Source of the DNA: Escherichia coli O157:H7
GTDB lineage: Bacteria; Pseudomonadota; Gammaproteobacteria; Enterobacterales; Enterobacteriaceae
Reading direction: 5' to 3' (one strand)
Assembly: GCF_013167455.1 (NCBI RefSeq)
Contig: NZ_CP038328.1
Length of the DNA: 64,000 bases
Part shown: piece by piece, positions 1-64,000 of the stretch
Layout of the letters: every line of letters starts with the position of its first letter
Numbering within the stretch: the stretch's first letter is position 1
Made by a program: the position numbers and the translations under genes
The notes under the pieces: generated by a model
Databases searched by the model: none
What the model saw: the letters and a program-made list of their open reading frames with translations, nothing else
What the model was told of the DNA's origin: nothing

Positions 1-154
1 GTGGCTTAAGCGGGAGAAATAAAATTCAGCGGCGTCCTGACGCCAGGGTAAAGTAATCACAGCGGGAGATAACGTCTTCATCAGTCCTGACTCTACTGGC
101 TATGTGCCGGGTAGCATGAAATAATTAGCGCCAACAATTTAGCAGGAGTTAACA

Positions 155-334
155 ATGTTTGCAGGTTTACCTTCACTCACCCATGAACAGCAGCAAAAAG
201 CTGTCGAGCGGATCCAGGAACTGATGGCACAAGGGATGAGCAGCGGCCAGGCAATCGCGCTGGTGGCAGAAGAGCTGCGTGCCAACCACTCCGGCGAGCG
301 AATCGTGGCGCGTTTTGAGGATGAAGACGAGTAA
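155..334 (+). CDS. yoaH: UPF0181-family small protein YoaH (59 aa)
   Basis: ATG at 155, TAA at 332-334; translation [59 protein letters not shown] recognised as YoaH; below the 60-aa cutoff of the ORF track. Confidence 0.8.
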
Positions 335-390
335 CACACTAATCCGTATCGATTTCGTTATAGAAGCTGATGATTATTTGATTGTGAGAA

Positions 391-426
391 AAAGGACGCT
401 TTTTATATGTGATTAAAAGCGTCCTG
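391..426. terminator. Hairpin between convergent yoaH and yoaC (11-bp perfect stem aggacgctttt / aaaagcgtcct); likely bidirectional terminator
   Basis: Inverted repeat read directly; U-run follows on the minus-strand transcript. Confidence 0.5.
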
Positions 427-453
427 ACCCATTTATGCTGATATAAATTTAAC

Positions 454-753
454 TCAGACCAGTGCTTTTAGTTCTTCCTGCATATATGTTGAAAAGTACT
501 CAGGATTTTTAATCACAGAGCGTTCACCTGTCTCCATTTTTTTTGCCCATCCAACCATTTTTTCCGTGAACCCAGGGTTCCAGCCTTCCTGGTCAGCTCG
601 CGCCGTAATATCAGCGGCACTCGCGGGTACTCCCAGTTCTTTTAAATATTTAAAGATTCCCTTCGCCGTGCTTTCATTCATCGAACTTGGTGTTGGCGCT
701 GATACATCCATGGCACCAATGAAATCCAGGGCTTTATCTATTACAGCAGGCAT
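454..753 (-). CDS. yoaC: DUF1889 protein YoaC
   Basis: ORF 454..813; start taken at internal Met (MPAVIDKALDF...) to give 99 aa; sequence recognised. Confidence 0.7.
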   Translation of the reverse strand: MPAVIDKALDFIGAMDVSAPTPSSMNESTAKGIFKYLKELGVPASAADITARADQEGWNPGFTEKMVGWAKKMETGERSVIKNPEYFSTYMQEELKALV

Positions 754-1174
754 ATTCTTATCCTTAAAATTAACCATGTTATCGATAAGGCTATATATGA
801 CCTTAATTTGCATCTAATATCAAAGGGATTATAACGATATGGCACGAGTTAACCTGTTGATATTCAGGTGTTTTAAAGGTAGCAGCTCATGGTGTGTTAT
901 CCAGTAAGATGGAGAAAATTAACGGTCAGTCCGCACGCTATAACCAGATTGTTCAGCTAAGAAAGAAAACCAGAGTTGCTAATCAAAGGGCGAACACAAC
1001 GGCATGGTTATGTTTATTTATATAGTTAGTTTTATAGATAAAATTGAAATTATAAAAATAAATAATGAATTAGCAGAAGCATCAACAGTAATATCTTATT
1101 CTCTGGTCGATTTATGTATAACCGACCAGTATTATCGATAAATTATCGTCTGACTTATTTTGCTTCGATAAAGC

Positions 1175-1519
1175 TTACACCGCAGCCACAATCTTAATTT
1201 CAACTTTATACTTCGGGTTCATCAAACCCGCTTGTACCGTGCAGCGCACCGGCGCATGACCCGCGACAACCCAGGCATCCCACGCTTTATTCATCGCCGC
1301 GAAGTCGTTTTTATCGGCCAGGAAAATGGTGGCATCCAGAATGCTCGATTTATTGCTGCCCTGTTTTTCCAGCACGGCGTCAATCTGCGCCAGGGTGTTG
1401 GCGGTTTGCTCAAAGGCATCGGCGTCGAGGTTTTCCGGTACACCAGTGTAGTAGAGCGTGTTGTTGTGGATTACTACATCAGACCAGCGGGCTTCAGCAT
1501 CGATACGAACGATAGTCAT
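1175..1519 (-). CDS. yoaB: RidA/YjgF-family protein YoaB
   Basis: ORF 1175..1567; start at MTIVRIDAEARW gives 114 aa; RidA-like C-terminus (VRCTVQAGLMNPKYKVEIKIVAAV). Confidence 0.8.
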   Translation of the reverse strand: MTIVRIDAEARWSDVVIHNNTLYYTGVPENLDADAFEQTANTLAQIDAVLEKQGSNKSSILDATIFLADKNDFAAMNKAWDAWVVAGHAPVRCTVQAGLMNPKYKVEIKIVAAV

Positions 1520-1624
1520 CATTTTATCCTCATTATCCTTCCATTTTCGTGCTGCAAAGACTGCCACAATGTGAGGTCGCCGTCACCACTTCAACTGGCG
1601 AAAGCGCCCTCATCCTGACATAAT

Positions 1625-1644
1625 CCCTGTTCAAATCAACAGGG
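1625..1644 (+). promoter_or_regulatory. Putative LexA operator (CTGT-N8-ACAG palindrome) just upstream of yoaA
   Basis: ccCTGTtcaaatcaACAGgg ends 6 nt before the GTG start of yoaA; matches LexA box consensus spacing. Confidence 0.45.
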
Positions 1645-1650
1645 GGTAGT

Positions 1651-3561
1651 GTGACGGACGATTTTGCACCAGACGGTCAGCTGGCGAAAGCGATACCAGG
1701 CTTTAAGCCGCGAGAACCACAGCGACAGATGGCGGTAGCCGTCACCCAGGCGATAGAAAAAGGCCAGCCGCTGGTGGTGGAAGCAGGAACCGGTACGGGC
1801 AAAACCTACGCTTACCTGGCCCCTGCGCTGCGGGCGAAAAAGAAAGTCATTATCTCGACCGGCTCAAAAGCGTTGCAGGATCAGCTCTATAGCCGCGATT
1901 TGCCGACGGTCTCAAAGGCGTTGAAATACACGGGCAACGTGGCGTTGCTGAAAGGGCGCTCAAACTACCTCTGCCTCGAACGTCTCGAACAGCAGGCGCT
2001 GGCGGGGGGCGATCTTCCGGTACAAATATTAAGCGATGTGATCCTGCTGCGCTCCTGGTCTAATCAAACAGTCGATGGTGATATCAGCACCTGCGTCAGC
2101 GTGGCGGAAGATTCGCAGGCGTGGCCGCTGGTCACCAGCACCAACGACAACTGTCTTGGCAGCGACTGCCCGATGTATAAAGATTGCTTTGTGGTCAAAG
2201 CACGTAAAAAAGCGATGGACGCCGATGTGGTGGTGGTAAACCATCATCTCTTTCTGGCGGATATGGTGGTTAAAGAGAGTGGATTTGGCGAGTTGATCCC
2301 GGAAGCGGACGTCATGATCTTCGACGAAGCCCACCAGCTACCGGACATTGCCAGCCAGTATTTTGGTCAGTCACTCTCCAGTCGACAACTGCTCGACCTG
2401 GCAAAAGACATCACCATCGCCTACCGCACCGAATTAAAAGACACCCAGCAGTTACAAAAGTGCGCTGATCGTCTTGCCCAGAGTGCGCAGGATTTTCGTC
2501 TGCAACTCGGTGAACCAGGTTATCGCGGTAACCTGCGTGAGCTGTTAGCTAATCCGCAAATTCAGCGGGCATTTTTACTGCTCGATGACACCCTGGAACT
2601 TTGTTATGACGTGGCGAAACTGTCACTGGGGCGTTCCGCCTTGCTGGATGCGGCATTTGAGCGCGCCACGTTGTATCGCACACGGCTGAAGCGGCTAAAA
2701 GAGATCAATCAGCCGGGCTACAGCTACTGGTACGAATGCACTTCGCGCCATTTTACTCTGGCTCTCACGCCGCTCAGCGTGGCGGATAAATTCAAAGAGT
2801 TAATGGCGCAAAAGCCCGGTAGCTGGATCTTCACCTCAGCAACGCTGTCGGTAAACGACGATCTGCATCATTTCACCTCGCGGCTTGGGATAGAACAGGC
2901 GGAGTCGTTGCTATTGCCAAGCCCGTTTGATTACAGCCGCCAGGCGTTACTCTGTGTGCCGCGCAACCTGCCGCAAACCAATCAACCGGGTTCCGCGCGG
3001 CAACTGGCGGCTATGCTGCGCCCGATCATCGAAGCTAACAACGGTCGCTGTTTTATGCTTTGTACCTCGCACGCCATGATGCGCGATCTGGCCGAGCAGT
3101 TCCGCGCTACCATGACGCTTCCCGTATTATTGCAGGGGGAAACCAGCAAAGGGCAACTGTTGCAGCAATTTGTCAGTGCCGGTAACGCGCTTCTTGTGGC
3201 AACCAGTAGTTTCTGGGAGGGGGTGGACGTGCGTGGCGATACATTGTCATTGGTGATTATCGACAAATTGCCGTTTACCTCGCCTGATGATCCATTGTTA
3301 AAAGCGCGCATGGAAGATTGCCGTTTGCGCGGTGGCGACCCGTTCGATGAAGTACAACTGCCGGATGCGGTGATTACTCTCAAGCAGGGAGTCGGGCGAC
3401 TGATTCGCGACGCCGACGATCGCGGGGTTTTGGTAATTTGTGACAATCGGCTGGTGATGCGTCCTTACGGCGCGACGTTTCTCGCCAGTCTGCCGCCCGC
3501 GCCACGCACCCGTGACATTGCCCGTGCGGTTCGTTTCCTTGCGATACCATCCTCCAGGTAA
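1651..3561 (+). CDS. yoaA: DinG-family ATP-dependent DNA helicase YoaA
   Basis: 636-aa ORF, GTG start; Walker A GTGTGKT, DEAH motif (FDEAHQL), Fe-S cysteines; recognised as YoaA. Confidence 0.85.
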   Translation: MTDDFAPDGQLAKAIPGFKPREPQRQMAVAVTQAIEKGQPLVVEAGTGTGKTYAYLAPALRAKKKVIISTGSKALQDQLYSRDLPTVSKALKYTGNVALLKGRSNYLCLERLEQQALAGGDLPVQILSDVILLRSWSNQTVDGDISTCVSVAEDSQAWPLVTSTNDNCLGSDCPMYKDCFVVKARKKAMDADVVVVNHHLFLADMVVKESGFGELIPEADVMIFDEAHQLPDIASQYFGQSLSSRQLLDLAKDITIAYRTELKDTQQLQKCADRLAQSAQDFRLQLGEPGYRGNLRELLANPQIQRAFLLLDDTLELCYDVAKLSLGRSALLDAAFERATLYRTRLKRLKEINQPGYSYWYECTSRHFTLALTPLSVADKFKELMAQKPGSWIFTSATLSVNDDLHHFTSRLGIEQAESLLLPSPFDYSRQALLCVPRNLPQTNQPGSARQLAAMLRPIIEANNGRCFMLCTSHAMMRDLAEQFRATMTLPVLLQGETSKGQLLQQFVSAGNALLVATSSFWEGVDVRGDTLSLVIIDKLPFTSPDDPLLKARMEDCRLRGGDPFDEVQLPDAVITLKQGVGRLIRDADDRGVLVICDNRLVMRPYGATFLASLPPAPRTRDIARAVRFLAIPSSR

Positions 3562-3618
3562 TTTGTTACGGAGTATGGTATGATGCGCGCCTTTTTATTG
3601 ATCTAAGCACGAAGACCC

Positions 3619-4314
3619 ATGCGAATTCTGGCTATCGATACCGCGACAGAGGCCTGCTCTGTCGCCCTGTGGAACGACGGTACTGTCAACGCTCATTTTG
3701 AGCTTTGCCCTCGTGAACATACTCAACGAATCTTACCGATGGTGCAGGATATCCTGACCACCAGCGGAACTTCCCTGACTGATATTAACGCTCTGGCTTA
3801 CGGGCGCGGCCCCGGTAGCTTTACAGGCGTGCGCATTGGTATTGGCATCGCGCAAGGGCTGGCGCTTGGCGCGGAATTACCGATGATTGGCGTCTCCACG
3901 CTAATGACGATGGCGCAAGGGGCGTGGCGCAAAAACGGCGCAACACGCGTGCTGTCAGCCATTGACGCGCGAATGGGCGAAGTTTACTGGGCCGAATATC
4001 AGCGTGATGAAAACGGTATCTGGCACGGTGAAGAAACCGAAGCCGTACTCAAACCCGAACTCGTTCATGAACGAATGCAACAGCTTTCCGGGGAATGGGT
4101 GACGGTAGGTACAGGCTGGCAAGCCTGGCCGGATCTCGGTAAAGAGAGCGGACTGGTTTTGCGCGACGGAGAAGTTTTACTGCCCGCTGCAGAAGATATG
4201 CTGCCGATTGCTTGTCAGATGTTTGCCGAGGGTAAAACGGTGGCGGTGGAACATGCCGAACCGGTTTATTTACGTAACAACGTCGCATGGAAGAAACTTC
4301 CGGGCAAAGAATGA
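3619..4314 (+). CDS. tsaB: tRNA threonylcarbamoyladenosine biosynthesis protein TsaB (YeaZ)
   Basis: 231-aa [21 protein letters not shown]...; recognised. Confidence 0.85.
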
Positions 4315-4353
4315 ATCTTAAGAGTATGCCCTGAGAAAAAAAGGAGTCGCATC

Positions 4354-4935
4354 ATGGCGGTTCAAAAGAATGTTATCAAAGGCATACTGGCAGGTACGTT
4401 TGCGCTAATGCTGAGCGGTTGTGTCACTGTGCCGGACGCCATTAAAGGCAGCAGTCCCACGCCGCAACAAGATTTAGTTCGGGTGATGAGTGCGCCGCAG
4501 CTGTACGTTGGTCAGGAGGCACGCTTTGGTGGCAAAGTGGTTGCGGTACAAAACCAGCAAGGGAAAACCCGCCTGGAAATTGCTACCGTACCGCTGGACA
4601 GCGGAGCCAGACCGACGCTGGGAGAACCTTCTCGCGGTCGCATTTATGCCGATGTGAACGGTTTTCTGGACCCGGTGGATTTCCGTGGACAACTGGTTAC
4701 GGTAGTCGGGCCAATCACTGGTGCGGTTGACGGAAAAATCGGCAACACGCCCTATAAATTTATGGTGATGCAGGCAACAGGTTACAAACGTTGGCATTTA
4801 ACCCAGCAGGTGATTATGCCGCCTCAGCCGATTGATCCCTGGTTTTATGGCGGTCGTGGCTGGCCCTATGGCCACGGCGGATGGGGCTGGTATAATCCCG
4901 GCCCCGCGAGAGTACAAACAGTTGTAACTGAATAA
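4354..4935 (+). CDS. yeaY: Slp-family outer-membrane lipoprotein YeaY
   Basis: 193-aa ORF with signal peptide and lipobox (LSGC); recognised. Confidence 0.75.
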
Positions 4936-4957
4936 TTGCTTGTTTTTAAAGAAAAAG

Positions 4958-4985
4958 AAACAGCGGCTGGTCCGCTGTTTCTGCA
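4958..4985 (+). terminator. Intrinsic terminator after yeaY
   Basis: aaacagcgg-ctggt-ccgctgttt hairpin followed by T-rich tail. Confidence 0.5.
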
Positions 4986-5050
4986 TTCTTACGGTAAAGA
5001 TAAAAATAAATAGTGACGCGCTTCGCAACCTTTTCGTTGGGTAATTATCA

Positions 5051-5067
5051 AGCTGGTATGATGAGTT
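5051..5067 (+). promoter_or_regulatory. Putative FadR operator in fadD promoter region
   Basis: agctggtatgatgagtt resembles the FadR consensus (AnCTGGTCnGACCTnnT); position about 75 nt upstream of the fadD start. Confidence 0.4.
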
Positions 5068-5139
5068 AATATTATGTTAACGGCATGTATATCATTTGGG
5101 GTTGCGATGACGACGAACACGCATTTTAGAGGTGAAGAA

Positions 5140-6825
5140 TTGAAGAAGGTTTGGCTTAACCGTTATCCCGCGGACGTTCCGACGGAGATCAACCCTGACC
5201 GTTATCAATCTCTGGTAGATATGTTTGAGCAGTCGGTCGCGCGCTACGCCGATCAGCCTGCGTTTGTGAATATGGGGGAGGTGATGACCTTCCGCAAGCT
5301 GGAAGAACGCAGTCGCGCGTTTGCCGCTTATTTGCAACAAGGGTTGGGGCTGAAGAAAGGCGATCGCGTTGCGTTGATGATGCCTAATTTATTGCAATAT
5401 CCGGTGGCGCTGTTTGGCATTTTGCGTGCCGGGATGATCGTCGTAAACGTTAACCCGTTGTATACCCCGCGTGAGCTTGAGCATCAGCTTAACGATAGCG
5501 GCGCATCGGCGATTGTCATTGTGTCCAACTTTGCTCACACGCTGGAAAAAGTGGTCGATAAAACCGCAGTTCAGCACGTTATCCTGACCCGTATGGGCGA
5601 TCAGCTTTCCACAGCGAAAGGCACACTGGTTAACTTCGTTGTTAAATACATCAAACGTCTGGTGCCGAAATATCATCTGCCAGATGCCATTTCATTTCGT
5701 AGCGCCCTGCACAACGGCTACCGTATGCAGTATGTCAAACCTGAACTGGTGCCAGAAGATTTAGCCTTCCTGCAATACACTGGCGGCACCACAGGTGTGG
5801 CGAAAGGCGCGATGCTGACTCACCGCAATATGCTGGCGAACCTGGAACAAGTTAACGCTACGTATGGGCCTCTGCTGCATCCGGGCAAAGAGCTGGTGGT
5901 GACGGCGCTGCCGCTGTATCACATTTTTGCACTGACCATTAACTGCCTGCTGTTTATCGAACTGGGTGGGCAGAACCTGCTTATCACTAACCCGCGGGAT
6001 ATTCCGGGGCTGGTCAAAGAGCTGGCGAAATATCCGTTTACCGCTATCACCGGCGTAAACACCTTGTTCAACGCGTTGCTGAACAATAAAGAGTTTCAAC
6101 AACTGGATTTCTCCAGTCTGCACCTTTCTGCAGGCGGTGGGATGCCTGTTCAGCAAGTGGTGGCAGAACGCTGGGTGAAACTGACCGGACAGTATCTGCT
6201 GGAAGGTTATGGCCTGACCGAATGTGCGCCGCTGGTCAGCGTGAACCCCTATGATATTGATTATCATAGCGGTAGCATTGGTTTGCCGGTGCCGTCGACG
6301 GAAGCCAAACTGGTGGATGACGACGATAATGAAGTATCGCCAGGTCAGCCAGGTGAACTTTGCGTCAGAGGTCCACAGGTGATGCTGGGCTATTGGCAGC
6401 GTCCGGATGCTACCGATGAAATCATCAAAAACGGCTGGTTACACACTGGCGACATCGCGGTAATGGATGAAGAAGGATTCCTGCGCATTGTCGATCGTAA
6501 AAAAGACATGATTTTGGTTTCCGGTTTTAACGTCTATCCCAACGAGATTGAAGATGTCGTCATGCAGCATCCTGGCGTACAGGAAGTCGCGGCTGTTGGT
6601 GTACCTTCCGGCTCCAGTGGTGAAGCGGTGAAAATCTTCGTAGTGAAAAAAGATCCATCGCTTACCGAAGAGTCACTGGTGACCTTTTGCCGCCGTCAGC
6701 TCACGGGCTACAAAGTACCGAAGCTGGTGGAGTTTCGTGATGAGTTACCGAAATCTAACGTCGGAAAAATTTTGCGACGAGAATTACGTGACGAAGCGCG
6801 CGGCAAAGTGGACAATAAAGCCTGA
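5140..6825 (+). CDS. fadD: Long-chain-fatty-acid--CoA ligase FadD
   Basis: 561 codons from a TTG start ([14 protein letters not shown]...); AMP-binding motifs ([17 protein letters not shown]); ORF track extends to upstream ATG at 5074. Confidence 0.9.
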
Positions 6826-6843
6826 GCGTTAAGTCAGTCGTCA

Positions 6844-6870
6844 GACGCCGGTTAATCCGGCGTTTTTTTT
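6844..6870 (+). terminator. Intrinsic terminator after fadD
   Basis: acgccgg-ttaat-ccggcgt hairpin followed by T8 run; lies where the sRNA SroD is mapped in K-12 as I recall (not annotated here). Confidence 0.6.
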
Positions 6871-6894
6871 GACGCCCACTAAAGAGAAAACAAT

Positions 6895-8022
6895 TTGAAT
6901 TACCAAATGATTACCACGGACGATGCGCTGGCTTCTTTGTGTGAAGCCGTCCGTGCCTTTCCGGCGATAGCCCTGGATACTGAATTTGTTCGTACGCGCA
7001 CTTATTACCCGCAGCTGGGGTTGATTCAACTTTTCGATGGCGAGCATCTGGCGCTAATTGATCCTCTCGGGATCACCGACTGGTCACCGCTGAAAGCGAT
7101 CCTGCGCGATCCGTCCATCACAAAATTTCTCCATGCAGGCAGTGAAGATCTGGAAGTGTTCCTCAATGTCTTTGGCGAATTACCACAACCCCTGATTGAC
7201 ACGCAAATCCTTGCTGCCTTCTGCGGACGCCCGATGTCATGGGGTTTCGCTTCCATGGTGGAAGAGTATTCCGGCGTTACGCTGGACAAGAGTGAATCGC
7301 GCACCGACTGGCTGGCCAGACCGCTGACCGAACGTCAGTGTGAATATGCAGCGGCGGATGTCTGGTATCTGTTACCGATCACCGCCAAGCTTATGGTAGA
7401 AACGGAGGCCTCCGGCTGGCTACCAGCGGCGCTGGATGAATGTCGCCTGATGCAAATGCGTCGTCAGGAAGTCGTTGCGCCGGAAGATGCCTGGCGTGAT
7501 ATCACCAATGCCTGGCAATTACGCACACGCCAACTGGCCTGTCTGCAACTGTTAGCCGACTGGCGACTGCGCAAGGCGCGAGAGCGCGATCTGGCGGTGA
7601 ACTTTGTCGTGCGTGAAGAGCATTTGTGGTCGGTAGCGCGTTATATGCCGGGAAGTTTAGGCGAACTGGACAGCCTGGGTTTATCCGGTAGCGAAATCCG
7701 CTTTCACGGTAAAACGCTGCTGGCGCTGGTGGAAAAAGCGCAGACATTGCCGGAAGAGGCCTTACCGCAGCCGATGCTTAACCTGATGGACATGCCGGGT
7801 TATCGTAAAGCGTTTAAAGCGATTAAGTCGCTGATTACTGACGTGAGCGAAACGCACAAGATCAGCGCCGAATTGCTGGCATCGCGTCGGCAAATCAACC
7901 AACTGCTGAACTGGCACTGGAAACTGAAACCGCAGAACAATTTGCCGGAGCTGATTTCCGGCTGGCGTGGTGAGCTGATGGCGGAAGCATTACACAATTT
8001 ATTGCAGGAATATCCGCAGTAA
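6895..8022 (+). CDS. rnd: Ribonuclease D
   Basis: 375-aa ORF from a TTG start (MNYQMITTDDALASL...); DEDDy exonuclease and HRDC features; recognised. Confidence 0.85.
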   Translation: MNYQMITTDDALASLCEAVRAFPAIALDTEFVRTRTYYPQLGLIQLFDGEHLALIDPLGITDWSPLKAILRDPSITKFLHAGSEDLEVFLNVFGELPQPLIDTQILAAFCGRPMSWGFASMVEEYSGVTLDKSESRTDWLARPLTERQCEYAAADVWYLLPITAKLMVETEASGWLPAALDECRLMQMRRQEVVAPEDAWRDITNAWQLRTRQLACLQLLADWRLRKARERDLAVNFVVREEHLWSVARYMPGSLGELDSLGLSGSEIRFHGKTLLALVEKAQTLPEEALPQPMLNLMDMPGYRKAFKAIKSLITDVSETHKISAELLASRRQINQLLNWHWKLKPQNNLPELISGWRGELMAEALHNLLQEYPQ

Positions 8023-8028
8023 AATTTT

Positions 8029-8071
8029 CCGAAGCCGGACTGGGCGCGCTCAGCGCCACATCCGGCTTCGG
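8029..8071. repeat. REP-like extragenic palindrome between convergent rnd and yeaX
   Basis: ccgaagccgga...tccggcttcgg GC-rich palindrome read directly. Confidence 0.45.
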
Positions 8072-8075
8072 CAAA

Positions 8076-9041
8076 CTACAAATCCAACACCAGGCGTTTA
8101 CCCTTCGCACGCGAACAACAGATCAACATACTTTGCTGGCTGGCACGCTCTTCATCGCTAAAATACTGATCCCGATGGTCAGCTTCACCTTCCAGTATTG
8201 CCGTTTCGCAGGTTCCGCATACCCCTTCACGACATAAACATTCCACTTTCGCGGCTTTATTATTTTCAATAACCTGCAAAATAGTCATCTCTTCCGGCAC
8301 CACAAACTCTTTTCCGGAACGGGCAAGCACCAGGGTAAATGCATCGCCGGTTTTGTCTTCGATAGCAAATTGCTCAAAGTGCAGCGTATCGGCAGCGATG
8401 TCCAGACGCGCAGCTTCACTTCTTACCGCTTCAATTAGCGCCTCGGGGCCACAGGTATAAACGTGTGTGCCAGGTTCGATATCCGCCAATAATCGCGCTA
8501 ATTCCAGTCGTGTTCCGGTCGATGATTGATGCAAATGGACTTTCTCAGCCTGCGGATGCTGGACTAGCTCATCACGAAATGCGCAACTTTCTGGATTTCG
8601 CGAGCAGTAATGTAGCTGCCAGTCGACGTCGCTGTGTTGCAACTCTGCCATGTGCGACAGGAAAGGGGTGATACCAATACCGCCCGCGATAAACAGATGC
8701 TTTCTGGCTGAGGGAATTAGCGCAAACAGGTTATTAGGCGTTGAGATCGTTAACCGATCGCCCACTTTTACCTGCTGATGCAAAAAGCGGGAACCGCCGC
8801 GCGAGTTTTCTTCCAGTCGAACGGCAATCTGATAACTAGAGGTGTTATGCGGTGAACTCAGTAGTGAATACGCATTACTGTACTGGTTATCACCATCGCT
8901 CATCTGCACTATGATGTGACTTCCTCCGGTGAACGCAGGCAGCGGTTTGCCATCGGTTGCCACCGGCGTGAAGCGTTTCACCTGTTCGGTAAGCGGTTCC
9001 ACCTGACTCACCTGTACTTCAAACATTTGATAGTCTGACAT
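8076..9041 (-). CDS. yeaX: Carnitine monooxygenase reductase subunit (CntB/YeaX)
   Basis: 321-aa ORF; FNR-like reductase with C-terminal 2Fe-2S ferredoxin cysteines (CREGVCGTCE). Confidence 0.8.
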   Translation of the reverse strand: MSDYQMFEVQVSQVEPLTEQVKRFTPVATDGKPLPAFTGGSHIIVQMSDGDNQYSNAYSLLSSPHNTSSYQIAVRLEENSRGGSRFLHQQVKVGDRLTISTPNNLFALIPSARKHLFIAGGIGITPFLSHMAELQHSDVDWQLHYCSRNPESCAFRDELVQHPQAEKVHLHQSSTGTRLELARLLADIEPGTHVYTCGPEALIEAVRSEAARLDIAADTLHFEQFAIEDKTGDAFTLVLARSGKEFVVPEEMTILQVIENNKAAKVECLCREGVCGTCETAILEGEADHRDQYFSDEERASQQSMLICCSRAKGKRLVLDL

Positions 9042-9066
9042 TGCTGTACTCCATCAAAAATCAGCC

Positions 9067-9090
9067 CGGCGGCGGAAAATACCGCCGCCG
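9067..9090 (-). other. Intercistronic GC hairpin between cntA (yeaW) and cntB (yeaX)
   Basis: cggcggcgg-aaaata-ccgccgccg perfect 9-bp stem, followed on the minus-strand transcript by GGCUGAUUUUUG. Confidence 0.35.
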
Positions 9091-9096
9091 ATGTCA

Positions 9097-10221
9097 TTAG
9101 TCCTTAAATACCTGCGCCAGCAGATTATGGAAATGGGCGATACCATGTTCGGAAATGCCGCTACCGCTACTGTCGGCCATGATGCGCCCCTGACCACGAT
9201 AGCCACGCGATTTCAGCCCTTTCTGTACGCTTTCAACCAGACGTAAATCTTCCGGACGGAACACATCGCGATACCACTCAATCAGCGATTTTTGCTCGTC
9301 GGTTAACTCTTCATTGGTGAAGTAAATATCGTAGTTTTGCAGGGTAGTTTCAGAATCCACCGGGAATTCATAAATGACCGTCATCATCCCTTTGATCGGG
9401 GTGACATTCAGCATCGTGCACGGCCACAGCCAGAAACCGTGGAATGCCGCATCCGTACCCTCTTCAAATTTAAACGACTGTTCGGACGGTTTGGCGAAAC
9501 CGTATTGCAGCGTCCAGTTACCGTGCATGGTGTGCCAGTAACGATCAACCTGTACGGAGTCGGAGAAACCTGGATGCGCCGGACCACAGTGATAGCACTC
9601 GAGATAGTTATCGACAATGTTCTTCCAGTTGGCAGGCGTGCGGGTGGTAAAGCGGGCCGCCAGTTTCAGATCGTGGACTTCCGGGCAGGCTTCCAGCACT
9701 TTCGCGCCCAGACCGGGTAACTGATCTTCTACGCTGGTGGCGTTGGGGTCCATGTTGATGAAGACGAATCCGGCATATTCTTCCAGACGCACCGGAACCA
9801 GTTGCGCTTTGTCGCTATCGAAATTGGCGACGTTTTCGCAGTTACGTGCATGGGCCAGATTGCCATCGAGTTTGAATGCCCATGCGTGATATGGGCAGGT
9901 AATCACATTTTTTGCTTTTCCTTCACCGCTCAACAACTGATGACCACGGTGCGGACACACGTTATAGAACGCGCGCAAAACCTTATCACGACCGCGTACC
10001 AGCACGATGCTTTCGCCAATGATCTCACGCGTCACATAATCATTGGCATTCGCCAGTTCGCTGCTGTGAGCGACGCAAATCCAGCTTTTGGCGAAGACGT
10101 TCTCTTTTTCGTGTTCAAAGGCGTTCTGATCGGTATAAAAACGGGCAGGAATGGTCCACGCCTCTTGCGGGTTAGCGCAAAAATTTTCGGGTAGTACAAA
10201 GTCAGGGCTCAGATTGCTCAT
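9097..10221 (-). CDS. yeaW: Carnitine monooxygenase oxygenase subunit (CntA/YeaW), Rieske-type
   Basis: Start at MSNLSPDFVLPENF gives 374 aa; Rieske motif CPHRGH...CPYHAW; ORF track extends to an upstream in-frame start at 10341. Confidence 0.8.
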   Translation of the reverse strand: MSNLSPDFVLPENFCANPQEAWTIPARFYTDQNAFEHEKENVFAKSWICVAHSSELANANDYVTREIIGESIVLVRGRDKVLRAFYNVCPHRGHQLLSGEGKAKNVITCPYHAWAFKLDGNLAHARNCENVANFDSDKAQLVPVRLEEYAGFVFINMDPNATSVEDQLPGLGAKVLEACPEVHDLKLAARFTTRTPANWKNIVDNYLECYHCGPAHPGFSDSVQVDRYWHTMHGNWTLQYGFAKPSEQSFKFEEGTDAAFHGFWLWPCTMLNVTPIKGMMTVIYEFPVDSETTLQNYDIYFTNEELTDEQKSLIEWYRDVFRPEDLRLVESVQKGLKSRGYRGQGRIMADSSGSGISEHGIAHFHNLLAQVFKD

Positions 10222-10252
10222 AGGGATACCTTTATCGTTAGGATGATGGCGC

Positions 10253-11863
10253 TCAGTTGTCGCCTTTGAATACGGTTCCCGCAGGGAGCACTGGTGTTTT
10301 TTCCAGGGCTTCAACCGGTGTCTGCGGGAGATAATGTTCAACTTGATGAGCCGGAATGTCGGCGTAATCCTGTTTCAGCCAGCGAATAAATCCGCCGACT
10401 TTCACCAGTAAAATGACGAGGAAGGGAAGGGCTGTGAGCACGACGGTGGTTTTCATCGTTTCCAGCGAAGCACCGGTAAACAAGATGGAAAGCGGGATCA
10501 GAGTGATCACCACGCACCAGAAAAGACGCAGCCCACGGTCAGGATCGTCACCTTCCTGGAGATTACGCGTACTGGTCGCCGCCATGGTGTAGGCCACTGC
10601 ATCCATATGCGAGGCAAGGAAAATAATCATCACGCCCAGGTATGCGGCGAGGAACAATTTACCGGCTGGCAACGACATCAGAACTTGCTGTACAGCTGTT
10701 TCGCCGCCCAGAGTTTCCAGCACCTGTGGGACGTTGATTACGCCATTGATAAACTGATGAATGGCATAGCTTTCCATTACGCCGAAGAAGAACCAGCAAC
10801 CGACGGTGCTGCCGAGGATCAGTCCCCAGATAACTTCTTTAATCTTACGACCGCGGGAAACGCGGGTGACAAACATTGCTACGCCAGGGGTGTATGAGAT
10901 CCACCACAGCCAGTAGAAAACGGTCCAGTTGCGGGTAAATGAACCATCGCCAAGCGGATCGGTGAATAAGCTCATTTGCAGGAAGTTTTGCGTGGTCAGG
11001 CCGATGGCATTGATGATGCTGTTGGTAATAAATTCGGTTGGACCGACAATCAGCACCAGTAATGGCAGCAGGAACGCGCCCCAGCCAACCATTTTGCTCA
11101 GACGTTGCAAACCGTTGTTGATACCAATCCATGAGCTTAGGCAAAAAATGCCGCCGGAAAGCAGGATCACAAATGCCTGCACGGTGAAGTTATCGGGTAA
11201 ACCGGTCAGTGCGGAAAGTCCACGAGTAAAGGTTGCTGCGGTGACAACAAGGGAAATAGTCAGTGCGCCGACAGTGGCGATCAGGAACATCAAATCAACC
11301 AGTTTTCCCCATGGGCCTTGCGGGCGAACGCCGGTAATCGCGGCAATAATGCCGGAAAGACTCAGACCTTTGTTTTTCCGCACATGAAAGTGATAAGCCA
11401 TGATTAATGAGGCCAGCGTATAAGTTGCCCAGGCGCTGATGCCCCAGTGGAAGAAGGAGTAAGGGACGCTAAATTCGAGTGCCTGTTGTGAACGCGGTGC
11501 GATATTTAATCCAGGCGTTTGATAATAATAGGCCCATTCAGCAACCCCCCAATAAAGCGTAGAAGAACCTAAACCGGCACAAATAAACATAAACAGCCAG
11601 GAGAGCGTGCTGTATTCCGGTTTTCCTTCGCCAAGACGAATATTGCCGTATTTACTGGTGGCTAAATAAATCACTAGTCCCATTGCCAGCAAAACCAATA
11701 CCTGTACTGCGGAACCTAACGTACGCGTAACAAAAGTGTATATTGCGTTGGCCGCGTCGGCCGATTGTTGTGGGAAAAGGCTTAATGCAGCTGCGATGAA
11801 AAGAATGGCCACCAGGCTGATGCTTATCAGCGGCACATCTTTTTTCTTAACATTGCTCATCAT
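10253..11863 (-). CDS. yeaV: BCCT-family transporter YeaV
   Basis: 536-aa polytopic membrane ORF; true start may be further downstream. Confidence 0.75.
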
Positions 11864-12073
11864 GAGTCATCTCCTGGGCATAAAAGCCCGTCTCTGGCTT
11901 TTGCCAGTTGTAATTATTTGCAGGGTAATGAGTTGTATGTCGTGTTTAACGAATTGATTATTTGCATGTTACATAAATTAAACAATTAAGAATACGGAAA
12001 GCCATAAAACACGAAACGGAAACAATAAAAGGTGAAATGACGCAGGTTATTAACTGCAAAGAACGAATAACAA

Positions 12074-12094
12074 AACCGCGTCAGTGACGCGGTT
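12074..12094 (-). terminator. Hairpin after dmlA (yeaU) stop
   Basis: aaccgcgtcagtgacgcggtt inverted repeat 20 nt downstream of the stop. Confidence 0.4.
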
Positions 12095-12113
12095 CAAATA
12101 AACTGGTTTGACC

Positions 12114-13199
12114 TTAACGCAAAATAATTTTGCAAATCGCGTCGGCAACCTGTGGCGTGGTGGCACTGCCTTTCATATCCGGTGTTTTCGGCCCGTGAGC
12201 AATCACTTCTTCAATCGCTGCCAGAATACCGTTATGCGCTTGCTGGAAACGCTCATCGCCATTGCCGAGAAAATCGAGCATCATTGCCCCGGCCCAAATT
12301 GTGGCGATAGGGTTAGCAATATTTTTCCCGTAGATATCCGGCGCGGAACCGTGGACAGGCTCGAAGAGCGAGGGGAAAGTGCGTTCCGGATTCAGGTTGG
12401 CGGATGGGGCAATGCCAATGGTGCCGGTGCAGGCCGGGCCAAGATCGGAAAGGATATCGCCAAACAAATTGGACGCCACCACCACATCGAAGCGTTCCGG
12501 CTGCATCACAAAACGCGCGCAGAGAATATCAATATGCTGCTTGTCCCAGCGGATCTCCGGGTAATTCTCGGCCATTGCTTCCACTCGCTCATCCCAGTAC
12601 GGCATGCTGATGGCTAAACCGTTTGATTTAGTGGCAGAAGTTAGCGTCTTACGTGGGCGGCTTTGCGCAAGTTCGAAGGCATAACGCAAAATGCGATCGA
12701 CACCACGACGCGTAAATACCGATTCCTGAATGACGACTTCATGCTCTGTACCTTCATTCACTCTACCGCCGAGCGAGGAATATTCGCCTTCGGTGTTTTC
12801 CCTGACCACGTAAAAATCGATGTCGCCAGGCTGTTTTCCCGCCAGCGGGCAGGGAACGCCAGGAAAGAGACGAACCGGGCGCAGGTTGACGTACTGGTCG
12901 AATTCACGACGAAATTTCAGCAGCGAACCCCACAACGAAATATGGTCCGGAACGGTGTCCGGCCAGCCGACGGCACCAAAATAGATGGCGTCGAAACGGC
13001 TAAGTTGCTCATGCCAGTCGTCCGGCATCATTTTACCGTGATGGCTGTAATACTCGCAGCTCGCCCACTCCATTTGCTCAAAACTCAAGGCGAAGCCCCA
13101 GCGCTCAGCGGCAGCCTGTAACACGCGAATCCCTTCAGGAAGGACTTCTTTGCCAATCCCGTCTCCCGGGATCGCAGCAATACGCATCGTTTTCATCAT
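12114..13199 (-). CDS. dmlA: D-malate/tartrate dehydrogenase (decarboxylating) DmlA/YeaU
   Basis: 361-aa ORF; isocitrate/isopropylmalate dehydrogenase family (MKTMRIAAIPGDGIGKEV...). Confidence 0.8.
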   Translation of the reverse strand: MMKTMRIAAIPGDGIGKEVLPEGIRVLQAAAERWGFALSFEQMEWASCEYYSHHGKMMPDDWHEQLSRFDAIYFGAVGWPDTVPDHISLWGSLLKFRREFDQYVNLRPVRLFPGVPCPLAGKQPGDIDFYVVRENTEGEYSSLGGRVNEGTEHEVVIQESVFTRRGVDRILRYAFELAQSRPRKTLTSATKSNGLAISMPYWDERVEAMAENYPEIRWDKQHIDILCARFVMQPERFDVVVASNLFGDILSDLGPACTGTIGIAPSANLNPERTFPSLFEPVHGSAPDIYGKNIANPIATIWAGAMMLDFLGNGDERFQQAHNGILAAIEEVIAHGPKTPDMKGSATTPQVADAICKIILR

Positions 13200-13301
13200 T
13201 GGGTTCTCACTTCCTGACCATCAAAATTGACAACATCACCATCCTATAATTGACTGAAAAGGAATTAATCCCCGTAACTGGTGAAACATAAAACACGAAT
13301 C

Positions 13302-14225
13302 ATGAATAATTTACCGCTGCTGAATGATTTGCGCGTCTTTATGCTGGTGGCTCGCCGGGCTGGTTTTGCCGCCGTGGCGGAAGAACTGGGCGTTTCACCG
13401 GCGTTCGTCAGCAAGCGCATCGCCTTGCTGGAGCAAACGCTAAACGTGGTGTTGTTACACCGCACCACCCGCCGCGTCACCATTACCGAAGAAGGAGAGC
13501 GGATTTATGAATGGGCGCAGCGGATTTTGCAGGATGTCGGTCAGATGATGGACGAACTTTCTGACGTGCGTCAGGTGCCACAGGGGATGCTGCGTATTAT
13601 CAGCAGCTTTGGTTTTGGACGACAGGTGGTGGCTCCGGCGTTATCAGCGCTGGCGAAGGCGTATCCGCAACTGGAATTACGTTTTGATGTGGAAGACCGG
13701 CTGGTCGATTTGGTCAATGAAGGTGTCGATCTCGATATTCGCATTGGCGATGACATCGCCCCTAATTTAATCGCCCGCAAACTGGCGACCAATTACCGCG
13801 TTCTCTGCGCGTCGCCGGAATTTATTGCGCAACATGGCGCGCCGAAACATTTAACCGATCTTTCTGCATTGCCGTGCCTGGTCATTAAAGAGCGCGATCA
13901 TCCTTTTGGTGTCTGGCAATTACGCAATAAAGAAGGCCACCATGCGATTAAAGTCACCGGCCCACTGTCGTCTAATCATGGAGAAATTGTCCATCAGTGG
14001 TGTCTCGATGGGCAGGGGATTGCTCTGCGTTCCTGGTGGGATGTTAGCGAAAACATTGCCAGTGGTCATTTAGTGCAAGTGCTACCGGAATATTACCAGC
14101 CAGCGAACGTCTGGGCCGTTTATGTTTCAAGGCTGGCGACGTCAGCGAAAGTGCGGATAACGGTAGAATTTTTACGCCAGTATTTTGCCGAGCACTACCC
14201 GAATTTTTCACTGGAGCATGCCTGA
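13302..14225 (+). CDS. dmlR: LysR-family transcriptional regulator DmlR/YeaT
   Basis: Start at MNNLPLLNDLRVF gives 307 aa; LysR HTH; divergent from dmlA. Confidence 0.8.
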   Translation: MNNLPLLNDLRVFMLVARRAGFAAVAEELGVSPAFVSKRIALLEQTLNVVLLHRTTRRVTITEEGERIYEWAQRILQDVGQMMDELSDVRQVPQGMLRIISSFGFGRQVVAPALSALAKAYPQLELRFDVEDRLVDLVNEGVDLDIRIGDDIAPNLIARKLATNYRVLCASPEFIAQHGAPKHLTDLSALPCLVIKERDHPFGVWQLRNKEGHHAIKVTGPLSSNHGEIVHQWCLDGQGIALRSWWDVSENIASGHLVQVLPEYYQPANVWAVYVSRLATSAKVRITVEFLRQYFAEHYPNFSLEHA

Positions 14226-14282
14226 TTAATGATTCAATTATCGGGTTGATATCAGGTTAAAACCTGATTTTCTCCTTTCTAA

Positions 14283-14990
<708 letters not shown>

Positions 14991-15162
14991 TGCTTTCAGC
15001 CCGCGTTGTCGCGGGCTTCCCATCTATAATCCTCCCTGATTTTTCTCTGATATGGTGCTAAAAAGTAACCAATAAATGGTATTTAAAAAGCAAATTATCA
15101 GGCGTACCCTGAAACGGCTGGAATAAACCGTTTTCAGCGCATTCACCGAAGGAGGGAAAAGG

Positions 15163-15522
15163 ATGCTGCAAATCCCACAGAATTATATTCATACGCGCTC
15201 AACGCCTTTCTGGAATAAACAAACTGCGCCTGCCGGAATATTCGAACGTCATCTTGATAAAGGAACGCGCCCGGGGGTTTACCCACGCCTTTCCGTTATG
15301 CATGGGGCGGTCAAATATCTCGGCTACGCTGATGAACACAGTGCAGAGCCTGATCAGGTGATCCTTATCGAAGCGGGGCAGTTTGCGGTGTTCCCTCCAG
15401 AAAAGTGGCACAACATTGAAGCCATGACTGACGATACTTATTTCAACATTGACTTCTTCGTGGCTCCTGAAGTCCTGATGGAAGGTGCGCAACAACGGAA
15501 AGTCATTCATAACGGGAAATGA
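15163..15522 (+). CDS. yeaR: DUF1971 protein YeaR
   Basis: 119-aa ORF; recognised; followed 3 nt later by yoaG. Confidence 0.75.
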   Translation: MLQIPQNYIHTRSTPFWNKQTAPAGIFERHLDKGTRPGVYPRLSVMHGAVKYLGYADEHSAEPDQVILIEAGQFAVFPPEKWHNIEAMTDDTYFNIDFFVAPEVLMEGAQQRKVIHNGK

Positions 15523-15525
15523 ATC

Positions 15526-15708
15526 ATGGGCAAAGCAACGTATACCGTGACCGTCACCAATAACAGCAATGGCGTTTCTGTCGATTATGAAACAGAGACG
15601 CCGATGACTTTGCTGGTGCCAGAAGTGGCGGCTGAAGTGATAAAAGATCTGGTGAATACCGTGCGTTCTTATGACACGGAAAACGAACATGATGTTTGTG
15701 GTTGGTAA
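15526..15708 (+). CDS. yoaG: DUF1869 small protein YoaG
   Basis: 60-aa ORF MGKATYTVTVTNNSNGVSVDYE...; recognised. Confidence 0.7.
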   Translation: MGKATYTVTVTNNSNGVSVDYETETPMTLLVPEVAAEVIKDLVNTVRSYDTENEHDVCGW

Positions 15709-15854
15709 TTATCACTGATCGTTGATGGCGCAATTTCTGCGCCATCGCAAAAAAACCTCCGTGATGCTCGTCACAAATCTTGCCCTCCCGATGTTGTGCT
15801 ATGCTTTTTATCAGCGACTAACCCGCTAATGCAAAACAGATAAGTGAGGAAACA

Positions 15855-16103
15855 ATGGGCATTCTGTCATGGATTATTTTTGGGCTTATTGCCGGTATTC
15901 TGGCGAAGTGGATCATGCCAGGTAAAGATGGTGGTGGATTCTTTATGACTATCCTGCTGGGGATAGTCGGTGCCGTAGTCGGCGGTTGGATCAGCACGCT
16001 GTTTGGCTTTGGTAAAGTCGATGGCTTCAATTTTGGCAGCTTCGTGGTTGCCGTTATTGGTGCGATTGTCGTGCTATTTATCTACAGGAAGATTAAAAGT
16101 TAA
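15855..16103 (+). CDS. yeaQ: GlsB/YeaQ/YmgE-family small membrane protein
   Basis: 82-aa ORF with two glycine-rich TM helices. Confidence 0.75.
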   Translation: MGILSWIIFGLIAGILAKWIMPGKDGGGFFMTILLGIVGAVVGGWISTLFGFGKVDGFNFGSFVVAVIGAIVVLFIYRKIKS

Positions 16104-16117
16104 CGCGTAAATTGCAC

Positions 16118-16151
16118 AAAGGCTGCACACAGGCAGCCTTTGCTATTTTTT
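16118..16151. terminator. Intrinsic terminator after yeaQ (shared with convergent yoaJ)
   Basis: aaaggctgc-acacag-gcagccttt hairpin followed by T6. Confidence 0.55.
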
Positions 16152-16161
16152 AGATGTGACG

Positions 16162-16236
16162 TTACCACCATCCCAGCTCAGTGCCGAGTACGACAATAAT
16201 CGCCACACCCATCATAATGATCGTTGTTTTTTTCAT
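16162..16236 (-). CDS. yoaJ: Small membrane protein YoaJ (24 aa)
   Basis: Hand translation MKKTTIIMMGVAIIVVLGTELGWW; absent from the ORF track (below 60 aa). Confidence 0.6.
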   Translation of the reverse strand: MKKTTIIMMGVAIIVVLGTELGWW

Positions 16237-16238
16237 CT

Positions 16239-16337
16239 TTATGCTCCCGGGGCAGCATAGCCGCCAATAAAAAACCATGCTAAAAATACGACCGCTGTAA
16301 TGAAGATTACAACCGGAAAAATAATACCGATTCGCAT
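16239..16337 (-). CDS. yoaK: Small membrane protein YoaK (32 aa)
   Basis: Hand translation MRIGIIFPVVIFITAVVFLAWFFIGGYAAPGA; its stop abuts the yoaJ start. Confidence 0.6.
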   Translation of the reverse strand: MRIGIIFPVVIFITAVVFLAWFFIGGYAAPGA

Positions 16338-16546
16338 GTTATCACCAATCAAAAGGATGTGAATACGCCTCAGGAATGTGGCGCTGAATGCGCGACAAAA
16401 GGTGTTTTCTGTTTGTGTTTTTTCTCCTGATACATCGCGATATCGGCAGCATGTAGGGCACTGTCTGCATCGGTCGTTTCAGGATCGACTTCTACTATGC
16501 CAAGACTGGCACCAGGATAATACAAATCAACATCACCTAAGTGATA

Positions 16547-17524
16547 TTATCCGCGTATTTGCTGCTGAATGCGTTCTCGCAGCGACGAAATATCCGCATT
16601 CTCGTTGTTTAGTGAAACAACCAAAAACTCATCACCGCCGAGACGACCAATAACTTCGCCATTTTGCTGGAGCGTATTAAGGCGCTCGCCAACCTGAATG
16701 AGAAACAGATCGCCACTATTATGACCAAAACGATCATTGATTAATTTGAAGTTATCCAGATCGATAAACGCGATCATTATCTTTTGGTTAAGATGCCGGG
16801 CGAGGGAAAACAGCGTCGTCAGATTTTCAAAAATCGCCCGCCGATTCGGTAGCCCGGTTAACGAGTCGGTATACGATTGCGCAATCAGCGCAGCATTGGC
16901 TTCGCGCAGCTGTTCAACCAGTGCCTCTTTTTGAATATATTGTGCAATCAGTCCGGCGAATAACTGTAAAACCTGTTCCGCGCGTTCACTCCACTGGCGC
17001 TTCTCACTGCTGGCGGCGCAAAGCGTGCCATAGAATGATCCATCCGGTAAGTGAATTGGCGTGCTCAGAAATGTGGTGATGCCAAGATTGCGTGCCGCAA
17101 TACAGTCGCCCCAACGGTCAGGGACTTCATCGCTGAAAAAGCAGTTTTCATCAATGGCGCGTTTGCATAACGAGTAATCCCACGAGACGGTAAAATTCTC
17201 CGGGATGTGCATTTTCTGGCTGTTACGGGCAAACATAATATGCTGCAGGCGCGCTTCGACATCCACTTTGGTCAGGTAGGTTGATTCCATATCAGTGACC
17301 ATTTCCAGCATCTCCAGAAGCTGTCGGACCAGACTTTCCAGTGACTGTTCTTTGGCAAGGGATTGCGAGATGCGGGCGATAATCTGATCTGACACGAAAC
17401 AACTCCAGGATACGGCGGGTAAATGCTGATTATTTAATCTTTGCAGGCATGATAAAACATCATCAACAAAGATGAAACAAGACGTAATATGTTTTGAGTG
17501 AATGTAATAAAAATAGTGCTGCAA
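16547..17524 (-). CDS. dgcP: Diguanylate cyclase DgcP (YeaP), GAF-GGDEF
   Basis: 325-aa ORF from a TTG start; intact GGDEF active site (RLGGDEFLV); true start uncertain. Confidence 0.8.
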   Translation of the reverse strand: MQHYFYYIHSKHITSCFIFVDDVLSCLQRLNNQHLPAVSWSCFVSDQIIARISQSLAKEQSLESLVRQLLEMLEMVTDMESTYLTKVDVEARLQHIMFARNSQKMHIPENFTVSWDYSLCKRAIDENCFFSDEVPDRWGDCIAARNLGITTFLSTPIHLPDGSFYGTLCAASSEKRQWSERAEQVLQLFAGLIAQYIQKEALVEQLREANAALIAQSYTDSLTGLPNRRAIFENLTTLFSLARHLNQKIMIAFIDLDNFKLINDRFGHNSGDLFLIQVGERLNTLQQNGEVIGRLGGDEFLVVSLNNENADISSLRERIQQQIRG

Positions 17525-17577
17525 AACAAAACGATACCGCGATACTCTAAGCTTGGATACATATGTGAGATCAATAA

Positions 17578-17832
17578 ATGAAAATTATCAGTTTTGTTCT
17601 GCCTTGCTTGCTGGTCCTGGCTGGTTGTTCAACCCCTTCTCAGCCAGAAGCACCTAAACCGCCGCAGATTGGTATGGCAAATCCGGCGTCGGTCTATTGC
17701 CAGCAGAAGGGCGGGACGCTCATTCCAGTGCAGACAGCGCAAGGGGTCAGCAACAATTGCAAATTACCGGGCGGTGAAACGATTGATGAATGGGCATTGT
17801 GGCGACTGGACCATCCGGCTGGTGAAAAATAA
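17578..17832 (+). CDS. yoaF: DUF333 lipoprotein YoaF
   Basis: 84-aa ORF with lipobox LAGC. Confidence 0.7.
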   Translation: MKIISFVLPCLLVLAGCSTPSQPEAPKPPQIGMANPASVYCQQKGGTLIPVQTAQGVSNNCKLPGGETIDEWALWRLDHPAGEK

Positions 17833-17853
17833 CCGCCGGATGCTGTACTAAAA

Positions 17854-18201
17854 TCACAAGCTACGTAGCCAGTCGGCCAGCACCAGCGCATGGTTCTGCG
17901 TGGTGTTTTTTGCTGAGTAGAGCAGGGTCAGCGGCTGTTTTTTGGCGATGTCCGCCAGCCGCTTTCCTTCTTGCTCGTGTTGTGCCAGTTCTGCAAGATA
18001 TTGCTCGCGAAAGGTTGCAAAATCGACGACTTCGCCGTGAAAGGCTTTGCGCAGTTCCGTTGACGGCGTGATTTCTTTATCCCACTCATCAAGGGCTAAA
18101 TCGGTTTTTTTGATACCGCGTGGCCAGAGGCGGTCGACCAGTACGCGATAACCATCGCTCTGTTCTGCCGGATCATAAACGCGTTTGCACTGAATATTCA
18201 T
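17854..18201 (-). CDS. yeaO: DUF488 protein YeaO
   Basis: Start at MNIQCKRVYD gives 115 aa. Confidence 0.7.
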   Translation of the reverse strand: MNIQCKRVYDPAEQSDGYRVLVDRLWPRGIKKTDLALDEWDKEITPSTELRKAFHGEVVDFATFREQYLAELAQHEQEGKRLADIAKKQPLTLLYSAKNTTQNHALVLADWLRSL

Positions 18202-18255
18202 CGTGTTTGTTCTCCCTTTCACGCATGATTTGTCACGTCACTATAGTACCGGATA

Positions 18256-19437
18256 TTAGCGAATTTCTTTGTCTCTCCCGGCACAAAGTCCGAAAATCGC
18301 CATCAGTAGTGAAAGTATTGCAACACCCATTAGTGGTACGGACCAGTCACCGTTAGCATCGTGTATTTTACCCATCAGCGGCGGCCCACAGGCTGCCAAC
18401 AAATACCCGACGGATTGTGCCATCCCCGAGAGTGCCGCCGCCTGATGCGCAGAACTAGCCCGCAGACCAATGAACGTCAACCCCAGTATCATTGTTGCGC
18501 CGGAACCAAAACCGAAAAGCAGAGTCCAGGTGATCGCGTGCGCTGGCATGAAGCAGAGCCCAACCGCGCCCACTGCGCACATCAAGGCAACGAACGCTGC
18601 AATACCACGCTGGTCTTTCACATGATGTAAGAAAAGTGGGATCAGCAAACCGGGAGCTGCTGTGGCTAGTTGCAGCAAACCATGCAGTGAACCCGCCTGT
18701 GCTTCGCTATAGCCGTGACTGATGAGGATCGCCGGAAGCCAGCCAATAATCACGTAATAGACCAGTGAGTTGATCCCAAGAAACAATGTTACCTGCCAGG
18801 CAAGCGGCGAACGCCAGATACCCCGAGTATGTAAGGCGCGTGAAGTACTCAAATTTGCATGTTGTTGGCTTCGCCACTGTGGCAGCCATAAAAAAAGAGC
18901 CAGCAGAGGAAAACACATCAGCATGAGCAACGCGCCTTGCCAGCCAAAACCGTTCAAAGCCAGCGGCACTACCATAGCCGATCCCAGAGCCGCCGCAGCT
19001 CCCATTGTCAGGGAATATGCGCCGGTAAGTCTGGCGACGGAATGAGGGAAATCGCGTTTAATTAATCCTGGCAGTAAGACATTACCTAATGCAATCCCAC
19101 CGCCAATGACCGCTGTACCGCCAAATAATAAGTAAGGCGAAGGGAGAGAGCGAATTGCGATACCTGCACAGATCAAAAGTAACGCGGCAAACAGGCTACG
19201 TTCCATACCAAAACGTCGAGCCACCGGGGCAGCCAGAGGTGAGATTAGCGCAAAGGCCAATAATGGCAGGGTGGTCAATAAGCCGGTTTGCGCAGTCGTC
19301 AGCGAGTAAGCGGAACGAATCGTATCGAGTAACGGTGCTGCGCCGGTGAAGGTGACGCGTAATGTAGTGGCAATCATCAGAATGCCAGCGATAAGGACAA
19401 TCCTGTTTTTGCCGCTTAATGAAGTTGAACAGGTCAT
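18256..19437 (-). CDS. yeaN: MFS transporter YeaN (NimT)
   Basis: 393-aa 12-TM ORF. Confidence 0.75.
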   Translation of the reverse strand: MTCSTSLSGKNRIVLIAGILMIATTLRVTFTGAAPLLDTIRSAYSLTTAQTGLLTTLPLLAFALISPLAAPVARRFGMERSLFAALLLICAGIAIRSLPSPYLLFGGTAVIGGGIALGNVLLPGLIKRDFPHSVARLTGAYSLTMGAAAALGSAMVVPLALNGFGWQGALLMLMCFPLLALFLWLPQWRSQQHANLSTSRALHTRGIWRSPLAWQVTLFLGINSLVYYVIIGWLPAILISHGYSEAQAGSLHGLLQLATAAPGLLIPLFLHHVKDQRGIAAFVALMCAVGAVGLCFMPAHAITWTLLFGFGSGATMILGLTFIGLRASSAHQAAALSGMAQSVGYLLAACGPPLMGKIHDANGDWSVPLMGVAILSLLMAIFGLCAGRDKEIR

Positions 19438-19533
19438 ATGCTTCTCATTGTTACAAACGAGGCTGTACCTTACCGTTTTTATTGTTATGTTGAATCAAGC
19501 TAAAATGACAAATTATCGCTAAATTCGGACAAA

Positions 19534-20355
19534 ATGATGCACAGGTTGAATCTCAATGGCTATGAACCCGACCGACACCATGAAGCCGCGGTCGCATTTT
19601 GTATTCACGCCGGAACGGATGAGTTAACCAGTCCTGTACATCAGCACCGCAAAGGACAGCTGATACTGGCGCTACATGGTGCAATTACCTGTACGGTGGA
19701 AAATGCTTTGTGGATGGTGCCGCCACAATATGCGGTTTGGATACCGGGCGGGGTGGAACATAGCAATCAAGTGACAGCTAACGCTGAACTCTGTTTTCTG
19801 TTTATCGAACCCAGCGCAGTGACAATGCCGACAACATGTTACACATTGAAAATATCGCCCTTATGCCGGGAATTAATTTTAACTCTGGCAAACAGGACGA
19901 CGACTCAGCGTGCTGAGCCGATGACCCGCAGATTAATTCAGGTCCTGTTTGATGAACTCCCTCAGCAGCCACAACAACAGCTGCACCTACCCGTTTCTTC
20001 TCATCCTAAAATCCGCGCGATGGTGGAGATGATGGCGAAAGAGCCCGTCGAGTGGGGGGCATTGGGGCAATGGGCTGGCTTTTTTGCGATGAGTGAACGC
20101 AATCTTGCCCGACTGATAGTAAAAGAGACGGGGTTGAGTTTTCGCCAGTGGCGACAGCAGTTACAGCTGATTATGGCGCTTCAGGGATTAGTGAAAGGCG
20201 ATACTGTACAGAAAGTTGCTCATACGCTGGGGTATGATTCAACAACGGCCTTTATTACTATGTTTAAGAAAGGCCTGGGGCAAACGCCAGGCCGATATAT
20301 TGCGGGATTAACTACTGTTTCCCCACAATCAGCGAAACCAGACCCGTGGCAATAA
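19534..20355 (+). CDS. yeaM: AraC-family transcriptional regulator YeaM (NimR)
   Basis: 273-aa ORF with cupin N-terminus and AraC HTH C-terminus; divergent from yeaN. Confidence 0.75.
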
Positions 20356-20758
20356 GCGGGCCAACCGGTACGCCGCGAAACAGCGCTACGCCTAAAACAG
20401 TGCCCACCAGCAGCCCAGCAACCAGTTGCGGCTGGCTGCCCATTAACGTCACGCCGCGCCCACCCAGCCAGGAGACAATAACGCCTACTGCAATTGCCAC
20501 CAGCGATTTCCAGTTCAGAAACGAGTGAATCAAGGTTGAGGGCGGTAGCGTCCCGCTGGCGATGGGGGCCATAACGCCAATCGTCAGAATGATTATCCCG
20601 ATACTTAGCCCCTGTTTTTCAATCCACGGGAAAAAGGTGCTTAACGGTGTGACGCGGACAATGATCAACACCAGAATTGAAACGGCGACAGTGGTGTTAT
20701 GACTGATAAAGCCCAGCGCAGCTAACCCGAGCAGGATCAGCAAAGTGACATCAAACAT
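20312..20758 (-). CDS. yeaL: DUF441 membrane protein YeaL
   Basis: 148-aa hydrophobic ORF; 3' end overlaps yeaM by 44 bp (convergent). Confidence 0.7.
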
Positions 20759-20927
20759 CGTGGTTTCCTTGCCAAAAAATAATAAGCCTGCTTACTTTAC
20801 GCTTGCTGCAGGAAGGAAGTAGAAAATCTTTACGTTTTTTGCATAAAAAATCAGGCGAACTGTCATCAAACTGCCATTTGTGCACGCTAACAATAACGTG
20901 AAAACAGCTATCTCCCGGGGGTATGCT

Positions 20928-21032
20928 ATGAACGATCAAATGTTCGTCGAGACACTGATTATCACGTCATCGTTTTTTGCCATTGCTGTTGTGCTGGTTT
21001 TGTCCGTTCTGCTTATTGAACGGACAGGCTAG
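20928..21032 (+). CDS. yoaI: Small membrane protein YoaI (34 aa)
   Basis: Hand translation [34 protein letters not shown]; absent from the ORF track. Confidence 0.6.
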
Positions 21033-21536
21033 TTACGCAGTGCGGCGGAAATTGACCAGTTCTGGTTGCGCAATGCGCAAATAATCCGCGGTTTTCAAAA
21101 TAACGGATTTATCCAGCATCCCTGCATTGAAGGCGATTTCATCAAATCGTTCGAAGAGTAGAGGGTCGGCAACCAGTTTGAGTTTTGGATGGAAGCTGAA
21201 AGGGGGGATCGCGCCGAAGACACAGCCTGTGAGTTCATCGACTTCCGCCGGGCTGGCCAACGAAGCGCGTAATCCGCCTATATGGCTGGCGAGTTGGCTC
21301 AGATCGGCCTGTTGATCGGCTGCGAGGATCGCCAGAACATGTTGATTTACGCCATTGCCTTTGACTTTACATACCAGTGCCTTAGCACCCTGCCCTAGAG
21401 CGGTGCCACGAATTTCTGACACCGCTTCACATTTACCTACCGCTTCATGGGTAACGACGCGGAAATCAGCACCTTCTTGTGATAATAAAGCGATTAACCG
21501 CTGATGCGTCACGCTTCCTTTAGCCATTTCAGTCAT
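21033..21536 (-). CDS. yeaK: YbaK/ProX-like aminoacyl-tRNA deacylase YeaK
   Basis: 167-aa ORF. Confidence 0.75.
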   Translation of the reverse strand: MTEMAKGSVTHQRLIALLSQEGADFRVVTHEAVGKCEAVSEIRGTALGQGAKALVCKVKGNGVNQHVLAILAADQQADLSQLASHIGGLRASLASPAEVDELTGCVFGAIPPFSFHPKLKLVADPLLFERFDEIAFNAGMLDKSVILKTADYLRIAQPELVNFRRTA

Positions 21537-21578
21537 TTCACGCTCCTGAGATTACAAGCAAACAACCACAGAAGGTTA

Positions 21579-23069
21579 TCATGAACGGCTGTTTTTGTTC
21601 TGCTTATTGACATATAAACGCTCATCGGAAGCTTTATACGCATCATGTAACGTATCGTTTTCTTTCATCGCGTAAATACCGGAAGAGAAGCCGATCTCTT
21701 TCTGCGGCGCGATATGTTGCAGACGTTTTTCGATACGTTCAGGCAGTTGTGCTGCAATTTGCGGCGTCGAATCGACAAGAATGATGCAGAATTCATCGCC
21801 ACCGAGTCGGATGGCATAATCACTTTTACGAATCGATTGTTTAATCGCCTGAGCTAACAACGTAATCGCTAAATCCCCTTCCTGATGACCGAGGGTGTCA
21901 TTTATTAGCTTTAACTTGTCCATGTCAATTGCAATAAACATCACCGAAGAACCGGATTGCACCAGTTTCTGCAACCGCTGCTCCAGTTCAGGGGTTAAAA
22001 TTTTGCGATTATACAGTCCAGTCATCGCATCACTAATATTTTCTCGCGACACATTTTGGTATAAGCGGAAGTGCATCCGCACCATATTCAGCAAAATTAA
22101 CGCCGTCAAAATCCAGAACAGAACGCTTTTCCACGAAGACGTGATAAAGTAAAGAATATCAATGGATAACGAGACACGAATGCCGCCCGGTAAGTCATGG
22201 ACGTAACTGACATACTGGAACAGATTATCTTCGCTCTGGTTGATGATAATGTCGCGCCCCGAATCTGTATCGGTTAGCGTGACATTGAGAAAACGCCAGA
22301 GGAGAGGGCGGTCATGAGTGTAAAAGATATTCCGCAGATTGTTTTTGTTAATATCCAGCAGCACAATCCCTTTTAGCTGCCCTGCAACATACACCGGCGT
22401 CAGCAAACTCATCACGTTCTGTTTAGTACGCTGATCCTGGTAAATGCTCGACAATACGGTACGCCCGGTAAATACCTTTTCAATATCTTTGCGATCGATG
22501 CCAATACTTCCTGACTGCAGGATGGACCAGTTATTCATCGCAAAGTATTCAACATTAACCGGCTCATAAAAATAGACATAGCGGTCATTGAGATCGAGAT
22601 AATAGTGAAATTTCTCTTCGGCCATCCCAAGACCTGAACCGTAATCATCCTGGTGGCGGTTGCCTTCCACTGCCTGATCAAAAGCGGGTAATAGTGCTGC
22701 AGCTTCCACAATTGTGTCGCAGTCAGTGGATGCGGTTTGTAATGTGCCGCGTAAGCCCGGGTATTTATGGGCAGTCAGGTTTAAGCCATGGGTATTATTG
22801 GCAGACTCAAAAGCCTCGCAGATGGCGCGCCGCTGTTCTGGCGACACTTCCGACTGCTCAGCAGCGAGAGCGCGCATCACATGCGCGGCAATACTCTGAT
22901 TCTGATACTTATCATAAAGAAAGGAGGAGTCTGCTTTCTGCACGATATAGCGCAGATAGGCACTCATTGCTCTGTCGCTGGCGACAAGTTCAAAAATAAG
23001 GAAGGAAGATGTCAGCACAATGACACTTGCGGCGATAAAATGCCGGAGCATTCTATGGTGCAATTTCAT
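21579..23069 (-). CDS. dgcJ: Diguanylate cyclase DgcJ (YeaJ)
   Basis: Start at MKLHHRMLRHF gives 496 aa; GGDEF motif (RLGGDEFCI); ORF track extends 60 codons further upstream. Confidence 0.8.
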   Translation of the reverse strand: MKLHHRMLRHFIAASVIVLTSSFLIFELVASDRAMSAYLRYIVQKADSSFLYDKYQNQSIAAHVMRALAAEQSEVSPEQRRAICEAFESANNTHGLNLTAHKYPGLRGTLQTASTDCDTIVEAAALLPAFDQAVEGNRHQDDYGSGLGMAEEKFHYYLDLNDRYVYFYEPVNVEYFAMNNWSILQSGSIGIDRKDIEKVFTGRTVLSSIYQDQRTKQNVMSLLTPVYVAGQLKGIVLLDINKNNLRNIFYTHDRPLLWRFLNVTLTDTDSGRDIIINQSEDNLFQYVSYVHDLPGGIRVSLSIDILYFITSSWKSVLFWILTALILLNMVRMHFRLYQNVSRENISDAMTGLYNRKILTPELEQRLQKLVQSGSSVMFIAIDMDKLKLINDTLGHQEGDLAITLLAQAIKQSIRKSDYAIRLGGDEFCIILVDSTPQIAAQLPERIEKRLQHIAPQKEIGFSSGIYAMKENDTLHDAYKASDERLYVNKQNKNSRS

Positions 23070-23249
23070 GATAAATGGCACTCCTTCGGTTAGTGAAACG
23101 AGAAAACCAGATAAAGTTCGATTGCGGCCTGGCACAGGGGCGCTAATTATACTCATCTCTGCGCCGCTGGGGAGGGGAAATTTAGGGGTAATAGTAATAA
23201 ATTGTATGCAAAAGCCACGCAAAAAGCATGGCTCTGAATATTTTTGCAC

Positions 23250-24593
23250 TTAAATATGATGAATAATCACTTTGTTGCCCCCCTCGCTTTTCGCTTCGCG
23301 TAAGGCTTTATCTGCTTCCGTCATGACAAGCGAGATATTACGCGTGTCACCCGTTGAAAAAACTGTGCCAATACTGATGGTCATTTGTTCAGGAACATCA
23401 TATCTGTTACTAAAGCCGGTCAGGAGTTCGACATTTTTACGCATACGTTCCGCAATGATTTTTGCCTGGGCACTATTGAGTTCGGTAAATAGCAAGCCAA
23501 ACACCTCACCCTCCAGTCGCGCTAAAATATCATCGGGGCGGATGCTTTGCTGGATAATATCGACAATTGAAACCAGCACTTTATCACCCACACGATGTCC
23601 CCATTGGGCATTGATGCGTTTGAACTGATTAATATCAACCAGCATGACACAGAAGTCCTTAACAACAGGTCGCGACAATAATGACTCTACGCTGTTGAAA
23701 AAGTAGCGCCGATTATAAATATTGGTCAGCACATCATGAACTGCCAGTTTGCTGGAGAGTTGCAGCTCCTGAAAAATGTTATAAATCAGAAAAGACACAA
23801 CAAACAGTTTACTGGAGACTTCAATCCCGCGACTGATATACCAGATGGTATAATTATACTCATCCAGAGTCAGTAGAAGTAAGTTGCAGCATAGCGATGC
23901 CAGACATAATAATGCTATTAACGGCCATAGTTCGCTGGCTAATCGTGTACGCATGATAATAAAGAACAGTAAAAATGCCCACAGACAAACCAATATTTTT
24001 GTATAGTTGATTCCCCAGGTCGCAGTATGATTGTCCGGACAGTAATCGACGACATACAAAGAATAGTCAGCGTTATAACTGCTCAGATTGTGTGCCAGAA
24101 GGGGAAAAACTAAAAAAGGGATCAGCGCCAGCAACAGAATGCCAGTTTTTTTCTTATTGTTGTCAAGGATGTTGTCTTTTCCATAACAAAAGAGCGCCAG
24201 CGAGGTTAAACAAATAAAACTGAGTTGGCGGAAAATATAGAAAATAGAAACATCATTCGACTTTGTCTGGATCAGTGTACTGCCGTTAATTGGTTTATGG
24301 ATAATTACAATGGTTTCAACTAAATAGATAAGGCCACTTAAAAATGCAAGGCTTAAAATGAGTGTTGGTAAAATTTGTTTGTTAGTGAAATATTTCATTA
24401 ACATGAAAAGAAAAATGACGGCGTTAAGGAAAAACAAAGCCACAACAACCATCAGGTAATTCATCTGTGGGATGAGTTTTACATTTGTGTTTTCGTTATA
24501 TAAGGTAGTAATGCAAAATAAAATTAACGTCAGCAATAAACTGAAAATAAAAAAGCTTTGAGCTTTTAATTTTTGTGTACCCATAGAAACCAT
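23250..24593 (-). CDS. cdgI: Degenerate GGDEF-domain membrane protein CdgI (YeaI)
   Basis: 447-aa ORF; multi-TM N-terminus; GGDEF signature replaced by EGEVF (RLEGEVFGLLF); very AT-rich coding sequence. Confidence 0.75.
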   Translation of the reverse strand: MVSMGTQKLKAQSFFIFSLLLTLILFCITTLYNENTNVKLIPQMNYLMVVVALFFLNAVIFLFMLMKYFTNKQILPTLILSLAFLSGLIYLVETIVIIHKPINGSTLIQTKSNDVSIFYIFRQLSFICLTSLALFCYGKDNILDNNKKKTGILLLALIPFLVFPLLAHNLSSYNADYSLYVVDYCPDNHTATWGINYTKILVCLWAFLLFFIIMRTRLASELWPLIALLCLASLCCNLLLLTLDEYNYTIWYISRGIEVSSKLFVVSFLIYNIFQELQLSSKLAVHDVLTNIYNRRYFFNSVESLLSRPVVKDFCVMLVDINQFKRINAQWGHRVGDKVLVSIVDIIQQSIRPDDILARLEGEVFGLLFTELNSAQAKIIAERMRKNVELLTGFSNRYDVPEQMTISIGTVFSTGDTRNISLVMTEADKALREAKSEGGNKVIIHHI

Positions 24594-24871
24594 AAAAAGG
24601 AGAGCAATGTGAGTGCTGGATTTTATTGATGGCAGAGATATATAGTTTTGACCAGGATCAATTTTCGTTAACGATAAAAAATATTTAAAGAATAACCCCA
24701 GGGAAATACGTGTTGACAGAATAATTTTTCCGAATGATTGTTTTCTGGAACTAAATTGTGTAAAGGTTATGCTGTCATATTTAAAGCGATTGTAAGCTAA
24801 TGTATGTAATAAATGAGATAACTTACAGTGAGCTAAAAATCAGCCAGGCGATAATGACCCGGCTGATAGTT

Positions 24872-26167
<1,296 letters not shown>

Positions 26168-26267
26168 CTACATTTGCCAACTGTATGCTACGCCTGTGTT
26201 GCCATTTCTCTGGCCCACGGTTCGCTGTCGTTGTAGGCCCGGTAGCATGTGTACCGGGCCAGGGTTG

Positions 26268-28202
26268 TTAAGACGATTTACGTACGCGCAAATACCATTC
26301 GCACAGTAAACGCACCTGTTTACGGGTGTAGCCTTTTTCCATCATACGGTCGACAAAGTCGTCGTGTTTCTTCTGCTCGTCGGTTGACGTTTTGGCGTTA
26401 AACGAGATAACCGGCAACAGCTCCTCGGTATTGGAGAACATTTTCTTCTCGATAACCGTGCGCAGTTTTTCATAGCTGGTCCAGTTCGGATTGCGTCCGC
26501 TGTTATTGGCTCTGGCGCGCAGTACGAAGTTAACAATCTCGTTGCGGAAATCTTTTGGATTACTGATCCCCGCCGGTTTCTCGATTTTCTCCAGCTCGGC
26601 GTTAAGAGACTCGCGGTCAAACAGCTGCCCGGTATCCGGATCGCGATACTCCTGATCCTGAATCCAGAAATCCGCGTAGGTAACATAACGGTCGAAAATG
26701 TTTTGCCCATATTCGGAATAGGATTCAAGGTAGGCCGTCTGGATCTCTTTGCCAATAAACTCGGCATATTTCGGGATCAGATAACCTTTCAGGAACTCCA
26801 GATAGCGTTCTGCCTGCTCTTGTGGGAACTGCTCGCGCTCGATCTGCTGTTCCAGGACGTAGAACAGATGGACCGGGTTTGCCGCCACTTCTACATGATC
26901 GAAGTTGAACACGCGGGAGAGGATCTTAAACGCAAAACGCGTCGACAGACCGTTCATACCTTCATCGACACCGGCGTAGTCACGATATTCCTGATACGAC
27001 TTGGCTTTGGGATCGGTGTCTTTCAGACTTTCGCCATCATAAACCCGCATCTTTGAATAAATGCTGGAGTTTTCTGGCTCTTTCAGGCGCGAAAGAATGG
27101 AAAAACGTGACAGTGTTTCGAGAGTGCCAGGGGCGCATGGGGCGTGAGTCAATTCACTGTGATTAAGCAATTTCTCGTAGATTTTGATCTCTTCGGAAAT
27201 GCGCAAGCAATACGGCACCTTCACGATGTAAACACGATCGAGGAAGGCTTCGTTGTTTTTGTTATTACGGAAAGTGACCCATTCGGACTCGTTCGAGTGG
27301 GCAAGAATAATCCCGTTGAACGGCAGGGCGGAGATACCTTCCGTCCCGTTGTAGTTACCTTCCTGAGTGGCGGTTAACAAGGGATGCAGCACTTTTATCG
27401 GTGCTTTAAACATCTCGACAAATTCCATGATCCCTTGGTTGGCGCGGCACAGCGCACCGGAATAGCCGTAGGCGTCCGGGTCATTCTGCGCGTAATGTTC
27501 GAGTTTACGAATATCGACTTTCCCAACCAGCGCGGAGATGTCCTGGTTGTTCTCATCACCGGGTTCCGTTTTGGCGATAGCAATTTGTTGCAGAATTGAC
27601 GGCCAGACCTTCACTACCCGGAACTTAGTGATATCGCCACCAAATTCATGCAGGCGTTTTGCCGCCCACGGCGACATGATGGTGCCGAGATAACGGCGAG
27701 GAATGCCATACTCTTTTTCCAGAATCTGCGCATCTTCCTGCGGATTGAAAAGACAGAACGGATGATCGTTGACCGGGCTACGCTCACCGTTGGCGCTCAA
27801 TACATAAATCGGTACGAGCTGCATTAATGATTTCAGTCGCTCAGCAAGCGATGATTTACCCCCACCCACAGGCCCCAGCAGATACAGGATTTGTTTCTTC
27901 TCTTCCAGCCCCTGAGCCGCGTGTTTCAGATAAGAGACAATCTGTTCAATCGCGTCTTCCATGCCGTAAAACTCTTCAAACGCCGGATAACGTGCAATGA
28001 CCCGGTTAGAAAAGAGTCGAGAAAGTCTGGGTTCCTGGGCTGTATCGACCATGACAGGCTCACCGATAGCCATCAATAGCCGCTCAGCCGCGTTGGCATA
28101 AGCACTGCGATCTTGCCGACAAGTGGTAAGAAACTCCTGCAGTGTGAACTCTTCGTCCTTGGCAGCTTCATATCGCTGGCGATAGTGATCGAATATATTC
28201 AT
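26268..28202 (-). CDS. yeaG: PrkA-family serine protein kinase YeaG
   Basis: 644-aa ORF; Walker A (GPVGGGKSS). Confidence 0.85.
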   Translation of the reverse strand: MNIFDHYRQRYEAAKDEEFTLQEFLTTCRQDRSAYANAAERLLMAIGEPVMVDTAQEPRLSRLFSNRVIARYPAFEEFYGMEDAIEQIVSYLKHAAQGLEEKKQILYLLGPVGGGKSSLAERLKSLMQLVPIYVLSANGERSPVNDHPFCLFNPQEDAQILEKEYGIPRRYLGTIMSPWAAKRLHEFGGDITKFRVVKVWPSILQQIAIAKTEPGDENNQDISALVGKVDIRKLEHYAQNDPDAYGYSGALCRANQGIMEFVEMFKAPIKVLHPLLTATQEGNYNGTEGISALPFNGIILAHSNESEWVTFRNNKNNEAFLDRVYIVKVPYCLRISEEIKIYEKLLNHSELTHAPCAPGTLETLSRFSILSRLKEPENSSIYSKMRVYDGESLKDTDPKAKSYQEYRDYAGVDEGMNGLSTRFAFKILSRVFNFDHVEVAANPVHLFYVLEQQIEREQFPQEQAERYLEFLKGYLIPKYAEFIGKEIQTAYLESYSEYGQNIFDRYVTYADFWIQDQEYRDPDTGQLFDRESLNAELEKIEKPAGISNPKDFRNEIVNFVLRARANNSGRNPNWTSYEKLRTVIEKKMFSNTEELLPVISFNAKTSTDEQKKHDDFVDRMMEKGYTRKQVRLLCEWYLRVRKSS

Positions 28203-28637
28203 GGTATGCCGTCCTTTCGTTTTTTAGCACAGGTTAAGAGCCGTTCATATGAATAGTAGAGGCTCCCGGAAGAGGTAAACTGAACGACGTCTCTTGCTAA
28301 AACACAGCAACTCTCATGCCATTTTATCGACGATGAGAACAACGTGCCCGGTGATACACCTTCAAAATTAAGCGTAGATGGCAAATGGAAAACTTGCCTA
28401 CACGGCTTTCTTAATTTCAATGGCATATCAACAACTCATCCATAAATTTTGCATAATTAATGTAAAGACCAGGCTCGCCAGTAACGCTAAATTCATTTGG
28501 CTGTAAGCGCGGTGTCATCCGCGTCAGGAAAATTAAACAGTTACTTTAAAAAATGAAAACGTAAAAAGGTTGGGTTTCGATGTATTGACGGGTAAACTTT
28601 GTCGCCCGCTAAACATTTGTTTAAGGAATGATTAATT

Positions 28638-29384
28638 GTGACCAAACTCAAACTTCTGGCACTTGGAGTGCTTATCGCAACGTCTGCAGGCGTAGCGCAC
28701 GCTGAAGGTAAATTTTCCCTGGGCGCAGGCGTAGGTGTCGTTGAACACCCATATAAAGATTACGATACCGATGTTTACCCAGTACCGGTAATCAACTATG
28801 AAGGCGATAACTTCTGGTTCCGTGGCTTAGGTGGTGGTTACTACCTGTGGAATGACGCAACGGATAAACTTTCAATTACCGCTTACTGGTCGCCGCTTTA
28901 CTTCAAAGCTAAAGACAGTGGCGATCACCAAATGCGTCACCTGGATGACCGTAAGAGCACCATGATGGCTGGTCTGTCTTATGCTCACTTTACCCAGTAC
29001 GGTTACCTGCGTACCACCCTGGCTGGCGATACCCTGGATAACAGCAACGGCATCGTCTGGGATATGGCCTGGTTGTATCGTTACACCAACGGTGGCCTGA
29101 CCGTGACTCCGGGTATTGGTGTGCAGTGGAACAGCGAAAACCAGAACGAATACTATTATGGCGTATCGCGCAAAGAGTCCGCTCGCAGCGGTCTGCGTGG
29201 CTATAACTCGAACGACAGCTGGAGCCCTTACCTGGAGCTGAGCGCCAGCTACAACTTCCTCGGCGACTGGAGTGTTTACGGTACCGCGCGCTACACCCGT
29301 CTGTCTGATGAAGTTACTGACAGCCCGATTGTGGATAAATCCTGGACTGGCCTGATTTCTACCGGGATCACCTACAAATTCTGA
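28638..29384 (+). CDS. mipA: MltA-interacting protein MipA (YeaF)
   Basis: 248-aa ORF, GTG start; signal peptide; beta-rich OMP-like sequence. Confidence 0.8.
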   Translation: MTKLKLLALGVLIATSAGVAHAEGKFSLGAGVGVVEHPYKDYDTDVYPVPVINYEGDNFWFRGLGGGYYLWNDATDKLSITAYWSPLYFKAKDSGDHQMRHLDDRKSTMMAGLSYAHFTQYGYLRTTLAGDTLDNSNGIVWDMAWLYRYTNGGLTVTPGIGVQWNSENQNEYYYGVSRKESARSGLRGYNSNDSWSPYLELSASYNFLGDWSVYGTARYTRLSDEVTDSPIVDKSWTGLISTGITYKF

Positions 29385-29415
29385 TAATGCATCTTTCCAG
29401 GGCATTTTGTGCATA

Positions 29416-29440
29416 AAAACAGGGCGTCACGCCCTGTTTT
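29416..29440 (+). terminator. Intrinsic terminator after mipA
   Basis: aaaacagggcg-tca-cgccctgtttt hairpin with T-run. Confidence 0.6.
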
Positions 29441-29473
29441 GCATTACGGTGGTGCAATACCTGGGAGGAAACA

Positions 29474-30328
29474 ATGCAACAAAAAATGATTCAATTTAGT
29501 GGCGATGTCTCACTGCCAGCCATAGGGCAGGGAACATGGTATATGGGCGAAGATGCCAGTCAGCGCAAAACAGAAGTTGCTGCACTACGCGCGGGCATTG
29601 AACTCGGTTTAACCCTCATTGATACCGCCGAAATGTATGCCGATGGCGGTGCCGAAAAGGTGGTTGGGGAAGCATTAACCGGTCTGCGAGAGAAGGTCTT
29701 TCTCGTCTCTAAAGTCTATCCGTGGAATGCTGGCGGGCAAAAAGCGATAAATGCATGCGAAGCCAGTTTACGCCGTCTCAATACTGATTATCTCGATCTC
29801 TACTTATTACACTGGTCTGGCAGTTTCGCTTTTGAAGAGACTGTTGCAGTGATGGAAAAATTGATCGCCCAGGGAAAAATCCGCCGCTGGGGCGTTTCGA
29901 ACCTTGATTATGCTGATATGCAGGAACTCTGGCAGCTGCCGGGGGGAAATCAGTGTGCCACTAATCAGGTGCTTTACCATCTCGGTTCACGAGGGATTGA
30001 GTACGATCTACTCCCCTGGTGCCAGCAACAGCAGATGCCGGTGATGGCTTACAGTCCGTTAGCCCAGGCCGGGCGGTTGCGCAATGGACTGTTAAAAAAC
30101 GCGGTAGTCAACGAAATTGCACATGCTCACAATATCAGCGCGGCGCAAGTATTGTTGGCGTGGGTAATCAGCCATCAGGGTGTGATGGCGATTCCAAAAG
30201 CGGCCACGATTGCCCATGTCCAACAGAATGCGGCTGTGCTTGAGGTCGAACTTTCGTCAGCGGAATTAGCCATGCTGGACAAAGCGTATCCGGCACCAAA
30301 AGGAAAAACTGCGCTGGATATGGTGTGA
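29474..30328 (+). CDS. yeaE: Aldo-keto reductase YeaE
   Basis: 284-aa ORF; AKR family. Confidence 0.8.
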   Translation: MQQKMIQFSGDVSLPAIGQGTWYMGEDASQRKTEVAALRAGIELGLTLIDTAEMYADGGAEKVVGEALTGLREKVFLVSKVYPWNAGGQKAINACEASLRRLNTDYLDLYLLHWSGSFAFEETVAVMEKLIAQGKIRRWGVSNLDYADMQELWQLPGGNQCATNQVLYHLGSRGIEYDLLPWCQQQQMPVMAYSPLAQAGRLRNGLLKNAVVNEIAHAHNISAAQVLLAWVISHQGVMAIPKAATIAHVQQNAAVLEVELSSAELAMLDKAYPAPKGKTALDMV

Positions 30329-30378
30329 TGTTGATACGTGCCGGATGCATCGCACCCGGCACACAACATTGACGCAAA

Positions 30379-31263
30379 TTAACGTTTGGCAACGCGAATG
30401 GATTGCGCCAGATGTGCAGGTTTTTCTTTGGTCACTTTTTGCATTTCTGAGGCGTAAGCTGTTTCTACACAAACAAAGGTCTTGTAGCCATCGTCCGGCA
30501 TGTCGCCCATGCTAACTGAAAGCGCCGGTCCCGGGTTCCAGCCTACAACGTTCAGATGATGCTGGTGGCCTACGGCGATAATACGATTCAGCGCTTCATC
30601 ATTAATCACGCTGCAATCTTGCGGATTCAGATACACGCGATCGGTACGGTCAGGGAAGGTCTGAATACCGTCGGTCAGTACATCTTCTTTCGCGTCATTT
30701 ACTTTATCAATGAAGCGATCGCCCAGCCCACTGACGCTTACCTTAGCGATATCACCCACGTTAAAGTAGGTATGCAGGGCAGAGGTGGTTTCAAATTCGC
30801 CGTGTGCTTCAAGATCGATTTCACAGTTTTTATCCACGCGGAAATGCGCTAACAGAGTAAAGTCGTGCAGCCAGAATTTTTTCGTCTCTTCGCTTTGTGT
30901 CAATTCAAAAGTCAGCGCTACGCCATTAGCATCTTCACGATGTGATTTCAGCGTCCACGGCAGGTTGCGGGCAAAACCGTGCGCAGGCAGGCCTTGTTGT
31001 GCCGCCGGACCAAACCACGGCCAGCAAACCGGTACGCCACCGCGAATAGCAACGCCATTTTTGAACGGTGTGTTGTTGCTCAACCACAGAACTTCTTCTT
31101 CACCTGCAGGTTTCCACGAGAGAAGGTGTGCGCCCTGTAATGCAAAAGAGGCTTTTACCTGGGGATGATCGACTACAATGAGGTCCAGTTCATCCAGTTT
31201 ACGACGGGAGAGGACAGGGGAGATTTGTTCGATGACCGGAAGGGCAAAAATTTTCTTAATCAT
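30379..31263 (-). CDS. yeaD: Glucose-6-phosphate 1-epimerase-like protein YeaD
   Basis: Start at MIKKIFALPV gives 294 aa; aldose-1-epimerase family. Confidence 0.8.
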   Translation of the reverse strand: MIKKIFALPVIEQISPVLSRRKLDELDLIVVDHPQVKASFALQGAHLLSWKPAGEEEVLWLSNNTPFKNGVAIRGGVPVCWPWFGPAAQQGLPAHGFARNLPWTLKSHREDANGVALTFELTQSEETKKFWLHDFTLLAHFRVDKNCEIDLEAHGEFETTSALHTYFNVGDIAKVSVSGLGDRFIDKVNDAKEDVLTDGIQTFPDRTDRVYLNPQDCSVINDEALNRIIAVGHQHHLNVVGWNPGPALSVSMGDMPDDGYKTFVCVETAYASEMQKVTKEKPAHLAQSIRVAKR

Positions 31264-31294
31264 GACGCAGTCCTTTAACTTCATTTTATCAGGT

Positions 31295-31327
31295 AAAAAA
31301 AAGAGCGACCGAAGTCGCTCTTTTTAG
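31295..31327. terminator. Terminator hairpin between gapA and yeaD
   Basis: A8-gagcgac-cgaa-gtcgctc-T5 with A-run and T-run flanks. Confidence 0.6.
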
Positions 31328-31346
31328 ATCACAGTGTCATCTCAAC

Positions 31347-32354
<1,008 letters not shown>

Positions 32355-32683
32355 CTATTTGTTAGTGAATAAAAGGTTGCCTGTAAAATTACAAAAACCT
32401 TACGCAGCGTCAAGCGGAATCGTGTCAATCATTGCGACAAATCAATCCTGTGCCTAAGCATTACGCGACTGACTCGCCTCACTCTTCCTTTGGGCTTGAG
32501 ACCACATGGGGTCGGCGCCCCGAATTTTAAAGGGCAATTACGATAAAAATGTGATTTTCATCACGATTTAGGTGCAGCCATTTCGTCGAGATCAAGTTTA
32601 GGACAAAATTTTGCCAGTTGGTGTTAATGTTTTGTTAGAATCAGTCACGTAATGTGAGCACGATTAAAGTGAGATGTGAGCAA

Positions 32684-33097
32684 ATGGCTAATAAACCTTC
32701 GGCAGAAGAACTGAAAAAAAATTTGTCCGAGATGCAGTTTTACGTGACGCAGAATCATGGGACAGAGCCGCCATTTACGGGTCGTTTACTGCATAACAAG
32801 CGTGACGGCGTATATCACTGTTTGATCTGCGATGCCCCGCTGTTTCATTCCCAAACCAAGTATGATTCCGGCTGTGGCTGGCCCAGTTTCTACGAACCGG
32901 TGAGTGAAGAATCCATTCGTTATATCAAAGACTTGTCACATGGAATGCAGCGCATAGAAATTCGTTGCGGTAACTGTGATGCCCATCTGGGGCATGTCTT
33001 CCCTGACGGGCCGCAGCCAACGGGCGAACGTTATTGTGTTAACTCTGCTTCTTTACGCTTCACTGATGGTGAAAACGGCGAAGAAATCAACGGTTGA
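32684..33097 (+). CDS. msrB: Peptide methionine sulfoxide reductase MsrB
   Basis: Start at [12 protein letters not shown] gives 137 aa; zinc-binding CxxC pairs. Confidence 0.85.
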
Positions 33098-33138
33098 AAA
33101 AACGATTCAGCAACTTATTCCACAGGAGCGGAAAAATT

Positions 33139-33411
33139 ATGAATCTTGATGACATTATCAACAGCATGACGCCTGAGGTATACCAGCGTTTGTCGACCGC
33201 CGTTGAACTGGGGAAATGGCCTGATGGCGTTGCGTTGACCGAGGAACAAAAAGAGAACTGCCTGCAACTGGTGATGCTGTGGCAAGCCCGCAATAATACC
33301 GAAGCACAGCATATGACAATTGACACAAATGGTCAGATGGTCATGAAGAGCAAACAGCAGTTAAAAGAAGATTTTGGTATCTCAGCAAAGCCTATTGCCA
33401 TGTTTAAGTAA
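33139..33411 (+). CDS. yeaC: DUF1315 protein YeaC
   Basis: Start at MNLDDIINSMTPEVYQ gives 90 aa. Confidence 0.7.
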   Translation: MNLDDIINSMTPEVYQRLSTAVELGKWPDGVALTEEQKENCLQLVMLWQARNNTEAQHMTIDTNGQMVMKSKQQLKEDFGISAKPIAMFK

Positions 33412-33670
33412 GTGGTTCATCCCCTTTTTGCCGCGGCTATGAAGGGGATAGCCAACAATGACCCCACGACTCATCTCAATTATCTCGCCATGACCTGGCT
33501 AAGTCCCAGTCCGATCTCTTGCCGTCGCGTTCACGCCTGAATGACTTCTCCTGAACTTAAGTCTCAGACCTATTTGGCCGGTAATCCCTCTCAAATTTGC
33601 TCCTTTTGCGTTCCGCCTTACATCAACCTGTAACAGAACCAGCCATTTTCTGCGTAATTGTGATCTGAGT

Positions 33671-33702
33671 TGTAAAACGCAGATTATTATCTGTGTTTTA
33701 CA
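33671..33702. promoter_or_regulatory. 12-bp inverted repeat upstream of ydjL, candidate operator
   Basis: tgtaaaacgcag-attattat-ctgtgttttaca (one mismatch), about 80 bp upstream of the ydjL start. Confidence 0.3.
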
Positions 33703-33780
33703 TGTTTAATGTTGACCTCAAAAATCATGTGGGTAAGTATGATGACCATCTAAGCAAAACAAAACACAGAGGATGACGCA

Positions 33781-34857
33781 ATGAAAGCACTGGCTCGGTT
33801 TGGCAAAGCCTTTGGCGGCTACAAGATGATCGATGTGCCACAACCCATTTGTGGCCCGGAAGATGTAGTGATTGAAATTAAAGCCGCGGCAATCTGCGGC
33901 GCAGACATGAAGCACTACAATGTCGATAGCGGTTCTGATGAGTTTAACTCTATCCGCGGCCATGAGTTCGCAGGTTGTATTGCGCAGGTTGGTGAAAAAG
34001 TCAAAGACTGGAAAGTGGGGCAACGCGTCGTGTCGGATAACAGCGGTCACGTCTGCGGCGTTTGTCCGGCCTGTGAACAAGGTGATTTTCTGTGTTGTAC
34101 AGAAAAAGTAAACCTTGGTCTGGATAACAATACCTGGGGCGGTGGTTTTTCCAAATATTGTCTGGTTCCTGGTGAAATTCTCAAAATTCATCGTCATGCG
34201 TTGTGGGAAATCCCTGATGGTGTTGATTATGAGGACGCAGCCGTACTTGACCCTATCTGTAATGCCTACAAATCCATCGCGCAGCAATCGAAATTCCTCC
34301 CTGGTCAGGATGTGGTCGTCATCGGCACTGGCCCACTCGGGCTGTTCTCCGTACAAATGGCGCGAATTATGGGGGCGGTAAATATCGTCGTCGTTGGTCT
34401 GCAAGAAGATGTGGCGGTCCGCTTCCCGGTTGCAAAAGAACTGGGTGCGACGGCAGTAGTAAATGGTTCTACCGAAGATGTGGTGGCGCGCTGCCAGCAA
34501 ATTTGTGGCAAAGACAATCTGGGACTGGTGATTGAATGCTCCGGTGCCAATATCGCACTGAAACAAGCCATCGAAATGCTCCGTCCGAACGGGGAAGTGG
34601 TACGCGTTGGAATGGGCTTCAAACCTCTTGATTTCTCGATTAATGACATTACCGCCTGGAACAAAAGCATCATTGGGCATATGGCCTATGACTCCACCTC
34701 ATGGCGTAACGCTATCAGGCTATTAGCCAGCGGCGCTATCAAAGTCAAACCGATGATCACGCATCGTATCGGCCTGTCGCAATGGCGCGAAGGGTTTGAT
34801 GCGATGGTCGATAAAACCGCAATCAAAGTGATCATGACTTACGACTTTGATGAATAA
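33781..34857 (+). CDS. ydjL: Zn-dependent alcohol/polyol dehydrogenase YdjL
   Basis: 358-aa ORF; MDR-family zinc dehydrogenase. Confidence 0.8.
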   Translation: MKALARFGKAFGGYKMIDVPQPICGPEDVVIEIKAAAICGADMKHYNVDSGSDEFNSIRGHEFAGCIAQVGEKVKDWKVGQRVVSDNSGHVCGVCPACEQGDFLCCTEKVNLGLDNNTWGGGFSKYCLVPGEILKIHRHALWEIPDGVDYEDAAVLDPICNAYKSIAQQSKFLPGQDVVVIGTGPLGLFSVQMARIMGAVNIVVVGLQEDVAVRFPVAKELGATAVVNGSTEDVVARCQQICGKDNLGLVIECSGANIALKQAIEMLRPNGEVVRVGMGFKPLDFSINDITAWNKSIIGHMAYDSTSWRNAIRLLASGAIKVKPMITHRIGLSQWREGFDAMVDKTAIKVIMTYDFDE

Positions 34858-34883
34858 CCACTCTCCTGAAGGAACGTTATCGC

Positions 34884-36263
34884 ATGGATCAGATAACAAA
34901 ACCGCATTGTGGTGCACGGCTGGATCGCTTACCGGATTGCCGCTGGCATTCATCAATGTTTGCCATCGTCGCGTTTGGCTTGCTTGTCTGCTGGAGTAAT
35001 GCCGTTGGTGGCTTGATCCTCGCGCAGCTGAAAGCGTTGGGCTGGACAGATAATTCCACCACAGCCACATTCTCAGCAATCACGACCGCCGGAATGTTTC
35101 TCGGTGCGCTGGTGGGCGGCATCATTGGCGACAAAACCGGTCGCAGAAATGCGTTCATCCTCTATGAGGCCATTCATATTGCCTCGATGGTTGTCGGTGC
35201 TTTCTCACCGAATATGGATTTCCTTATTGCCTGCCGTTTTGTGATGGGAGTTGGGCTGGGAGCTTTACTGGTTACGCTGTTTGCTGGTTTCACCGAATAT
35301 ATGCCCGGTAGAAATCGTGGAACGTGGTCAAGTCGGGTTTCCTTTATTGGCAACTGGTCATATCCGCTCTGTTCATTGATAGCGATGGGACTCACGCCGC
35401 TGATTAGTGCAGAGTGGAACTGGCGGGTACAACTGCTTATCCCTGCAATATTGTCGCTTATCGCTACGGCGCTGGCCTGGCGCTACTTTCCTGAATCCCC
35501 GCGCTGGCTGGAATCGCGCGGACGGTATCAGGAAGCCGAGAAAGTCATGCGGAGTATAGAAGAAGGCGTCATACGCCATACAGGTAAACCTTTGCCGCCC
35601 GTGGTTATTGCTGATGACGGTAAAGCACCACAAGCGGTGCCATATTCAGCCTTACTGACAGGAGTATTACTGAAACGCGTGATATTAGGCTCTTGTGTGC
35701 TGATTGCCATGAACGTTGTGCAGTACACACTAATTAACTGGTTGCCAACGATATTCATGACCCAGGGGATTAATTTAAAAGACTCGATTGTTTTAAATAC
35801 CATGAGTATGTTTGGCACGCCATTTGGCATTTTTATTGCCATGCTGGTGATGGATAAAATTCCGCGTAAAACAATGGGTGTGGGGCTATTAATCCTGATT
35901 GCGGTGCTCGGATATATCTATTCACTGCAAACCAGCATGTTGCTCATAACGTTGATTGGTTTCTTCCTGATTACTTTCGTCTATATGTACGTTTGCTATG
36001 CCTCGGCAGTGTATGTCCCTGAGATCTGGCCGACAGAGGCCAAACTCCGTGGCTCCGGTCTGGCGAATGCGGTAGGGCGAATCAGTGGTATTGCCGCACC
36101 TTATGCCGTTGCAGTGCTGCTCAGTAGTTATGGCGTTACGGGAGTCTTTATTCTTCTGGGGGCGGTTTCAATTATTGTCGCAATTGCTATCGCCACCATT
36201 GGAATCGAAACCAAAGGTGTCTCCGTTGAAAGTTTAAGTATTGATGCAGTAGCCAATAAATAA
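34884..36263 (+). CDS. ydjK: MFS sugar transporter YdjK
   Basis: 459-aa 12-TM ORF. Confidence 0.8.
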   Translation: MDQITKPHCGARLDRLPDCRWHSSMFAIVAFGLLVCWSNAVGGLILAQLKALGWTDNSTTATFSAITTAGMFLGALVGGIIGDKTGRRNAFILYEAIHIASMVVGAFSPNMDFLIACRFVMGVGLGALLVTLFAGFTEYMPGRNRGTWSSRVSFIGNWSYPLCSLIAMGLTPLISAEWNWRVQLLIPAILSLIATALAWRYFPESPRWLESRGRYQEAEKVMRSIEEGVIRHTGKPLPPVVIADDGKAPQAVPYSALLTGVLLKRVILGSCVLIAMNVVQYTLINWLPTIFMTQGINLKDSIVLNTMSMFGTPFGIFIAMLVMDKIPRKTMGVGLLILIAVLGYIYSLQTSMLLITLIGFFLITFVYMYVCYASAVYVPEIWPTEAKLRGSGLANAVGRISGIAAPYAVAVLLSSYGVTGVFILLGAVSIIVAIAIATIGIETKGVSVESLSIDAVANK

Positions 36264-36279
36264 TACGGGTGGATTCAAA

Positions 36280-37323
36280 ATGAAAAATTCAAAAGCAATA
36301 TTGCAGGTGCCGGGCACAATGAAAATTATTTCAGCAGAAATACCAGTGCCTAAAGAAGATGAAGTTTTGATTAAAGTAGAATATGTCGGTATTTGTGGTT
36401 CAGATGTACATGGTTTTGAATCAGGTCCGTTTATTCCGCCTAAAGACCCAAATCAAGAAATTGGCCTGGGTCATGAATGCGCCGGGACGGTTGTGGCTGT
36501 GGGAAGCCGTGTGCGCAAATTTAAACCGGGGGATCGGGTAAATATCGAACCTGGCGTTCCTTGCGGTCACTGTCGTTACTGTCTGGAAGGCAAATATAAC
36601 ATCTGCCCGGACGTTGATTTTATGGCGACACAACCCAACTACCGCGGCGCATTAACGCACTATCTGTGTCATCCGGAGAGCTTTACTTACAAACTGCCCG
36701 ACAATATGGACACGATGGAAGGGACGCTGGTGGAGCCTGCCGCAGTCGGGATGCATGCCGCGATGCTGGCAGATGTTAAACCGGGTAAGAAGATAATTAT
36801 TCTGGGAGCAGGTTGTATTGGTTTGATGACGTTGCAAGCGTGCAAATGCCTGGGAGCAACGGAAATTGCCGTCGTTGATGTGCTGGAAAAACGTCTGGCA
36901 ATGGCGGAACAGCTTGGTGCGACAGTGGTTATTAACGGCGCAAAAGAAGACACTATTGCACGCTGTCAGCAATTTACCGAAGACATGGGCGCAGATATTG
37001 TTTTCGAAACAGCGGGTTCTGCGGTCACCGTTAAACAGGCACCTTATCTGGTAATGCGTGGCGGTAAAATTATGATTGTTGGTACTGTACCCGGCGCTTC
37101 GGCAATCAATTTCCTCAAAATCAATCGCGAAGTCACTATCCAGACGGTATTCCGCTATGCCAATCGTTATCCGGTCACGATTGAAGCAATTTCTTCAGGG
37201 CGATTCGATGTGAAATCGATGGTGACGCATATTTACGATTATCGGGATGTACAACAGGCATTTGAAGAGTCAGTTAACAACAAACGCGACATTATTAAAG
37301 GCGTTATTAAGATTAGCGATTAA
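36280..37323 (+). CDS. ydjJ: Zn-dependent dehydrogenase YdjJ
   Basis: 347-aa ORF; sorbitol-dehydrogenase-like. Confidence 0.8.
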   Translation: MKNSKAILQVPGTMKIISAEIPVPKEDEVLIKVEYVGICGSDVHGFESGPFIPPKDPNQEIGLGHECAGTVVAVGSRVRKFKPGDRVNIEPGVPCGHCRYCLEGKYNICPDVDFMATQPNYRGALTHYLCHPESFTYKLPDNMDTMEGTLVEPAAVGMHAAMLADVKPGKKIIILGAGCIGLMTLQACKCLGATEIAVVDVLEKRLAMAEQLGATVVINGAKEDTIARCQQFTEDMGADIVFETAGSAVTVKQAPYLVMRGGKIMIVGTVPGASAINFLKINREVTIQTVFRYANRYPVTIEAISSGRFDVKSMVTHIYDYRDVQQAFEESVNNKRDIIKGVIKISD

Positions 37324-37343
37324 TTAATACGGGAGAACAGAAC

Positions 37344-38180
37344 ATGCTCGCAGATATCAGATATTGGGAAAACGATGCCACAAATAAACGTTATGCTATT
37401 GCCCATTTTAATGTATGGAATGCAGAAATGTTGATGGGCGTTATCGACGCAGCCGAAGAAGCGAAATCACCGGTTATTATTTCTTTTGGCACAGGTTTTG
37501 TCGGCAACACCTCATTTGAAGATTTCTCTCACATGATGGTATCTATGGCACAAAAAGCAACGGTGCCGGTAATAACTCATTGGGATCATGGTCGGAGTAT
37601 GGAGATTATTCATAACGCCTGGACTCATGGTATGAATTCATTAATGCGTGATGCTTCCGCATTTGATTTCGAAGAAAATATTCGTTTAACCAAAGAGGCT
37701 GTTGATTTCTTCCATCCGCTGGGTATTCCGGTAGAGGCGGAATTAGGGCATGTCGGTAATGAAACCGTTTATGAGGAAGCGCTGGCGGGCTATCACTATA
37801 CCGATCCTGACCAGGCGGCTGAATTTGTTGAACGTACGGGCTGTGACTCATTGGCTGTCGCCATCGGCAACCAGCATGGGGTTTATACGTCAGAGCCACA
37901 ATTGAACTTTGAGGTCGTCAAACGCGTACGCGATGCAGTGTCTGTTCCGCTGGTTTTGCATGGCGCATCGGGGATCAGTGATGCCGACATTAAAACTGCA
38001 ATTTCGTTGGGTATCGCGAAAATCAACATCCATACGGAGCTCTGTCAGGCCGCAATGGTCGCAGTGAAAGAAAACCAGGATCAGCCTTTCCTGCATTTAG
38101 AACGTGAAGTACGTAAAGCTGTAAAAGAACGGGCATTGGAAAAAATTAAACTGTTCGGTTCTGATGGCAAAGCGGAATAA
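37344..38180 (+). CDS. ydjI: Class II aldolase YdjI
   Basis: 278-aa ORF; tagatose/fructose-bisphosphate aldolase family. Confidence 0.8.
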   Translation: MLADIRYWENDATNKRYAIAHFNVWNAEMLMGVIDAAEEAKSPVIISFGTGFVGNTSFEDFSHMMVSMAQKATVPVITHWDHGRSMEIIHNAWTHGMNSLMRDASAFDFEENIRLTKEAVDFFHPLGIPVEAELGHVGNETVYEEALAGYHYTDPDQAAEFVERTGCDSLAVAIGNQHGVYTSEPQLNFEVVKRVRDAVSVPLVLHGASGISDADIKTAISLGIAKINIHTELCQAAMVAVKENQDQPFLHLEREVRKAVKERALEKIKLFGSDGKAE

Positions 38181-39117
38181 TGATATGGATAATCTCGACG
38201 TTATTTGTATAGGTGCCGCTATTGTTGATATTCCATTGCAACCGGTCAGTAAAAATATCTTTGATGTGGATTCTTATCCTCTTGAAAGAATCGCAATGAC
38301 CACCGGGGGTGATGCAATAAATGAAGCAACAATTATTTCTCGTCTGGGCCATTGTACAGCATTAATGAGCCGTATTGGTAAAGATGCCGCAGGGCAGTTT
38401 ATTCTCGACCATTGCCGCAAAGAGAATATTGATATTCAAAGCCTGAAGCAGGACGTCAACATAGATACCTCTATTAATGTTGGACTGGTGACGGAGGATG
38501 GCGAGCGGACGTTTGTCACAAACCGTAACGGCAGTCTGTGGAAATTGAATATTGACGATGTTGATTTTGCGCGGTTTTCCCAGGCGAAATTATTATCACT
38601 GGCCAGTATTTTCAACAGTCCACTATTGGATGGTAAAGCGCTAACAGAAATTTTTACGCAAGCTAAAGCCCGGCAGATGAATATCTGTGCCGATATGATT
38701 AAACCGCGGTTGAATGAAACGCTGGATGATATTTGCGAAGCATTGAGTTATGTCAATTATGCCGAGGCAAAATTACTCACCGGGAAAGAGACACTGGATG
38801 AAATTGCTGACAGCTTTCTTGCGTGCGGCGTAAAAACGGTGGTGATTAAAACGGGTAAAGACGGCTGCTTTATCAAGCGTGGTGACATGACGATGAAGGT
38901 GCCGGCGGTCGCAGGAATAACCGCCATCGACACCATTGGCGCGGGCGATAACTTTGCTTCAGGTTTTATTGCGGCACTGTTAGAAGGAAAAAATCTGCGT
39001 GAATGCGCACGCTTTGCCAATGCAACGGCGGCTATCTCGGTTCTAAGCGTCGGTGCCACCACCGGCGTAAAAAACAGAAAGCTGGTCGAACAATTGCTGG
39101 AAGAATACGAAGGATAA
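38164..39117 (+). CDS. ydjH: PfkB-family sugar kinase YdjH
   Basis: 317-aa ORF overlapping the ydjI 3' end; GAGD motif (IGAGDNFASGF). Confidence 0.8.
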   Translation: MAKRNNDMDNLDVICIGAAIVDIPLQPVSKNIFDVDSYPLERIAMTTGGDAINEATIISRLGHCTALMSRIGKDAAGQFILDHCRKENIDIQSLKQDVNIDTSINVGLVTEDGERTFVTNRNGSLWKLNIDDVDFARFSQAKLLSLASIFNSPLLDGKALTEIFTQAKARQMNICADMIKPRLNETLDDICEALSYVNYAEAKLLTGKETLDEIADSFLACGVKTVVIKTGKDGCFIKRGDMTMKVPAVAGITAIDTIGAGDNFASGFIAALLEGKNLRECARFANATAAISVLSVGATTGVKNRKLVEQLLEEYEG

Positions 39118-39126
39118 TGAAGGCAA

Positions 39127-40107
39127 ATGAAAAAGATACCTTTAGGCACAACGGATATTACGCTTTCGCGAATGGGGTTGGGGACATGGGCCATTGGCGG
39201 CGGTCCTGCATGGAATGGCGATCTCGATCGGCAAATATGTATTGATACGATTCTTGAAGCCCATCGTTGCGGCATTAACCTGATTGATACTGCACCAGGA
39301 TATAACTTTGGCAATAGTGAAGTTATCGTCGGTCAGGCGTTAAAAAAACTGCCCCGTGAACAGGTTGTAGTAGAAACCAAATGCGGCATTGTCTGGGAAC
39401 GAAAAGGAAGTTTATTCAACAAAGTTGGCGATCGGCAGTTGTATAAAAACCTTTCCCCGGAATCTATCCGCGAAGAGGTAGAAGCCAGCTTGCAACGTCT
39501 GGGTTTTGATTACATCGATATCTACATGACGCACTGGCAGTCGGTGCCGCCATTTTATACGCCGATCGCTGAAACTGTCGCAGTGCTTAATGAGTTAAAG
39601 GCTGAAGGGAAAATTCGCGCTATAGGCGCTGCTAACGTCGATGCTGACCATATCCGCGAGTATCTGCAATATGGTGAACTGGATATTATTCAGGCGAAAT
39701 ACAGTATCCTCGACCGGGCAATGGAAAACGAACTGCTGCCGCTATGTCGTGATAATGGCATTGTGGTTCAGGTTTATTCCCCGCTAGAGCAGGGATTGTT
39801 GACCGGCACCATCACTCGTGATTACGTTCCGGGCGGCGCTCGGGCAAATAAAGTCTGGTTCCAGCGTGAAAACATGCTGAAAGTGATTGATATGCTTGAA
39901 CAGTGGCAGCCACTTTGTGCTCGTTATCAGTGCACAATTCCCACTCTGGCACTGGCGTGGATATTAAAACAGAGTGATTTAATCTCCATTCTTAGTGGGG
40001 CTACTGCACCGGAACAGGTACGCGAAAATGTCGCGGCACTGAATATCAACTTATCGGATGCAGACGCAACATTGATGAGGGAAATGGCAGAGGTCTTGGG
40101 GCGTTAA
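39127..40107 (+). CDS. ydjG: Aldo-keto reductase YdjG
   Basis: 326-aa ORF. Confidence 0.8.
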   Translation: MKKIPLGTTDITLSRMGLGTWAIGGGPAWNGDLDRQICIDTILEAHRCGINLIDTAPGYNFGNSEVIVGQALKKLPREQVVVETKCGIVWERKGSLFNKVGDRQLYKNLSPESIREEVEASLQRLGFDYIDIYMTHWQSVPPFYTPIAETVAVLNELKAEGKIRAIGAANVDADHIREYLQYGELDIIQAKYSILDRAMENELLPLCRDNGIVVQVYSPLEQGLLTGTITRDYVPGGARANKVWFQRENMLKVIDMLEQWQPLCARYQCTIPTLALAWILKQSDLISILSGATAPEQVRENVAALNINLSDADATLMREMAEVLGR

Positions 40108-40125
40108 ATACTCAACACGATTCAC

Positions 40126-40172
40126 CTCTGTTTCTGTGAAAACTGTGATGAAAATCTGTGATTCAAACAGGT
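40126..40172. promoter_or_regulatory. Repeated CTGTGA motifs with flanking inverted repeat upstream of ydjF, candidate DeoR-type operator
   Basis: Three CTGTGA copies at 40134, 40143 and 40156, bracketed by ctgttt / aaacag. Confidence 0.3.
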
Positions 40173-40243
40173 TATTTTGAAAGTAAACATCGGTTATGCG
40201 ATAATCGCGCTAATGTGATGTAAAAAGATACAGGGGTGTAATC

Positions 40244-41002
40244 GTGGCGGCAAAAGACAGGATTCAGGCAATTAAGCAAATGGTTGCCAACGATAAAAAG
40301 GTGACAGTCTCAAATTTGAGTGGGATTTTTCAGGTAACCGAAGAAACCATTCGCCGCGATCTTGAGAAGCTGGAAGATGAAGGCTTTTTGACCAGAACCT
40401 ATGGTGGTGCTGTTTTAAATACAGCGATGTTGACGGAGAATATCCATTTTTATAAGCGCGCTTCATCGTTTTATGAAGAGAAGCAGCTTATTGCACGCAA
40501 GGCACTACCCTTTATCGACAATAAAACCACCATGGCAGCCGATTCCAGTAGTACCGTAATGGAATTGCTCAAATTGTTACAGGACCGTAGTGACCTGACG
40601 TTGCTAACCAACTCGGCGGAAGCGATTCATGTTCTGGCTCAGTCAGAAATTAAAGTCGTTTCAACGGGTGGGGAACTAAACAAAAATACACTTTCACTGC
40701 AAGGAAGAATTACTAAAGAGATCATCAGCCGCTATCATGTCGATATCATGGTAATGAGTTGTAAAGGTCTTGATATTAACAGCGGCGCGCTGGACTCTAA
40801 TGAAGCGGAAGCTGAAATCAAAAAGACAATGATCCGTCAGGCGACAGAAGTTGCGTTATTGGTTGATCACTCTAAGTTTGATCGCAAAGCTTTTGTCCAG
40901 TTAGCCGACTTTAGTCATATTAATTACATAATAACTGATAAATCACCGGGTGCAGAGTGGATAGCATTTTGCAAAGACAATAATATCCAGCTGGTGTGGT
41001 AA
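40244..41002 (+). CDS. ydjF: DeoR-family transcriptional regulator YdjF
   Basis: 252-aa ORF, GTG start; N-terminal HTH and DeoR C-terminal domain. Confidence 0.8.
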   Translation: MAAKDRIQAIKQMVANDKKVTVSNLSGIFQVTEETIRRDLEKLEDEGFLTRTYGGAVLNTAMLTENIHFYKRASSFYEEKQLIARKALPFIDNKTTMAADSSSTVMELLKLLQDRSDLTLLTNSAEAIHVLAQSEIKVVSTGGELNKNTLSLQGRITKEIISRYHVDIMVMSCKGLDINSGALDSNEAEAEIKKTMIRQATEVALLVDHSKFDRKAFVQLADFSHINYIITDKSPGAEWIAFCKDNNIQLVW

Positions 41003-41119
41003 TTTAAGCACGCGTTGTCAATATTATTTGTTCCTGCGCCTGGAAATAAAATGATGATAAAGATGCGGCAAGTGAATTTGCCGCAATTGCTACCTTTTTT
41101 AGCAAATCCGAGGCACCCA

Positions 41120-42478
41120 ATGGAACAATATGATCAAATTGGCGCAAGACTGGACCGCTTGCCTTTGGCCCGGTTTCATTATCGTATATTTGGTATTATA
41201 AGCTTTAGTCTGTTATTAACAGGGTTTTTGAGTTACTCCGGTAATGTCGTCTTAGCAAAGCTGGTAAGCAATGGATGGTCAAATAATTTCCTCAATGCCG
41301 CCTTTACCTCGGCATTAATGTTTGGTTATTTCATCGGCTCTCTTACCGGTGGGTTCATCGGTGATTACTTTGGGCGGCGCAGGGCGTTTCGCATAAATCT
41401 TCTCATCGTCGGTATTGCTGCAACAGGGGCCGCTTTTGTCCCTGATATGTACTGGCTTATCTTCTTTCGCTTCCTGATGGGAACAGGAATGGGGGCGCTG
41501 ATTATGGTTGGCTATGCCTCATTTACGGAGTTTATCCCCGCGACGGTGCGTGGAAAATGGTCCGCGCGGCTCTCATTTGTTGGTAACTGGTCGCCCATGC
41601 TGTCTGCGGCGATAGGTGTGGTGGTTATCGCTTTTTTTAGTTGGCGGATAATGTTTCTGTTGGGTGGTATTGGCATACTGTTAGCCTGGTTTCTCTCAGG
41701 TAAATACTTTATTGAGTCGCCACGATGGCTGGCAGGGAAAGGGCAAATCGCAGGTGCAGAATGCCAACTTCGTGAAGTAGAGCAGCAAATTGAAAGAGAG
41801 AAGAGTATTCGTTTACCCCCGCTTACTTCGTATCAGAGCAACAGCAAGGTTAAAGTAATCAAGGGTACTTTCTGGCTCCTGTTTAAAGGTGAAATGTTAC
41901 GACGTACATTAGTCGCGATTACTGTTTTAATTGCAATGAACATTTCGCTTTATACCATCACCGTATGGATACCGACCATATTTGTTAACTCCGGCATTGA
42001 TGTCGATAAATCAATATTAATGACCGCTGTTATTATGATTGGCGCTCCGGTAGGAATATTTATTGCGGCATTAATTATTGATCATTTTCCTCGTCGGTTA
42101 TTTGGCTCCACCTTACTTATTATTATTGCAGTGTTAGGCTATATCTATTCAATTCAGACTACAGAGTGGGCGATTTTAATCTATGGCCTGGTGATGATCT
42201 TCTTTTTATACATGTATGTTTGCTTCGCGTCGGCGGTTTATATCCCGGAGCTTTGGCCAACGCATTTACGCCTGCGCGGTTCGGGTTTCGTTAATGCCGT
42301 CGGACGGATCGTCGCAGTCTTCACGCCCTATGGCGTTGCGGCATTATTAACACATTATGGGTCGATCACGGTGTTTATGGTACTTGGTGTCATGTTATTG
42401 CTCTGTGCGCTGGTTCTCTCCATTTTTGGCATCGAAACGCGGAAGGTGTCGTTGGAAGAGATTTCTGAGGTAAATTAA
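41120..42478 (+). CDS. ydjE: MFS transporter YdjE
   Basis: Start at MEQYDQIGARLDRL gives 452 aa; paralogous to ydjK. Confidence 0.75.
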   Translation: MEQYDQIGARLDRLPLARFHYRIFGIISFSLLLTGFLSYSGNVVLAKLVSNGWSNNFLNAAFTSALMFGYFIGSLTGGFIGDYFGRRRAFRINLLIVGIAATGAAFVPDMYWLIFFRFLMGTGMGALIMVGYASFTEFIPATVRGKWSARLSFVGNWSPMLSAAIGVVVIAFFSWRIMFLLGGIGILLAWFLSGKYFIESPRWLAGKGQIAGAECQLREVEQQIEREKSIRLPPLTSYQSNSKVKVIKGTFWLLFKGEMLRRTLVAITVLIAMNISLYTITVWIPTIFVNSGIDVDKSILMTAVIMIGAPVGIFIAALIIDHFPRRLFGSTLLIIIAVLGYIYSIQTTEWAILIYGLVMIFFLYMYVCFASAVYIPELWPTHLRLRGSGFVNAVGRIVAVFTPYGVAALLTHYGSITVFMVLGVMLLLCALVLSIFGIETRKVSLEEISEVN

Positions 42479-42530
42479 ATCTTTCGTTGATGGCATCAAT
42501 TGCCAGATGTGCCACTGACGTGTTTTATTT

Positions 42531-42561
42531 GGCCTACAATGCCAGTACAGAATTGTAGGCC
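42531..42561. repeat. REP-like palindrome between ydjE and pncA
   Basis: ggcctacaat...attgtaggcc inverted repeat. Confidence 0.35.
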
Positions 42562-42570
42562 AGCGTAAAA

Positions 42571-43212
42571 TTACCCCTGCGTCTCTTCCCAGTCTGCCAG
42601 CGTATATAGCGTTGCCCCAGCTGCTGACATCTCCATAAACGCGTGCGCACTGTCCTGGGGCTGGATATTCACGCCACGACAACCATCGGTAATCACGTTT
42701 ACCTTATAACCTAACTGTAACGCGTCCAGCACGGTAAACTTCACGCAATAGTCAGTAGCCAGGCCCATAACGATCAATTCATCGATTTCATGATCGCGTA
42801 ACCAGTCATCGAGAGAGGTTTTCTGCCGACGGCCGTTATCAAAAAAGGCACTGTAACTGTCAACTAAAGGATTTTCGCCTTTATGGAACACCGCTGCGAT
42901 CGCTTTTTGGTTCAGTAACGGATGTAATTGTGCGCCTTCACTGTTCTGCACACAGTGATCTGGCCAGAAGGTTTGTGGCAAACCGTCGAGTTGGCCTGGC
43001 GTATAAGGCTCTACACCGTGCTGGCTGGCAAAACTGCCGTGATTCGCCGGGTGCCAGTCCTGACTGGCGATAACCGCTTCACCGCGCGACTGGCACCAGT
43101 CAATCAGGCGGTTAGCGACATCCACCGTACTGTCACCTTCCGGCACGGCGAGCGCGCCACCAGCACAGAAATCATTTTGTAAATCGACCAGTAACAGGGC
43201 GCGAGGGGGCAT
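42571..43212 (-). CDS. pncA: Nicotinamidase/pyrazinamidase PncA
   Basis: Start at MPPRALLLVDLQNDFC gives 213 aa; isochorismatase-fold. Confidence 0.85.
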   Translation of the reverse strand: MPPRALLLVDLQNDFCAGGALAVPEGDSTVDVANRLIDWCQSRGEAVIASQDWHPANHGSFASQHGVEPYTPGQLDGLPQTFWPDHCVQNSEGAQLHPLLNQKAIAAVFHKGENPLVDSYSAFFDNGRRQKTSLDDWLRDHEIDELIVMGLATDYCVKFTVLDALQLGYKVNVITDGCRGVNIQPQDSAHAFMEMSAAGATLYTLADWEETQG

Positions 43213-43222
43213 TGCAGTCTCC

Positions 43223-44239
43223 TTAATCATCCGGCGTCAGTTCGCCGCGCAGGTTTTGGCTCATGGCCTTGCGAATGGTTTCAGTATCCAGTTCCTGGCT
43301 AAGCAGGTAATGCAGTTTGGTTAGCGTGGCTTCTACAGTCATATCTGCACCGCCAATAACGCCAGCATGGGCGAGGGCGTTACCGGTGGCATAACCACCC
43401 ATATTCACTTTACCGGACATACATTGTGTCAGGTTGACCACCACAATACCGCGATCGCTGGCTTCTTGTAATTCCTGCAGGAAGGCTTTGTTTTGTGGCG
43501 CATTACCCACGCCATAGGAGCGCAGAATCAATGCTTTCACCGGTTGGCGCAGAAAATTGCGCACGACGTCAGCAGAAATCCCTGGATAAATCGTCACTAC
43601 GCCAATTGGTTGTGGGGTGATTGGATGTACGATCAATTCCCCTTCACCGTGCGGGGCGGGTGGCGTATTCAAACGACGAATATGGATACCTGCTTCCAGT
43701 AACGGAGGAAGGTTTGGAGAGGCAAACGCATCAAAACCATCGGCATGGGCTTTGGTAGTGCGGTTGCCGCGATACAGTCGGTTATTAAAAAAGAGTGTTA
43801 CTTCGTTGATCGGATAATTCGCCGCAACGTACAACGCATTCAGCAGATTAATTTGTCCGTCAGAGCGTAACTCAGCCAGCGGGATTTGTGACCCTGTCAC
43901 AATGACCGGTTTACCGAGATTTTCGAGCATGAACGACAGCGCAGAGGCGGTATACGCCATCGTGTCGGTGCCGTGCAGAATGACAAAACCATCATAGTCG
44001 TCATAGTGCGCTTTAATATCTTCAGCAATATGCTGCCAGTCTTCCGGCGTCATATCTGAAGAATCCATCAGCGGCGTATATTCATGAATGGTGAAATCTG
44101 GCATCTCCGGGCGATGGAATTCCGGCATCAGCGCCAGTTGGCGTTGTAGATGACCTGACACCGGTATATAACCCTGCTCGGAACGCTGCATCCCGATGGT
44201 CCCGCCCGTGTAGGCAACGTAAATTGATTTCTTTTGCAT
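43223..44239 (-). CDS. ansA: Cytoplasmic L-asparaginase I
   Basis: 338-aa ORF MQKKSIYVAYTGGTIGMQRS...; recognised. Confidence 0.9.
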   Translation of the reverse strand: MQKKSIYVAYTGGTIGMQRSEQGYIPVSGHLQRQLALMPEFHRPEMPDFTIHEYTPLMDSSDMTPEDWQHIAEDIKAHYDDYDGFVILHGTDTMAYTASALSFMLENLGKPVIVTGSQIPLAELRSDGQINLLNALYVAANYPINEVTLFFNNRLYRGNRTTKAHADGFDAFASPNLPPLLEAGIHIRRLNTPPAPHGEGELIVHPITPQPIGVVTIYPGISADVVRNFLRQPVKALILRSYGVGNAPQNKAFLQELQEASDRGIVVVNLTQCMSGKVNMGGYATGNALAHAGVIGGADMTVEATLTKLHYLLSQELDTETIRKAMSQNLRGELTPDD

Positions 44240-44328
44240 GATATTGATATGAATGATATCGAAAGAGCAAAAGTATATACGTGAGGGGCAGCGAGCGCAC
44301 CTGGATACTCTGTGGATATGAGAAAAGT

Positions 44329-44360
44329 CCGGCAGGACGGAGGGATTAGTGTCCCGCCGG
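44329..44360 (-). terminator. Intrinsic terminator immediately downstream of the extra ORF (44371..45093)
   Basis: ccggcaggac-ggagggattagt-gtcccgccgg stem (one G-U pair) followed on the minus-strand transcript by ACUUUUCU; the same 8-mer also precedes the hairpin. Confidence 0.5.
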
Positions 44361-55115: not shown

Positions 55116-56423
55116 TTATTTGCTGCTGTCCGGGCCGCGTTCACCGGTTGCTACCGGATTTTTTGGATCGCTGCTCCATTCGTACCAGCCGCCGTCGTAA
55201 ACGGAGACGTTATTCCAGCCCATTGCTCGTGCGTACATAAAGGTTTCGGACGCGCGCCAGCCGGTGCCGCAGTAGAATGAAACTTGCTGATCTGGTTTGA
55301 TATTCCATGCTTTCCACATAGCGGTAATATCATCGGCGCTACGCATGGTGCCATCCGGATTATGGAAATCTTCCATATGCGTCGAGTCGCTACCAGCGTG
55401 TCCCCAACGTGCTCCGGCTATTTCACCTTTTGGTTTAATATAGCTGTAACCGCTGGTCGTACCGATAAATTCTGGCCACGAACGAATGCTCACCAGCGAT
55501 GCATCCTGGCGATGCAGCAGTCCACGGGCCTGTTCCATATCGAGCATCAACTGCGGTTGTGCCGGGATCTTCACGCCGAAATCCGGTTCCGCTTTCACTT
55601 TCGGTGGCGTACCGCGCTCAACGGGCAGACCCGCGTCGGACCAGGTTTGCCAGCCGCCATCCAGCAGGCGCACATCTTTCACGCCGGCATAAAGCATAAT
55701 CTGCGCCACACGCGCTGCAGCGTATACGTCACGCCCGTACAGAATGACCGTGGTGTCATGGCGAATGCCGTGTTTTGCCAGCATCGCTTTTAGTTGTTCA
55801 TCAGAAACTTTGTTCCACAGCGGTTCGCTTTCCACTTCGTTGGTATCGATGTAGTCAGCACCGGGAATATGGCTGATAAGGTAAAGCTTAGGAGCGCCCC
55901 TGGCCGCTTCAATGACTTTCCAGTCACCGGCAGGTTTCGCCGTAACCTCTTTACCTTGTTGCAGGTCGTGCAGCCATTGCGGATAAACCAGCTGCTCAAA
56001 GTGCGGCAGTTTTTGTAGACGGGAAGGTTCGCTTAGCGCGTCACTCAGAATGGAGATATGCGTAAAACCTGCTTTTTGCAGTCGCGTTTTGACGGCGTCG
56101 ACATCTTTGCCATTACCGTACAGCGCCACCGGGGCATCGGCTTTCAGGTTATGTTGCTTGATCCACGCGTTGAGCTGTTCGGTGCTCATTTTGTCAAGCC
56201 AGCTAGCAGAGAGGTTTAAGGCGGCAGGTTCATGACCAGAAGGGCCATTTAAGGTTTGTGGCCAGCCGTTATAAAACGCGCTGGAGCGAGTATCTATCGC
56301 TTTGCCATTTTGTTGTTGAAGCTGGTCAAGTGTAAGAGGCTTCGCCAGTTCAGCGGCCCACGAAGAAGCGCAAGCCAGCCCTAAAGCCATTGCCAGCGCG
56401 GTCATTTGAGAAACACGTTTCAT
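55116..56423 (-). CDS. ynjE: Rhodanese-domain thiosulfate sulfurtransferase YnjE
   Basis: Start at MKRVSQMTALAMA gives 435 aa; signal peptide; active-site CGTGWR. Confidence 0.75.
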   Translation of the reverse strand: MKRVSQMTALAMALGLACASSWAAELAKPLTLDQLQQQNGKAIDTRSSAFYNGWPQTLNGPSGHEPAALNLSASWLDKMSTEQLNAWIKQHNLKADAPVALYGNGKDVDAVKTRLQKAGFTHISILSDALSEPSRLQKLPHFEQLVYPQWLHDLQQGKEVTAKPAGDWKVIEAARGAPKLYLISHIPGADYIDTNEVESEPLWNKVSDEQLKAMLAKHGIRHDTTVILYGRDVYAAARVAQIMLYAGVKDVRLLDGGWQTWSDAGLPVERGTPPKVKAEPDFGVKIPAQPQLMLDMEQARGLLHRQDASLVSIRSWPEFIGTTSGYSYIKPKGEIAGARWGHAGSDSTHMEDFHNPDGTMRSADDITAMWKAWNIKPDQQVSFYCGTGWRASETFMYARAMGWNNVSVYDGGWYEWSSDPKNPVATGERGPDSSK

Positions 56424-56489
56424 CGAAAATCCCGACATTGTAGTTTTGAGTGCGCCATTCTGAACTGACGCATTGAGAAAAACTTTGCG

Positions 56490-57143
56490 TTATCGCAGTT
56501 TGTTGTAATTTTCTGACCACTGCGCCATATCCAGAACAGAACTATCAGCAGGAACATCCTGGAGATCGTGCGTTACCTGAACGACGGGGATCGCCAGTTC
56601 GCGAACTTCGCTGAACACCCACTGGCGAAAATTATCGCGCAGAGCCACATCAAGACGGCTGAATGGCTCATCCAGTAGCAACGCTTTTGGCTGAGCGAGA
56701 AGGGCGCGAAGCAGAGCAACGCGCGCTCGCTGACCGCCAGACAAAGTAGCAGGATCCTGATGGAAAGCTCCGTCAAGGCCTGAACGCTCAAGTGCATCAT
56801 TCACGGCATTACGTCGGGCATTCCCCTTAAGTGTCGCCGGTAGCGCCAGCAGTAAATTTTGCCCGACACTGAACTGGTCAAATAACAGTGCATCCTGAAA
56901 AAGAATGCCAATCTGACGCTGTGCGGTGGGTAGCATGTCAATCCGTTGCTCATTGAGCCATAGCTCACCTGTACAAGAAAACTGTCCGGCCAGTGCACCA
57001 ATCATCCATGAAAACAGAGTGGATTTTCCACAGCCAGACGGCCCCATTAACGTGACAATGTCACCTTTATCCACCGTAAAGTTAACGTTTGTCAGCAAGC
57101 AACTTTCTGGTAAACGTAGCGAAACATTTTTCACGCAGAGCAT
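56490..57143 (-). CDS. ynjD: ABC transporter ATP-binding protein YnjD
   Basis: Start at MLCVKNVSLRL gives 217 aa; Walker A GPSGCGKST and ABC signature LSGGQ. Confidence 0.75.
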   Translation of the reverse strand: MLCVKNVSLRLPESCLLTNVNFTVDKGDIVTLMGPSGCGKSTLFSWMIGALAGQFSCTGELWLNEQRIDMLPTAQRQIGILFQDALLFDQFSVGQNLLLALPATLKGNARRNAVNDALERSGLDGAFHQDPATLSGGQRARVALLRALLAQPKALLLDEPFSRLDVALRDNFRQWVFSEVRELAIPVVQVTHDLQDVPADSSVLDMAQWSENYNKLR

Positions 57144-58678
57144 TAGCGGAGTCCTTGTCTGACATAACCTACCCATTTTGCGACTAACGCGGTCAGGGCA
57201 AAAATAATAAGCGGTAATAGCAGTTGCCATAAAGCCAGGGCGGCGAGAATACCGTTGCTGCCGCCGCTGCTTAATGCCACCGCCTCAGTGGTGAGCGTCG
57301 GAAAACGCCCCGCGCCCAGCCACAGCGTCGGCATATACTGCGCAATACTGACTGAAAATCCCACCGCGAAGGCAATCAGCGTAGGGCGTAGCATAAGCGG
57401 ACATTTCACGTAAAAGAAGATTTTGGCCCGCGACCAGCCCAGTGTTTGTGCAATCAAAATTAACCGTGAATCAATGCGCTGCCAGGCGGGTTGCAGGATA
57501 AACAGCATCCACGGCATTACCCACAGCAGATGCCCCCAGACCACCGCCGTCCAGCTTCCATCCATGTTCAGCCATAGCGCCAGCGTGTACTGGCCCGCCA
57601 CCAGCGGCAGTGCCGGTAATAAAATCGGCAACCATAGCCACAACTGGCGACGCTGTGGCCCCCATTCCAGCCACAGCAGTAACAGGAGCAAAGCGATGAA
57701 TGTCGCCACCAGCCCCATTGTCAGGCTGTTGATGAGCGCTTCACTATTGATCGTCGACTGATCCGCGAGGATCGCCAGCAGAACCACACACAGCACACTG
57801 GTCAAGGGTAAAAAACTCGCCAGCGTAATGCCTGGCAATAAAGGCGTGGCAGGCTTACGAACGCCATCTACGCGGGGAATAGTACGCCGCCAGGTACACC
57901 ATAGCAGATAGCCCAGCAAAACGTAGGCGGCGAGTAACAACATCAGCAGCAGGCTGGCGAGTGCGCCTTTCGTTTGTTGATCGGCGTCGCCCTGAGTTAA
58001 CCACTGCCAGCTAATTACTGCCAGCGTCGGTGGATTACCTGGCCCAAGAATAATCGCCACATCTACGACCGACAGCGACCAGGCAACAATCGCCAGCATC
58101 GCCATTGCCAGCGCAGGCGCGACGGAGGGCAACAGCAGCCAGTTCAGGCATTGCCAGCGGCTGTAGCCCAGCGAATCCAGCACGATGACTTGCTGTAAAA
58201 GCCGTTTTTCACTCAATACCGCTGCTAAGATCCACAGCAGAAATGCGCTTTCTTTCACCGCCAGCGTGAAGCCCAGCCCAATACCCAATTTGTCCATTGG
58301 CGGAGTGAAATACGGGAAATAGTCATAAAGCAGCCCTCCGTCAGCAAAGAGCAGAAGGGCGCTGGTGGCAAAAGCCACATGGGGAATGGCGAGCAGCCAC
58401 GGCAGACGGGTGCACATACGCTGCCATTTCGGCCCAGGCCACAGCGCCACAATCACCAGTAGGGCAATCAACAACGCCCCGACCGCCGCGATGGTTGTCG
58501 ACACCAGCGTTGCCAGTAATGCCTGCGGTAACTGTGGATCGGCAAATAACGCCTGCCAGTGTGTCAACGACAAAGCAGGCGATATCAGCGTGAGAGCTGC
58601 CGGGATCAGCGGTGCATAAATCACCGCCACCATCGCCCACAGCAAAAAGATTAATGCGTACCGTAACGGTGTAGCCAT
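57143..58678 (-). CDS. ynjC: ABC transporter permease YnjC
   Basis: Start at MATPLRYALIF gives 511 aa; duplicated permease domains. Confidence 0.75.
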   Translation of the reverse strand: MATPLRYALIFLLWAMVAVIYAPLIPAALTLISPALSLTHWQALFADPQLPQALLATLVSTTIAAVGALLIALLVIVALWPGPKWQRMCTRLPWLLAIPHVAFATSALLLFADGGLLYDYFPYFTPPMDKLGIGLGFTLAVKESAFLLWILAAVLSEKRLLQQVIVLDSLGYSRWQCLNWLLLPSVAPALAMAMLAIVAWSLSVVDVAIILGPGNPPTLAVISWQWLTQGDADQQTKGALASLLLMLLLAAYVLLGYLLWCTWRRTIPRVDGVRKPATPLLPGITLASFLPLTSVLCVVLLAILADQSTINSEALINSLTMGLVATFIALLLLLLWLEWGPQRRQLWLWLPILLPALPLVAGQYTLALWLNMDGSWTAVVWGHLLWVMPWMLFILQPAWQRIDSRLILIAQTLGWSRAKIFFYVKCPLMLRPTLIAFAVGFSVSIAQYMPTLWLGAGRFPTLTTEAVALSSGGSNGILAALALWQLLLPLIIFALTALVAKWVGYVRQGLR

Positions 58679-59817
58679 TCTTGTTCCAGCGCATTTACCC
58701 AACCTGCGTGCGGTTCAGCCAGTACCGGCGGCAGATCTTGCGGCATTCTTGATTGCAATGTTTCGCGCTGCCCATCAGGCAGTTTTTGCGGATCGAGAAC
58801 AGAAGGATCGCCCCAGACAGCGGGATCTGCTTTACGCAATTGCGCATCGGGTGAGAGCAAGAAATTGGCAACTACCTTCGCCGCAGCACTGGCATTCGCG
58901 TTGGCAGGAATGGTGACGAAATGCACGTTGCCAATCATCCCCTCGCGAAAGCCAAAACTGTAACTGCTTGCAGGCAAATCGCCGCTGGCGATTTTTTGCT
59001 GCGCATGCGCGGGGTTAAAGGTCAGCGACAGGCGAAATGTTCCGGCTTTCAGCAGAGCATCCATCCGCGCGGGCGAAGGCGGGAAATCCTTTCCTTCGCG
59101 CCACAAATACGGATGCAGCGCATCAAGATATTGCCACAAGGGAGCAGTGACACGGGCGAAAGTCGCATCGTTCGGCGCTTCATTTAATGCGGCGGGATCG
59201 GGCGTCAGCATAATCAGCAACTGTTCAAGAAACGCCGTGCCGGTAAAGTCCGGTGGGCGCGGATAGGTAACCGTGCCGGGATTGGCTTTAGCAAACTCCA
59301 GTAAGGCTTGCGGCGTTTGTGGTGGCTGTGGCGTAACATCGCGGCGGGCGATAAATGTCAGTTGTGCGCCCCCCCAGGGCGATTCAGCCCCTTCTGTAGG
59401 CACTGAAAAATCTTCCCGCACCGGCAGCTGTGTGTCGACATAGCGCCAGTTGGGCAGAGTCTCTGCCCAGTCGGTTTGCAGTAAATTGGCCTCTTTTAAG
59501 GTGCGGAAGTTTTCGCCGTTCACCCAGAGCAGATCCACCGAGCCGCCCGTTTTACGTCCGGCAGCAGCTTCGGTCTGAATGCGCTTCACCGCGTCTGCGG
59601 CATCCGCCAGACGAACAATCTTCAGGTTTATAGCGTAATGGGTTTTCATCTCGCCGCTAACCCAGTCGAGATAGCGGTTAATTGCGGTATCGCCGCCCCA
59701 GGCGTTAAACCAGACAGTTTGCCCTTTGGCCTCATTTTTAATTTCTTGCCAGTCACTGGCATGTGTTGCCAGAGAAAACAGCGATAACAATCCCAGCAAC
59801 CACCCACAATGGCGCAT
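58651..59817 (-). CDS. ynjB: ABC transporter periplasmic binding protein YnjB
   Basis: About 388 aa with signal peptide; overlaps ynjC start by 28 bp. Confidence 0.75.
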   Translation of the reverse strand: MRHCGWLLGLLSLFSLATHASDWQEIKNEAKGQTVWFNAWGGDTAINRYLDWVSGEMKTHYAINLKIVRLADAADAVKRIQTEAAAGRKTGGSVDLLWVNGENFRTLKEANLLQTDWAETLPNWRYVDTQLPVREDFSVPTEGAESPWGGAQLTFIARRDVTPQPPQTPQALLEFAKANPGTVTYPRPPDFTGTAFLEQLLIMLTPDPAALNEAPNDATFARVTAPLWQYLDALHPYLWREGKDFPPSPARMDALLKAGTFRLSLTFNPAHAQQKIASGDLPASSYSFGFREGMIGNVHFVTIPANANASAAAKVVANFLLSPDAQLRKADPAVWGDPSVLDPQKLPDGQRETLQSRMPQDLPPVLAEPHAGWVNALEQEWLHRYGTH

Positions 59818-59826
59818 CATCTCTCC

Positions 59827-60375
59827 TTAAGAACGTTTTTCCGGAATACGGCACAGCCCCTGAGCGGGAATGTCCATGGCAGAATTAAAACGGGCTGACA
59901 GATTTTGCAGGCCGATCAATGCCGTCAGTTCGGTGAGCTCCTGAGCGTCAAAATGCGCAGCCAGTCGGGTACGCAGGGCATCATCGACCGTTGGCGGCGT
60001 TACGCTTGCGGCTTCGGCGTACTCCAGCGCCAGCCGTTCTTCATCGCTAAAGAGCGGGCTTTGCCGCCAGTCAGCCACTGCCAGCAGTTTATCGCTGCTG
60101 CCGGTGCGCTCGGCGACTTTCATACTGGTGATATCCACACAAAACTCACACAGGCACATTTGCGCAATGCGCGCGCTGACAAGCGATCGTACTACCGGAT
60201 CGAGCGGTGAGCGTTTGCGCTCCAGCCAGCCAACAAACATCGACACCAGATAAAAGATAAACGGGATCCGCCCCCACCAGCGAATGGGGCTTAGCACCTC
60301 GCCGTAATGGCGACGATGCAGCCACGCCTGCGGACGTAAAATGAAAGGAATTTTGCTAAGCGGCGGTAAACCCAT
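59827..60375 (-). CDS. ynjA: AhpD/carboxymuconolactone-decarboxylase-like protein YnjA
   Basis: 182-aa ORF with CxxC (CLCEFCVD). Confidence 0.7.
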   Translation of the reverse strand: MGLPPLSKIPFILRPQAWLHRRHYGEVLSPIRWWGRIPFIFYLVSMFVGWLERKRSPLDPVVRSLVSARIAQMCLCEFCVDITSMKVAERTGSSDKLLAVADWRQSPLFSDEERLALEYAEAASVTPPTVDDALRTRLAAHFDAQELTELTALIGLQNLSARFNSAMDIPAQGLCRIPEKRS

Positions 60376-61082
60376 CAGGCATTCCTCTTCTGGCGCTCAA
60401 GCCATATTTTCTTCGCCATAAAAATCACCACGGTCAGGGCAAACAGAATAAACAGTCCGGTGACAAACCAGAAGGTACCGCCTGTTAACATGCTGCCCGC
60501 CCAGGAATAAACAATAGTCGCCGGTAACTGACCAAGCCCGGTGGCGATAAAAAACGAGCGAAAACGTATTGAAGTCAAACCGGCAGCATAGCTGATTGGA
60601 TCGAAAGGGACAAAAGGCAATAACCGACAGACCAGGATGGTGTGTTTGCCGTAGCGAGTGAAAAAGCCGTCCATACTGTCAAGTACGGTTTTGCCGGTTA
60701 ATTTTTCCACCACTTCGCGGCCCATCACTCTGGCGATAAAAAAGCACAGTGCCGCGCCGGCCATCGAACTGGTCCACGACAGCGAGCCGCCCCAGAACGC
60801 GCCAAACAGCGACGCATTGGCAAAGGTGATCAAAAACGCAGGTAGCGGTGCAGCAATGGCCTGTAAAATCATCAACAAGAACGAGACAACTGCCGCCAGT
60901 GCGCCGTAAGACTGAATAAAGCGTTCTATACCCTGTTGGTCCACGGCGGCAAACGCCGCAACGCTGCGATTGATAAACTCATGGACGCCGGGAAGCAGCG
61001 CCCATGCCAGCAGCATAGCGAACAACAGGATGATGAGGGTTATACGGTAGTACCAGATTTTACGCGATTGCATCTTCATCAT
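60375..61082 (-). CDS. ydjZ: DedA/TVP38-family membrane protein YdjZ
   Basis: 235-aa ORF; start abuts the ynjA stop. Confidence 0.75.
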   Translation of the reverse strand: MMKMQSRKIWYYRITLIILLFAMLLAWALLPGVHEFINRSVAAFAAVDQQGIERFIQSYGALAAVVSFLLMILQAIAAPLPAFLITFANASLFGAFWGGSLSWTSSMAGAALCFFIARVMGREVVEKLTGKTVLDSMDGFFTRYGKHTILVCRLLPFVPFDPISYAAGLTSIRFRSFFIATGLGQLPATIVYSWAGSMLTGGTFWFVTGLFILFALTVVIFMAKKIWLERQKRNA

Positions 61083-61096
61083 CCTTTATCCTGGCT

Positions 61097-61774
61097 TTAT
61101 TCGGTGATTTTAAAGGTAACCGTTGCCAGCGTGTTATTCGCCGGGAGAACCGAGGCATTGCCTTTGAATTTAACTTCACCTCGTTTTTCAACCGCACCAT
61201 AAGTGTATGTTGCATTGCTGACGATGCCGACCGGGCAGCTATCCAGACACACCAGGCAACCCGTTTTCTTCTCTTCTGCTGCCGTTAAATTACCGCCAAA
61301 GCGCATGTCCAGTTTCTTGCCATTACTGTCAACAATCACTTCATCGAAGGAATACGTTTTTGCCGCCCCTTGCCAGTTGACCGAAATATCCAGTTTGCTG
61401 CCTGTGACATGAGTCGTTTCTTTATTATCCATCGTCATGTTTTCGCCCGGTGTACCACCTGCCTCTTTCAGGGCTTCATAAAATGCTTTCGGGGTCGCAT
61501 AACCCATAAACAGCGATTTATGTCCGTTGGAGCCATCTTTAAACACAATACCGTGACGAGTGTCGTCGGTGAGGAAACGACCATTAATTTGCACCAGCAT
61601 GGTTACCGTATGGTTATTGGCATCGACGCGCAGCGGTTGGCTGTTCGAAAGTCCGTCGTATTCCACTTTTGCCGCCGCATTCTCTTTTTGATCGCAGCCG
61701 CTAAGCCCAGCAACAGCCAGTAAGCAGAGTGCAGTCAGTCCTTTTTTCCATGACACTGAATAATGTTGCAACAT
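61097..61774 (-). CDS. ydjY: Cysteine-rich exported protein YdjY
   Basis: Start at MLQHYSVSWKKGL gives 225 aa; lipobox LSGC; C-terminal CLVCLDSCP. Confidence 0.7.
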   Translation of the reverse strand: MLQHYSVSWKKGLTALCLLAVAGLSGCDQKENAAAKVEYDGLSNSQPLRVDANNHTVTMLVQINGRFLTDDTRHGIVFKDGSNGHKSLFMGYATPKAFYEALKEAGGTPGENMTMDNKETTHVTGSKLDISVNWQGAAKTYSFDEVIVDSNGKKLDMRFGGNLTAAEEKKTGCLVCLDSCPVGIVSNATYTYGAVEKRGEVKFKGNASVLPANNTLATVTFKITE

Positions 61775-61778
61775 CGTT

Positions 61779-62489
61779 CTATCCTTCATTTTTTGGGTGA
61801 GTAAGTGGGTTGCGGCGCGAAGCAGACAGATCCACATGTTTGTGTCGGGCGTAGAGTTTTGCGAGCTGGACGAGAATAAACAGCGCCAGGCCCGCCAGAC
61901 AGAGTTGTAAAATAAAGCGCAGCGTAATGCCTTCATTGGCGAGATCGCTTGCCATCACGGTATAAATAACAATACCGGGCAGGGTCGTGAGTGCCGAAAT
62001 AAGGGTATAAGGCCAGAAGGCGATTGTGGTTAATCCGTAAGCGTAATTTTGAATATTGTAAGGAAACAACGGGATTAAGCGGGTCAGAATAAGAAAATCA
62101 ATACCGTTACGCGCAATGCCTTTTTCAATGGCCTGGAAGGTATGGCTATGGCCAACGTATTTCAGCAGTAAATCACGTCCCATCCAGCGCGCCAGCAGGA
62201 ATGAGCACGAGGAGGCCAGCGTGGCGGCAATTAATGAGAGTAGTGTCCCTAAGAACGGGCCAAAAACTATTCCTCCCGCGATCACCAATATGCTTCCTGG
62301 TAACAGAAAGAGGGTGGCAATGATGAATAACAGAATATAGAGGCTATAACCGAACAATCCGCTCTGGCGAATGAGTGTCTGTAAGTGGGGTAAATCGGTG
62401 AGCAGATCGAATAAACCGAAAGCGTGGATAGCGTAAATGGCCAGCGCAAAAATAAGACAGGCAAAAAGAAATTTACGCTCAGCGTTCAT
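61779..62489 (-). CDS. ydjX: DedA/TVP38-family membrane protein YdjX
   Basis: Start at MNAERKFLFACL gives 236 aa. Confidence 0.75.
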   Translation of the reverse strand: MNAERKFLFACLIFALAIYAIHAFGLFDLLTDLPHLQTLIRQSGLFGYSLYILLFIIATLFLLPGSILVIAGGIVFGPFLGTLLSLIAATLASSCSFLLARWMGRDLLLKYVGHSHTFQAIEKGIARNGIDFLILTRLIPLFPYNIQNYAYGLTTIAFWPYTLISALTTLPGIVIYTVMASDLANEGITLRFILQLCLAGLALFILVQLAKLYARHKHVDLSASRRNPLTHPKNEG

Positions 62490-62655
62490 CGTGGAGTTTC
62501 CTATATCAAACTTGATAATAGAGAAGTGGTCAGACAACTAAAAACGCAGTGACGGTATAACAAAGGACGGCAGGCAACAAATCATTACTGACAGTTTGTT
62601 GATTTTTCTCAAGGTTAATTCTCCTGACCCAGTTTGAGCCAGGAGAGCTGCTAAA

Positions 62656-63462
62656 TTAGCGGCGGAAGGTCGCCCAGACGGGGGCGTGATCGGACGGTTT
62701 TTCCATGCTGCGGATTTCATAGTCGATGCCGGTTTCTACGCAACATTCTGCCAGCGGTTGGCTGGCGAGCAGCAGGTCGATGCGCAGACCACGGTTATCG
62801 TCAAAACCTTTTGAGCGGTAATCAAACCATGAGAAACGATCTGCTGTTTGCGGATTCGCATGGCGGAAGGTATCAACCAATCCCCAGCTCATCAGTCTCT
62901 CCATCCATTCGCGTTCCTCCGGAAGGAAAGAACATTTTCCGGTACGCAGCCAGCGCTTACGGTTCTCTTCGCCAATGCCAATATCCAGGTCGCCAGGACT
63001 GATATTCATATCGCCCATAATCAGCACCGGATTTTCACGCTTGAGTTCGGTTTCCAGGTAGTTTTGCAGATTCTGATAAAACTGCGCCTTTGCCGGGAAT
63101 TTTATCGGATGGTCGCGGCTTTCACCCTGCGGGAAGTAACCGTTGATCACGGTGACATTGCCCAGCGGCGAGGGGATTTCCGCCATAATAATCCGCCGCT
63201 GCGCCTCTTCTTCGTCACCGGGAAAGCCGCGACGCACGGCAATCGGCGTCTCTTTGGTCAGCAGCGCCACGCCATAATGGCCTTTCTGCCCGTGATAAAA
63301 CACGTTGTAGCCGAGCTTCGCCACCTCTTCGAGGGGAAACATATCGTCATGAACTTTTGTCTCCTGCAGGCCAATCACATCCGGTTGGTGCTTTTCGACG
63401 ATGGCTTCAAGCTGGTGGGGTCTGGCGCGCAGGCCATTGATATTAAAAGAGACAAATTTCAT
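62656..63462 (-). CDS. xthA: Exodeoxyribonuclease III
   Basis: 268 aa from [22 protein letters not shown]; recognised. Confidence 0.9.
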
Positions 63463-63819
63463 AGTCGCTGCCATTTATTCAGATAAAGAGTGCGTGGATG
63501 GTAGCAGAATTTCGCTTTGCTTACCGCCTGTTGTTAAGTGATTTGATCGATGGTTGTTAATGATGTCAACGATGGCGCAAAAAATGCCCGCTTTTGGTGC
63601 GCGCTGCGTCAGAATGGCGCAGTAATTTCCAGTAAATTTCGTCAATGATCACAATTCCAGAATTATATTTTACTTCTGCATAACATTGCGTTTTTTATTC
63701 TTTTTATTCACCCACATCGCAAACGTATTCACTTAATATGCACTTTAAATGCATATGGTTTGGTTATAACTCCTTGATTTCCAGTTAGCCTCCGCCGTTT
63801 ATGCACTTTCATCACTGGC

Positions 63820-63835
63820 TGGCACGAACCCTGCA
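63820..63835 (+). promoter_or_regulatory. Putative sigma-54 promoter (TGGCAC-N5-CTGCA) upstream of astC
   Basis: tggcacgaaccctgca about 70 bp upstream of the astC ATG; AT-rich ARG-box-like repeats lie further upstream. Confidence 0.5.
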
Positions 63836-63907
63836 ATCTACATTTACAGCGAAAACATTACTTATTATTAACATATAAATAACGAGCTATTTACTGTAGA
63901 GGTCGCT

Positions 63908-64000
63908 ATGTCTCAGCCAATTACGCGTGAAAACTTTGATGAATGGATGATACCTGTTTACGCTCCGGCACCGTTTATACCGGTACGTGGCGAAGGTTCG
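63908..64000 (+). CDS. astC: Succinylornithine transaminase AstC, 5' fragment (runs off the window)
   Basis: [31 protein letters not shown] recognised as the AstC N-terminus. Confidence 0.8.

Follow-up and report, generated by a model that had tools for sequence, protein, structure and literature searches.

The AT-rich gap between yoaB and yoaC of Escherichia coli O157:H7: probably a transcript end followed by a gene control region

The AT-rich block between yoaB and yoaC is probably ordinary non-coding DNA, made up of the end of the yoaB transcript and then the upstream control region of yoaC. It lies near one end of the 64-kb stretch of Escherichia coli O157:H7 DNA that was analysed, which is called the window below. 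As judged from the sequence, the block splits into three parts when read along the minus strand. The first 74 nt would be the yoaB 3' untranslated region (UTR), in which the transcript stops at a conserved hairpin. The next ~200 bp would be a fast-evolving, AT-rich distal regulatory spacer, which is occupied by the regulator YhaJ in vivo. The last ~130 bp would consist of an activator-dependent yoaC promoter, in which a TATAAT hexamer is combined with a poor -35, followed by a short leader with a strong RBS. The block is a feature of a known kind, is largely already described, and is on record as a YhaJ target.

Boundaries, composition and origin of the gap

The annotated genes around the block are yoaH (155-334, plus strand), yoaC (454..753, minus strand), yoaB (1175-1519, minus strand), and yoaA (1651-3561, plus strand). 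The gene order given in the preliminary description, that is, yoaB, the block, and then yoaC on the minus strand, is correct. The block is also AT-rich and free of long ORFs as described there; its left edge, which had been placed at 814, has to be corrected. The mechanical yoaC ORF of 119 aa, starting from 813, overstates the gene, for which RefSeq gives a DUF1889 protein of 99 aa in both K-12 and O157:H7. Three sister Escherichia lineages (L005, L006, and L008) have ACG in place of the upstream ATG at 813, and a 2-nt indel in L004 breaks the frame of the 119-aa ORF. Because yoaC is annotated from 753 and the ATG at 813 is not conserved, the gap between the two genes is 754-1174. This corresponds to 1893712-1894132 of K-12 NC_000913.3 (k = 1894886 - w, where k and w are the K-12 and window positions), the orientation of the window being opposite to the K-12 numbering. 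No feature is annotated between yoaB and yoaC in the RefSeq records of K-12 and O157:H7.

The absence of any ORF of 60 aa or more, also stated previously, was borne out: the longest ORFs within 814-1174 on either strand are 45, 43, 34, 27, 23, 23, and 22 aa. The G+C content is 32.5% over the gap (754-1174; 421 bp) versus 49.6% for the whole window. The stretch of about 1015..1075, which had been called almost pure A/T, coincides with the extreme AT core of the spacer at 1013..1072. With 8.3% G+C, this core is the lowest 60-mer within the window, and the 100-mer at 1003-1102 (19% G+C) is likewise the lowest of its size. The A/T string ttatagataaaattgaaattataaaaataaataatg quoted in that description is at 1032-1067. 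AT richness of this degree is far more than chance would produce in this genome. The sole other place in the window at or below 25% G+C per 100 nt is 24471-24598, and the surrounding 24294-24800 includes the lowest 400-nt G+C of the window (29.5%).

The segment 700-1250 is 100% identical to that of O157:H7 strain PV15-279, and the region was found in 5,424 of the 5,426 complete E. coli genomes, generally in a single copy and with 97-100% identity. For comparison beyond the species, the gap was aligned among O157:H7, K-12, CFT073, and five other Escherichia lineages (eight sequences in total). In this alignment, the spacer (~890-1100) is poorly conserved between Escherichia species and contains many indels. 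It is absent from Escherichia sp. MOD1-EC7003, in which the gap is 271 bp long and both the hairpin and the proximal promoter are kept.

The origin of the gap was examined by comparing relatives of yoaC, one genome per species, and then relatives of yoaB with their contigs. Salmonella enterica, Klebsiella quasipneumoniae, and Enterobacter asburiae share the gene order yoaA-yoaB-yoaH-pabB-nudL with Escherichia, and in these three species yoaB and yoaH are convergent and 0-11 bp apart. Among the genera compared, only Escherichia species have 840 extra bases between these two genes (335..1174). The extra bases contain the AT-rich block, yoaC, and a terminator, and their G+C content is 37.1% versus 49.6% for the window. 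Homologues of yoaC in Buttiauxella, Citrobacter, and Lelliottia are found in other contexts, with no yoaA, yoaB, or yoaH nearby. On the basis of this synteny, the block therefore makes up the upstream half of an acquired insertion that is small and contains a single gene. The low-G+C segment would have entered the Escherichia lineage between yoaB and yoaH, bringing yoaC along. A phage origin and a plasmid origin were considered and rejected: no phage match was found for the region, and the four "plasmid" matches were mislabelled chromosomes, leaving no similarity to a true plasmid.

YoaC is 87-97% identical across Escherichia species (L004-L008) versus 96-100% for YoaA, YoaB, and YoaH. The acquired yoaC is thus changing more rapidly than the genes around it, and within the yoaC unit the coding sequence is less well conserved than the promoter and leader. 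The terminator within the insertion (393-425, both strands) is a canonical bidirectional intrinsic terminator that serves both of these convergent genes, yoaC and yoaH. Its 11-bp stem (GGACGCUUUUU / AAAAAGCGUCC) is followed by UUUUUCUC on the yoaC strand and preceded by an A-run, and its fold has a z value of -4.4.

The yoaB transcript end and the yoaC promoter

In the SMRT-Cappable-seq operon list, the b1809 transcript extends over 1893335..1893785 of NC_000913.3 in the forward direction and is marked "novelTTS". Its end at 1893785 corresponds to position 1101 of the window, 2 nt beyond the stem of a hairpin on the minus strand (1103..1129). This hairpin consists of a 10-bp stem, CUGGUCGGUU / AAUCGACCAG, and a 7-nt loop. 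The minimum free energy fold of 1095-1177 on the minus strand was -19.6 kcal/mol with a z value of -4.1, far better than those of shuffled sequences. Among the eight Escherichia sequences, the pairing is kept in 95% of the cells, compared with at most 43% when the partners were slid, and two pairs show compensatory changes (GC to AU and UA to CG). One G-U pair exists on the minus (yoaB) strand only. In addition, a conserved element, ATAATTTATCGA, is located between the stop codon of yoaB and the hairpin. The conserved hairpin and the mapped RNA 3' end at 1101 therefore indicate that these 74 nt (1101..1174) are the yoaB 3' UTR with its 3'-end hairpin.

No U-tract follows the stem in E. coli, which has AGAAUAAG at this position; UUU(U) follows the hairpin in L005, L006, and L008 only. 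Because the U-tract is missing, a Rho-dependent stop or trimming by an exonuclease seems to be more likely for the yoaB 3' end than classical intrinsic termination. This would also place the hairpin close to the non-canonical 3'-end hairpins of Rho-terminated or exonuclease-trimmed mRNAs, with which it shares a stable and conserved stem-loop, an RNA end 2 nt past the stem, and the lack of a U-tract. It differs from them in that the UUU(U) of the sister Escherichia lineages resembles an ordinary intrinsic terminator, and the role of Rho is here a presumed one. It should be mentioned that a terminator scan of the region found no terminator and missed both hairpins: that of yoaB because it is without a U-tract, and that at 393-425 because its loop is 11 nt long.

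At the other end of the gap, about 130 bp next to yoaC are conserved in Escherichia, with the arrangement CTGCTACCTTTAAAAYRCCTGAATGTCAAYAGG.TAAC ... GTTATAATCCCTTTGATATT ... GGTTAATTTTAAGGA.AAGAAT-ATG. This part contains a perfect -10 hexamer, TATAAT, on the minus strand (828..833), which is present in seven of the eight Escherichia sequences and is replaced by GATAAT in the eighth. The -35 is poor, with two of six matches. The spacing between the -10 and CTTTGA, the geometry from the -10 to the start, and the RBS recur in Citrobacter and Lelliottia. These features point to a proximal, activator-dependent yoaC promoter with a predicted start near 821. The predicted yoaC 5' leader would then be 754..821 (minus strand), with the RBS AAGGA at 761-765. 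This leader shows about 94% identity between E. coli and E. albertii, and GGTTAATTTTAAGGA(T/A)AAGA is conserved across four genera.

A switch in the leader RNA, formed by anti-SD and anti-anti-SD elements (UUAAGG ... CCUUA ... UAAGGA), seemed to be possible in E. coli. It was rejected because no consensus structure or covariation was observed among 13 sequences from three genera (-1.7 kcal/mol). The leader also carries a perfect 10-bp palindrome, TTATCGATAA, at 779-788. The same palindrome is found a second time in the gap beside the yoaB hairpin (1132-1141), and related TCGATAA(A/G)GCT copies are at 782-792 and 1165-1175. The twofold occurrence of the palindrome may be due to chance in AT-rich DNA.

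Regarding the gene itself, yoaC expression in O157:H7 increases as the cells enter stationary phase. Deletion of yoaC in E. coli K-12 leads to a marked sensitivity to boric acid, the MIC being 40-45 mM versus 100 mM.

YhaJ, YeiE and H-NS at the spacer

yoaC was listed among the chromosomal sites bound by the LysR regulator YhaJ and was termed a "known regulated gene" (Connolly 2019). YhaJ ChIP-seq peaks are present in the gap in both EHEC and UPEC CFT073, in two replicates each (Connolly 2019, SI Tables S3 and S4). In EHEC, the peak-shape scores are 10.4 and 21.1, with P values of 8e-26 and 2e-99 (Connolly 2019). Only five YhaJ sites are common to EHEC and UPEC, and yoaC is in both tables (Connolly 2019). 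The published centres together cover 1095..1118: those of CFT073 (2045445 and 2045463) correspond to 1113 and 1095 of the window, and those of EHEC are estimated at ~1110-1118 from the motif-to-centre and gene distances in the table. The peak centres are thus situated on the yoaB hairpin, 340-360 bp from the ATG of yoaC, and the peak windows do not extend as far as the proximal promoter. Such a distance is too far for classical LysR activation.

For yoaC, the EHEC table and the UPEC table give the same predicted YhaJ box, TTATAGATAAAATTGA (Connolly 2019). Its sole exact match in the window is at 1032..1047 on the plus strand, where it forms the start of the A/T string mentioned above. For its evaluation, a symmetric matrix was built from the 15 other YhaJ sites in the tables of Connolly 2019, which themselves score 10.4-17.5 bits. 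The published box scores 3.8 bits, contains the TTGA half-site only, and is 66 bp off the peak centre. Furthermore, the YhaJ consensus TCAA-N5-TTGA has no match within 700-1260, where the best scores are 3.8-5.0 bits versus at least 10.4 bits for the training sites. Matches of at least 4 bits occur 185 times in the 64 kb, that is, about once per 350 bp. The published box is at the level of chance, contrary to the expectation that it would be confirmed.

Another candidate for a LysR-type site, immediately ahead of the proximal promoter, is the T-N11-A box TTAAAACACCTGAAT(A/G) on the minus strand (862..877), which is kept in seven of the eight Escherichia sequences. The K-12 form of this box is identical at 13 of 16 positions to the yhaJ autoregulatory site TCAAAATTCCTGAATG. 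Its score with the YhaJ matrix is only 1.7 bits, and it lies outside the ChIP peak windows.

In the accessible part of the supplementary differential-expression text, yoaC was not found among the genes changed in yhaJ mutants, so that YhaJ binding may be without effect under those conditions. A second LysR regulator, YeiE, was located by ChIP-exo upstream of RNA polymerase at yoaC, which it activates (Gao 2018). In view of the YhaJ and YeiE reports, the block has to be counted among the transcription-factor targets already described and not as an unexplored interval. The suggestion that it is a promoter region is supported by its place upstream of yoaC, by the occupancy by YhaJ, by the report on YeiE, and by the conserved 130 bp with the TATAAT hexamer.

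When compared with the YhaJ-regulated regions of yqjF, yhhW, ybiJ, and yhaJ, the block is similar in its in vivo occupancy in EHEC and UPEC with a target gene downstream, in its poor -35, and in its T-N11-A-like sequences. It differs from them in having no good TCAA-N5-TTGA box and in the position of the peak, which is ~350 bp from the start codon and on the terminator of the upstream gene. In addition, a YhaJ-dependent change in yoaC expression is not documented in the accessible part of the published tables.

The homologues of yoaC in Lelliottia (L014 and L015) have, 67-79 bp ahead of the ATG, the sequence ACAATCTCTTTGA (2422-2434), whose score of 12.9 bits with the YhaJ matrix is as good as those of the reported sites. 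The E. coli homologue of this site, ATAATCCCTTTGA (820-832), reaches 5.1 bits and overlaps the -10. Control of the YhaJ type may thus have existed in yoaC homologues before the Escherichia insertion, and at one time it may have been exerted from a proximal site. Elsewhere in the window, predicted YhaJ 13-mers such as TCAAAGGCGTTGA score 12.5-13.7 bits at 1912-1924 (inside yoaA), 51199, 34619, and 21142; none of them is in the accessible part of the published EHEC peak list.

H-NS had also been proposed to bind the block. The high-affinity motif of H-NS is tCGATAAATT (Lang et al. 2007). An exact match to this motif, TCGATAAATT, is located beside the yoaB hairpin on the plus strand (1135..1144) and is the sole exact match on both strands of the 64 kb. 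It lies within the palindrome CGATAAATTATCG and within the 10-mer palindrome TTATCGATAA, and it is retained in CFT073 and K-12. The region shows the features of H-NS targets, namely, a high AT content over several hundred bp, a nucleation motif, and lineage-specific DNA. Because of its extreme AT content, foreign origin, and exact nucleation motif, binding of H-NS to the block seems to be likely and is considered plausible. Among the accessible papers and supplements, no mention of the yoaB/yoaC locus was found in the text on H-NS.

The block resembles the H-NS-silenced proU and bgl regions (Lang et al. 2007) in the exact tCGATAAATT and in the flanking AT-rich DNA, which could support spreading. 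It also resembles H-NS-silenced acquired DNA, being a lineage-specific insertion far more AT-rich than the genome. The differences from proU and bgl are the small size of the segment (0.84 kb, one gene), an AT core that is not predicted to be curved, and silencing that is here a matter of prediction. The idea that the block is curved was not supported for this core: in a trajectory calculated with the wedge model, 900-1180 is at the window median. Only 781-900, which covers the proximal promoter, is predicted to be bent (0.4th percentile in the same model).

In the mechanism considered here, H-NS would coat the foreign AT-rich spacer and keep yoaC expression low under standard conditions. YhaJ, together with YeiE nearer the promoter, would relieve or override this silencing. 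A more specific version, in which the locus is a counter-silencing switch, is tentative and rather unlikely. According to it, H-NS nucleates at TCGATAAATT and spreads over the yoaC islet, and YhaJ activates by displacing or remodelling H-NS and not by contacting RNA polymerase. YhaJ would then bind to the non-canonical TTAT(C/A)GATAAA repeats, which are 100 bp apart and ~350 bp upstream; these belong to a 15-nt direct repeat, AGTnTTATnGATAAA, whose copies at 1028-1042 and 1128-1142 bracket the centre of the YhaJ peak. If true, YhaJ would act in a way that is uncommon among LysR-type regulators.

Alternative readings and implications

The spacer might instead be neutral, that is, junk from the insertion or a scar, on which YhaJ binds opportunistically, with yoaC being run from the conserved 130 bp only. 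No other part of the gap is as poorly conserved as the spacer, and MOD1-EC7003 lacks it but retains the hairpin and the proximal promoter. The lack of a convincing YhaJ box, the absence of yoaC from the yhaJ-dependent genes in the accessible part of the supplementary tables, and the statement of the authors that none of the UPEC ChIP targets changed in expression (Connolly 2019) are in line with this reading. However, few YhaJ peaks in EHEC are as strong as this one, and it belongs to the only five that EHEC and UPEC have in common. Other species have retained the TTATCGATAAATT element and parts of the spacer, and hardly any E. coli genome is without the block. A neutral spacer is therefore regarded as unlikely. 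A distal promoter was also considered, with a second perfect TATAAT on the yoaC strand (1049..1054, minus strand), a start near 1042, and a leader of ~290 nt. In such an arrangement, the canonical position of LysR recognition, here about -55 to -70, would be taken by the peak centres (1095-1118), the published box (1032-1047) would sit at the start site, and YhaJ could act as a classical LysR activator. Against this reading, the hexamer is specific to E. coli, being TATTGA or TATTGT in the sister species, the -35 has only three of six matches, and the leader stretch of 890-1040 is poorly conserved. Furthermore, the SMRT-Cappable-seq list has no forward-strand transcript start within 1893335-1901934. 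Transcription of yoaC from this distal promoter is thus improbable.

The preliminary description had also allowed for a hidden small RNA or small protein, and neither suggestion was supported. A small RNA or antisense transcript on the plus strand would start from the promoter-like TTTATA-16-TAAAAT (1017-1044) and extend to the hairpin (1103-1129), where it would end. Within 300-1800, no second sigma-70-like match was found, and the hairpin, as an inverted repeat, also forms on the plus strand, with T-runs on both sides in the sister species. A single match is, however, fewer than the 3.2 expected from shuffled sequences. The plus-strand stem is only 7 bp long, because the G-U pair becomes C-A, and its fold is no better than those of shuffled sequences (z = -0.7). 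The candidate region is not conserved between species, and an Rfam scan with E up to 10 gave only chance-level matches to eukaryotic and Gram-positive families. Over K-12 1893700-1894099, the SMRT-Cappable-seq list contains no transcript end other than that of yoaB, a list from which short RNAs may escape. Such an RNA is highly improbable. Even less probable, to the point of being nearly dismissed, is a small protein encoded by the 45-aa ORF at 1004-1141 or the 43-aa ORF at 894-1025, both on the plus strand. These ORFs are present in O157:H7 and K-12, but both are truncated in CFT073 and absent from other Escherichia species. Conservation of the small ORFs in the gap fails already among strains of E. 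coli, and none of them has a Pfam match. The accessible part of the supplements to a ribosome-profiling survey of small intergenic genes in O157:H7 Sakai does not name yoaB, yoaC, ECs2518, or ECs2519; as these supplements are possibly indexed by coordinates, this is weak evidence. Nothing points to an RNA gene or a protein gene in the block, with the reservation that these negative results have gaps, since a short RNA or an unexpressed gene would be missed.

The preferred reading, a yoaB transcript end followed by the control region of yoaC, reveals no new kind of element, and its importance beyond annotation is slight. What is added here comprises the corrected boundaries, the yoaB hairpin with its covariation, the origin by insertion, and, as a fourth point, the exact H-NS motif along with the finding that the published YhaJ box is weak. 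The gene concerned, yoaC, is an uncharacterised DUF1889 gene and one of the few YhaJ targets common to different E. coli pathotypes. The Escherichia-specific insertion and the weak, off-centre YhaJ box are useful for dissecting the regulation of yoaC.

Follow-up and report, generated by a model that had tools for sequence, protein, structure and literature searches.

The 20-bp palindrome CCCTGTTCAAATCAACAGGG at positions 1625..1644 of the window (the whole 64,000-nucleotide stretch of DNA that was analyzed) is almost certainly a real site, a weak LexA operator (SOS box) of the yoaA promoter; its core CTG-N10-CAG occupies 1627-1642, and the feature is assigned to neither strand. The operator is already known, having been published and genetically validated in 2021, and LexA-dependent repression through the yoaA box has been shown by that genetic work (PMC8378479); our own analysis shows the sequence of the site, its score, and its conservation, whereas the exact promoter hexamers, the point where transcription starts, and repression by occlusion are what we infer.

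The letters of the window bear out the CTGT-N8-ACAG palindrome that the initial annotation had read at 1625-1644, with CTGT at 1627-1630, the N8 spacer TCAAATCA at 1631-1638, and ACAG at 1639-1642; within the 16-bp core CTGTTCAAATCAACAG (1627-1642), CTG and CAG stand 10 bp apart, as in a LexA box. The local order is CCTGACATAAT, CC, CTGT, TCAAATCA, ACAG, GG, GGTAGT, and GTG, where GGTAGT (1645-1650) separates the end of the 20-mer from the yoaA start codon at 1651, so that the palindrome does end 6 nt 5′ of the GTG as had been stated. The yoaA coding sequence (1651..3561, plus strand, 636 aa, GTG start) appears in both the ORF list and the RefSeq annotation, where its product is an ATP-dependent DNA helicase; YoaA is a DinG/XPD-family helicase and a partner of HolC, the chi subunit (PMC8378479, PMC4636137). 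The divergent neighbor yoaB, annotated in RefSeq as a RidA-family protein (1175..1519, minus strand), had been placed about 130 bp away, and the two start codons are indeed 131 bp apart, which makes the intergenic region 131 bp; the distance between the yoaB start codon and the operator is 105 bp. Elsewhere in the window, the sRNA sroD (Rfam RF00370) gives a full-length match at 6784-6869 (plus strand; 115 bits, compared with a gathering score of 50), the only Rfam match in the 64 kb.

Adjoining the operator is a probable extended -10 element, TGACATAAT (1616..1624, plus strand), composed of TG at 1616-1617 and the hexamer CATAAT at 1619-1624; the operator CTG begins 2 bp past it, and the site therefore abuts the predicted promoter. 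We assign a promoter role to TGACATAAT, and a putative transcription start near it, because the element is conserved and not because of a promoter scan: a simple promoter and terminator scan of 1450-1720 called neither a sigma-70 promoter nor a terminator, the -35 at yoaA being weak. The candidate -35, TGGCGA (1596..1601, plus strand), matches TTGACA at 3 of 6 positions and lies 17 bp 5′ of CATAAT. AGGGGG (1641..1646, plus strand) is the probable Shine-Dalgarno sequence for the GTG and overlaps the 3′ arm of the operator.

Sutera et al. (2021, J Bacteriol 203:e00228-21, PMC8378479) described a yoaA box, CTG(N)10CAG with N10 being TTCAAATCAA, at -24, that is, 24 nt 5′ of the GTG that opens the ORF; the box had been predicted by Courcelle et al. 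(2001), and the site in the window, CTG-TTCAAATCAA-CAG, does not differ from it, although the chromosome is of the O157:H7 type and not K-12. When the 132-bp yoaA intergenic region was fused to luxCDABE, AZT caused rapid induction; most of this induction, above all its early phase, was gone in lexA3(Ind-), and a CCC(N)10GGG box mutant showed high constitutive yoaA::lux expression with no further induction (PMC8378479). According to the published primer (PMC8378479), the mutant box is GTCCCTTCAAATCAAGGGAC; 10 bases are altered in it, among them CC and GG on either flank, so the CTG/CAG triplets are not isolated by this mutant. Positions 1604-1659 of the window match the flanks of that mutagenic primer (PMC8378479), and the 71-bp region 1590-1660 occurs unchanged (100% identity) in a K-12 MG1655 derivative and with an identity of 99% or more in 4842 of 5423 E. 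coli genomes; because this region is identical, the K-12 experiments apply to the window as well.

Expression data agree with the fusions. RNA-seq places yoaA among the classical SOS genes, with 4.0-fold induction by AZT and a lexA dependence of 1.6-fold (PMC11228462), and early induction of yoaA in an SOS time course is weak (PMC11002266); induction this modest, with so little dependence on lexA, fits a weak operator. In the same time course yoaB was not induced (log2 fold change 0.03 to 0.28, then -1.0); it is nonetheless listed in the SOS gene table of that paper, presumably because it has the intergenic region in common with yoaA (PMC11002266). A 2025 review of DinG-like proteins gives LexA control of yoaA as established. 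We found no report of direct LexA binding at yoaA by footprint, EMSA, or ChIP in the literature covered, outside of which lie Courcelle 2001 and Wade 2005. The proposal, made from the palindrome, that a LexA operator puts yoaA under SOS control is thus supported by the lexA3 and box-mutant lux fusions (PMC8378479) and by RNA-seq (PMC11228462), and the experiment named as its check, SOS induction of yoaA in wild type compared with lexA(Ind-), had already been passed in the literature (PMC8378479).

Conservation among relatives follows the same lines. One genome per species was scanned, yielding 557 YoaA relatives; the best 80 of the 557 were used, all of them from Enterobacteriaceae (genera included Escherichia, Citrobacter, Salmonella, Enterobacter, Raoultella, Klebsiella, Kosakonia, Kluyvera, Atlantibacter, and Siccibacter), and upstream DNA was available for 79. 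In all 79 species, CTG-N10-CAG comes after TGACATAAT, 77 of them having an offset of 2 bp and the other 2 one of 3 bp; the 23 distinct 20-mer boxes among these species (again from the best 80 of 557) have CTG and CAG invariant, while the interior varies freely, with TTCAAATCAA, GCGATTTAAC, TGCAAAAATA, and GGAATTTTTC among the variants. At its fourth base the box has either T or G, and at the partner position either A or C, as is also the case among published LexA boxes (PMC3009722). Across the 79 species conservation is thus concentrated on the recognition triplets, as would be expected of a LexA operator. In an anchored comparison of 75 distinct orthologous sequences, the block CTGACATAAT has no variant and the spacer upstream of it is variable: TGGC is kept at -35 spacing, but the -35 to -10 spacer is not conserved. 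GGGGG follows CAG in most orthologs, with GAGAGAG in its place in the Enterobacter clade. Taken as sequence, this pattern is the footprint that one would expect where an operator abuts a promoter.

Several orthologs carry an additional stretch at the 5′ end of yoaA. In L074, L075, L077 (Atlantibacter), and L079, about 54 nt upstream of the start of the tblastn match, 30 additional in-frame nt separate the box-adjacent start GTGACGGAC from a second GTGACGGACGATTT or GTAACGGACGATTT; L023, L026, and L027 have the same kind of 5′ extra, of 15-18 nt, between GTGACGGAC and the second GTGACGGACGATTT or GTAACGGACGATTT. The stretch looks like a short duplication or insertion, and the LexA box stays beside the first GTG.

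By itself the motif is not above chance in the window. CTGT-N8-ACAG matches once in the 64 kb compared with 0.56 expected, and at least one match was found in 43 of 100 shuffles; CTG-N10-CAG matches 30 times compared with 12.5 +/- 2.8 expected from dinucleotide shuffles, none of which reached 30. These matches are almost all intragenic, almost all with a GC-rich interior; the surplus is probably an effect of frequent CTG/CAG codons and not of LexA sites. We also computed a heterology index (HI) with a matrix of the Berg-von Hippel form built from the 18 LexA boxes in Table 4 of Thomassen et al. 2010 (PMC3009722). With this 18-box matrix the yoaA box has an HI of 15.35 (18.0 on the opposite strand), a poorer value than that of any of the 18 reference boxes (0.6 to 12.8 in leave-one-out scoring), and it ranks 21st among the 127,962 20-mers of the window, 20 others being equal or better. 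What costs it is the CC/GG flanks in place of the usual TA/TA, together with C at positions 8 and 13, at which the reference boxes almost always have T and A. Among the orthologs (best 80 of 557 relatives) the HI ranges from 9.35 to 16.6, with the E. coli box among the weakest. The customary HI cut-off, attributed to Lewis et al. 1994 and Fernandez de Henestrosa et al. 2000, is reportedly roughly < 15. A poor matrix score had been named as grounds for refuting the proposal, and on this point the outcome is borderline: 15.35 here, and 13 according to Courcelle et al. 2001 as tabulated in a 2024 PNAS paper (PMC11228462). The box is weak, and its score alone could not establish the site; what sets it above chance is its fixed register to the conserved -10 in 79 species together with the published genetics.

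Other sites of this kind occur in the window. CACTGGTGTTTTTTCCAGGG, at 10289-10308, matches CTG-N10-CAG perfectly; its interior is T-rich and its HI is 12.49 on the minus strand. It falls in the last codons of a 536-aa ORF (10253..11863, minus strand), just 5′ of the next minus-strand ORF, and we know of no link between it and SOS. Since CACTGGTGTTTTTTCCAGGG outscores the yoaA box, the score alone does not pick out functional boxes. A further CTG-N10-CAG with an AT-rich interior, TTCTGTGAAATAAACCAGAC at 52860-52879 (symmetrized HI 16.26), lies within a 447-aa ORF (52176..53519, minus strand). The best matrix scores in the window that come without a CTG triplet, at 1008 and 1112 (HI 12.0-12.1), fall between yoaC and yoaB, in 420 bp of AT-rich non-coding DNA (754-1174), and are most likely artefacts of AT-richness.

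The yoaA box has close counterparts among known E. coli operators. The polB operator GACTGTATAAAACCACAGCC and the dinG operator TATTGGCTGTTTATACAGTA are likewise weak or asymmetric LexA boxes, with published HI values of 13 for polB, 8.6 for dinG, and 13 for yoaA (PMC11228462), so that yoaA equals polB, at the weakest value in that table; all three are high-heterology boxes located 5′ of DNA-repair enzymes and induced 3 to 5-fold (PMC11228462). DinG and YoaA are, moreover, paralogous XPD/DinG-family helicases whose genes are both LexA-repressed (PMC4636137; 2025 review), but their boxes depart from consensus in different ways: in the yoaA box both CTG and CAG are perfect and the flanks poor, whereas in the dinG box one CTG is broken (TTG). 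The strong consensus operators of umuDC and sbmC (TACTGTATATAAAAACAGTA) share with yoaA the CTGT-N8-ACAG architecture and the repressor, and differ in HI (0.3-2, compared with 13-15 for yoaA) and in induction (50-fold, compared with 4-fold; PMC11228462).

Two readings would dispense with LexA at this site. One takes the palindrome to act in the yoaA leader as an RNA hairpin, masking the Shine-Dalgarno sequence or pausing transcription, LexA being irrelevant; folded as RNA, the 20-mer does form a 7-bp stem with a 6-nt loop (-8.6 kcal/mol, z = -3.68 relative to shuffles), its 3′ arm overlaps the probable ribosome-binding site AGGGGG, and positions 6 and 15 of the box pair as T:A in 11 of 23 ortholog variants and as G:C in 7 of 23. 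Yet the constitutive mutant GTCCCTTCAAATCAAGGGAC folds equally well (-8.9 kcal/mol) and has lost repression (PMC8378479); the predicted transcription start lies inside the 5′ arm, which would give an mRNA without the full hairpin, and the RNA that begins at 1631 does not fold stably (-2.7 kcal/mol, z = +1.96). Among the 23 variants, only 7 keep pair 2/19 complementary and 5 break pair 6/15; the stem is not followed by a T-run, and the 1450-1720 scan called no terminator. We consider the hairpin very improbable, largely refuted as it is by a constitutive mutant that preserves it. The other reading is that the palindrome arose by chance and regulates nothing, given that CTG and CAG are very common in E. 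coli DNA; the single CTGT-N8-ACAG match that 43 of 100 shuffles equal or exceed, the 30 CTG-N10-CAG matches, and the 21st rank in HI would all suit it. What it does not accommodate is that CTG and CAG are invariant in 79 species, in fixed register to an invariant -10, while spacer and interior vary, or that the box mutant is constitutive and lexA3 blocks induction (PMC8378479); refuted by conservation and by the published mutant, coincidence is scarcely credible.

A different kind of alternative retains the LexA site and adds to it. Induction of yoaA::lux by AZT is biphasic, and the slow second phase persists in lexA3, where at 180 min expression reaches about 30% of the wild-type level and stands 6-fold above that of untreated cells; this late lexA3-independent phase was not reported for recA or dinB fusions and was not seen in the box mutant, and Sutera et al. 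propose for it an unknown alternative relief of LexA repression (PMC8378479). A second input acting through the box or the adjacent promoter, either a competing protein or a growth-phase change, could cause derepression without LexA cleavage and would explain the late phase in lexA3 (PMC8378479); the SOS time course puts yoaA among genes thought to be regulated beyond LexA (PMC11002266), the block CTGACATAAT and the C that follows it are conserved more strictly than a -10 alone would need, and the strict conservation of CTGACATAATC beside the box might be an extra constraint from such an input. On the other side, the box mutant is already maximal, so nothing can be concluded from its failure to be induced further; small drops in LexA are enough to derepress a weak operator, and the late phase could follow changes, late in growth, in the level of the lexA3 protein, in plasmid copy number, or in the supply of lux substrate. 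No candidate for a second motif that would explain the late phase was found at the yoaA locus. We regard a second input of this general kind as unlikely, and the more specific version, a yoaA operator-promoter with a derepression input independent of LexA cleavage and tied to growth phase or starvation, as quite unlikely.

For the LexA operator itself we propose the following mechanism. A LexA dimer would sit on CTG-N10-CAG at 1627-1642; transcription is predicted to start near 1631-1633, within the box, because CATAAT lies at 1619-1624 and TG at 1616-1617, and the dimer would thus extend from about -7 to +12 and prevent RNA polymerase from setting up a productive complex. In response to DNA damage or replication gaps, RecA would stimulate LexA to cleave itself, freeing the promoter so that the YoaA helicase is made. 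Because the box is far from consensus, repression would be weak and induction modest.

We conclude that the palindrome is the known LexA operator of yoaA, a weak real operator that could be recovered by reading the sequence only, and to which conservation of the box across the family adds modest extra support. The sole part of the locus with residual novelty is the late lexA3-resistant phase. YoaA and HolD compete for the chi subunit, and excess YoaA is toxic; LexA control of yoaA ties this replisome-associated repair helicase to the SOS response.

What the first reader, a model, noticed from the sequence alone, without database searches (positions are those of the whole stretch)
6826..6897. 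fadD-rnd junction: both genes use TTG starts, with a strong terminator between them
fadD begins at TTG 5140 and rnd at TTG 6895; the 69-bp spacer is almost entirely a terminator hairpin plus T8. The non-ATG start, with the terminator read directly in front of it, would keep RNase D translation low. As I recall, the sRNA SroD maps to this fadD 3' region in K-12.
Basis: partly seen in the sequence, partly recalled or inferred. Interest (0 to 1): 0.3.

Follow-up and report, generated by a model that had tools for sequence, protein, structure and literature searches.

The report
fadD terminator doubling as rnd leader
The short gap between the E. coli fadD and rnd genes holds a well-studied dual-use element: it ends fadD transcripts (giving the small RNA SroD) and also forms the leader of the RNase D mRNA, whose U-run helps rather than hinders translation from a weak UUG start. 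All of this is already known.

Summary
fadD starts at TTG 5140 and rnd at TTG 6895. The spacer is 69 nt and contains a GC-rich hairpin (6843-6865) followed by T8 (6863-6870). Rfam's sroD model matches 6784-6869 at 115 bits. The window is 100% identical to K-12 here, so published K-12 data transfer directly. Term-seq places RNA 3' ends at 6866-6869. SMRT-Cappable-seq places an rnd-only transcription start at 6823, on the fadD stop codon. INRI-seq detects initiation at both annotated TTG codons.

Across about 75-79 Enterobacteriaceae species, neither gene ever uses ATG. The hairpin shows compensatory changes. Where fadD is moved 100-230 nt away, the hairpin and U-run stay next to rnd.

UUG is a weak start. 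But the hairpin and U8 lie inside the rnd 5' UTR, and reviews citing Zhang & Deutscher (1992) describe the U-run as a translational enhancer, not a brake. The terminator also fills only 28 of the 69 nt, not "almost all".

All of this is known biology from 1988-2003. The one possibly new item is a weakly supported outer helix that brackets the hairpin and U-run.

The parts
5140..6825 (+). fadD CDS (long-chain-fatty-acid--CoA ligase), TTG start, TGA stop
   Evidence: ORF and translation. NF006523 equivalog at 1171 bits, 1-560/561. Annotated identically in K-12 and in the O157-type genome. The start codon is TTG in 57 and GTG in 18 of 75 species, never ATG, with a conserved AGAGGTGA Shine-Dalgarno. 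INRI-seq initiation peak of 234-335 at K-12 1889746.
5079..5080 (+). fadD transcription start
   Evidence: SMRT-Cappable-seq operon b1805, TSS at K-12 1889807, which is window 5079. It agrees within 1 nt with my recollection of Black et al. 1992 (an A 60 bp upstream of the start codon).
6784..6869 (+). SroD small RNA (last 42 nt of fadD coding sequence plus 3' UTR up to the U-run)
   Evidence: Rfam RF00370 at 115.2 bits, model 1-86. The Adams 2021 tables place sroD at a position that works out to K-12 1888017-1888102. [quoted passage not shown] The family also hits Klebsiella, Enterobacter, Cedecea and Citrobacter loci.
6788..6817 (+). Inferred rnd promoter inside the fadD 3' coding region: -35 GTGACG 6788-6793, 18-nt spacer, -10 GACAAT 6812-6817
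   Evidence: Correct distance from the mapped TSS at 6823. These codons are invariant at synonymous sites in 74 species, and the last ~18 codons have the lowest synonymous diversity in the whole gene. It matches consensus at only 8 of 12 positions, so the promoter scan did not call it. The constraint could equally reflect SroD.
6823..6823 (+). rnd transcription start (+/- 1-2 nt), on the fadD stop codon
   Evidence: SMRT-Cappable-seq Supplementary Data 2: operon 'b1804', TSS 1888063 reverse, 'same' as RegulonDB. The window is identical to K-12 over 6770-6915.
6843..6865 (+). Terminator stem-loop (stem 6843/6844-6851 with 6857-6864/6865, loop 6852-6856)
   Evidence: Across 66 distinct sequences, 99.4% of cells are paired and 2 pairs show compensatory changes: G-C to A-U in 6 sequences and C-G to U-A in 1.
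6863..6870 (+). U8 tract: terminator tail and published translational enhancer of rnd
   Evidence: Sequence. Term-seq 3' ends at 6866, 6868 and 6869. T5-T9 is present in all 66 distinct sequences. Enhancer role from Zhang & Deutscher 1992, as quoted.
6839..6874 (+). Tentative outer helix bracketing the hairpin and U-run (C6839 G6840 U6841 C6842 with G6871 A6872 C6873 G6874)
   Evidence: 83.7% of cells paired, against 23-54% when partners are slid. 3 of 4 pairs show compensatory change. Most species' minimum-energy folds contain an enclosing helix. The support is weak: it adds only -1.5 kcal/mol in E. coli, the energy gain over a shuffled flank has median p = 0.16, and it is absent in L010, L012 and L019.
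6882..6887 (+). rnd Shine-Dalgarno (AAGAGA), 8 nt upstream of UUG
   Evidence: G6884, A6885 and A6887 are invariant and G6886 is nearly invariant across 66 sequences. The spacing fits TTG 6895. It would be 20 nt from ATG 6907.
6895..8022 (+). rnd CDS (RNase D), TTG start
   Evidence: TTG in 75 and GTG in 4 of 79 species, never ATG. Codons 2-4 (N, Y, Q) are conserved, with synonymous third-position changes. Codon 5, ATG, is ATT in L049. INRI-seq peak of 13-26 at K-12 1887991.

Best explanation
The 69-nt fadD-rnd spacer is one compact element read in two ways.

(1) For transcripts coming from fadD, it is a Rho-independent terminator. RNA ends in the U-run. A stable 86-nt tail fragment, SroD (6784-6869), accumulates.

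(2) rnd has its own weak promoter embedded in the last codons of fadD and starts transcription at the fadD stop codon (6823). The same hairpin and U8 therefore form the first two-thirds of the 72-nt rnd 5' UTR. Polymerases that read through give an mRNA with a weak Shine-Dalgarno (AAGAG) and a UUG start. On that mRNA the single-stranded U8 acts as an upstream 30S/S1 binding site that makes translation possible.

The net effect is low, fadD-independent RNase D expression. The UUG, the weak promoter and the leader terminator hold it down. The U-run keeps it from falling to zero.

Shown by data: both start codons, the 3' ends, the TSS, the structure and the conservation.
Taken from literature: the enhancer role of U8.
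Inferred: the promoter hexamers, and insulation or attenuation by the terminator.
For: - Sequence anatomy.
- Rfam sroD at 115 bits.
- 100% identity to K-12 across 6770-6915.
- Term-seq 3' ends at window 6866, 6868 and 6869.
- rnd-only operon with TSS at window 6823. The held part of the operon table lists fadD operons without rnd.
- INRI-seq initiation peaks at both annotated TTG codons, with fadD about 14-fold stronger than rnd.
- Literature: the U-rich tract is a translational enhancer of the UUG-initiated rnd mRNA and binds 30S. SroD lies at the fadD 3' end.
- Conservation in 75-79 species: non-ATG starts only, coding-type variation in rnd codons 2-4, and an invariant GAGA Shine-Dalgarno core.
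- Hairpin covariation.
- Natural experiments. In L010, L012, L019 and L082 the fadD-rnd spacer is 108-231 nt, yet the hairpin and U-run stay at the usual distance from the rnd start. In L082, fadD has acquired a separate terminator. The element therefore belongs to rnd as well as to fadD.
- The lowest synonymous diversity in all of fadD lies over the proposed -35 and -10.
Against: - The primary papers (Zhang & Deutscher 1988, 1989, 1992; Vogel 2003; Black 1992) are not in the held library. Details such as N-terminal sequencing, the UUG-to-AUG effect and the dispensability of the hairpin rest on my memory and on short citations in reviews.
- The promoter hexamers match consensus at only 8 of 12 positions and were not called by the scan.
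- The synonymous constraint could be due to SroD rather than to a promoter.
- In vivo Ribo-RET (Meydan 2019, as tabulated) shows no peak at either start, so in vivo initiation mapping is not shown by that data set.
- How polymerases that start 20 nt upstream get through a terminator that appears to stop fadD transcripts is not explained.
Confidence: 0.85

Rival explanations
1. One reading: the hairpin and U-run directly in front of the start codon, together with UUG, act as brakes on RNase D translation.
For: UUG is a poor initiator. The INRI-seq peak for rnd is low, 13-26 against 234-335 for fadD. In the E. coli minimum-energy fold, part of the U-run and the downstream GACGC pair with the 5' end of the leader.
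Against: Reviews citing the direct experiments call the U-rich tract an enhancer required for rnd translation that binds 30S. The hairpin ends 30 nt before the start codon and does not sequester the Shine-Dalgarno or UUG in any predicted fold. A 5'-UTR hairpin away from the ribosome-binding site is reported as largely irrelevant for translation (PMC3592434 conclusions).
Confidence: 0.1
2. A regulated leader attenuator. The terminator inside the rnd 5' UTR is a control point where some signal (for example an RNA-binding protein, growth phase, or RNase D itself) sets the fraction of polymerases that read through into rnd.
For: A TSS at 6823 with 3' ends at 6866-6869 means a terminator lies at about +21 to +48 of the rnd transcript. 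The hairpin and U-run remain attached to rnd when fadD is displaced and has its own terminator (L082), although as I recall the hairpin was reported dispensable for translation. SroD abundance is growth-phase dependent.
Against: No competing antiterminator pairing was found. The leader upstream of the hairpin folds weakly (-4.8 kcal/mol), and the conserved outer helix is compatible with the terminator rather than exclusive of it. The Term-seq 3' ends cannot be assigned to rnd-promoter transcripts as opposed to fadD transcripts. As I recall, deleting the region changed mRNA levels little (Zhang & Deutscher 1989).
Confidence: 0.15
3. It is only the fadD terminator. Its closeness to rnd is incidental gene packing and it has no role in rnd expression.
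For: Its position right after the fadD stop codon is typical. The 3' ends map there.
Against: The rnd TSS lies upstream of it. The enhancer literature contradicts this view. In L010, L012, L019 and L082 the hairpin and U-run stay with rnd, not with fadD. In L012 and L019 the fadD-proximal hairpin copy has lost its T-run while the rnd-proximal copy keeps T8.
Confidence: 0.03

Closest known systems
E. coli K-12 rnd upstream region (Zhang & Deutscher, JBC 1989; PNAS 1992): UUG start, GC-rich hairpin, U8 translational enhancer
   Same: This is the same sequence, 100% identical over 6770-6915: same UUG, hairpin, U8 and Shine-Dalgarno. It is the same locus in another E. coli strain.
   Different: Nothing differs in the sequence. 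My added observations are conservation across about 79 species, displaced-fadD natural experiments, synonymous-site constraint over the embedded promoter, and a tentative outer helix.
SroD sRNA (Rfam RF00370; Vogel et al. 2003 RNomics)
   Same: Full-length match at 115 bits in the expected context, sharing the fadD terminator.
   Different: None. Its function remains unknown. An overexpression screen showed no biofilm or motility phenotype, and it is not needed for the fadD-dependent PldA signalling phenotype.
A/U-rich, S1-dependent translational enhancers upstream of the Shine-Dalgarno (for example the fepB leader and the phoP-derived enhancer)
   Same: A pyrimidine/A-U-rich single-stranded tract 5' of a weak ribosome-binding site that boosts initiation, often paired with a non-AUG start.
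   Different: Here the enhancer is a pure U8 that is at the same time the tail of a working intrinsic terminator.
3'-UTR-derived sRNAs that share the parent mRNA's terminator (for example CpxQ, SdhX, UhpU)
   Same: SroD spans the end of the fadD coding sequence and the 3' UTR, and ends at the mRNA's terminator.
   Different: No Hfq or ProQ dependence, no targets and no biogenesis route (processing or internal promoter) were established here. The 2022 review of this class does not mention SroD.

Membership tests
Rho-independent (intrinsic) terminator | G+C-rich stem-loop immediately followed by a U-tract | tested here: met
   9-pair stem with 6 G-C pairs, a 5-nt loop, then T8. -14.4 kcal/mol.
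Rho-independent (intrinsic) terminator | RNA 3' ends map within the U-tract in vivo | tested here: met
   Published Term-seq tables give K-12 1888017, 1888018 and 1888020 on the minus strand. These map to window 6869, 6868 and 6866. The coordinate mapping is validated by 100% identity.
Rho-independent (intrinsic) terminator | Structure maintained in evolution | tested here: met
   99.4% of cells paired in 66 distinct sequences, with two pairs showing compensatory changes.
Rfam sroD (RF00370) | Covariance-model score at or above the gathering threshold over the full model | tested here: met
   115.2 bits against a threshold of 50, model positions 1-86 of 86.
Rfam sroD (RF00370) | Genomic context: fadD 3' end, upstream of rnd, same strand | tested here: met
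Rfam sroD (RF00370) | A discrete ~86-90-nt RNA accumulates | not testable with these tools
   Only the 3' end is supported. Expression is reported in a secondary source. The original Northern data (Vogel 2003) are not held.
U-rich translational enhancer of rnd (Zhang & Deutscher 1992) | The U-tract lies within the mRNA, 5' of the Shine-Dalgarno | tested here: met
   TSS at 6823, U8 at 6863-6870, Shine-Dalgarno at 6882-6887.
U-rich translational enhancer of rnd (Zhang & Deutscher 1992) | The U-tract is required for 30S binding and translation | not testable with these tools
   Literature only, through citing reviews. The primary paper is not held. Conservation of T5-T9 in all 66 sequences is consistent with it.
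Transcription attenuator (regulated leader terminator) | Terminator located between the TSS and the start codon | tested here: met
   TSS at 6823, 3' ends at 6866-6869, start codon at 6895.
Transcription attenuator (regulated leader terminator) | A mutually exclusive antiterminator structure or a known regulatory ligand or protein | tested here: not met
   No competing pairing appears in the folds of 66 sequences. The enclosing helix coexists with the terminator.
Hfq-dependent 3'-UTR-derived regulatory sRNA | Chaperone binding and base-pairing targets | not tested
   The only item found is a computational listing of one (ARN)x motif in SroD. No target data were found.

The most novel reading that the evidence does not exclude
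In the read-through (rnd) mRNA, a second, evolutionarily maintained helix closes around the terminator hairpin. In E. coli this is 6839-6842 with 6871-6874; in Enterobacter it is CGCCCA/UGGGCG; other species show variants such as CGUUC/GGACG and CACUC/GGGUG. The helix would leave the U-run as an exposed asymmetric internal loop. That would make the leader a defined RNA module that presents U8 to S1/30S. It could also explain why the hairpin stays with rnd even when fadD is displaced, although the hairpin is reportedly dispensable for translation in plasmid assays.
Probability: 0.25. Interest if true: 0.3.

Novelty: already known. Interest (0 to 1): 0.12.

Why it matters
This is a textbook-scale example of sequence economy. 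One 28-nt hairpin and U-run terminates one gene, defines an sRNA, and supplies a translational enhancer for the next gene. For annotation there is one practical point: automatic pipelines start rnd at ATG 6907 in many E. coli genomes, whereas the evidence supports TTG 6895. Otherwise nothing here changes current understanding. The function of SroD, and the reason the hairpin is retained by rnd, remain small open questions.

Tried and rejected
- I tried to read the primary papers: Zhang & Deutscher 1992 (PMC48710), Vogel 2003 (PMC275561) and Thomason 2015 (PMC4288677). None is held.
- Supplements searched without result: Cappable-seq, the Rend-seq annotation paper and TRAINSPOTTER N-terminomics. 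None contained these genes or coordinates.
- RNAalifold on the MAFFT alignment predicted only the inner hairpin.
- An energy-gain test of the outer helix against shuffled 5' flanks was individually weak: median p = 0.16, and only 22% of sequences had p < 0.05. I therefore do not claim the outer helix as established.
- I considered an alternative hairpin, GGCGU(U7G)ACGCC, that would place the U-run in a loop. I rejected it because the downstream CGCC is specific to Escherichia.
- I considered an antiterminator and found none.
- I considered ATG 6907 as the true rnd start, as PGAP annotates it. I rejected it on Shine-Dalgarno spacing, coding-type conservation of codons 2-4, TTG-to-GTG-only substitutions, loss of that ATG in L049, and the INRI-seq peak listed for the annotated TTG.
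- The mechanical ORF at 6841-7047 on the minus strand has no support.

Full report
**What is in the sequence.** The window is E. coli. Positions 6600-7100 are 100% identical to O157-type genomes and are present in 5425 of 5426 complete E. coli genomes. Positions 6770-6915 are 100% identical to K-12 MG1655. An ORF reading through 5140-6825 encodes FadD. From TTG 5140 it is 561 aa and matches the NCBIfam FadD equivalog end to end (1-560/561, 1171 bits). An ORF from TTG 6895 to 8022 encodes RNase D, 375 aa, collinear from residue 1 with PDB 1YT3 and with NF008089.

The spacer 6826-6894 is 69 nt. Within it, 6843-6865 forms a 9-pair hairpin (6 G-C pairs, loop TTAAT). T8 follows at 6863-6870. The hairpin folds at -14.4 kcal/mol. 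The spacer folds better than 198 of 200 dinucleotide shuffles (z = -2.9). So the stated observation holds, except that the terminator covers 28 of the 69 nt, not almost all of it.

**SroD.** Rfam's sroD model (RF00370) is the only Rfam hit in the 64-kb window. It covers 6784-6869 on the + strand at 115.2 bits (gathering score 50), over the full model. [quoted passage not shown] The family also matches the same position in Klebsiella, Enterobacter, Cedecea and Citrobacter loci. I found no assigned function: no phenotype in an overexpression screen, and no involvement in the fadD-dependent phenotype tested.

**Transcript ends from published K-12 data.** Term-seq tables (Adams et al. 2021, eLife, supplement) list 3' ends at K-12 1888017, 1888018 and 1888020 on the minus strand in three data sets, labelled fadD/sroD and '-27/-29 upstream of rnd'. 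Using rnd start 1887991 = window 6895, these are window 6869, 6868 and 6866, inside the U-run. The terminator therefore works in vivo.

SMRT-Cappable-seq (Yan et al. 2018, Supplementary Data 2) lists an operon consisting of b1804 (rnd) alone, with its TSS at 1888063 on the reverse strand. That is window 6823, the first base of the fadD stop codon and 72 nt upstream of UUG. It also lists fadD operons starting at 1889807 (window 5079) that do not include rnd. This agrees with what I recall of Zhang & Deutscher 1989 (a TSS about 70 nt upstream of UUG), which I could not re-read. The hairpin and U8 are consequently part of the rnd 5' UTR.

**Start codons.** INRI-seq (Hör et al. 2022, Table S2) reports initiation peaks at the annotated starts of both genes. 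For rnd (1887991) the peaks are 13-26 in five replicates. For fadD (1889746) they are 234-335. Both are flagged as identified. The in vivo Ribo-RET data set tabulated alongside shows no peak for either gene.

I scanned one genome per species and retrieved 80 Enterobacteriaceae loci.
- The rnd start is TTG in 75 and GTG in 4 of 79 loci, never ATG.
- rnd codons 2-4 keep N, Y and Q in 73, 79 and 78 of the 79 loci, while varying at third positions (AAT/AAC, TAC/TAT, CAA/CAG). This is the signature of translated codons.
- The downstream ATG (codon 5) is ATT in L049.
- The Shine-Dalgarno core GAGA (6884-6887) is essentially invariant. It sits 8 nt from TTG but 20 nt from ATG 6907.
- PGAP nevertheless annotates ATG 6907 in the O157-type genome. 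The curated K-12 record uses TTG.
- For fadD, TTG occurs in 57 and GTG in 18 of 75 loci, never ATG, behind a conserved AGAGGTGA.

That both neighbours use TTG is probably coincidence as a pair. From general knowledge, about 3% of E. coli genes use TTG, so a handful of adjacent pairs is expected per genome. Each gene is, however, individually held at a weak start codon.

**What the hairpin and U-run do.** Two reviews citing the primary experiments state that the U-rich region binds 30S subunits in vitro and acts as a translational enhancer of rnd mRNA in vivo. They also note that such enhancers accompany the UUG start of rnd (PMC5934652; PMC7769764). From memory, Zhang & Deutscher 1992 found that shortening U8 progressively abolished RNase D synthesis without much change in mRNA, whereas the stem-loop itself was dispensable.

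**Comparative evidence that the element belongs to rnd.** The hairpin is paired in 99.4% of cells across 66 distinct sequences, with compensatory G-C to A-U (6 sequences, Kluyvera-type) and C-G to U-A (1 sequence, Cedecea-type) changes. The spacer is 67-74 nt in 73 of 78 loci.

In the exceptions the hairpin and T-run remain at the normal distance from the rnd start.
- L082 (Dryocola, 225 nt): fadD has a separate terminator of its own.
- L012 and L019 (Citrobacter, ~230 nt): an inserted segment of about 160 nt is flanked by two copies of the hairpin. The fadD-proximal copy has lost the T-run, while the rnd-proximal copy keeps T8.
- L010 (108 nt) shows the same retention.

This argues against the view that the element is just the fadD terminator.

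**Embedded promoter.** Upstream of TSS 6823 lie GACAAT (6812-6817) and GTGACG (6788-6793), separated by 18 nt. They match consensus at 8 of 12 positions, too weak for the scan. In 74 full-length fadD genes, the ten 8-codon windows with the lowest synonymous diversity in the whole gene all fall in codons 544-555 onward. CGT-GAC-GAA (6787-6795) and GAC-AAT (6811-6816) never vary, even where the protein differs. This fits a conserved promoter. It could equally reflect constraint on SroD, which overlaps the region. I cannot separate the two.

**A possible extra helix.** In most species the bases just 5' of the hairpin can pair with the bases just 3' of the U-run. Examples are E. coli CGUC/GACG, Enterobacter CGCCCA/UGGGCG, L044 CGUUC/GGACG and L039 CACUC/GGGUG, and most minimum-energy folds contain such an enclosing helix. 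On the unfitted MAFFT alignment these four pairs are 83.7% paired, against 23-54% for slid partners, and three of the four show compensatory change.

The counter-evidence is substantial. I derived the structure from these same sequences. The helix adds only -1.5 kcal/mol in E. coli, where the minimum-energy fold uses a different, clade-specific partner (6826-6833 with 6866-6875). The gain over shuffled flanks is individually weak (median p = 0.16). The helix is absent in the three insertion-bearing Citrobacter loci. I report it as a lead only.

**Verdict.** The biology was described between 1988 and 2003, and later genome-wide data sets agree with it. Novelty: already known. Interest is low.

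Noticed in passing
window 6895-6909: RefSeq/PGAP annotation of the identical sequence in an O157-type genome (NZ_CP030767.1) starts rnd at ATG 6907 (371 aa). The curated K-12 record starts at TTG 6895 (375 aa). Conservation, Shine-Dalgarno spacing and INRI-seq support TTG, so the PGAP start is probably 4 codons short.
   Followed up: yes
window 5107-5139: An in-frame ATG 11 codons upstream of the fadD TTG start is present in all 75 species loci, always at exactly -11 codons and with no intervening stop. It lies inside the fadD 5' UTR (TSS about 5079). It could be conserved leader sequence or an N-terminally extended isoform. INRI-seq lists an initiation peak for the annotated TTG start; upstream starts were not examined.
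   Followed up: partly
window 6769-6822: The last ~18 codons of fadD have the lowest synonymous-site diversity of the whole gene across 74 species. CGAGAA (6778-6783), CGTGACGAA (6787-6795) and GACAAT (6811-6816) are invariant. This is consistent with an embedded rnd promoter, with SroD sequence constraint, or both.
   Followed up: partly
L012:2270-2500 and L019:2271-2500 (Citrobacter spp.): A segment of about 160 nt is inserted into the fadD-rnd spacer and flanked by two copies of the terminator hairpin (gacgccgggtgaatccggcg). The upstream copy lacks the T-run, and the Rfam sroD model matches that copy. It looks like an insertion that duplicated its hairpin target. The inserted element was not identified.
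   Followed up: no
L082:2276-2500 (Dryocola boscaweniae): fadD is followed by a different terminator (aaagccggtactaccggcttttt) and a 225-nt spacer, yet the rnd-type hairpin and U-run still sit directly upstream of rnd. There is no sroD hit at the gathering score.
   Followed up: partly
window ~7003 (K-12 1887883, minus strand): The Adams et al. 2021 Term-seq tables list an ORF-internal 3' end about 108 nt into the rnd coding sequence in one data set. Its meaning is unknown.
   Followed up: no
window 6844-6849 and 6871-6876: GACGCC occurs twice in Escherichia, once as the 5' arm of the hairpin and again just after the U-run. The second copy is not conserved outside Escherichia.
   Followed up: partly
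K-12 NC_000913.3 1888017-1888102 (L002): The copy of the K-12 RefSeq record available here lists no sroD feature in this interval, although EcoCyc-derived tables used by Adams et al. do (gene G0-9384).
   Followed up: no
window 6782-6786: The SroD 5' end (6784) falls in AA|UUA. This resembles the RNase E preference for cleavage two bases before a U, which I recall from the literature. It suggests SroD is processed from fadD mRNA. The Leu codon there (TTA/CTG/TTG) is not conserved.
   Followed up: no

Follow-up and report, generated by a model that had tools for sequence, protein, structure and literature searches.

A conserved intercistronic stem-loop between yeaW and yeaX in the carnitine monooxygenase operon of Escherichia coli

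The spacer between yeaW (cntA) and yeaX (cntB), the genes for the oxygenase and reductase subunits of carnitine monooxygenase, specifies a hairpin that, judged by comparison of orthologous sequences, is a genuine RNA structure, conserved and under selection in Escherichia and Citrobacter. It is an ordinary intercistronic stem-loop, itself undescribed and of a well-known kind; such elements are common in bacteria, and this one holds no surprise for the specialist. What is added here is the origin of the element in an msadh-cntB leader, the displacement of its U-run in comparison with a canonical terminator, and the status of its all-GC form as a minority allele. By analogy with the malE-malF junction, the best, if tentative, reading of its function is that of an exonuclease barrier, possibly a weak attenuator as well, that would uncouple reductase from oxygenase mRNA levels. 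The products of yeaW and yeaX form trimethylamine from carnitine in the gut, which gives the amounts of the two subunits some practical interest, and the hairpin offers a clean, conserved, and easily mutated handle on whether oxygenase and reductase levels are uncoupled posttranscriptionally.

The window, i.e., the whole stretch of 64,000 nucleotides of E. coli O157:H7 DNA that was analyzed, carries the operon on its minus strand, with rnd on the plus strand converging on yeaX. The names yeaW and yeaX are those of the RefSeq annotation in E. coli O157:H7 genomes that are 100% identical over 351 nt around the junction. A 55-nt gap between the two genes had been reported in an earlier note on this DNA, and it was confirmed as exactly positions 9042 to 9096. 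On the operon strand, it reads UAA-UGACAU-CGGCGGCGG-UAUUUU-CCGCCGCCG-GGCUGA-UUUUU-GAU-GGAG-UACAGCA-AUG. The genes and the parts of the spacer are as follows.

10253-11863, minus strand: yeaV, a BCCT-family transporter gene.
9097-10221, minus strand: yeaW (cntA), oxygenase subunit of carnitine monooxygenase, 374 aa; identified from the open reading frame and its translation, Rieske and Ring_hydroxyl_A domains, and RefSeq annotation.
8076-9041, minus strand: yeaX (cntB), reductase subunit of carnitine monooxygenase, 321 aa; FAD/NAD-binding and 2Fe-2S ferredoxin domains.
9091-9096, minus strand: UGACAU, the 6 nt from the yeaW stop to the hairpin; complement of AUGUCA, the first 6 nt of yeaX, and putative closing helix P1.
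9082-9090, minus strand: hairpin 5' arm, CGGCGGCGG; identical in all five Escherichia sequences compared.
9076-9081, minus strand: loop, UAUUUU; free variation of the spacer within Escherichia is confined to these positions.
9067-9075, minus strand: hairpin 3' arm, CCGCCGCCG; K-12-type sequences have U at the equivalent of 9068, which gives a G-U pair.
9061-9066, minus strand: GGCUGA, between the stem and the U-run; CUGAU (9064-9060) may instead pair with GUCAG at the yeaX start.
9056-9060, minus strand: U5 run, separated by 3 nt from the Shine-Dalgarno sequence downstream; four of the five U residues are invariant in 18/18 spacers, and GA↓UUU fits the RNase E motif RN↓WUU.
9049-9052, minus strand: GGAG, the yeaX Shine-Dalgarno sequence, 7 nt 5' of the AUG; invariant in the alignment described below.

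Tandem stop codons lie at 9094 to 9099 on the minus strand, the yeaW TAA (9099-9097) being followed by an in-frame TGA; E. albertii has TGA-TGA. Elsewhere in the window, the convergent gap between yeaX and rnd (8023-8075) contains a long REP-like palindrome, GCCGGATGTGGCGC...GCGCCCAGTCCGGC, of about -23 kcal/mol with a U tail in neither direction. The small RNA sroD (Rfam RF00370, 115 bits) was located at 6784 to 6869 on the plus strand, at the end of fadD and just upstream of rnd, and is the only Rfam match at gathering score within the 64-kb window. At the yeaW-yeaX site itself, Rfam 15 gave nothing at gathering score, either in a permissive scan of positions 8000 to 10500 or in a gathering-threshold scan of the whole window. 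The sole hit there was isrK, on the opposite strand and below threshold, with 19.8 bits against a gathering score of 50 and an E value of 0.24, which is chance level.

The perfect 9-bp, all-G/C inverted repeat described earlier is present, with arms at 9090-9082 and 9075-9067 and a 6-nt loop at 9081-9076. The U-run that had been said to follow the stem also exists on the operon transcript (U5, 9060-9056), but it starts 6 nt past the stem, with GGCUGA intervening; the offset is 5 nt if an extra U-G pair is counted, the stem then having 10 pairs. The hairpin alone (9090-9067, 24 nt) has a folding energy of -20.1 kcal/mol. In an 81-nt context the energy is -32.1 kcal/mol (z = -4.8), and none of 200 dinucleotide shuffles was as stable. 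Perfect all-GC stems of at least 9 bp with a loop of 3 to 8 nt are expected 0.03 times per 64 kb in Markov-1 random sequence, while the window holds one, the yeaW-yeaX hairpin, which is thus not attributable to chance.

Evidence for selection on the stem came from an alignment (A1) of 18 spacers from Escherichia, Citrobacter, a Raoultella-labelled metagenome-assembled genome, and Enterobacteriaceae RIT691. RNAalifold returned one consensus hairpin of 10 pairs for this alignment. Standard pairs occupy 92.9% of its pair cells, compared with 78% after column shuffling, and none of 500 shuffles reached the observed value, a count that is not to be read as a probability because the spacer sequences are related. 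As a control, registers slid by 1 to 3 columns were only 34 to 52% paired. Compensatory changes on both sides were found at 6 of the 10 pairs, and the arms occur in several lineage-specific versions, namely CGGCGGCGG/CCGCCGCCG, CCCGGCGCUG/CAGCGUCGGG, UCCGGCGCG/CGCGCCGGA, and CCCGG/CCGGG. G-U cells outnumber A-C cells by 15 to 4, which favors the sense transcript, rather than DNA or an antisense RNA, as the molecule in which the pairing is maintained. A hairpin of -15 to -21 kcal/mol is present in every orthologue and starts 6 to 21 nt past the upstream stop codon, a position that places it largely outside the footprint of a terminating ribosome.

Closely related sequences indicate the same. 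At 4-fold-degenerate sites of yeaW and yeaX, E. coli O157 and E. albertii differ by 46%, but the two spacers have only three differences, all within the 6-nt loop, and 0/18 stem positions are changed. The loop has thus diverged at approximately the neutral rate. In sequences of Escherichia sp. E1V33 and E. whittamii, two of three differences are likewise in the loop, and among the five Escherichia sequences the only changes in the stem are C-to-U substitutions that retain G-U pairing. A variable loop, a fixed stem, compensatory changes in the arms, and a strand preference together constitute the standard signature of a functional RNA stem-loop. Conservation of the remainder of the spacer is less informative. 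None of its 31 positions outside the stem is changed between O157 and E. albertii, but the yeaV-yeaW gap (10222-10252, minus strand), which has no hairpin, is equally frozen (31/31 identical in the same comparison), so that conservation outside the stem is not specific evidence. Identity between the two species falls, by contrast, to 70% in the yeaX-rnd gap.

The locus was found in 4,371 of 5,426 complete E. coli genomes and is absent from about 1,050. The earlier description of a perfect all-GC stem holds for the window, but not for the species at large, since this O157-type allele occurs in only 420 of the 4,371 genomes with the locus. A K-12-type sequence, exact over the 67 nt searched, is present in 3,780 of the 4,371 and differs from the window by a single C-to-U change in the 3' arm, at the equivalent of position 9068, which converts the second stem pair to G-U. 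Other variants account for about 170 genomes, and one rare allele (ETEC4069) has an A-C mismatch in the middle of the stem. With the 67-nt query and a 351-nt query, the median copy number was one place per E. coli genome, with none on plasmids, and the matches listed were always at the yeaW-yeaX locus. Two strains carry altered versions of the operon. In E. coli SL124 (positions 2440 to 2510 of locus L083), yeaV and yeaW are deleted and yeaX is kept with the hairpin and leader, the end of an IS1 element coinciding exactly with the first base of the hairpin 5' arm. In the K-12 derivative CJ236 (positions 517 to 1998 of locus L001), yeaV is annotated as a pseudogene with its N terminus missing.

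The spacer has a history that the earlier note overlooked. In a YeaW scan with one genome per species, the best 80 loci were taken, 78 of which were usable, and in 57 of these, cntA and cntB are separated by a gene of about 482 codons. Acinetobacter, Pseudomonas, Paraburkholderia, Xenorhabdus, and several Citrobacter are among the carriers. The product of the intervening gene is an aldehyde dehydrogenase (Pfam Aldedh, E = 5e-171), and the gene corresponds to the malic semialdehyde dehydrogenase gene (msadh) of the A. baumannii carnitine operon. The absence of msadh from the E. coli carnitine cluster has already been published, and carnitine did not support growth of the E. coli strains tested (PMC11353897). 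In Citrobacter that keep msadh, the msadh-cntB spacer consists of TAA-cga-TGACA...hairpin...GGGCTGATTTTTaaGGGAGTGCnGCg-ATG and can be aligned with the yeaW-yeaX spacer of E. coli over its whole length. This alignment identifies the E. coli spacer as the old msadh-cntB spacer, which stayed behind when msadh was deleted.

The deletion junctions differ between lineages. In an msadh-less group labelled Citrobacter or Raoultella (loci L011, L012, L013, L014, and L079), the cntA stop codon is followed directly by CCAGAGGCTGTAA, i.e., the last 10 nt of msadh with its stop codon. In Escherichia (comparison set L006 to L010 and L015 to L017), the cntA stop is instead joined directly to TGACA (TAA/TGACA). 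The different junctions imply that msadh was lost independently in Escherichia and in the Citrobacter group, and two independent losses add detail to the published picture of a truncated carnitine cluster in E. coli. Both deletions have their junction right after the cntA stop and kept the hairpin, the U-run, and the Shine-Dalgarno sequence. Retention of the hairpin beside cntB, whatever gene lies upstream, indicates that the element belongs to the cntB leader and not to cntA.

More distant operons have hairpins of their own. Among the best 80 loci, strong nonhomologous hairpins (-12 to -32 kcal/mol) occur in the cntA-msadh gap, the msadh-cntB gap, or both (L027 to L081), in lineages that include Acinetobacter, Pseudomonas, Paraburkholderia, and Neisseriaceae. 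Xenorhabdus and some other lineages among these loci have a hairpin at neither junction, which shows that the hairpin is not essential to the operon. The recurrence of nonhomologous hairpins, together with their absence from Xenorhabdus, fits a modulatory and dispensable role. Several Paraburkholderia have a pre-cntB hairpin that carries a canonical U tail and is situated about 80 to 150 nt upstream of the gene. A U-tailed hairpin so far upstream suggests that cntB may be transcribed separately in these organisms.

The earlier proposal of a processing, stability, or subunit-ratio element is, as a general class, one that the sequence features of the hairpin fit. The favored reading within that class is a barrier to exonucleases of the malE-malF kind. 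RNase E would cut the single-stranded, U-rich stretch just 3' of the stem (GA↓UUUUU), and the stem (-18 to -20 kcal/mol) would then block the 3'-to-5' exonucleases PNPase and RNase II. The oxygenase part of the mRNA would thereby outlive the reductase part, so that oxygenase would be made in excess, as for malE-malF; slight transcription termination at the same site could add to the effect. We infer the RNase E cleavage, the exonuclease block, and the effect on subunit ratio at yeaW-yeaX from the analogy with that system. The stem is too short, at 9 to 10 bp, for an RNase III site, which was rejected.

Several features agree with such a barrier. Intra-operon 3' stem-loops with a protective role have been documented in E. 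coli and are conserved (PMC5927463), and the yeaW-yeaX element is a stable hairpin inside a polycistronic transcript, 6 nt past the yeaW stop. It is conserved in related species, as seen in the 92.9% of paired cells and the restriction of change between O157 and E. albertii to the loop. The RNase E motif as given in PMC5927463, RN↓WUU, is matched by GA↓UUU in the single-stranded, U-rich stretch directly 3' of the stem. Against this reading, translation initiation would account just as well for the invariance of the U-run and for its fixed spacing from the Shine-Dalgarno sequence.

The supplementary text of three transcript surveys gave no operon-strand entry for this junction, and the operon is apparently silent under the laboratory conditions used. 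The supplementary text of an E. coli Term-seq study (Adams 2021) has no sense-strand entry at the junction and lists only an antisense 3' end inside yeaX. The supplementary text of the SMRT-Cappable-seq study (Yan 2018) contains no entries for yeaV, yeaW, or yeaX, nor does that of the operon-decay study (Dar 2018 PLoS Genet; PMC5927463), whose tables likewise lack yeaW and yeaX. The paper on YeaW/YeaX biochemistry contains nothing on operon structure or subunit ratio.

A leaky intrinsic terminator or attenuator, at which some RNA polymerases would stop at the U-run and transcribe yeaX less than yeaW, is an unlikely primary function, although the stem itself would be suitable, with its 9 G-C pairs (10 pairs with the U-G), 6-nt loop, -20.1 kcal/mol, and U5 run nearby. 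Both stem and loop fall within the ranges usual for intrinsic terminators, about 5 to 14 bp for a G+C-rich stem and 3 to 8 nt for the loop. A lenient consensus scan flagged the site as terminator-like. The proposal of a partial terminator in the earlier note is weakened by the region 3' of the stem, where a terminator would have its U-tract within 0 to 2 nt. The E. coli tail is GGCUGAUUUUUG, and a U-tract within 0 to 2 nt of the stem is found in only 2 of the 17 orthologues scored. The bases G, G, and C that adjoin the stem should hold the RNA:DNA hybrid together; stem-proximal G, G, and C are expected to disfavor transcript release in intrinsic termination. An approximate d'Aubenton-Carafa-type discriminant, computed with modern energy parameters, gave a U-tail score T of 0.47 and a d of -27.5 for the E. 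coli element. Calibration on five other hairpins of the window in both orientations gave d values of +7 to +38 with T of 3.3 to 5.2 for 6 of the 10 orientations and of -2 to -19 for the remaining four; none was as low as -27.5, and T for these hairpins ranged from 1.7 to 5.2.

Orthologues point in the same direction with a few exceptions. The discriminant is negative in 15 of the 17 scored, but the U-run directly adjoins the stem in C. braakii contig 23 (d = +21.5) and Enterobacteriaceae RIT691 (d = +2.6). The canonical U tails on the nonhomologous pre-cntB hairpins of several Paraburkholderia reach a T of 4.3. Across orthologues the distance from the U-run to the Shine-Dalgarno sequence is a constant 2 to 3 nt, whereas the U-run starts anywhere from 0 to 6 nt past the stem. 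With its spacing fixed to the Shine-Dalgarno sequence and not to the stem, the U-run behaves as part of the ribosome-binding region. In addition, the Term-seq supplementary text, as searched by gene name, gives no 3' end for the yeaW-yeaX junction. The displaced U-run, the discriminant, and the stem-proximal G/G/C make the hairpin at most a weak terminator. The possibility of an antisense or bidirectional terminator was considered and rejected, as no plus-strand T-run follows the stem and the mapped antisense 3' end lies inside yeaX, far from the hairpin. An internal promoter for yeaX was rejected too, as no minus-strand sigma-70-like site was found near the gap.

Control of yeaX translation by the sequences flanking the hairpin is likewise a doubtful alternative that arises from structure prediction. 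UGACAU or CUGAU would pair with the AUGUCAG of the yeaX start, and the U-run would pair with the Shine-Dalgarno sequence. On reaching the yeaW stop, a terminating ribosome would melt the 5' flank and expose the yeaX start, thereby coupling the two genes. In a related variant, the hairpin would merely insulate or present a U-rich, S1-friendly ribosome-binding site. UGACAU and AUGUCA are exact 6-bp complements formed by the first 6 nt past the stop and the first 6 nt of yeaX. For all five Escherichia sequences a three-helix fold is predicted between the stop codon and 12 nt past the AUG, consisting of UGACAU/AUGUCA, the GC hairpin, and a pairing of GCUGAUUUU with GGAGU and CAGC. In these folds the Shine-Dalgarno sequence is paired with a probability of 0.81 to 0.98 and the AUG with one of 0.70 to 1.0. 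The C. youngae and C. portucalensis groups have a different predicted pairing, CAGAU just past the hairpin with GUCUG at the start (P of about 0.9 to 1.0), and the U-A to A-U exchange relative to CUGAU:GUCAG of E. coli goes together with a synonymous change of the second codon between UCA and UCU. The invariance of the U-run, the Shine-Dalgarno sequence, and the spacing between them would also suit translational control.

Comparative support for these flanking helices, which are only 4 to 6 bp long, is weak. The P1 core GACA/UGUC can pair in 90.6% of A1 cells, but both of its sides are invariant and therefore provide no covariation information. The alternative helix CUGAU/GUCAG has 86.8% of its cells paired, a single covarying pair, and four groups of exceptions, and its score, matched by 44 of 500 shuffles, is not significant; it is not formed in the R56, NCU1, and Awk4 sequences or in On2M. 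The Escherichia fold that sequesters the Shine-Dalgarno sequence does not recur in Citrobacter, where pairing of that sequence reaches an intermediate level in the R56 group and stays low in the groups of C. youngae and C. portucalensis. The closing helix UGACAU/AUGUCA together with a paired Shine-Dalgarno sequence was predicted for no Citrobacter sequence, and the P3 helix (GCUG/CAGC) predicted in Escherichia was discarded because it is not conserved in Citrobacter. A frozen leader is present also at yeaV-yeaW, without such structure. The strongest form of the proposal is quite improbable. It would make the 55-nt spacer a three-helix switch (P1, UGACAU:AUGUCA; P2, the GC hairpin; and P3, U-run:Shine-Dalgarno) that arose anew at the deletion junction with the loss of msadh from Escherichia, and reductase translation would strictly need a ribosome finishing the oxygenase gene.

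There is also little likelihood that the hairpin is a relic that now does little or nothing, useful in an ancestral cntA-msadh-cntB operon and now simply carried beside the yeaX ribosome-binding site. The loss of msadh from E. coli and the failure of tested strains to grow on carnitine (PMC11353897) would be compatible with a relic, as would the absence of the locus from about 1,050 of 5,426 complete E. coli genomes and the presence of a predominant allele that weakens one pair to G-U and a rare one that breaks a pair. Within msadh-less Escherichia, however, 0/18 stem positions have changed against 46% neutral divergence while the loop drifts, and this argues for continuing selection on the structure after the deletion.

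A DNA-level element, i.e., a protein operator, a cruciform, or a dispersed palindrome of the REP/BIME type, is highly improbable despite the perfect GC-rich palindrome in the DNA, as the sequence is single copy in E. coli genomes, the arms change between species with pairing kept (a signature of RNA structure and not of a sequence-specific operator), and the 15 sense-strand G-U cells would be A-C mismatches in DNA or antisense RNA. REP and BIME elements are many dispersed genomic copies of a shared imperfect palindrome of about 35 nt. Membership in that family was rejected because the hairpin is single copy and, unlike the palindrome of the yeaX-rnd gap, has no resemblance to the REP consensus.

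Compared with known systems, the yeaW-yeaX hairpin shares some features with each of several classes. It resembles intrinsic terminators and attenuators, e.g., that of rplL-rpoB, in its GC-rich stem, short loop, and transcript U-run, in its position between two genes for products that the cell may need in unequal amounts, and in the canonical tail of two orthologues. It differs from them in that the E. coli U-tract is shifted by 5 to 6 nt, G and C residues adjoin the stem, and d is strongly negative. The predicted Escherichia fold, in which the 6 nt after the stop mask the yeaX start and the U-run masks the Shine-Dalgarno sequence, recalls the coupling of rpmI-rplT and of the MS2 coat and replicase genes, but the yeaX helices are short, lack covariation support, and form a fold that is absent from the Citrobacter predictions. 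As in the 5' stabilizers of the papBA type, the hairpin lies shortly upstream of the downstream ribosome-binding site and could cap a processed cntB mRNA. Unlike in that type, no U-rich RNase E-type site lies 5' of the hairpin, and the only sequence between the stop and the hairpin is UGACAU (6 nt), which would be covered by the terminating ribosome. The malE-malF element (Dar and Sorek 2018; PMC5927463) consists of REP repeats, whereas that of yeaW-yeaX is a single-copy, 24-nt hairpin. Both are very stable stem-loops after the upstream cistron of a polycistronic mRNA, conserved in structure among related enterobacteria and with a single-stranded RN↓WUU-like site downstream, and in both the expected outcome would be more of the upstream than of the downstream product.

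What the first reader, a model, noticed from the sequence alone, without database searches (positions are those of the whole stretch)
16162..16337. Two tiny membrane-protein genes (yoaJ, yoaK) in stop/start contact, invisible to the ORF track
Hand translation of the minus strand gives a 32-aa (yoaK) and a 24-aa (yoaJ) hydrophobic peptide, with the yoaK stop (TAA) followed 2 nt later by the yoaJ ATG. yoaI (34 aa, 20928..21032) is a third example. Such genes are systematically missed when ORFs are called at 60 aa or more.
Basis: partly seen in the sequence, partly recalled or inferred. Interest (0 to 1): 0.25.

Follow-up and report, generated by a model that had tools for sequence, protein, structure and literature searches.

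The report
Known tiny membrane-protein genes yoaK, yoaJ
The two tiny back-to-back genes are real, but they are the already catalogued E. coli small membrane proteins YoaK and YoaJ (with YoaI nearby), so the finding is correct and ordinary.

Summary
On the minus strand, 16337..16239 encodes the 32-aa YoaK and 16236..16162 the 24-aa YoaJ. They are joined as GCA-TAA-ag-ATG. yoaI (34 aa) lies at 20928..21032. The window is E. coli O157:H7 (100% identical to EDL933), and RefSeq already annotates all three genes. Each passes its curated NCBIfam equivalog model.

Published work has already detected chromosomally tagged YoaK. It has also shown that YoaJ is an integral N-in/C-out membrane protein and that RseP can cleave both. 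YoaI is a PhoB-induced activator of EnvZ-OmpR.

My comparison of 80 Enterobacteriaceae loci adds some detail:
- Both frames are under purifying selection (pN/pS 0.17 and 0.28, against 1.1-2.7 in the shifted frames).
- The stop-to-start distance stays within -4 to +3 nt in all 62 intact pairs, across five junction designs.
- A rare purine-ending Gly codon at the end of yoaK tracks the presence of yoaJ, which points to an embedded ribosome-binding site and translational coupling. This is inferred, not shown.

By-products:
- yoaJ is present but uncalled in Salmonella enterica, because it scores below the curated model's cut-off.
- The upstream dgcP carries a nonsense mutation specific to an O157:H7 sub-lineage.

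The biochemical function of YoaK and YoaJ remains unknown.

The parts
16239..16337 (-). yoaK coding sequence: 32 aa plus TAA stop at 16241..16239; single hydrophobic span (residues ~5-23)
   Evidence: Translation; RefSeq CDS WP_001219350.1; NCBIfam NF033821, 69.1 bits; intact in 79/80 loci; pN/pS 0.17
16162..16236 (-). yoaJ coding sequence: 24 aa plus TAA stop at 16164..16162. In 48 unique sequences M1, K3, T5, A12, G18, G22 and W24 are invariant and W23 is present in 47 of 48
   Evidence: Translation; RefSeq CDS WP_001386836.1; NCBIfam NF011343, 60.4 bits; a 24-aa ORF follows yoaK in 62 intact pairs; pN/pS 0.28; residue conservation
16234..16247 (-). Stop/start junction GGAG-CA-TAA-AG-ATG: an SD-like GGAG (16247..16244) inside the last yoaK codons, the yoaK stop, a 2-nt spacer, then the yoaJ start
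   Evidence: Sequence. Contact of -4..+3 nt is kept in 62/62 pairs. The Gly31 codon is GGR in 55/61 loci with yoaJ, 1/16 yoaK-only loci and 27/186 other Gly codons
16341..16346 (-). SD-like GGTGAT, 3 nt upstream of the yoaK ATG
   Evidence: Sequence; AGGTGAT/GGTGAT-type motifs are the commonest upstream element of yoaK across the loci
16227..16233 (-). A7 homopolymer directly after the yoaJ ATG (ATG AAA AAA ACA); with the G-run in the yoaK end it is a site of apparent frameshifts in public assemblies
   Evidence: Sequence; C. sedlakii L014 has A6 and a truncated yoaJ; C. amalonaticus L019 has an extra G and yoaK reads through; fused or mis-called proteins P0001, P0002, P0004, P0016, P0024
16117..16142 (.). 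GC-rich hairpin between the convergent yoaJ and yeaQ: a good intrinsic terminator for yeaQ (T-run on the + strand) and a probable bidirectional terminator for yoaJ (weaker U-tract, A-tract upstream)
   Evidence: Terminator scan; RNA fold with an 11-bp stem, -24.2 kcal/mol, z -2.1; a similar hairpin follows yoaJ in Salmonella
16370..17395 (-). dgcP (yeaP, GAF-GGDEF diguanylate cyclase), 32 nt upstream on the same strand; probable first gene of a dgcP-yoaK-yoaJ transcript. Here it is a pseudogene through GAA>TAA at 16549..16547 (codon 283)
   Evidence: RefSeq 'internal stop'; allele comparison; operon call from RNA-seq in K-12 (PMC4620388); dgcP directly upstream in 56 of 64 loci with yoaJ
   Evidence: Translation; RefSeq WP_000999630.1; NCBIfam NF041475, 79.8 bits; function described in PMC11429745
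20860..20877 (+). Pho-box-like direct repeat CTGTCAT-caaa-CTGCCAT upstream of yoaI
   Evidence: Sequence; the Pho-box consensus CTGTCAT-N4-CTGTCAT is from my own knowledge; it agrees with the published PhoR-PhoB induction of yoaI (PMC11429745)

Best explanation
These are the known E. coli genes yoaK and yoaJ. They encode two single-pass inner-membrane peptides of 32 and 24 aa. They sit at the 3' end of the dgcP transcription unit and are closed by a hairpin shared with the convergent yeaQ.

Shown here or in the literature: both frames are real, conserved, protein-coding genes. YoaJ is an integral N-in/C-out membrane protein. YoaK is made at low but detectable levels. Both can be cleaved by the intramembrane protease RseP in vitro.

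Inferred from the anatomy and the comparison: yoaK is translated from its own GGTGAT ribosome-binding site. Ribosomes finishing at its TAA are then captured or re-used at the yoaJ ATG 2 nt downstream, helped by the GGAG embedded in the last yoaK codons. This is translational coupling, and it would produce the two peptides together from one mRNA.

More speculative: the peptides act together in the membrane as a small accessory or regulatory pair for a larger envelope protein under stress (YoaJ is diamide-induced). The conserved parts are the membrane span and the short periplasmic ends (GGYAxPG in YoaK, GxxxGWW in YoaJ), not the 2-5-residue cytoplasmic ends. The biochemical function is not known. 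yoaI is a separate, better-understood small membrane protein: PhoB-induced, and an activator of EnvZ-OmpR.
For: Identity:
- 100% DNA identity to O157:H7 genomes with yoaK, yoaJ and yoaI annotated.
- Present in 5,418 of 5,426 complete E. coli genomes.
- The YoaK and YoaJ proteins are identical in all seven other E. coli records I opened.
- NCBIfam equivalog hits are above the cut-offs.

Coding:
- All four within-E. coli SNPs in the two genes are synonymous.
- Across 75 and 61 unique DNA alleles, pN/pS is 0.17 and 0.28 in frame against 1.1-2.7 out of frame. Variation is concentrated at third codon positions.

Coupling:
- In 62/62 intact pairs the stop-to-start distance is 0 (30 loci), +2 (20), +3 (2), -1 (2) or -4 (8) nt. 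The junction was rebuilt several times but never opened.
- 13 of 62 yoaJ genes start with GTG.
- The Gly31 codon of yoaK is the rare GGR in 55/61 loci with yoaJ, in 1/16 yoaK-only loci and in 27/186 other Gly codons of the same genes.

Transcript:
- The gap from dgcP to yoaK is 32 nt, with no convincing promoter in it.
- A dgcP(yeaP)-yoaK-yoaJ operon was called from RNA-seq (PMC4620388).
- dgcP is directly upstream in 56/64 loci.
- A terminator hairpin follows yoaJ.

Protein facts:
- YoaJ is type II and integral to the membrane (PMC4597795).
- YoaJ is diamide-induced (PMC12542507).
- YoaK is detected by chromosomal tag (10.1101/511675).
- RseP cleaves both in vitro (PMC10470546).
Against: Coupling has not been tested experimentally. 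E. coli yoaJ has a well-spaced GGAG of its own, so independent initiation could suffice. The local mRNA fold around the yoaJ start is no more stable than shuffled sequence (z -0.26), so there is no sign of a structure that would make yoaJ depend on yoaK translation. The codon and junction statistics come from related genomes and are not phylogenetically independent.

No evidence shows that the two peptides interact. 16 loci (Kosakonia, Pluralibacter and relatives) have yoaK with no yoaJ within 2.5 kb, so YoaK can work alone. No solved structure contains either peptide. The in vivo RseP results are inconsistent between tags.
Confidence: 0.85

Rival explanations
1. The two genes are merely neighbours. 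yoaJ is initiated independently at its own Shine-Dalgarno sequence, the tight spacing reflects genome compaction, and the two peptides have unrelated roles.
For: GGAG lies 7 nt upstream of the yoaJ ATG in E. coli. There is no significant RNA structure masking the start. yoaK occurs without yoaJ in 16 loci. The RseP assays behave differently for the two peptides.
Against: The spacing never exceeds +3 nt in 62 pairs, although the junction sequence was remodelled at least five ways. GTG starts occur in 13 pairs. Salmonella enterica has lost the purine-rich Gly codon (GGC) but keeps the TAA-ca-ATG contact and an intact yoaJ. No yoaJ was seen away from yoaK in any locus.
Confidence: 0.3
2. YoaK and YoaJ are accessory factors of the upstream diguanylate cyclase DgcP, for example tethering or tuning it at the membrane, which would explain the conserved dgcP-yoaK-yoaJ order.
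For: dgcP lies directly upstream on the same strand, 35-80 nt away, in 56 of 64 loci with yoaJ spanning Escherichia, Enterobacter, Citrobacter, Klebsiella/Raoultella and Kluyvera. An operon was called from RNA-seq.
Against: The pair is retained intact where dgcP is absent (Salmonella, the C. amalonaticus group, two Enterobacter loci). The cytoplasmic ends of the peptides are only 2-5 residues, which leaves little surface for a soluble GAF-GGDEF protein. All genomes compared are Enterobacteriaceae, so the synteny may simply be inherited.
Confidence: 0.1
3. They are type I toxin-like hydrophobic peptides (Hok/Ibs/Ldr/TisB style) kept in check by an antisense RNA.
For: They are small and very hydrophobic, and they were grouped with Hok peptides as RseP substrates.
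Against: No Rfam family matches at the locus; the only match in the window is sroD at 6784. The locus is single-copy (median 1 place per genome) and vertically inherited in fixed synteny. There is no long structured leader, and the pair lies at the 3' end of an ordinary operon. None of the papers I read reports toxicity for YoaK or YoaJ.
Confidence: 0.03
4. The frames are chance ORFs and the region is an untranslated 3' UTR of dgcP.
For: None beyond their small size.
Against: Frame-specific purifying selection; ORF length and start preserved in 79/80 and 62 loci; tagged proteins detected and topology mapped.
Confidence: 0.01

Closest known systems
YoaK family small membrane protein (NCBIfam NF033821; listed as Pfam PF28021 in precomputed hits)
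   Same: Full-length match 1-32 of 32 at 69.1 bits. The protein is the same accession (WP_001219350.1) as in a K-12-like laboratory strain, a B strain (C41(DE3)) and the other E. coli records opened.
   Different: Nothing; it is the family's type member.
Protein YoaJ (NCBIfam NF011343 / PRK14760; UniProt YOAJ_ECOLI)
   Same: Full-length match 1-24 of 24 at 60.4 bits. The protein is the same accession (WP_001386836.1) in all E. coli records opened.
   Different: Nothing for this copy. The family is wider than its model: orthologues from Salmonella, Raoultella, Kluyvera and some Enterobacter score 37-53 bits, below the 54-bit cut-off.
Small membrane protein YoaI (NCBIfam NF041475)
   Same: Full-length match at 79.8 bits, with a Pho-box-like repeat upstream, as expected for the PhoB-induced EnvZ activator described in PMC11429745.
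   Different: Unrelated in sequence and location to yoaK and yoaJ. It is a stand-alone gene, convergent with yeaK.
Small accessory subunits encoded at the end of operons and made with their partners (CydX of cydABX, KdpF of kdpFABC, AcrZ, MgtS)
   Same: Single-pass peptides of 20-50 aa, encoded in tight contact with a neighbouring gene and conserved mainly in the membrane span.
   Different: For those peptides the large partner is known. For YoaK and YoaJ no partner is known. The upstream gene encodes a soluble enzyme, and the tight contact is between two small peptides rather than between a peptide and its complex.
Translationally coupled gene pairs with overlapping or abutting stop and start codons (ATGA, TAATG, TAAATG)
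   Same: All these junction types occur at yoaK/yoaJ in different genera, with an SD-like element inside the upstream ORF.
   Different: Dependence of yoaJ translation on yoaK translation has not been measured.

Membership tests
YoaK family small membrane protein (NF033821) | Score at or above the curated cut-off (32 bits) over the full 32-position model | tested here: met
   69.1 bits, residues 1-32 to model 1-32
YoaK family small membrane protein (NF033821) | About 32 aa with one hydrophobic span and the conserved P8, A15, W21-F22 and G25-G26-Y27-A28-x-P30 | tested here: met
   Alignment A1 invariant and near-invariant columns; best 19-residue hydropathy window 2.79
Protein YoaJ (NF011343) | Score at or above the curated cut-off (54 bits) over the 24-position model | tested here: met
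   60.4 bits, residues 1-24 to model 1-24
Protein YoaJ (NF011343) | Integral membrane protein with N-in/C-out topology | not testable with these tools
   Taken from the literature: PMC4597795 reports alkali-resistant membrane association and cites experimental confirmation of the topology. The sequence agrees (MKK at the N-terminus, GWW at the C-terminus).
Small membrane protein YoaI (NF041475) | Score at or above the curated cut-off (45 bits) | tested here: met
   79.8 bits, full length
Translationally coupled gene pair | Same strand, with stop and start overlapping or within a few nucleotides, conserved across taxa | tested here: met
   2 nt here; -4 to +3 nt in 62/62 intact pairs
Translationally coupled gene pair | Ribosome-binding element for the downstream gene lies inside the upstream ORF | tested here: met
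   GGAG at 16247..16244; a GGRG-type motif in 56/62 pairs against 1/16 yoaK-only loci; Gly31 codon bias
Translationally coupled gene pair | Downstream translation depends on upstream translation | not testable with these tools
   This needs reporter fusions with yoaK start or stop mutants. The RNA fold gives no support for a masking structure.
Type I toxin-antitoxin peptide | Cognate antisense or overlapping sRNA, often multi-copy, toxic on overexpression | tested here: not met
   No Rfam family at the locus; single copy per genome. Toxicity cannot be tested here.
Leader peptide / regulatory upstream ORF | A regulated structural gene downstream on the same strand | tested here: not met
   yoaJ is followed by a terminator hairpin and the convergent yeaQ

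The most novel reading that the evidence does not exclude
yoaK-yoaJ is an obligately coupled two-peptide module found across much of the Enterobacteriaceae. In this reading yoaJ translation depends on termination at yoaK, and the two type II peptides form a heteromer that modulates an unidentified envelope protein under thiol or envelope stress. The yoaJ half has gone uncalled in Salmonella enterica, and is absent from or rarely and namelessly called in public protein sets for Raoultella, Kluyvera and some Enterobacter, because the curated model's cut-off is set too high. In the O157:H7 sub-lineage of this window, the dgcP nonsense mutation 209 nt upstream may lower expression of the pair through polarity.
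Probability: 0.25. Interest if true: 0.35.

Novelty: already known. Interest (0 to 1): 0.1.

Why it matters
As a discovery it does not matter, because these genes are annotated and have been studied as proteins. As a control it is useful: a reader working from raw sequence found three real sub-40-aa genes that a 60-aa ORF filter hides.

The comparative by-products have modest practical value:
- The evidence for translational coupling of two small membrane peptides suggests they should be studied, deleted and tagged as a pair.
- The YoaJ annotation model misses clear orthologues in Salmonella and other genera.
- The homopolymer runs at the junction generate spurious fused proteins in public databases.

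Tried and rejected
I used the representative-library search for YoaK instead and a genome scan with a family alignment.
- The primary papers are not in the held library: Hemm 2008, Hemm 2010, Fontaine 2011 and the EcoSal small-proteome review. Their results are cited only through papers that quote them.
- No supplementary tables of the two ribosome-profiling papers are held. I could not confirm initiation peaks at these two starts.
- Pfam in the local copy gave no hit, although precomputed hits list PF28021:YoaK.
- Promoter scans were uninformative. The only minus-strand match near yoaK overlaps its own start codon, and match counts were at or below the shuffle expectation.
- RNA folding of the junction was not significant. 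A longer fold was mildly significant (z -2.7), but I did not pursue it because single-sequence long-range pairs are unreliable.
- No PDB chain matches any of the three peptides.
- I found no paper linking dgcP/yeaP to an O157 stop codon.
- I did not model a YoaK-linker-YoaJ fusion with AlphaFold. The tool returns no inter-helix contacts or PAE, and a linker fusion biases towards an antiparallel hairpin, which conflicts with two N-in/C-out peptides.
- Type I toxin, leader-peptide and chance-ORF readings were considered and rejected (see rival explanations and membership tests).

Full report
**1. The observation**

Reading the minus strand of 16000..16600 and translating the stated intervals gives two peptides. 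A 32-aa peptide, MRIGIIFPVVIFITAVVFLAWFFIGGYAAPGA, comes from 16337..16239. A 24-aa peptide, MKKTTIIMMGVAIIVVLGTELGWW, comes from 16236..16162. The junction is GCA-TAA-AG-ATG, so two nucleotides separate the stop from the start. The third example, 20928..21032 (+), gives the 34-aa [34 protein letters not shown].

The mechanical ORFs are 37 and 38 aa because of upstream in-frame TTG and ATG codons.

**2. More than chance**

I compared the three peptides with the 296 ORFs of 20-40 aa in the window, each taken from the first ATG after a stop. Only 1, 2 and 3 of these reach the hydropathy of YoaI, YoaK and YoaJ respectively. yoaK-yoaJ is the only pair of hydrophobic small ORFs within -4..+4 nt of each other on either strand. 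The other hydrophobic small ORFs are nested alternative starts of these genes, three that fall inside larger coding sequences (yeaL, nimT, dgcP) and two I did not examine.

**3. What it is**

The window is E. coli O157:H7. The 901-nt stretch is 100% identical to EDL933 and many other O157:H7 chromosomes. RefSeq annotates this gene order in EDL933: dgcP (pseudogene, internal stop), yoaK, yoaJ, then the convergent yeaQ. yoaI lies between yeaK and yeaL.

The locus is present in 5,418 of 5,426 complete E. coli genomes. The YoaK and YoaJ proteins carry the same accessions in all seven other E. coli records I opened.

Each peptide passes its curated NCBIfam equivalog model:

| Peptide | Score (bits) | Cut-off (bits) |
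|---|---|---|
| YoaK | 69.1 | 32 |
| YoaJ | 60.4 | 54 |
| YoaI | 79.8 | 45 |

**4. What is already known from experiments**

This section rests on papers, not on my own tests.
- YoaJ is a small membrane protein of unknown function. It has type II (N-in/C-out) orientation, reported as experimentally confirmed, and is integrally membrane-associated. It binds RseP (PMC4597795).
- YoaJ is reported to be induced by diamide (PMC12542507, quoting Hemm 2010).
- YoaK is detectable as a chromosomally tagged protein and is among the weaker of the originally identified small proteins (bioRxiv 10.1101/511675).
- Purified RseP cleaves both peptides in vitro. The in vivo results depend on the tag used (PMC10470546).
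- A yeaP(dgcP)-yoaK-yoaJ operon was called from K-12 RNA-seq (PMC4620388).
- YoaI is induced by PhoR-PhoB, accumulates under low Mg2+, and activates EnvZ-OmpR (PMC11429745).

**5. Independent evidence that both frames code**

A search of 1.84 billion representative proteins with YoaK found 25 relatives. I trimmed and aligned them (A1) and used the alignment to fetch 80 genomic loci. These come from Escherichia, Enterobacter, Lelliottia, Citrobacter, Salmonella, Leclercia, Klebsiella/Raoultella, Kluyvera, Kosakonia, Pluralibacter and others.
- yoaK is an ATG-started ORF of 31-34 aa in 79 of the 80 loci.
- A 24-aa ORF with the pattern M-[RK]-K-[TS]-T...G...GWW follows it in 62 intact pairs. Two further loci have a homopolymer frameshift in one partner.
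- pN/pS over all pairs of unique alleles is 0.17 (yoaK) and 0.28 (yoaJ) in the annotated frames. In the two shifted frames it is 1.7 and 2.7 for yoaK, and 1.1 and 1.8 for yoaJ. Variation is concentrated at third codon positions.
- Within E. coli, the four SNPs in the two genes are all synonymous.
- The 38-aa extended yoaJ ORF is not the real gene. In 30 loci yoaJ is in the same frame as yoaK and starts directly after its stop (TAAATG), which rules out the extension.

**6. How it most likely works**

The step from identity to mechanism is inference.

*The junction.* Its sequence differs between genera, yet the distance from the yoaK stop to the yoaJ start is always tiny:

| Distance (nt) | Loci | Junction type |
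|---|---|---|
| 0 | 30 | TAAATG and similar |
| +2 | 20 | includes E. coli |
| +3 | 2 | |
| -1 | 2 | TAATG / TGATG |
| -4 | 8 | ATGA / GTGA |

Thirteen of the 62 yoaJ genes start with GTG.

*The embedded ribosome-binding site.* The conserved Gly31 of YoaK lies 5-9 nt before the yoaJ start. Its codon is the rare purine-ending GGA or GGG in 55 of 61 loci that have yoaJ. The same codon type occurs in only 1 of 16 loci that lack yoaJ, and in 27 of 186 codons for the other conserved glycines in the same genes. That is a synonymous-site signature of a GGRG ribosome-binding element embedded in yoaK for the benefit of yoaJ. In this window it is GGAG at 16247..16244.

Together these features are what translational coupling looks like. 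The counts come from related genomes, so the Fisher P values overstate independence. The effect sizes are nevertheless large.

*Against an obligatory dependence.* The junction RNA folds no better than shuffled sequence, and the E. coli SD is good enough for independent initiation.

*The transcript.* Only 32 nt separate dgcP from yoaK, and no credible promoter lies there. dgcP is directly upstream in 56 of 64 loci with yoaJ. An 11-bp GC-rich hairpin at 16117..16142 ends the transcript and serves as the terminator of the convergent yeaQ.

*The proteins.* The conserved residues lie in the membrane span and at the short periplasmic ends. For YoaK these are P8, A15, W21-F22 and G25-G26-Y27-A28-x-P30. 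For YoaJ they are A12, G18 and G22-W23-W24. The cytoplasmic ends are only 2-5 residues. I therefore favour a role inside the membrane or at its periplasmic face, probably as a pair. Their function is unknown, and no solved structure contains them.

**7. Limits on the 'pair' and 'DgcP' ideas**

Sixteen loci (Kosakonia, Pluralibacter and relatives) have yoaK alone, in a different neighbourhood, with no yoaJ within 2.5 kb. YoaK can therefore function without YoaJ.

Salmonella, the Citrobacter amalonaticus group and two Enterobacter loci keep yoaK-yoaJ although dgcP is absent. The pair does not need DgcP.

**8. By-products**

(a) *yoaJ is under-annotated.* Orthologues score below the model's 54-bit cut-off in several genera:

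| Source of YoaJ orthologue | Score (bits) |
|---|---|
| Enterobacter asburiae type | 49.4 |
| Raoultella | 50.2 |
| Kluyvera | 46.0 |
| S. enterica subsp. arizonae | 36.9 |
| S. enterica | 42.6 |

Annotation status tracks this cut-off. The E. coli, C. freundii and E. hormaechei (56.4 bits) sequences are named on at least 1,000 contigs each. The E. asburiae and Kluyvera types occur only as 5 and 2 unnamed calls. The arizonae and Raoultella types are absent from a 15-billion-protein collection. In three NCBI Salmonella enterica assemblies yoaK is called, but the intact yoaJ in the 138-nt gap before yeaQ is not. That gene reads TAA-ca-ATG and encodes MRKTTMMLMGIALIAVLGTELGWW.

(b) *The upstream dgcP is inactivated.* A G>T change at window 16549 converts GAA to TAA at codon 283. 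The exact 61-mer with the stop is found in 138 of 5,426 genomes, while about 350 share the O157-type yoaKJ region. Another O157:H7 strain (2-6-2) has GAA and an intact dgcP. It is therefore a sub-lineage marker. It leaves 209 nt of untranslated RNA ahead of yoaK, which might cause polarity. I did not test this.

(c) *Homopolymers cause artefacts.* The G-run and the A7 run at the junction coincide with frameshifted or fused calls in public data.

**9. Verdict**

The feature is already known and annotated, so interest is low. The coupling evidence and the annotation gap are small refinements rather than discoveries.

Noticed in passing
window 16547..16549 (- strand), within dgcP 16370..17395: dgcP (diguanylate cyclase) carries a GAA>TAA nonsense codon at position 283 of 341. 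The exact allele is in 138 of 5,426 complete E. coli genomes, which makes it a sub-lineage of O157:H7. O157:H7 strain 2-6-2 and five other E. coli have GAA. It leaves 209 nt untranslated ahead of yoaK, so polarity on yoaK-yoaJ is possible but untested.
   Followed up: yes
L088 1602..1676 (Salmonella enterica, NCBI assembly GCA_033669885.1); also L032, L040, L062-L066, L083-L086: An intact 24-aa yoaJ orthologue follows yoaK in Salmonella, Raoultella/Klebsiella and Kluyvera. It is not called in the Salmonella assemblies inspected, and some variants are absent from a 15-billion-protein collection. These sequences score 37-53 bits against NCBIfam NF011343, whose cut-off is 54.
   Followed up: yes
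window 21030..21035: The yoaI stop codon (TAG, 21030..21032, + strand) directly abuts the yeaK stop codon (TTA on +, i.e. TAA on -, 21033..21035). The two convergent genes have zero intergenic bases, so their transcripts must run into each other's coding sequence.
   Followed up: partly
window 20860..20877: A near-perfect Pho-box-like direct repeat (CTGTCAT-caaa-CTGCCAT) lies about 50 nt upstream of the yoaI start. This is consistent with the published PhoB control of yoaI.
   Followed up: partly
window 16227..16233 and 16245..16251; L014, L019; proteins P0001, P0002, P0004, P0016, P0024: The homopolymer runs at the junction (C4G3 in E. coli, G5 elsewhere in the yoaK end, and A7 after the yoaJ ATG) coincide with frameshifted assemblies and with spurious read-through or YoaK-YoaJ fusion proteins in public protein sets. 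One example is the 57-aa P0002.
   Followed up: partly
L067-L082 (Kosakonia, Pluralibacter and relatives), e.g. L069 2501..2596: A clade has yoaK alone in a different neighbourhood. In L069 it lies upstream of a 310-aa multi-pass membrane protein, with no dgcP, yeaQ or yoaJ nearby. The Gly31 codon there is GGC or GGT rather than GGR.
   Followed up: partly
window 6784..6869 (+): This is the only Rfam match in the whole window at gathering threshold: the sroD sRNA (115 bits).
   Followed up: no
L003 2093..2921 and L004 2094..2921 (E. coli O178:H19 2012C-4431; isolate F437); L006 2503..2921: In some E. coli strains the yoaG-yeaR genes beyond yeaQ are replaced or interrupted by mobile elements: an InsQ/TnpB-family gene in two strains and IS421 in C41(DE3). 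yoaK, yoaJ and yeaQ are untouched.
   Followed up: no
window 16609..16737 (-): A 42-aa hydrophobic ATG ORF lies out of frame inside dgcP. It has no SD-like sequence upstream. I did not check its conservation and presume it is a chance ORF.
   Followed up: no
The local Pfam copy gives no hit for YoaK, yet precomputed annotations list PF28021:YoaK for the same protein. The local Pfam library seems to lack this recent family.
   Followed up: no

Follow-up and report, generated by a model that had tools for sequence, protein, structure and literature searches.

Tail-to-tail gene overlaps and convergent transcription in bacteria

Short overlaps between the 3′ ends of coding sequences on opposite strands have been described in prokaryotic genomes (PMC4161906; PairWise Neighbours, PMC2716372), where they originate by 3′ extension of a gene after loss of its stop codon. 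Huvet & Stumpf 2014 (PMC4161906) counted 75 convergent overlapping pairs in the Escherichia coli reference genome. The 2 pairs considered here, nimR/yeaL and ynjH/nudG, resemble this class in their opposite strands, shared 3′ ends, short length, and mode of origin. They differ from it in nothing essential, and are presumably among the 75.

A related concept, first developed in Listeria, is the convergent excludon, in which neighboring genes on opposite strands produce overlapping transcripts. Both nudG-ynjH and yeaL-nimR are named in Table 1 of Sanmartin, Iturbe, Rodriguez-Beltran & Lasa (NAR 2025; PMC12288877), whose 165 convergent excludons were each seen in 50% or more of 58 RNA-seq datasets from MG1655. 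The mechanism proposed for excludons is transcriptional interference together with RNase III cleavage, and as a class the pairs are less often co-expressed in single cells and show higher synteny. The same authors treat terminators embedded in the neighboring gene as a stronger sign of function; capture of double-stranded RNA with p19 could not validate the convergent excludons (PMC12288877). The nimR/yeaL and ynjH/nudG pairs share with these systems the opposite-strand neighborhood and the overlapping transcripts. However, the overlap in excludons is usually described for untranslated regions, whereas here it is the coding sequences that overlap, and mutually exclusive expression of the partners is hypothetical.

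The third comparison is with overlapping bidirectional terminators and collision-driven termination at convergent E. coli genes (Ju et al. 2019, as cited in bioRxiv 10.1101/2022.10.23.513370). The likeness consists of a convergent junction with a stem-loop and of the fact that 3 of the 4 genes considered here have no canonical intrinsic terminator. The difference is that the one stem-loop found, described below, lies inside the nimR reading frame, upstream of its stop, with a U-run toward yeaL only, giving it the look of a one-way embedded terminator.

Two convergent overlaps in an E. coli O157:H7 genome

The window analyzed here is a 64,000-nucleotide stretch of the E. coli O157:H7 contig NZ_CP038328.1, and all positions refer to it. 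The genes and overlaps are as follows.

19534..20355, + strand: nimR (formerly yeaM) CDS, 273 aa, AraC-family protein (six-frame ORF list, RefSeq)
20312..20758, − strand: yeaL CDS, 148 aa, DUF441 inner-membrane protein (ORF list, RefSeq, Pfam)
20312..20355, both strands: nimR/yeaL CDS overlap, 44 nt, holding NimR residues 260-273 plus stop and YeaL residues 135-148 plus stop
53755..54027, + strand: ynjH CDS, 90 aa, DUF1496 protein (ORF list, RefSeq, Pfam)
53993..54400, − strand: nudG CDS, 135 aa, NUDIX CTP pyrophosphohydrolase (ORF list, RefSeq, Pfam)
53993..54027, both strands: ynjH/nudG CDS overlap, 35 nt (ORF list, RefSeq)

The 3′ overlaps of 44 nt (as yeaM/yeaL) and 35 nt that an earlier note on this DNA had reported are confirmed by the six-frame ORF list and the raw sequence. 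RefSeq places the CDS ends identically in the O157:H7 record NZ_AP018488.1, where both stretches compared are 100% identical to the window, and the same ends are annotated in K-12 MG1655 and in 4 of the most divergent full-length E. coli matches. Elsewhere in the window, the diguanylate cyclase gene dgcP (about 16370..17395, − strand) carries a premature stop, E283* at 16549. Compared with NZ_AP018488.1, which is otherwise nearly identical, the protein of 341 residues is shortened by its final 59. The coordinate offset between the window and that record is not uniform (25 of 66 genes), presumably reflecting small indels in addition to the dgcP nonsense mutation.

Domain matches show how each protein enters its overlap. 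The DUF441 match covers residues 7-145 of the 148 in YeaL and the DUF1496 match residues 34-89 of the 90 in YnjH, and the overlap share of both proteins lies inside the domain (Pfam). NimR, a characterized single-target AraC-family regulator of nimR/nimT and repressor of nimT (PMC5934670), matches HTH_18 at residues 180-255, HTH_AraC at residues 224-256, and AraC_binding. Its HTH domain thus ends at residue 255-256 and residues 257-273 form a non-domain tail. The NUDIX domain of NudG ends at about residue 125 of 135, and the tail LRAARPAD falls within the overlap. Pfam domains fix all 4 reading frames, each of which stays open as far as its annotated stop. The stop codons therefore leave no room for revision, which removes one of the ways in which the earlier note had allowed that its reading could fail. 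Both junctions are convergent overlapping gene pairs, with facing 3′ ends, genes that are real up to their stops, and shared coding nucleotides. They also share one antisense phase (overlap length mod 3 = 2), in which, as seen in nimR/yeaL, codon position 1 lies opposite position 1 and position 2 opposite position 3. At position 20349, within the first overlap, the O157 window reads CCGTGG where K-12 and other E. coli read CCGCGG, a single-nucleotide difference that alters both overlapping proteins (YeaL A138T and NimR R272W).

The overlaps are no more than chance would give, and 35-44 nt is a typical length. From the 75 pairs of the reference genome, Poisson arithmetic gives an expectation of about 1.03 convergent overlaps per 64 kb and a probability of about 0.27 for 2 or more. 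In a baseline built on the 69 annotated CDS of this region, the median distance before an antisense frame entered from the 3′ end of a gene meets a stop is 52-75 nt, according to the frame. The probability of running for at least 35 nt is 0.65, and for at least 44 nt it is 0.61. Eleven convergent pairs lie in the window. Two of them overlap, and 3 more are nearly abutting, with gaps of 0 nt (yoaI/yeaK, about 21032/21033), 8 nt (ynjF/ynjE, about 54.5-55.1 kb), and 21 nt (yoaF/yeaO, about 17832-17854). These 3 are listed as excludons as well (ynjE-ynjF, yeaK-yoaI, and yeaO-yoaF; PMC12288877), and 5 of the 11 convergent pairs of the window therefore appear in the published MG1655 excludome. A co-directional overlap was also noticed in the ynjBCD ABC-transporter cluster, where ynjC and ynjB share 28 nt of coding sequence (about 58.67 kb; L002 19070..19097), more than the usual 1- or 4-nt overlaps found at ynjD/ynjC and ynjA/ydjZ.

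The nimR stop codon slides along a fixed yeaL end

YeaL was used to scan species-representative genomes, which yielded 80 Enterobacteriaceae loci, 58 of them with nimR convergent on yeaL; overlap lengths in other genera were counted to the first in-frame stop. The YeaL C-terminus and stop codon are fixed in all 58 loci, and the position of the nimR stop varies. The overlap is 17 nt in 27 of the 58, including Klebsiella, Enterobacter, Raoultella, Kluyvera, and Leclercia, and 44 nt in 13 of the 58, mainly the Citrobacter freundii group together with E. coli. The remaining loci have overlaps of 20 nt (3 loci), 21, 45, 6 (2 loci), or 0 nt, or else gaps of 1, 4, 5 (5 loci), 122, 127, or 181 nt. The nimR end is not the same in Salmonella enterica subsp. 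diarizonae and arizonae: one has a 21-nt overlap with the tail …YLTGELLFSHN and in the other the stop codons stand back to back (0 nt), with the stem of the hairpin described below intact in both.

The 2 common lengths are separated by a single codon.

20324..20328: toggle site, yeaL codon 145 GTG (Val, 20326..20324, − strand) over nimR CAA (20326..20328)

An Ile codon (ATH) at YeaL residue 145 puts TAA or TGA into the nimR frame on the opposite strand, and the overlap is 17 nt (27 of 27 loci); with Val (GTN) there, nimR reads CAA and continues to the next stop, giving 44 nt (13 of 13 loci). YeaL codon 145 fully explains the switch between 17 and 44 nt.

Variation within the 44-nt overlap shows which of the 2 frames is under constraint. 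Across 14 sequences, YeaL is invariant at all but 1 of its 14 residues and 9 of the 13 NimR residues differ, and the nucleotide changes affect 10 of 14 third positions of YeaL codons and 0 of 14 second positions. This third-position pattern, with YeaL constant and NimR variable, implies that the overlap evolves as yeaL coding sequence, a single constrained frame of which the NimR tail is a passive read-out.

In 22 of the 80 loci there is no intact nimR facing yeaL. The gene is absent beside yeaL in E. albertii, E. whittamii, and 2 other Escherichia lineages, with the yeaL 3′ end unchanged. In Escherichia sp. MOD1-EC7003 it is internally deleted, leaving about 40 N-terminal codons fused beside the left arm of the hairpin, and in C. 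koseri it appears decayed; the yeaL 3′ end is unaltered in these 2 genomes as well. In Kosakonia, Phytobacter, Cedecea, Dryocola, and Entomohabitans, nimR is replaced by an ABC-transporter permease gene (PF00528, BPD_transp_1; about 2927-3640 in locus coordinates, − strand), which is unrelated to nimR, converges on yeaL, and overlaps the same 3′ end by 17-21 nt.

The nudG stop codon slides along ynjH

The second pair behaves in a comparable manner. NudG orthologs diverge mainly at their extreme end, after ...LRAARPAD. When the DNA context of nudG/ynjH was aligned for E. coli and 7 other lineages, the overlap was found to be 41 nt in Salmonella, Citrobacter, E. albertii, Trabulsiella, and Superficieibacter, 35 nt in Yokenella and E. 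coli, and 26 nt in Phytobacter. Throughout the alignment YnjH keeps the same C-terminus (...STNPLVWRRVKP) and the same TAA stop. The difference between E. coli and its relatives lies in a short region at the end of nudG, identified from the alignment and the variation in NudG length.

53987..53995, − strand: nudG stop region, TAG-TGC-TAA

Relatives have a Ser codon, TCG, where E. coli nudG stops at TAG (53995..53993), and their own stop, TAA or TGA, follows 6 bases later. The same change, TCG to TAG in nudG, is ACG to ACT in ynjH, where it is silent (Thr). The NudG tail is fairly conserved, which could mean that it has a function of its own beyond the constraint imposed by ynjH.

A terminator-like hairpin for yeaL within the nimR coding sequence

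Pattern scanning and folding identified a terminator-like element downstream of yeaL.

20272..20293, − strand: yeaL terminator-like hairpin, GGCCTGGCGTTTGCCCCAGGCC (GGCCTGG-N8-CCAGGCC)
20263..20271, − strand: T-rich run TTTCTTAAA (5 T) after the hairpin, the complement of nimR codons F-K-K

The hairpin begins 19 nt past the yeaL stop, has a 7-bp stem with 6 G-C pairs and an 8-nt loop, and is encoded within nimR codons 247-254 (GLGQTPGR). It shows the layout of an intrinsic terminator, with a GC-rich stem, a short loop, and a U-run near the stop codon, the U-run being weaker than canonical. Its predicted folding energy is −12.7 to −14.1 kcal/mol, which by itself is not significant (z = −1.53), and the terminator pattern scan found 1 site where 1.9 were expected in shuffled sequences. 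K-12 carries the identical hairpin sequence at 1,874,817-1,874,838.

Conservation is more informative here, since 4 of the 7 base pairs depend on synonymous codon choice in nimR. Among 19 distinct Escherichia, Citrobacter, and Salmonella sequences, synonymous sites in the stem vary by only 0-0.30 bit, including a non-preferred Pro codon (CCA), versus 1.0-1.96 bit for 3 synonymous sites in the loop, one of which is a Gly codon like 2 of the stem codons. The same core peptide, GLGQTPGRY, is encoded in 13 distinct sequences from other genera, but there the stem sites are as variable as the loop (1.14-1.92 bit) and only 3-6 of the 7 stem pairs form, so that the hairpin is degenerate outside the E. 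coli clade. The structure is thus conserved beyond coding constraint in the Escherichia/Citrobacter/Salmonella clade and not in other genera. No compensatory changes were found in the stem among the sequences compared. From the low synonymous variation of the stem against the high variation of the loop, we infer that nimR probably harbors a terminator for yeaL, which has been maintained within the E. coli clade. The yeaL mRNA would then be predicted to end at 20263..20271, with about 90 nt complementary to the nimR mRNA.

Comparable signals were not found for the other 3 genes. Pattern and hairpin scans detected no intrinsic terminator with a U-run for nimR, ynjH, or nudG, and termination of these genes is probably Rho-dependent, collision-dependent, or leaky. 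A candidate hairpin on the nudG side (54004..53967) was dropped for want of conservation in Salmonella. The ynjH/nudG junction folds with z = −0.70, which indicates no special structure, and an Rfam scan of the whole window returned no match at either junction. The sole Rfam match in the window is the known sRNA sroD (RF00370, 115 bits, 6784..6869, + strand). The terminator scans also found no canonical terminator upstream of either overlap.

Transcript complementarity and expression

A full-length mRNA must include its own stop codon, and the mRNAs of each pair are consequently complementary over the overlap. The claim of the earlier note that full-length transcripts are antisense to each other there holds logically, for at least 44 or 35 nt, and is supported by published RNA-seq (PMC12288877). 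We take nimR, yeaL, ynjH, and nudG all to be weakly expressed genes. Antisense interference scales with how strong the antisense promoter is, and polymerases on translated mRNA survive about 85% of head-on collisions (PMC4731013). Weak expression, frequent survival of collisions, and dependence on promoter strength together make it probable that any mutual effect is small. Negative coupling of expression, which the earlier note had raised as a consequence of the overlaps and for which the evidence is at the level of the excludon class, is thus probably weak in these 2 pairs.

Alternative explanations for the overlaps

Overlaps of this kind could in principle be annotation artefacts, arising if a stop was mis-called, a frame was wrong, or an ORF was spurious. 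Nothing was found in favor of this, beyond the fact that the shares of NimR and NudG in the overlaps are non-domain tails only. All 4 proteins score well above the curated Pfam cut-offs in frames unbroken to the annotated stops, and orthologs with the same arrangement occur across genera. Moreover, nudG/ynjH serves as the overlapping-gene example in Figure 1 of the GWIPS-viz 2018 paper, where strand-specific ribosome profiling is displayed. We therefore regard an artefact as hardly credible. The hairpin at 20272-20293 might instead be read as an overlapping bidirectional terminator at which programmed collision of polymerases ends the transcripts of both genes, yeaL and nimR. Its stem is a perfect palindrome that folds in both transcripts, it sits at a convergent junction, and stem-loop-dependent collision termination is documented at convergent pairs (Ju et al. 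2019, as cited in bioRxiv 10.1101/2022.10.23.513370). A bidirectional terminator of this kind is one stem-loop past both stop codons, however, and the hairpin is still 60 nt upstream of that of nimR, so that a nimR transcript ending there would have no stop codon. Read in the direction of nimR, the hairpin is followed by GATATATTG, with no U-run, and a simple scan detects it on the − strand only. Its position before the nimR stop and the missing U-run on that side are not compatible with a bidirectional terminator, and we consider this reading very improbable. In a variant, the hairpin might, besides ending yeaL transcripts, make nimR transcription pause or end too early, 60 nt ahead of the stop codon, or position collisions, such that yeaL activity would lower NimR and tune nimT efflux; this strikes us as quite doubtful.

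It has also to be considered that each pair is a functional convergent excludon, kept because the partners repress each other as RNA polymerases collide and RNase III cuts the 3′ duplex, which would make their expression mutually exclusive. The presence of both pairs in the MG1655 excludome, the reduced single-cell co-expression and greater synteny of that class (PMC12288877), and the conservation of spacer-less junctions across many genera in both pairs are what such a function would lead one to expect. For yeaL there is also a putative terminator inside the neighboring gene (hairpin and T-run in nimR), which would guarantee overlap of the transcripts; no such signal was found for nimR, ynjH, or nudG. 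On the other hand, the failure of p19 capture to validate convergent excludons (PMC12288877) and the need for strong antisense promoters to obtain interference (PMC4731013) speak against it. The overlap length varies among genera and the overlap evolves as a single constrained frame. Several Escherichia, among them E. albertii and E. whittamii, and also C. koseri lack nimR or carry it in decayed form beside an unchanged yeaL end, and the unrelated permease gene of Kosakonia, Phytobacter, and Cedecea overlaps that end by 17-21 nt. The partners also have no known functional link: in one pair a nitroimidazole-efflux repressor faces a DUF441 membrane protein, in the other a NUDIX hydrolase faces a DUF1496 protein. 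On balance we judge it unlikely that the pairs are maintained as excludons.

Origin and significance of the overlaps

We consider it likely that both overlaps are incidental results of stop-codon drift in convergent junctions that lack a spacer, accompanied by an unavoidable but probably weak antisense interaction. In yeaL and ynjH, conserved domain sequence reaches to the end of the gene and the stop codon is fixed, while nimR and nudG finish their domains 10-17 codons earlier and under this explanation are read on, antisense into the neighbor, until a chance stop. The coding sequence of the neighbor sets where the nimR or nudG stop falls: a conservative Ile/Val change at YeaL 145 shifts the nimR stop between its 17- and 44-nt positions, and a Thr-synonymous change in ynjH created the E. 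coli nudG stop, giving 35 nt in place of 41. Without a spacer, transcription of each gene has to end within the other, and the mRNAs are complementary at their 3′ ends for that reason, as published RNA-seq has shown (PMC12288877). The end of the yeaL transcript would probably be set by the terminator-like hairpin and U-run in nimR codons 247-254. Repression by polymerase collision or RNase III is possible in principle, but would most likely be a small side effect and not the cause of the overlaps.

Judged from the sequence comparisons, the CDS overlap itself appears to carry no sign of selection. The tight convergent arrangement may nevertheless bring some selective benefit, given its conservation across genera and the synteny of the class. 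Both overlaps were already known from standard annotation and the published excludon list, and one of them from a published figure, so that they have little importance as a discovery. What is added here is the identity of the substitutions by which the stops move: Ile/Val at YeaL 145 for nimR, and TCG to TAG, silent in ynjH, for nudG. If yeaL does act on NimR through the embedded hairpin, a regulatory coupling from yeaL to the NimR level and on to nimT efflux would be written into coding sequence. The putative terminator hairpin held in the synonymous sites of the nimR DNA-binding domain is itself a neat example of dual coding. The value of the finding is otherwise explanatory: in these convergent pairs one partner is constrained, and the stop of the other slides by substitutions that are silent or conservative in the first. 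A conserved tight junction between 2 genes does not, then, imply that their overlap has been selected.

Follow-up and report, generated by a model that had tools for sequence, protein, structure and literature searches.

The cdgI (yeaI) gene of Escherichia coli O157:H7 raises a question of length. In the 64,000-nucleotide stretch of O157:H7 DNA analysed here (hereafter, the window), the open-reading-frame listing gives it an ATG start and a product of 447 aa, whereas the annotation of its K-12 MG1655 counterpart, b1785, gives 491 aa. A first-pass annotation of the window put the K-12 length at ~491 aa, correctly, and left two possibilities: either that figure was wrong or the sequence differed at its 5′ end. 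It also described the product as a GGDEF-domain protein with a degenerate motif, encoded by markedly AT-rich DNA. Which start codon is the genuine one, what the protein does and how old the composition of its gene is are the subjects of this work.

The cdgI locus and its degenerate GGDEF domain

The locus is cdgI of the E. coli O157:H7 chromosome, a known gene. The genes on the minus strand are arranged in the order yeaG, yeaH, cdgI (yeaI), dgcJ (yeaJ), yeaK ... yoaF, dgcP (yeaP), and both sequence identity and the conserved slot between yeaH and dgcJ identify cdgI as an ortholog of the K-12 gene. The 1.8-kb region containing it matches O157:H7 chromosomes at 100% identity and a K-12-type one (strain AML001_par) at 99.0%; of 5426 complete E. 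coli genomes, 5424 have a version of the region. The K-12 protein CdgI/YeaI (b1785, UniProt P76236) is encoded at the same locus and shares the MASE4 and GGDEF domains and the EGEVF and RPDD motifs, and its gene has the same FNR box. Across the 491 annotated K-12 codons the two sequences align with 99% identity. The possibility that cdgI is a decaying pseudogene in O157 was considered and rejected, since the open reading frame is intact and its core is under purifying selection (see below).

Three GGDEF-domain genes lie close together, as had been noted at first sight, their span being ~8.2 kb. The catalytic motif is kept in dgcJ and dgcP, also in agreement with the first-pass annotation; dgcP is nonetheless a pseudogene in the window strain. 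Its codon 283, GAA in K-12, is a premature TAA here, which had been overlooked. Coordinates of all features are collected in Table 1.

Table 1. Features of the cdgI locus and of the neighbouring GGDEF genes, in window coordinates
Feature	Position	Strand	Remarks
cdgI (yeaI), conserved CDS	23250..24593	-	447 aa + stop; equals Sakai annotation ECs_2494
MASE4 integral-membrane sensor domain	23769..24464	-	residues 88-319 (491-aa numbering); Pfam PF17158, E = 1.4e-48
GGDEF domain	23271..23744	-	residues 328-485; Pfam PF00990, E = 9.2e-45
Degenerate A-site E405-G-E-V-F409	23499..23513	-	replaces GG[D/E]EF
Intact I-site R396-P-D-D399 (RxxD)	23529..23540	-	five residues before A-site
Ala373	23607..23609	-	replaces conserved Asp of ...IND..GH motif (alignments)
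Met48 ATG (K-12 numbering)	24582..24584	-	alternative start giving 444 aa; sole candidate start codon invariant in 9/9 orthologs; alignment columns A297 T298 G299
44-codon N-terminal extension of the 491-aa K-12/PGAP annotation	24594..24725	-	most likely non-coding promoter + leader
Candidate -10 hexamer TAAAAT	24620..24625	-	22 nt after FNR-type box
FNR-type box TTGATCCTGGTCAA	24648..24661	-	consensus TTGAT-N4-ATCAA; sole match in window
Terminator-like hairpin + T-run	24839..24867	-	after yeaH
dgcJ (yeaJ)	21579..23069	-	GAPES1 + GGDEF; RLGGDEFCI; intact
dgcP (yeaP)	16370..17395	-	GAF + GGDEF; RLGGDEFLV; pseudogene here, TAA at 16549-16547

The match of CdgI to PF17158 covers profile positions 5-237 of 239. 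The GGDEF domain scored 152.7 bits against PF00990 (cutoff 23.8) and matched solved diguanylate cyclases at E = 4e-22. The translation over the motif region contains IRPDDILARLEGEVFGLLF. Alignment with solved cyclases and 15 homologs revealed that two residues of GG[D/E]EF, the Gly at position 1 and the Glu at position 4, are substituted, so that a significant GGDEF match goes together with a degenerate A-site. Spurbeck 2012 gave the corresponding YeaI sequence as KNAHDREGEVF, compared to canonical KNDHDRGGDEF. CdgI therefore lacks both sequence hallmarks of an active cyclase, the GG[D/E]EF A-site and the substrate-binding Asp. The I-site is properly spaced, with R396-P-D-D399 followed by ILARL and then by EGEVF, and all 16 aligned sequences share R396 and D399. 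A literature search with the motif string EGEVF returned no matches.

Seven orthologs in the yeaG-yeaH-X-dgcJ context were found in E. albertii, other Escherichia-like genomes and one Citrobacter-like genome; for those on short contigs, synteny was judged on the part of the context covered by the contig. Escherichia-type orthologs carry EGEVF, EGDVF, EGNVF, EGEEF or EGKRF, with motif positions 3 and 4 drifting freely (E/D/N/K and V/E/R, respectively) while RxxD is invariant. Citrobacter-like orthologs at the cdgI locus (57-62% identity) share the I-site but retain GGEEF and IND; these proteins, P0020 (locus L008, 62%) and P0024 (57%), are presumably active cyclases. P0020 also matches cdgI in its position between yeaH and dgcJ, in the FNR box and -10 element and in AT-richness. 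The comparison points to an A-site decay specific to the Escherichia-type branch, on which catalysis appears to have been abandoned, positions 3 and 4 drifting afterwards and the I-site staying fixed. The closest E. coli relatives according to the literature, DgcT (YcdT) and DgcX, have the same MASE4-GGDEF architecture but, unlike CdgI, are reported to keep the catalytic motif and to make c-di-GMP. Neither was identified among the CdgI homologs retrieved.

CdgI is thus an inner-membrane MASE4 and GGDEF protein with a decayed A-site and a kept allosteric RxxD I-site. This combination makes it most likely a c-di-GMP-binding receptor or regulator and not a cyclase, the function that the first-pass annotation had proposed from the motif. 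The literature agrees. The purified GGDEF domain of K-12 CdgI binds c-di-GMP (Sarenko 2017, PMC5635695, Fig. S4); the A-site was described as degenerate and the I-site as intact, and the domain interacts strongly with other GGDEF domains (PMC5635695; Richter 2014, PMC4287979). CdgI may act by heterodimerising with such domains.

Some names and phenotypes suggest that CdgI has kept diguanylate cyclase activity, EGEVF notwithstanding. Its RefSeq name is 'sensor domain-containing diguanylate cyclase', and earlier K-12 work counted YeaI as a cyclase (as cited in PMC6824119 and Spurbeck 2012), whereas both Sarenko 2017 and the curators of the MG1655 record, who use the name 'putative c-di-GMP binding protein', place it among the proteins that bind c-di-GMP. 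The biofilm defect of a CFT073 delta-yeaI mutant was complemented by the cyclase WspR in no-salt LB, but in glycerol medium WspR failed to complement (Spurbeck 2012). With three catalytic or substrate-binding residues replaced, and with the drift of the A-site in Escherichia orthologs next to an invariant RxxD, we consider retained cyclase activity very unlikely.

The start codon and the 44-codon extension

The difference between 447 and 491 aa arises because the ATG start codon of K-12 is ATT in O157:H7 (window 24725-24723), a single-base difference. A further in-frame ATG of K-12, at codon 9, is CTG in the window. Together the two changes leave no canonical start upstream of 24593, where the frame remains open for 82 codons with no ATG, GTG or TTG. 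The first-pass annotation was therefore right that an in-frame upstream start is missing and that the sequence may differ at the 5′ end, although what differs is probably not a real truncation, the extension behaving as non-coding DNA. Alignment to K-12 yeaI revealed one more N-terminal change, CAG to CTG at codon 3; all three changes fall within the stretch that appears to be non-coding, and K-12 is neither identical in sequence nor annotated from the 447-aa start.

Of the 5426 complete E. coli genomes, 319 carry the ATT allele; ATG at codon 1 (ATG1) is present in about 94% of E. coli genomes. Among the matches listed, all 60 ATT genomes were O157:H7, O157, O55:H7 or unserotyped genomes of similar size (5.3-5.8 Mb). 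The allele is annotated inconsistently: PGAP often assigns 491 aa with an ATT start, and Sakai is annotated with 447 aa.

Homologous proteins in other genomes are 443-448 aa long and start at Met45 or Met48. The Met45 position is GTG in E. albertii, and locus L008 is without Met45. Of the seven loci with non-E. coli orthologs, five (E. albertii L003, plus L004, L006, L007 and L008) have the frame closed by in-frame stops 10-22 codons upstream of Met45, and the alignment of the extension across orthologs also shows frame-shifting indels.

Polymorphism of the extension and of the core was compared in nine E. coli genomes. The 44 codons of the extension contain 7 segregating sites, none synonymous and 7 nonsynonymous, distributed over codon positions 1/2/3 as 1/4/2, with a density of 0.053/nt. 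In the 447-codon core, 33 of 38 segregating sites are synonymous and 5 nonsynonymous, the distribution over codon positions is 3/3/32, and the density is 0.028/nt. The enrichment of nonsynonymous changes in the extension is significant (Fisher p = 1.7e-5), and its polymorphism density is like that of intergenic DNA (0.055/nt). The core, with 32 of 38 sites at third codon positions, is under purifying selection.

No recognisable Shine-Dalgarno sequence precedes Met45 or Met48; a GGA is located 5-7 nt upstream of K-12 ATG1. Given that the extension evolves unlike coding DNA, the genuine product most likely has 447 aa, or 444 aa if translation begins at 24584, where the ATG is invariant. In K-12, the annotated 491-aa start is probably a fortuitous upstream ATG, and the ATT change in the O157:H7/O55:H7 lineage, which would then fall upstream of the promoter discussed below, is probably neutral and not a truncation.

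A putative FNR-type promoter within the annotated reading frame

The stretch annotated as the extension contains an FNR-type box, TTGATCCTGGTCAA, that matches 9 of 10 specified consensus positions. A single match in 64 kb falls short of significance (one seen, 0.58 expected, 32 of 100 shuffles with at least one), so the case for an FNR site rests on conservation and on published ChIP data. The box, TTGAT-N4-(A/G)TCAA, is conserved in 9 of 9 orthologs, including those in which the frame is closed, and has no mismatch to the consensus in L007 and L008, the two most distant ones. A TA(A/G)AAT hexamer follows 22 nt downstream of it in all nine (21 nt in E. albertii). This spacing fits class II geometry, with the box centre near -41.5 of a predicted transcription start around 24613-24617, which would lie ~20-24 nt upstream of Met45 and 29-33 nt upstream of Met48.

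A generic sigma-70 scan of positions 24500-24900 gave one weak candidate, TTTACA-16-AACAAT (24764-24737), at chance level. TAAAAT was not flagged because it is without a -35 hexamer, as expected of an activator-dependent promoter. Genome contigs were scanned with the pattern TTGATCNNNNRTCAA, which has one N too many: it returned 38 unrelated chance matches and left the window itself unmatched. The correct pattern for the module of FNR box and -10 element is TTGATNNNNRTCAAN{18,19}YAATARAAT. Further upstream, in the yeaH-cdgI intergenic region, TACATTAGCTTACA (24791..24804, minus strand) resembles an RstA box and may be one.

In K-12, FNR peaks were detected by both ChIP-seq and ChIP-chip on the exact site, listed as 'Within yeaI' (Myers 2013, PMC3688515, Tables S5/S6), and more FNR was bound there when hns and stpA were mutated (Tables S5-S7). 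The locus thus resembles class II FNR-activated promoters both in the position of the box relative to TA(A/G)AAT and in being occupied by FNR in vivo. It differs from them in that no FNR-dependent change of yeaI expression was observed in the one condition tested, glucose minimal medium (Myers 2013, Table S9, PMC3688515), and in that it lies within an H-NS-bound region. The annotated extension is probably promoter and leader DNA with a conserved class II FNR-type promoter.

These observations bear on the opposite account of the length difference, that 491 aa is real in K-12 and that the O157:H7/O55:H7 lineage lost the start codon. On that view, EHEC would produce either little CdgI, through weak initiation at ATT, or a shorter isoform with altered function. 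The prevalence of ATG1 in E. coli, the GGA that precedes it and the preference of PGAP for 491 aa even with an ATT start agree with such a loss. A sigma-70 ChIP peak ~80 bp upstream of ATG1 (Myers 2013 Table S2, PMC3688515) also means that a K-12 mRNA including ATG1 could arise from an upstream promoter. A functional extension is difficult to reconcile, however, with seven nonsynonymous and no synonymous polymorphisms at an intergenic-like density, with stops and frame-shifting indels in E. albertii and four other orthologs, with homologs and paralogs that all start at Met45 or Met48, and with an FNR site inside it that is occupied in vivo (PMC3688515). Loss of a genuine start codon is, in our judgement, improbable. 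We are fairly confident in the explanation as a whole: a degenerate c-di-GMP receptor, made as a 447- or 444-aa product from an FNR-type promoter, with a neutral ATT allele and an old AT-richness.

AT-richness, H-NS binding and expected expression of cdgI

The AT-richness of yeaI and its flanks, claimed from inspection, is evident in windowed GC content. The GC content of cdgI is 0.383-0.389 compared to a window mean of 0.496, which makes it the most AT-rich gene-sized stretch: among windows of 1476 bp, less than 1% have a lower value, and the 15 lowest all overlap cdgI. The minimum, 0.316 at 24250-24749, falls over the 5′ end of cdgI and the DNA upstream of it. Syntenic orthologs have a GC content of 0.356-0.392, in loci of 0.41-0.48.

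Low GC with respect to surroundings (0.38 against 0.50) could be taken as a mark of recent horizontal acquisition into E. coli, and the gene was predicted to be foreign by Nakamura 2004 and by Lawrence & Ochman 1998 (compiled in PMC3661553). A recent arrival would be expected to show a patchy distribution or lost synteny; cdgI is instead near-universal in E. coli, no mobile-element genes flank it, and the same slot is occupied in E. albertii, other Escherichia-like genomes and one Citrobacter-like genome, down to 62% protein identity. Because these syntenic orthologs are equally AT-rich, any acquisition predates the Escherichia/Citrobacter-like split, and we regard recent transfer as highly improbable. 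Less improbable, but still unlikely, is the idea that the low GC follows simply from what the gene encodes, a membrane protein with much Phe, Ile, Leu, Asn, Lys and Tyr. First and second codon positions are indeed low (GC1 0.42, GC2 0.31), and the membrane half is below the GGDEF half (0.352 vs 0.439). Yet GC3 is depressed too, at 0.42-0.44 compared to 0.48-0.64 in 11 neighbouring genes, among them nimT and yeaL for membrane proteins, and the amino acids encoded therefore cannot explain the bias in full; moreover, the non-coding DNA upstream is the most AT-rich part. The AT-richness of cdgI appears to be old, maintained and ancestral, with no sign of recent transfer.

The first-pass annotation had suggested older horizontal acquisition or H-NS silencing, which is supported by the equal AT-richness of orthologs and by H-NS binding in K-12. 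H-NS was bound over yeaI in all three ChIP studies compiled, and the gene holds a 'promoter island' with H-NS binding (PMC3661553, Table 1 for the ChIP data). CdgI was undetectable in standard conditions, and its overexpression was toxic (Sarenko 2017, PMC5635695). AT-richness thus goes together with H-NS binding and near-silent expression. Overproduction of AppY raised yeaI RNA-seq counts from 1, 9 and 6 to 62, 243 and 259, with an 11-fold AppY ChIP enrichment over the gene (PMC10057817). RstA binds a yeaI promoter fragment in EHEC O157 (PMC6824119), and repression of CdgI by CsrA is cited in Sarenko 2017 (PMC5635695). Taken with the FNR box, the AppY, RstA and CsrA data suggest anaerobic or stress-specific expression from an H-NS-silenced locus, and cdgI may be expected to be expressed in anaerobic or AppY-inducing conditions. 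A further proposition is that the K-12 start is off by 44 or 47 codons, that a class II FNR promoter lies in the annotated frame, and that CdgI is an anaerobiosis-specific c-di-GMP receptor, silenced by H-NS and opened by FNR and AppY; we hold the chances for and against it to be evenly balanced.

CdgI and its degenerate motif were already known, and c-di-GMP binding, near-silent expression and H-NS binding have been published for K-12. The locus reveals no new kind of system, and the outcome is mostly annotation housekeeping. What the analysis adds is a minor annotation insight: it explains the length discrepancy and gives evidence that the annotated K-12 start lies too far upstream, the reading frame thereby running across a conserved FNR promoter. 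The conflict between the 447- and 491-aa annotations in K-12, Sakai and PGAP is accounted for, with the shorter form evolutionarily supported; a non-native N-terminus may accordingly be present in CdgI constructs, tags and topology models that assume 491 aa. If CdgI is an anaerobic receptor, the ATT allele of O157 would be a neutral marker and not a loss of function, and the 'still-unknown conditions' in which this orphan effector is made would be named. The link between the FNR box, AppY and H-NS offers a concrete growth condition, anaerobic culture, preferably of an hns/stpA or AppY-overproducing strain, for an effector that has so far escaped detection in the laboratory.

Signals inside and upstream of cdgI

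In K-12, a sigma-70 ChIP peak lies inside cdgI at +889 from ATG1, the annotated start of the 491-aa gene, with a 26-fold anaerobic rise (Myers 2013, PMC3688515, Table S2). The published K-12 summit of AppY ChIP is also found inside the cdgI coding region, at +844 (PMC10057817), and the two signals coincide when placed on the window. A perfect TATAAT in sense orientation, within cdgI codons E-Y-N-Y, adjoins both. This site could act as a promoter within the gene, directing transcription into the GGDEF-encoding portion of cdgI and into dgcJ.

Intergenic sequence between yeaH and cdgI contains TACATTAGCTTACA, which we take to resemble the RstA box. This putative element is partly conserved in the closer Escherichia orthologs (alignment A3). 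Binding of RstA to the yeaI promoter was reported in EHEC (PMC6824119), and the RstA-like box is consistent with that result.

Positions of features in the window
Feature	Position	Strand
dgcP (yeaP)	16370-17395	-
Premature TAA, dgcP codon 283	16549-16547	-
nimR-nimT	18256-20355	
Coinciding sigma-70 peak and AppY summit	~23836-23881	
TATAAT in cdgI	23858-23853	-
ATT of the O157 cdgI allele	24725-24723	
TACATTAGCTTACA	24791-24804	-

Premature stop in dgcP and the nimR-nimT position

The dgcP gene retains the RLGGDEFLV motif. A premature TAA, where K-12 has GAA, removes the final ~59 residues of its GGDEF domain, and the gene is labelled 'internal stop' by PGAP, the RefSeq annotation. The exact TAA-bearing 41-mer was present in at most 141 complete genomes; O157:H7 strain E32511 is one base away from it. 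The stop therefore probably marks a sub-lineage of O157:H7 only.

In E. coli, the nimR-nimT pair is flanked by yeaL and yeaO. The same position in E. albertii (locus L003, 7834-8725) and in locus L004 (7836-8726) is devoid of the pair, and in the Citrobacter-like locus L008 yeaL is followed by an AraC-type regulator paired with an MFS transporter.

Annotation and loss of cdgI

PGAP calls for one O157 cdgI allele differ between RefSeq records: in many the protein begins at ATT and is 491 aa long (WP_024165563.1), while the annotation of Sakai, the O157:H7 reference, gives 447 aa. The product is named 'sensor domain-containing diguanylate cyclase' in some records and 'GGDEF domain-containing protein' in others, and in PV15-279 the upstream stretch that begins with this ATT is without any annotated feature.

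Among matches to the cdgI region in complete E. coli genomes, 2 of 5427 places are plasmid-borne. IS1 or IS200C insertions within or adjoining cdgI were observed in some E. coli strains and a frameshifted cdgI in one (both from matches H10 and H18 and L055), and the gene is wholly deleted in S. flexneri (PMC11327459). Thus, cdgI is dispensable in some lineages, though overall it is under purifying selection.
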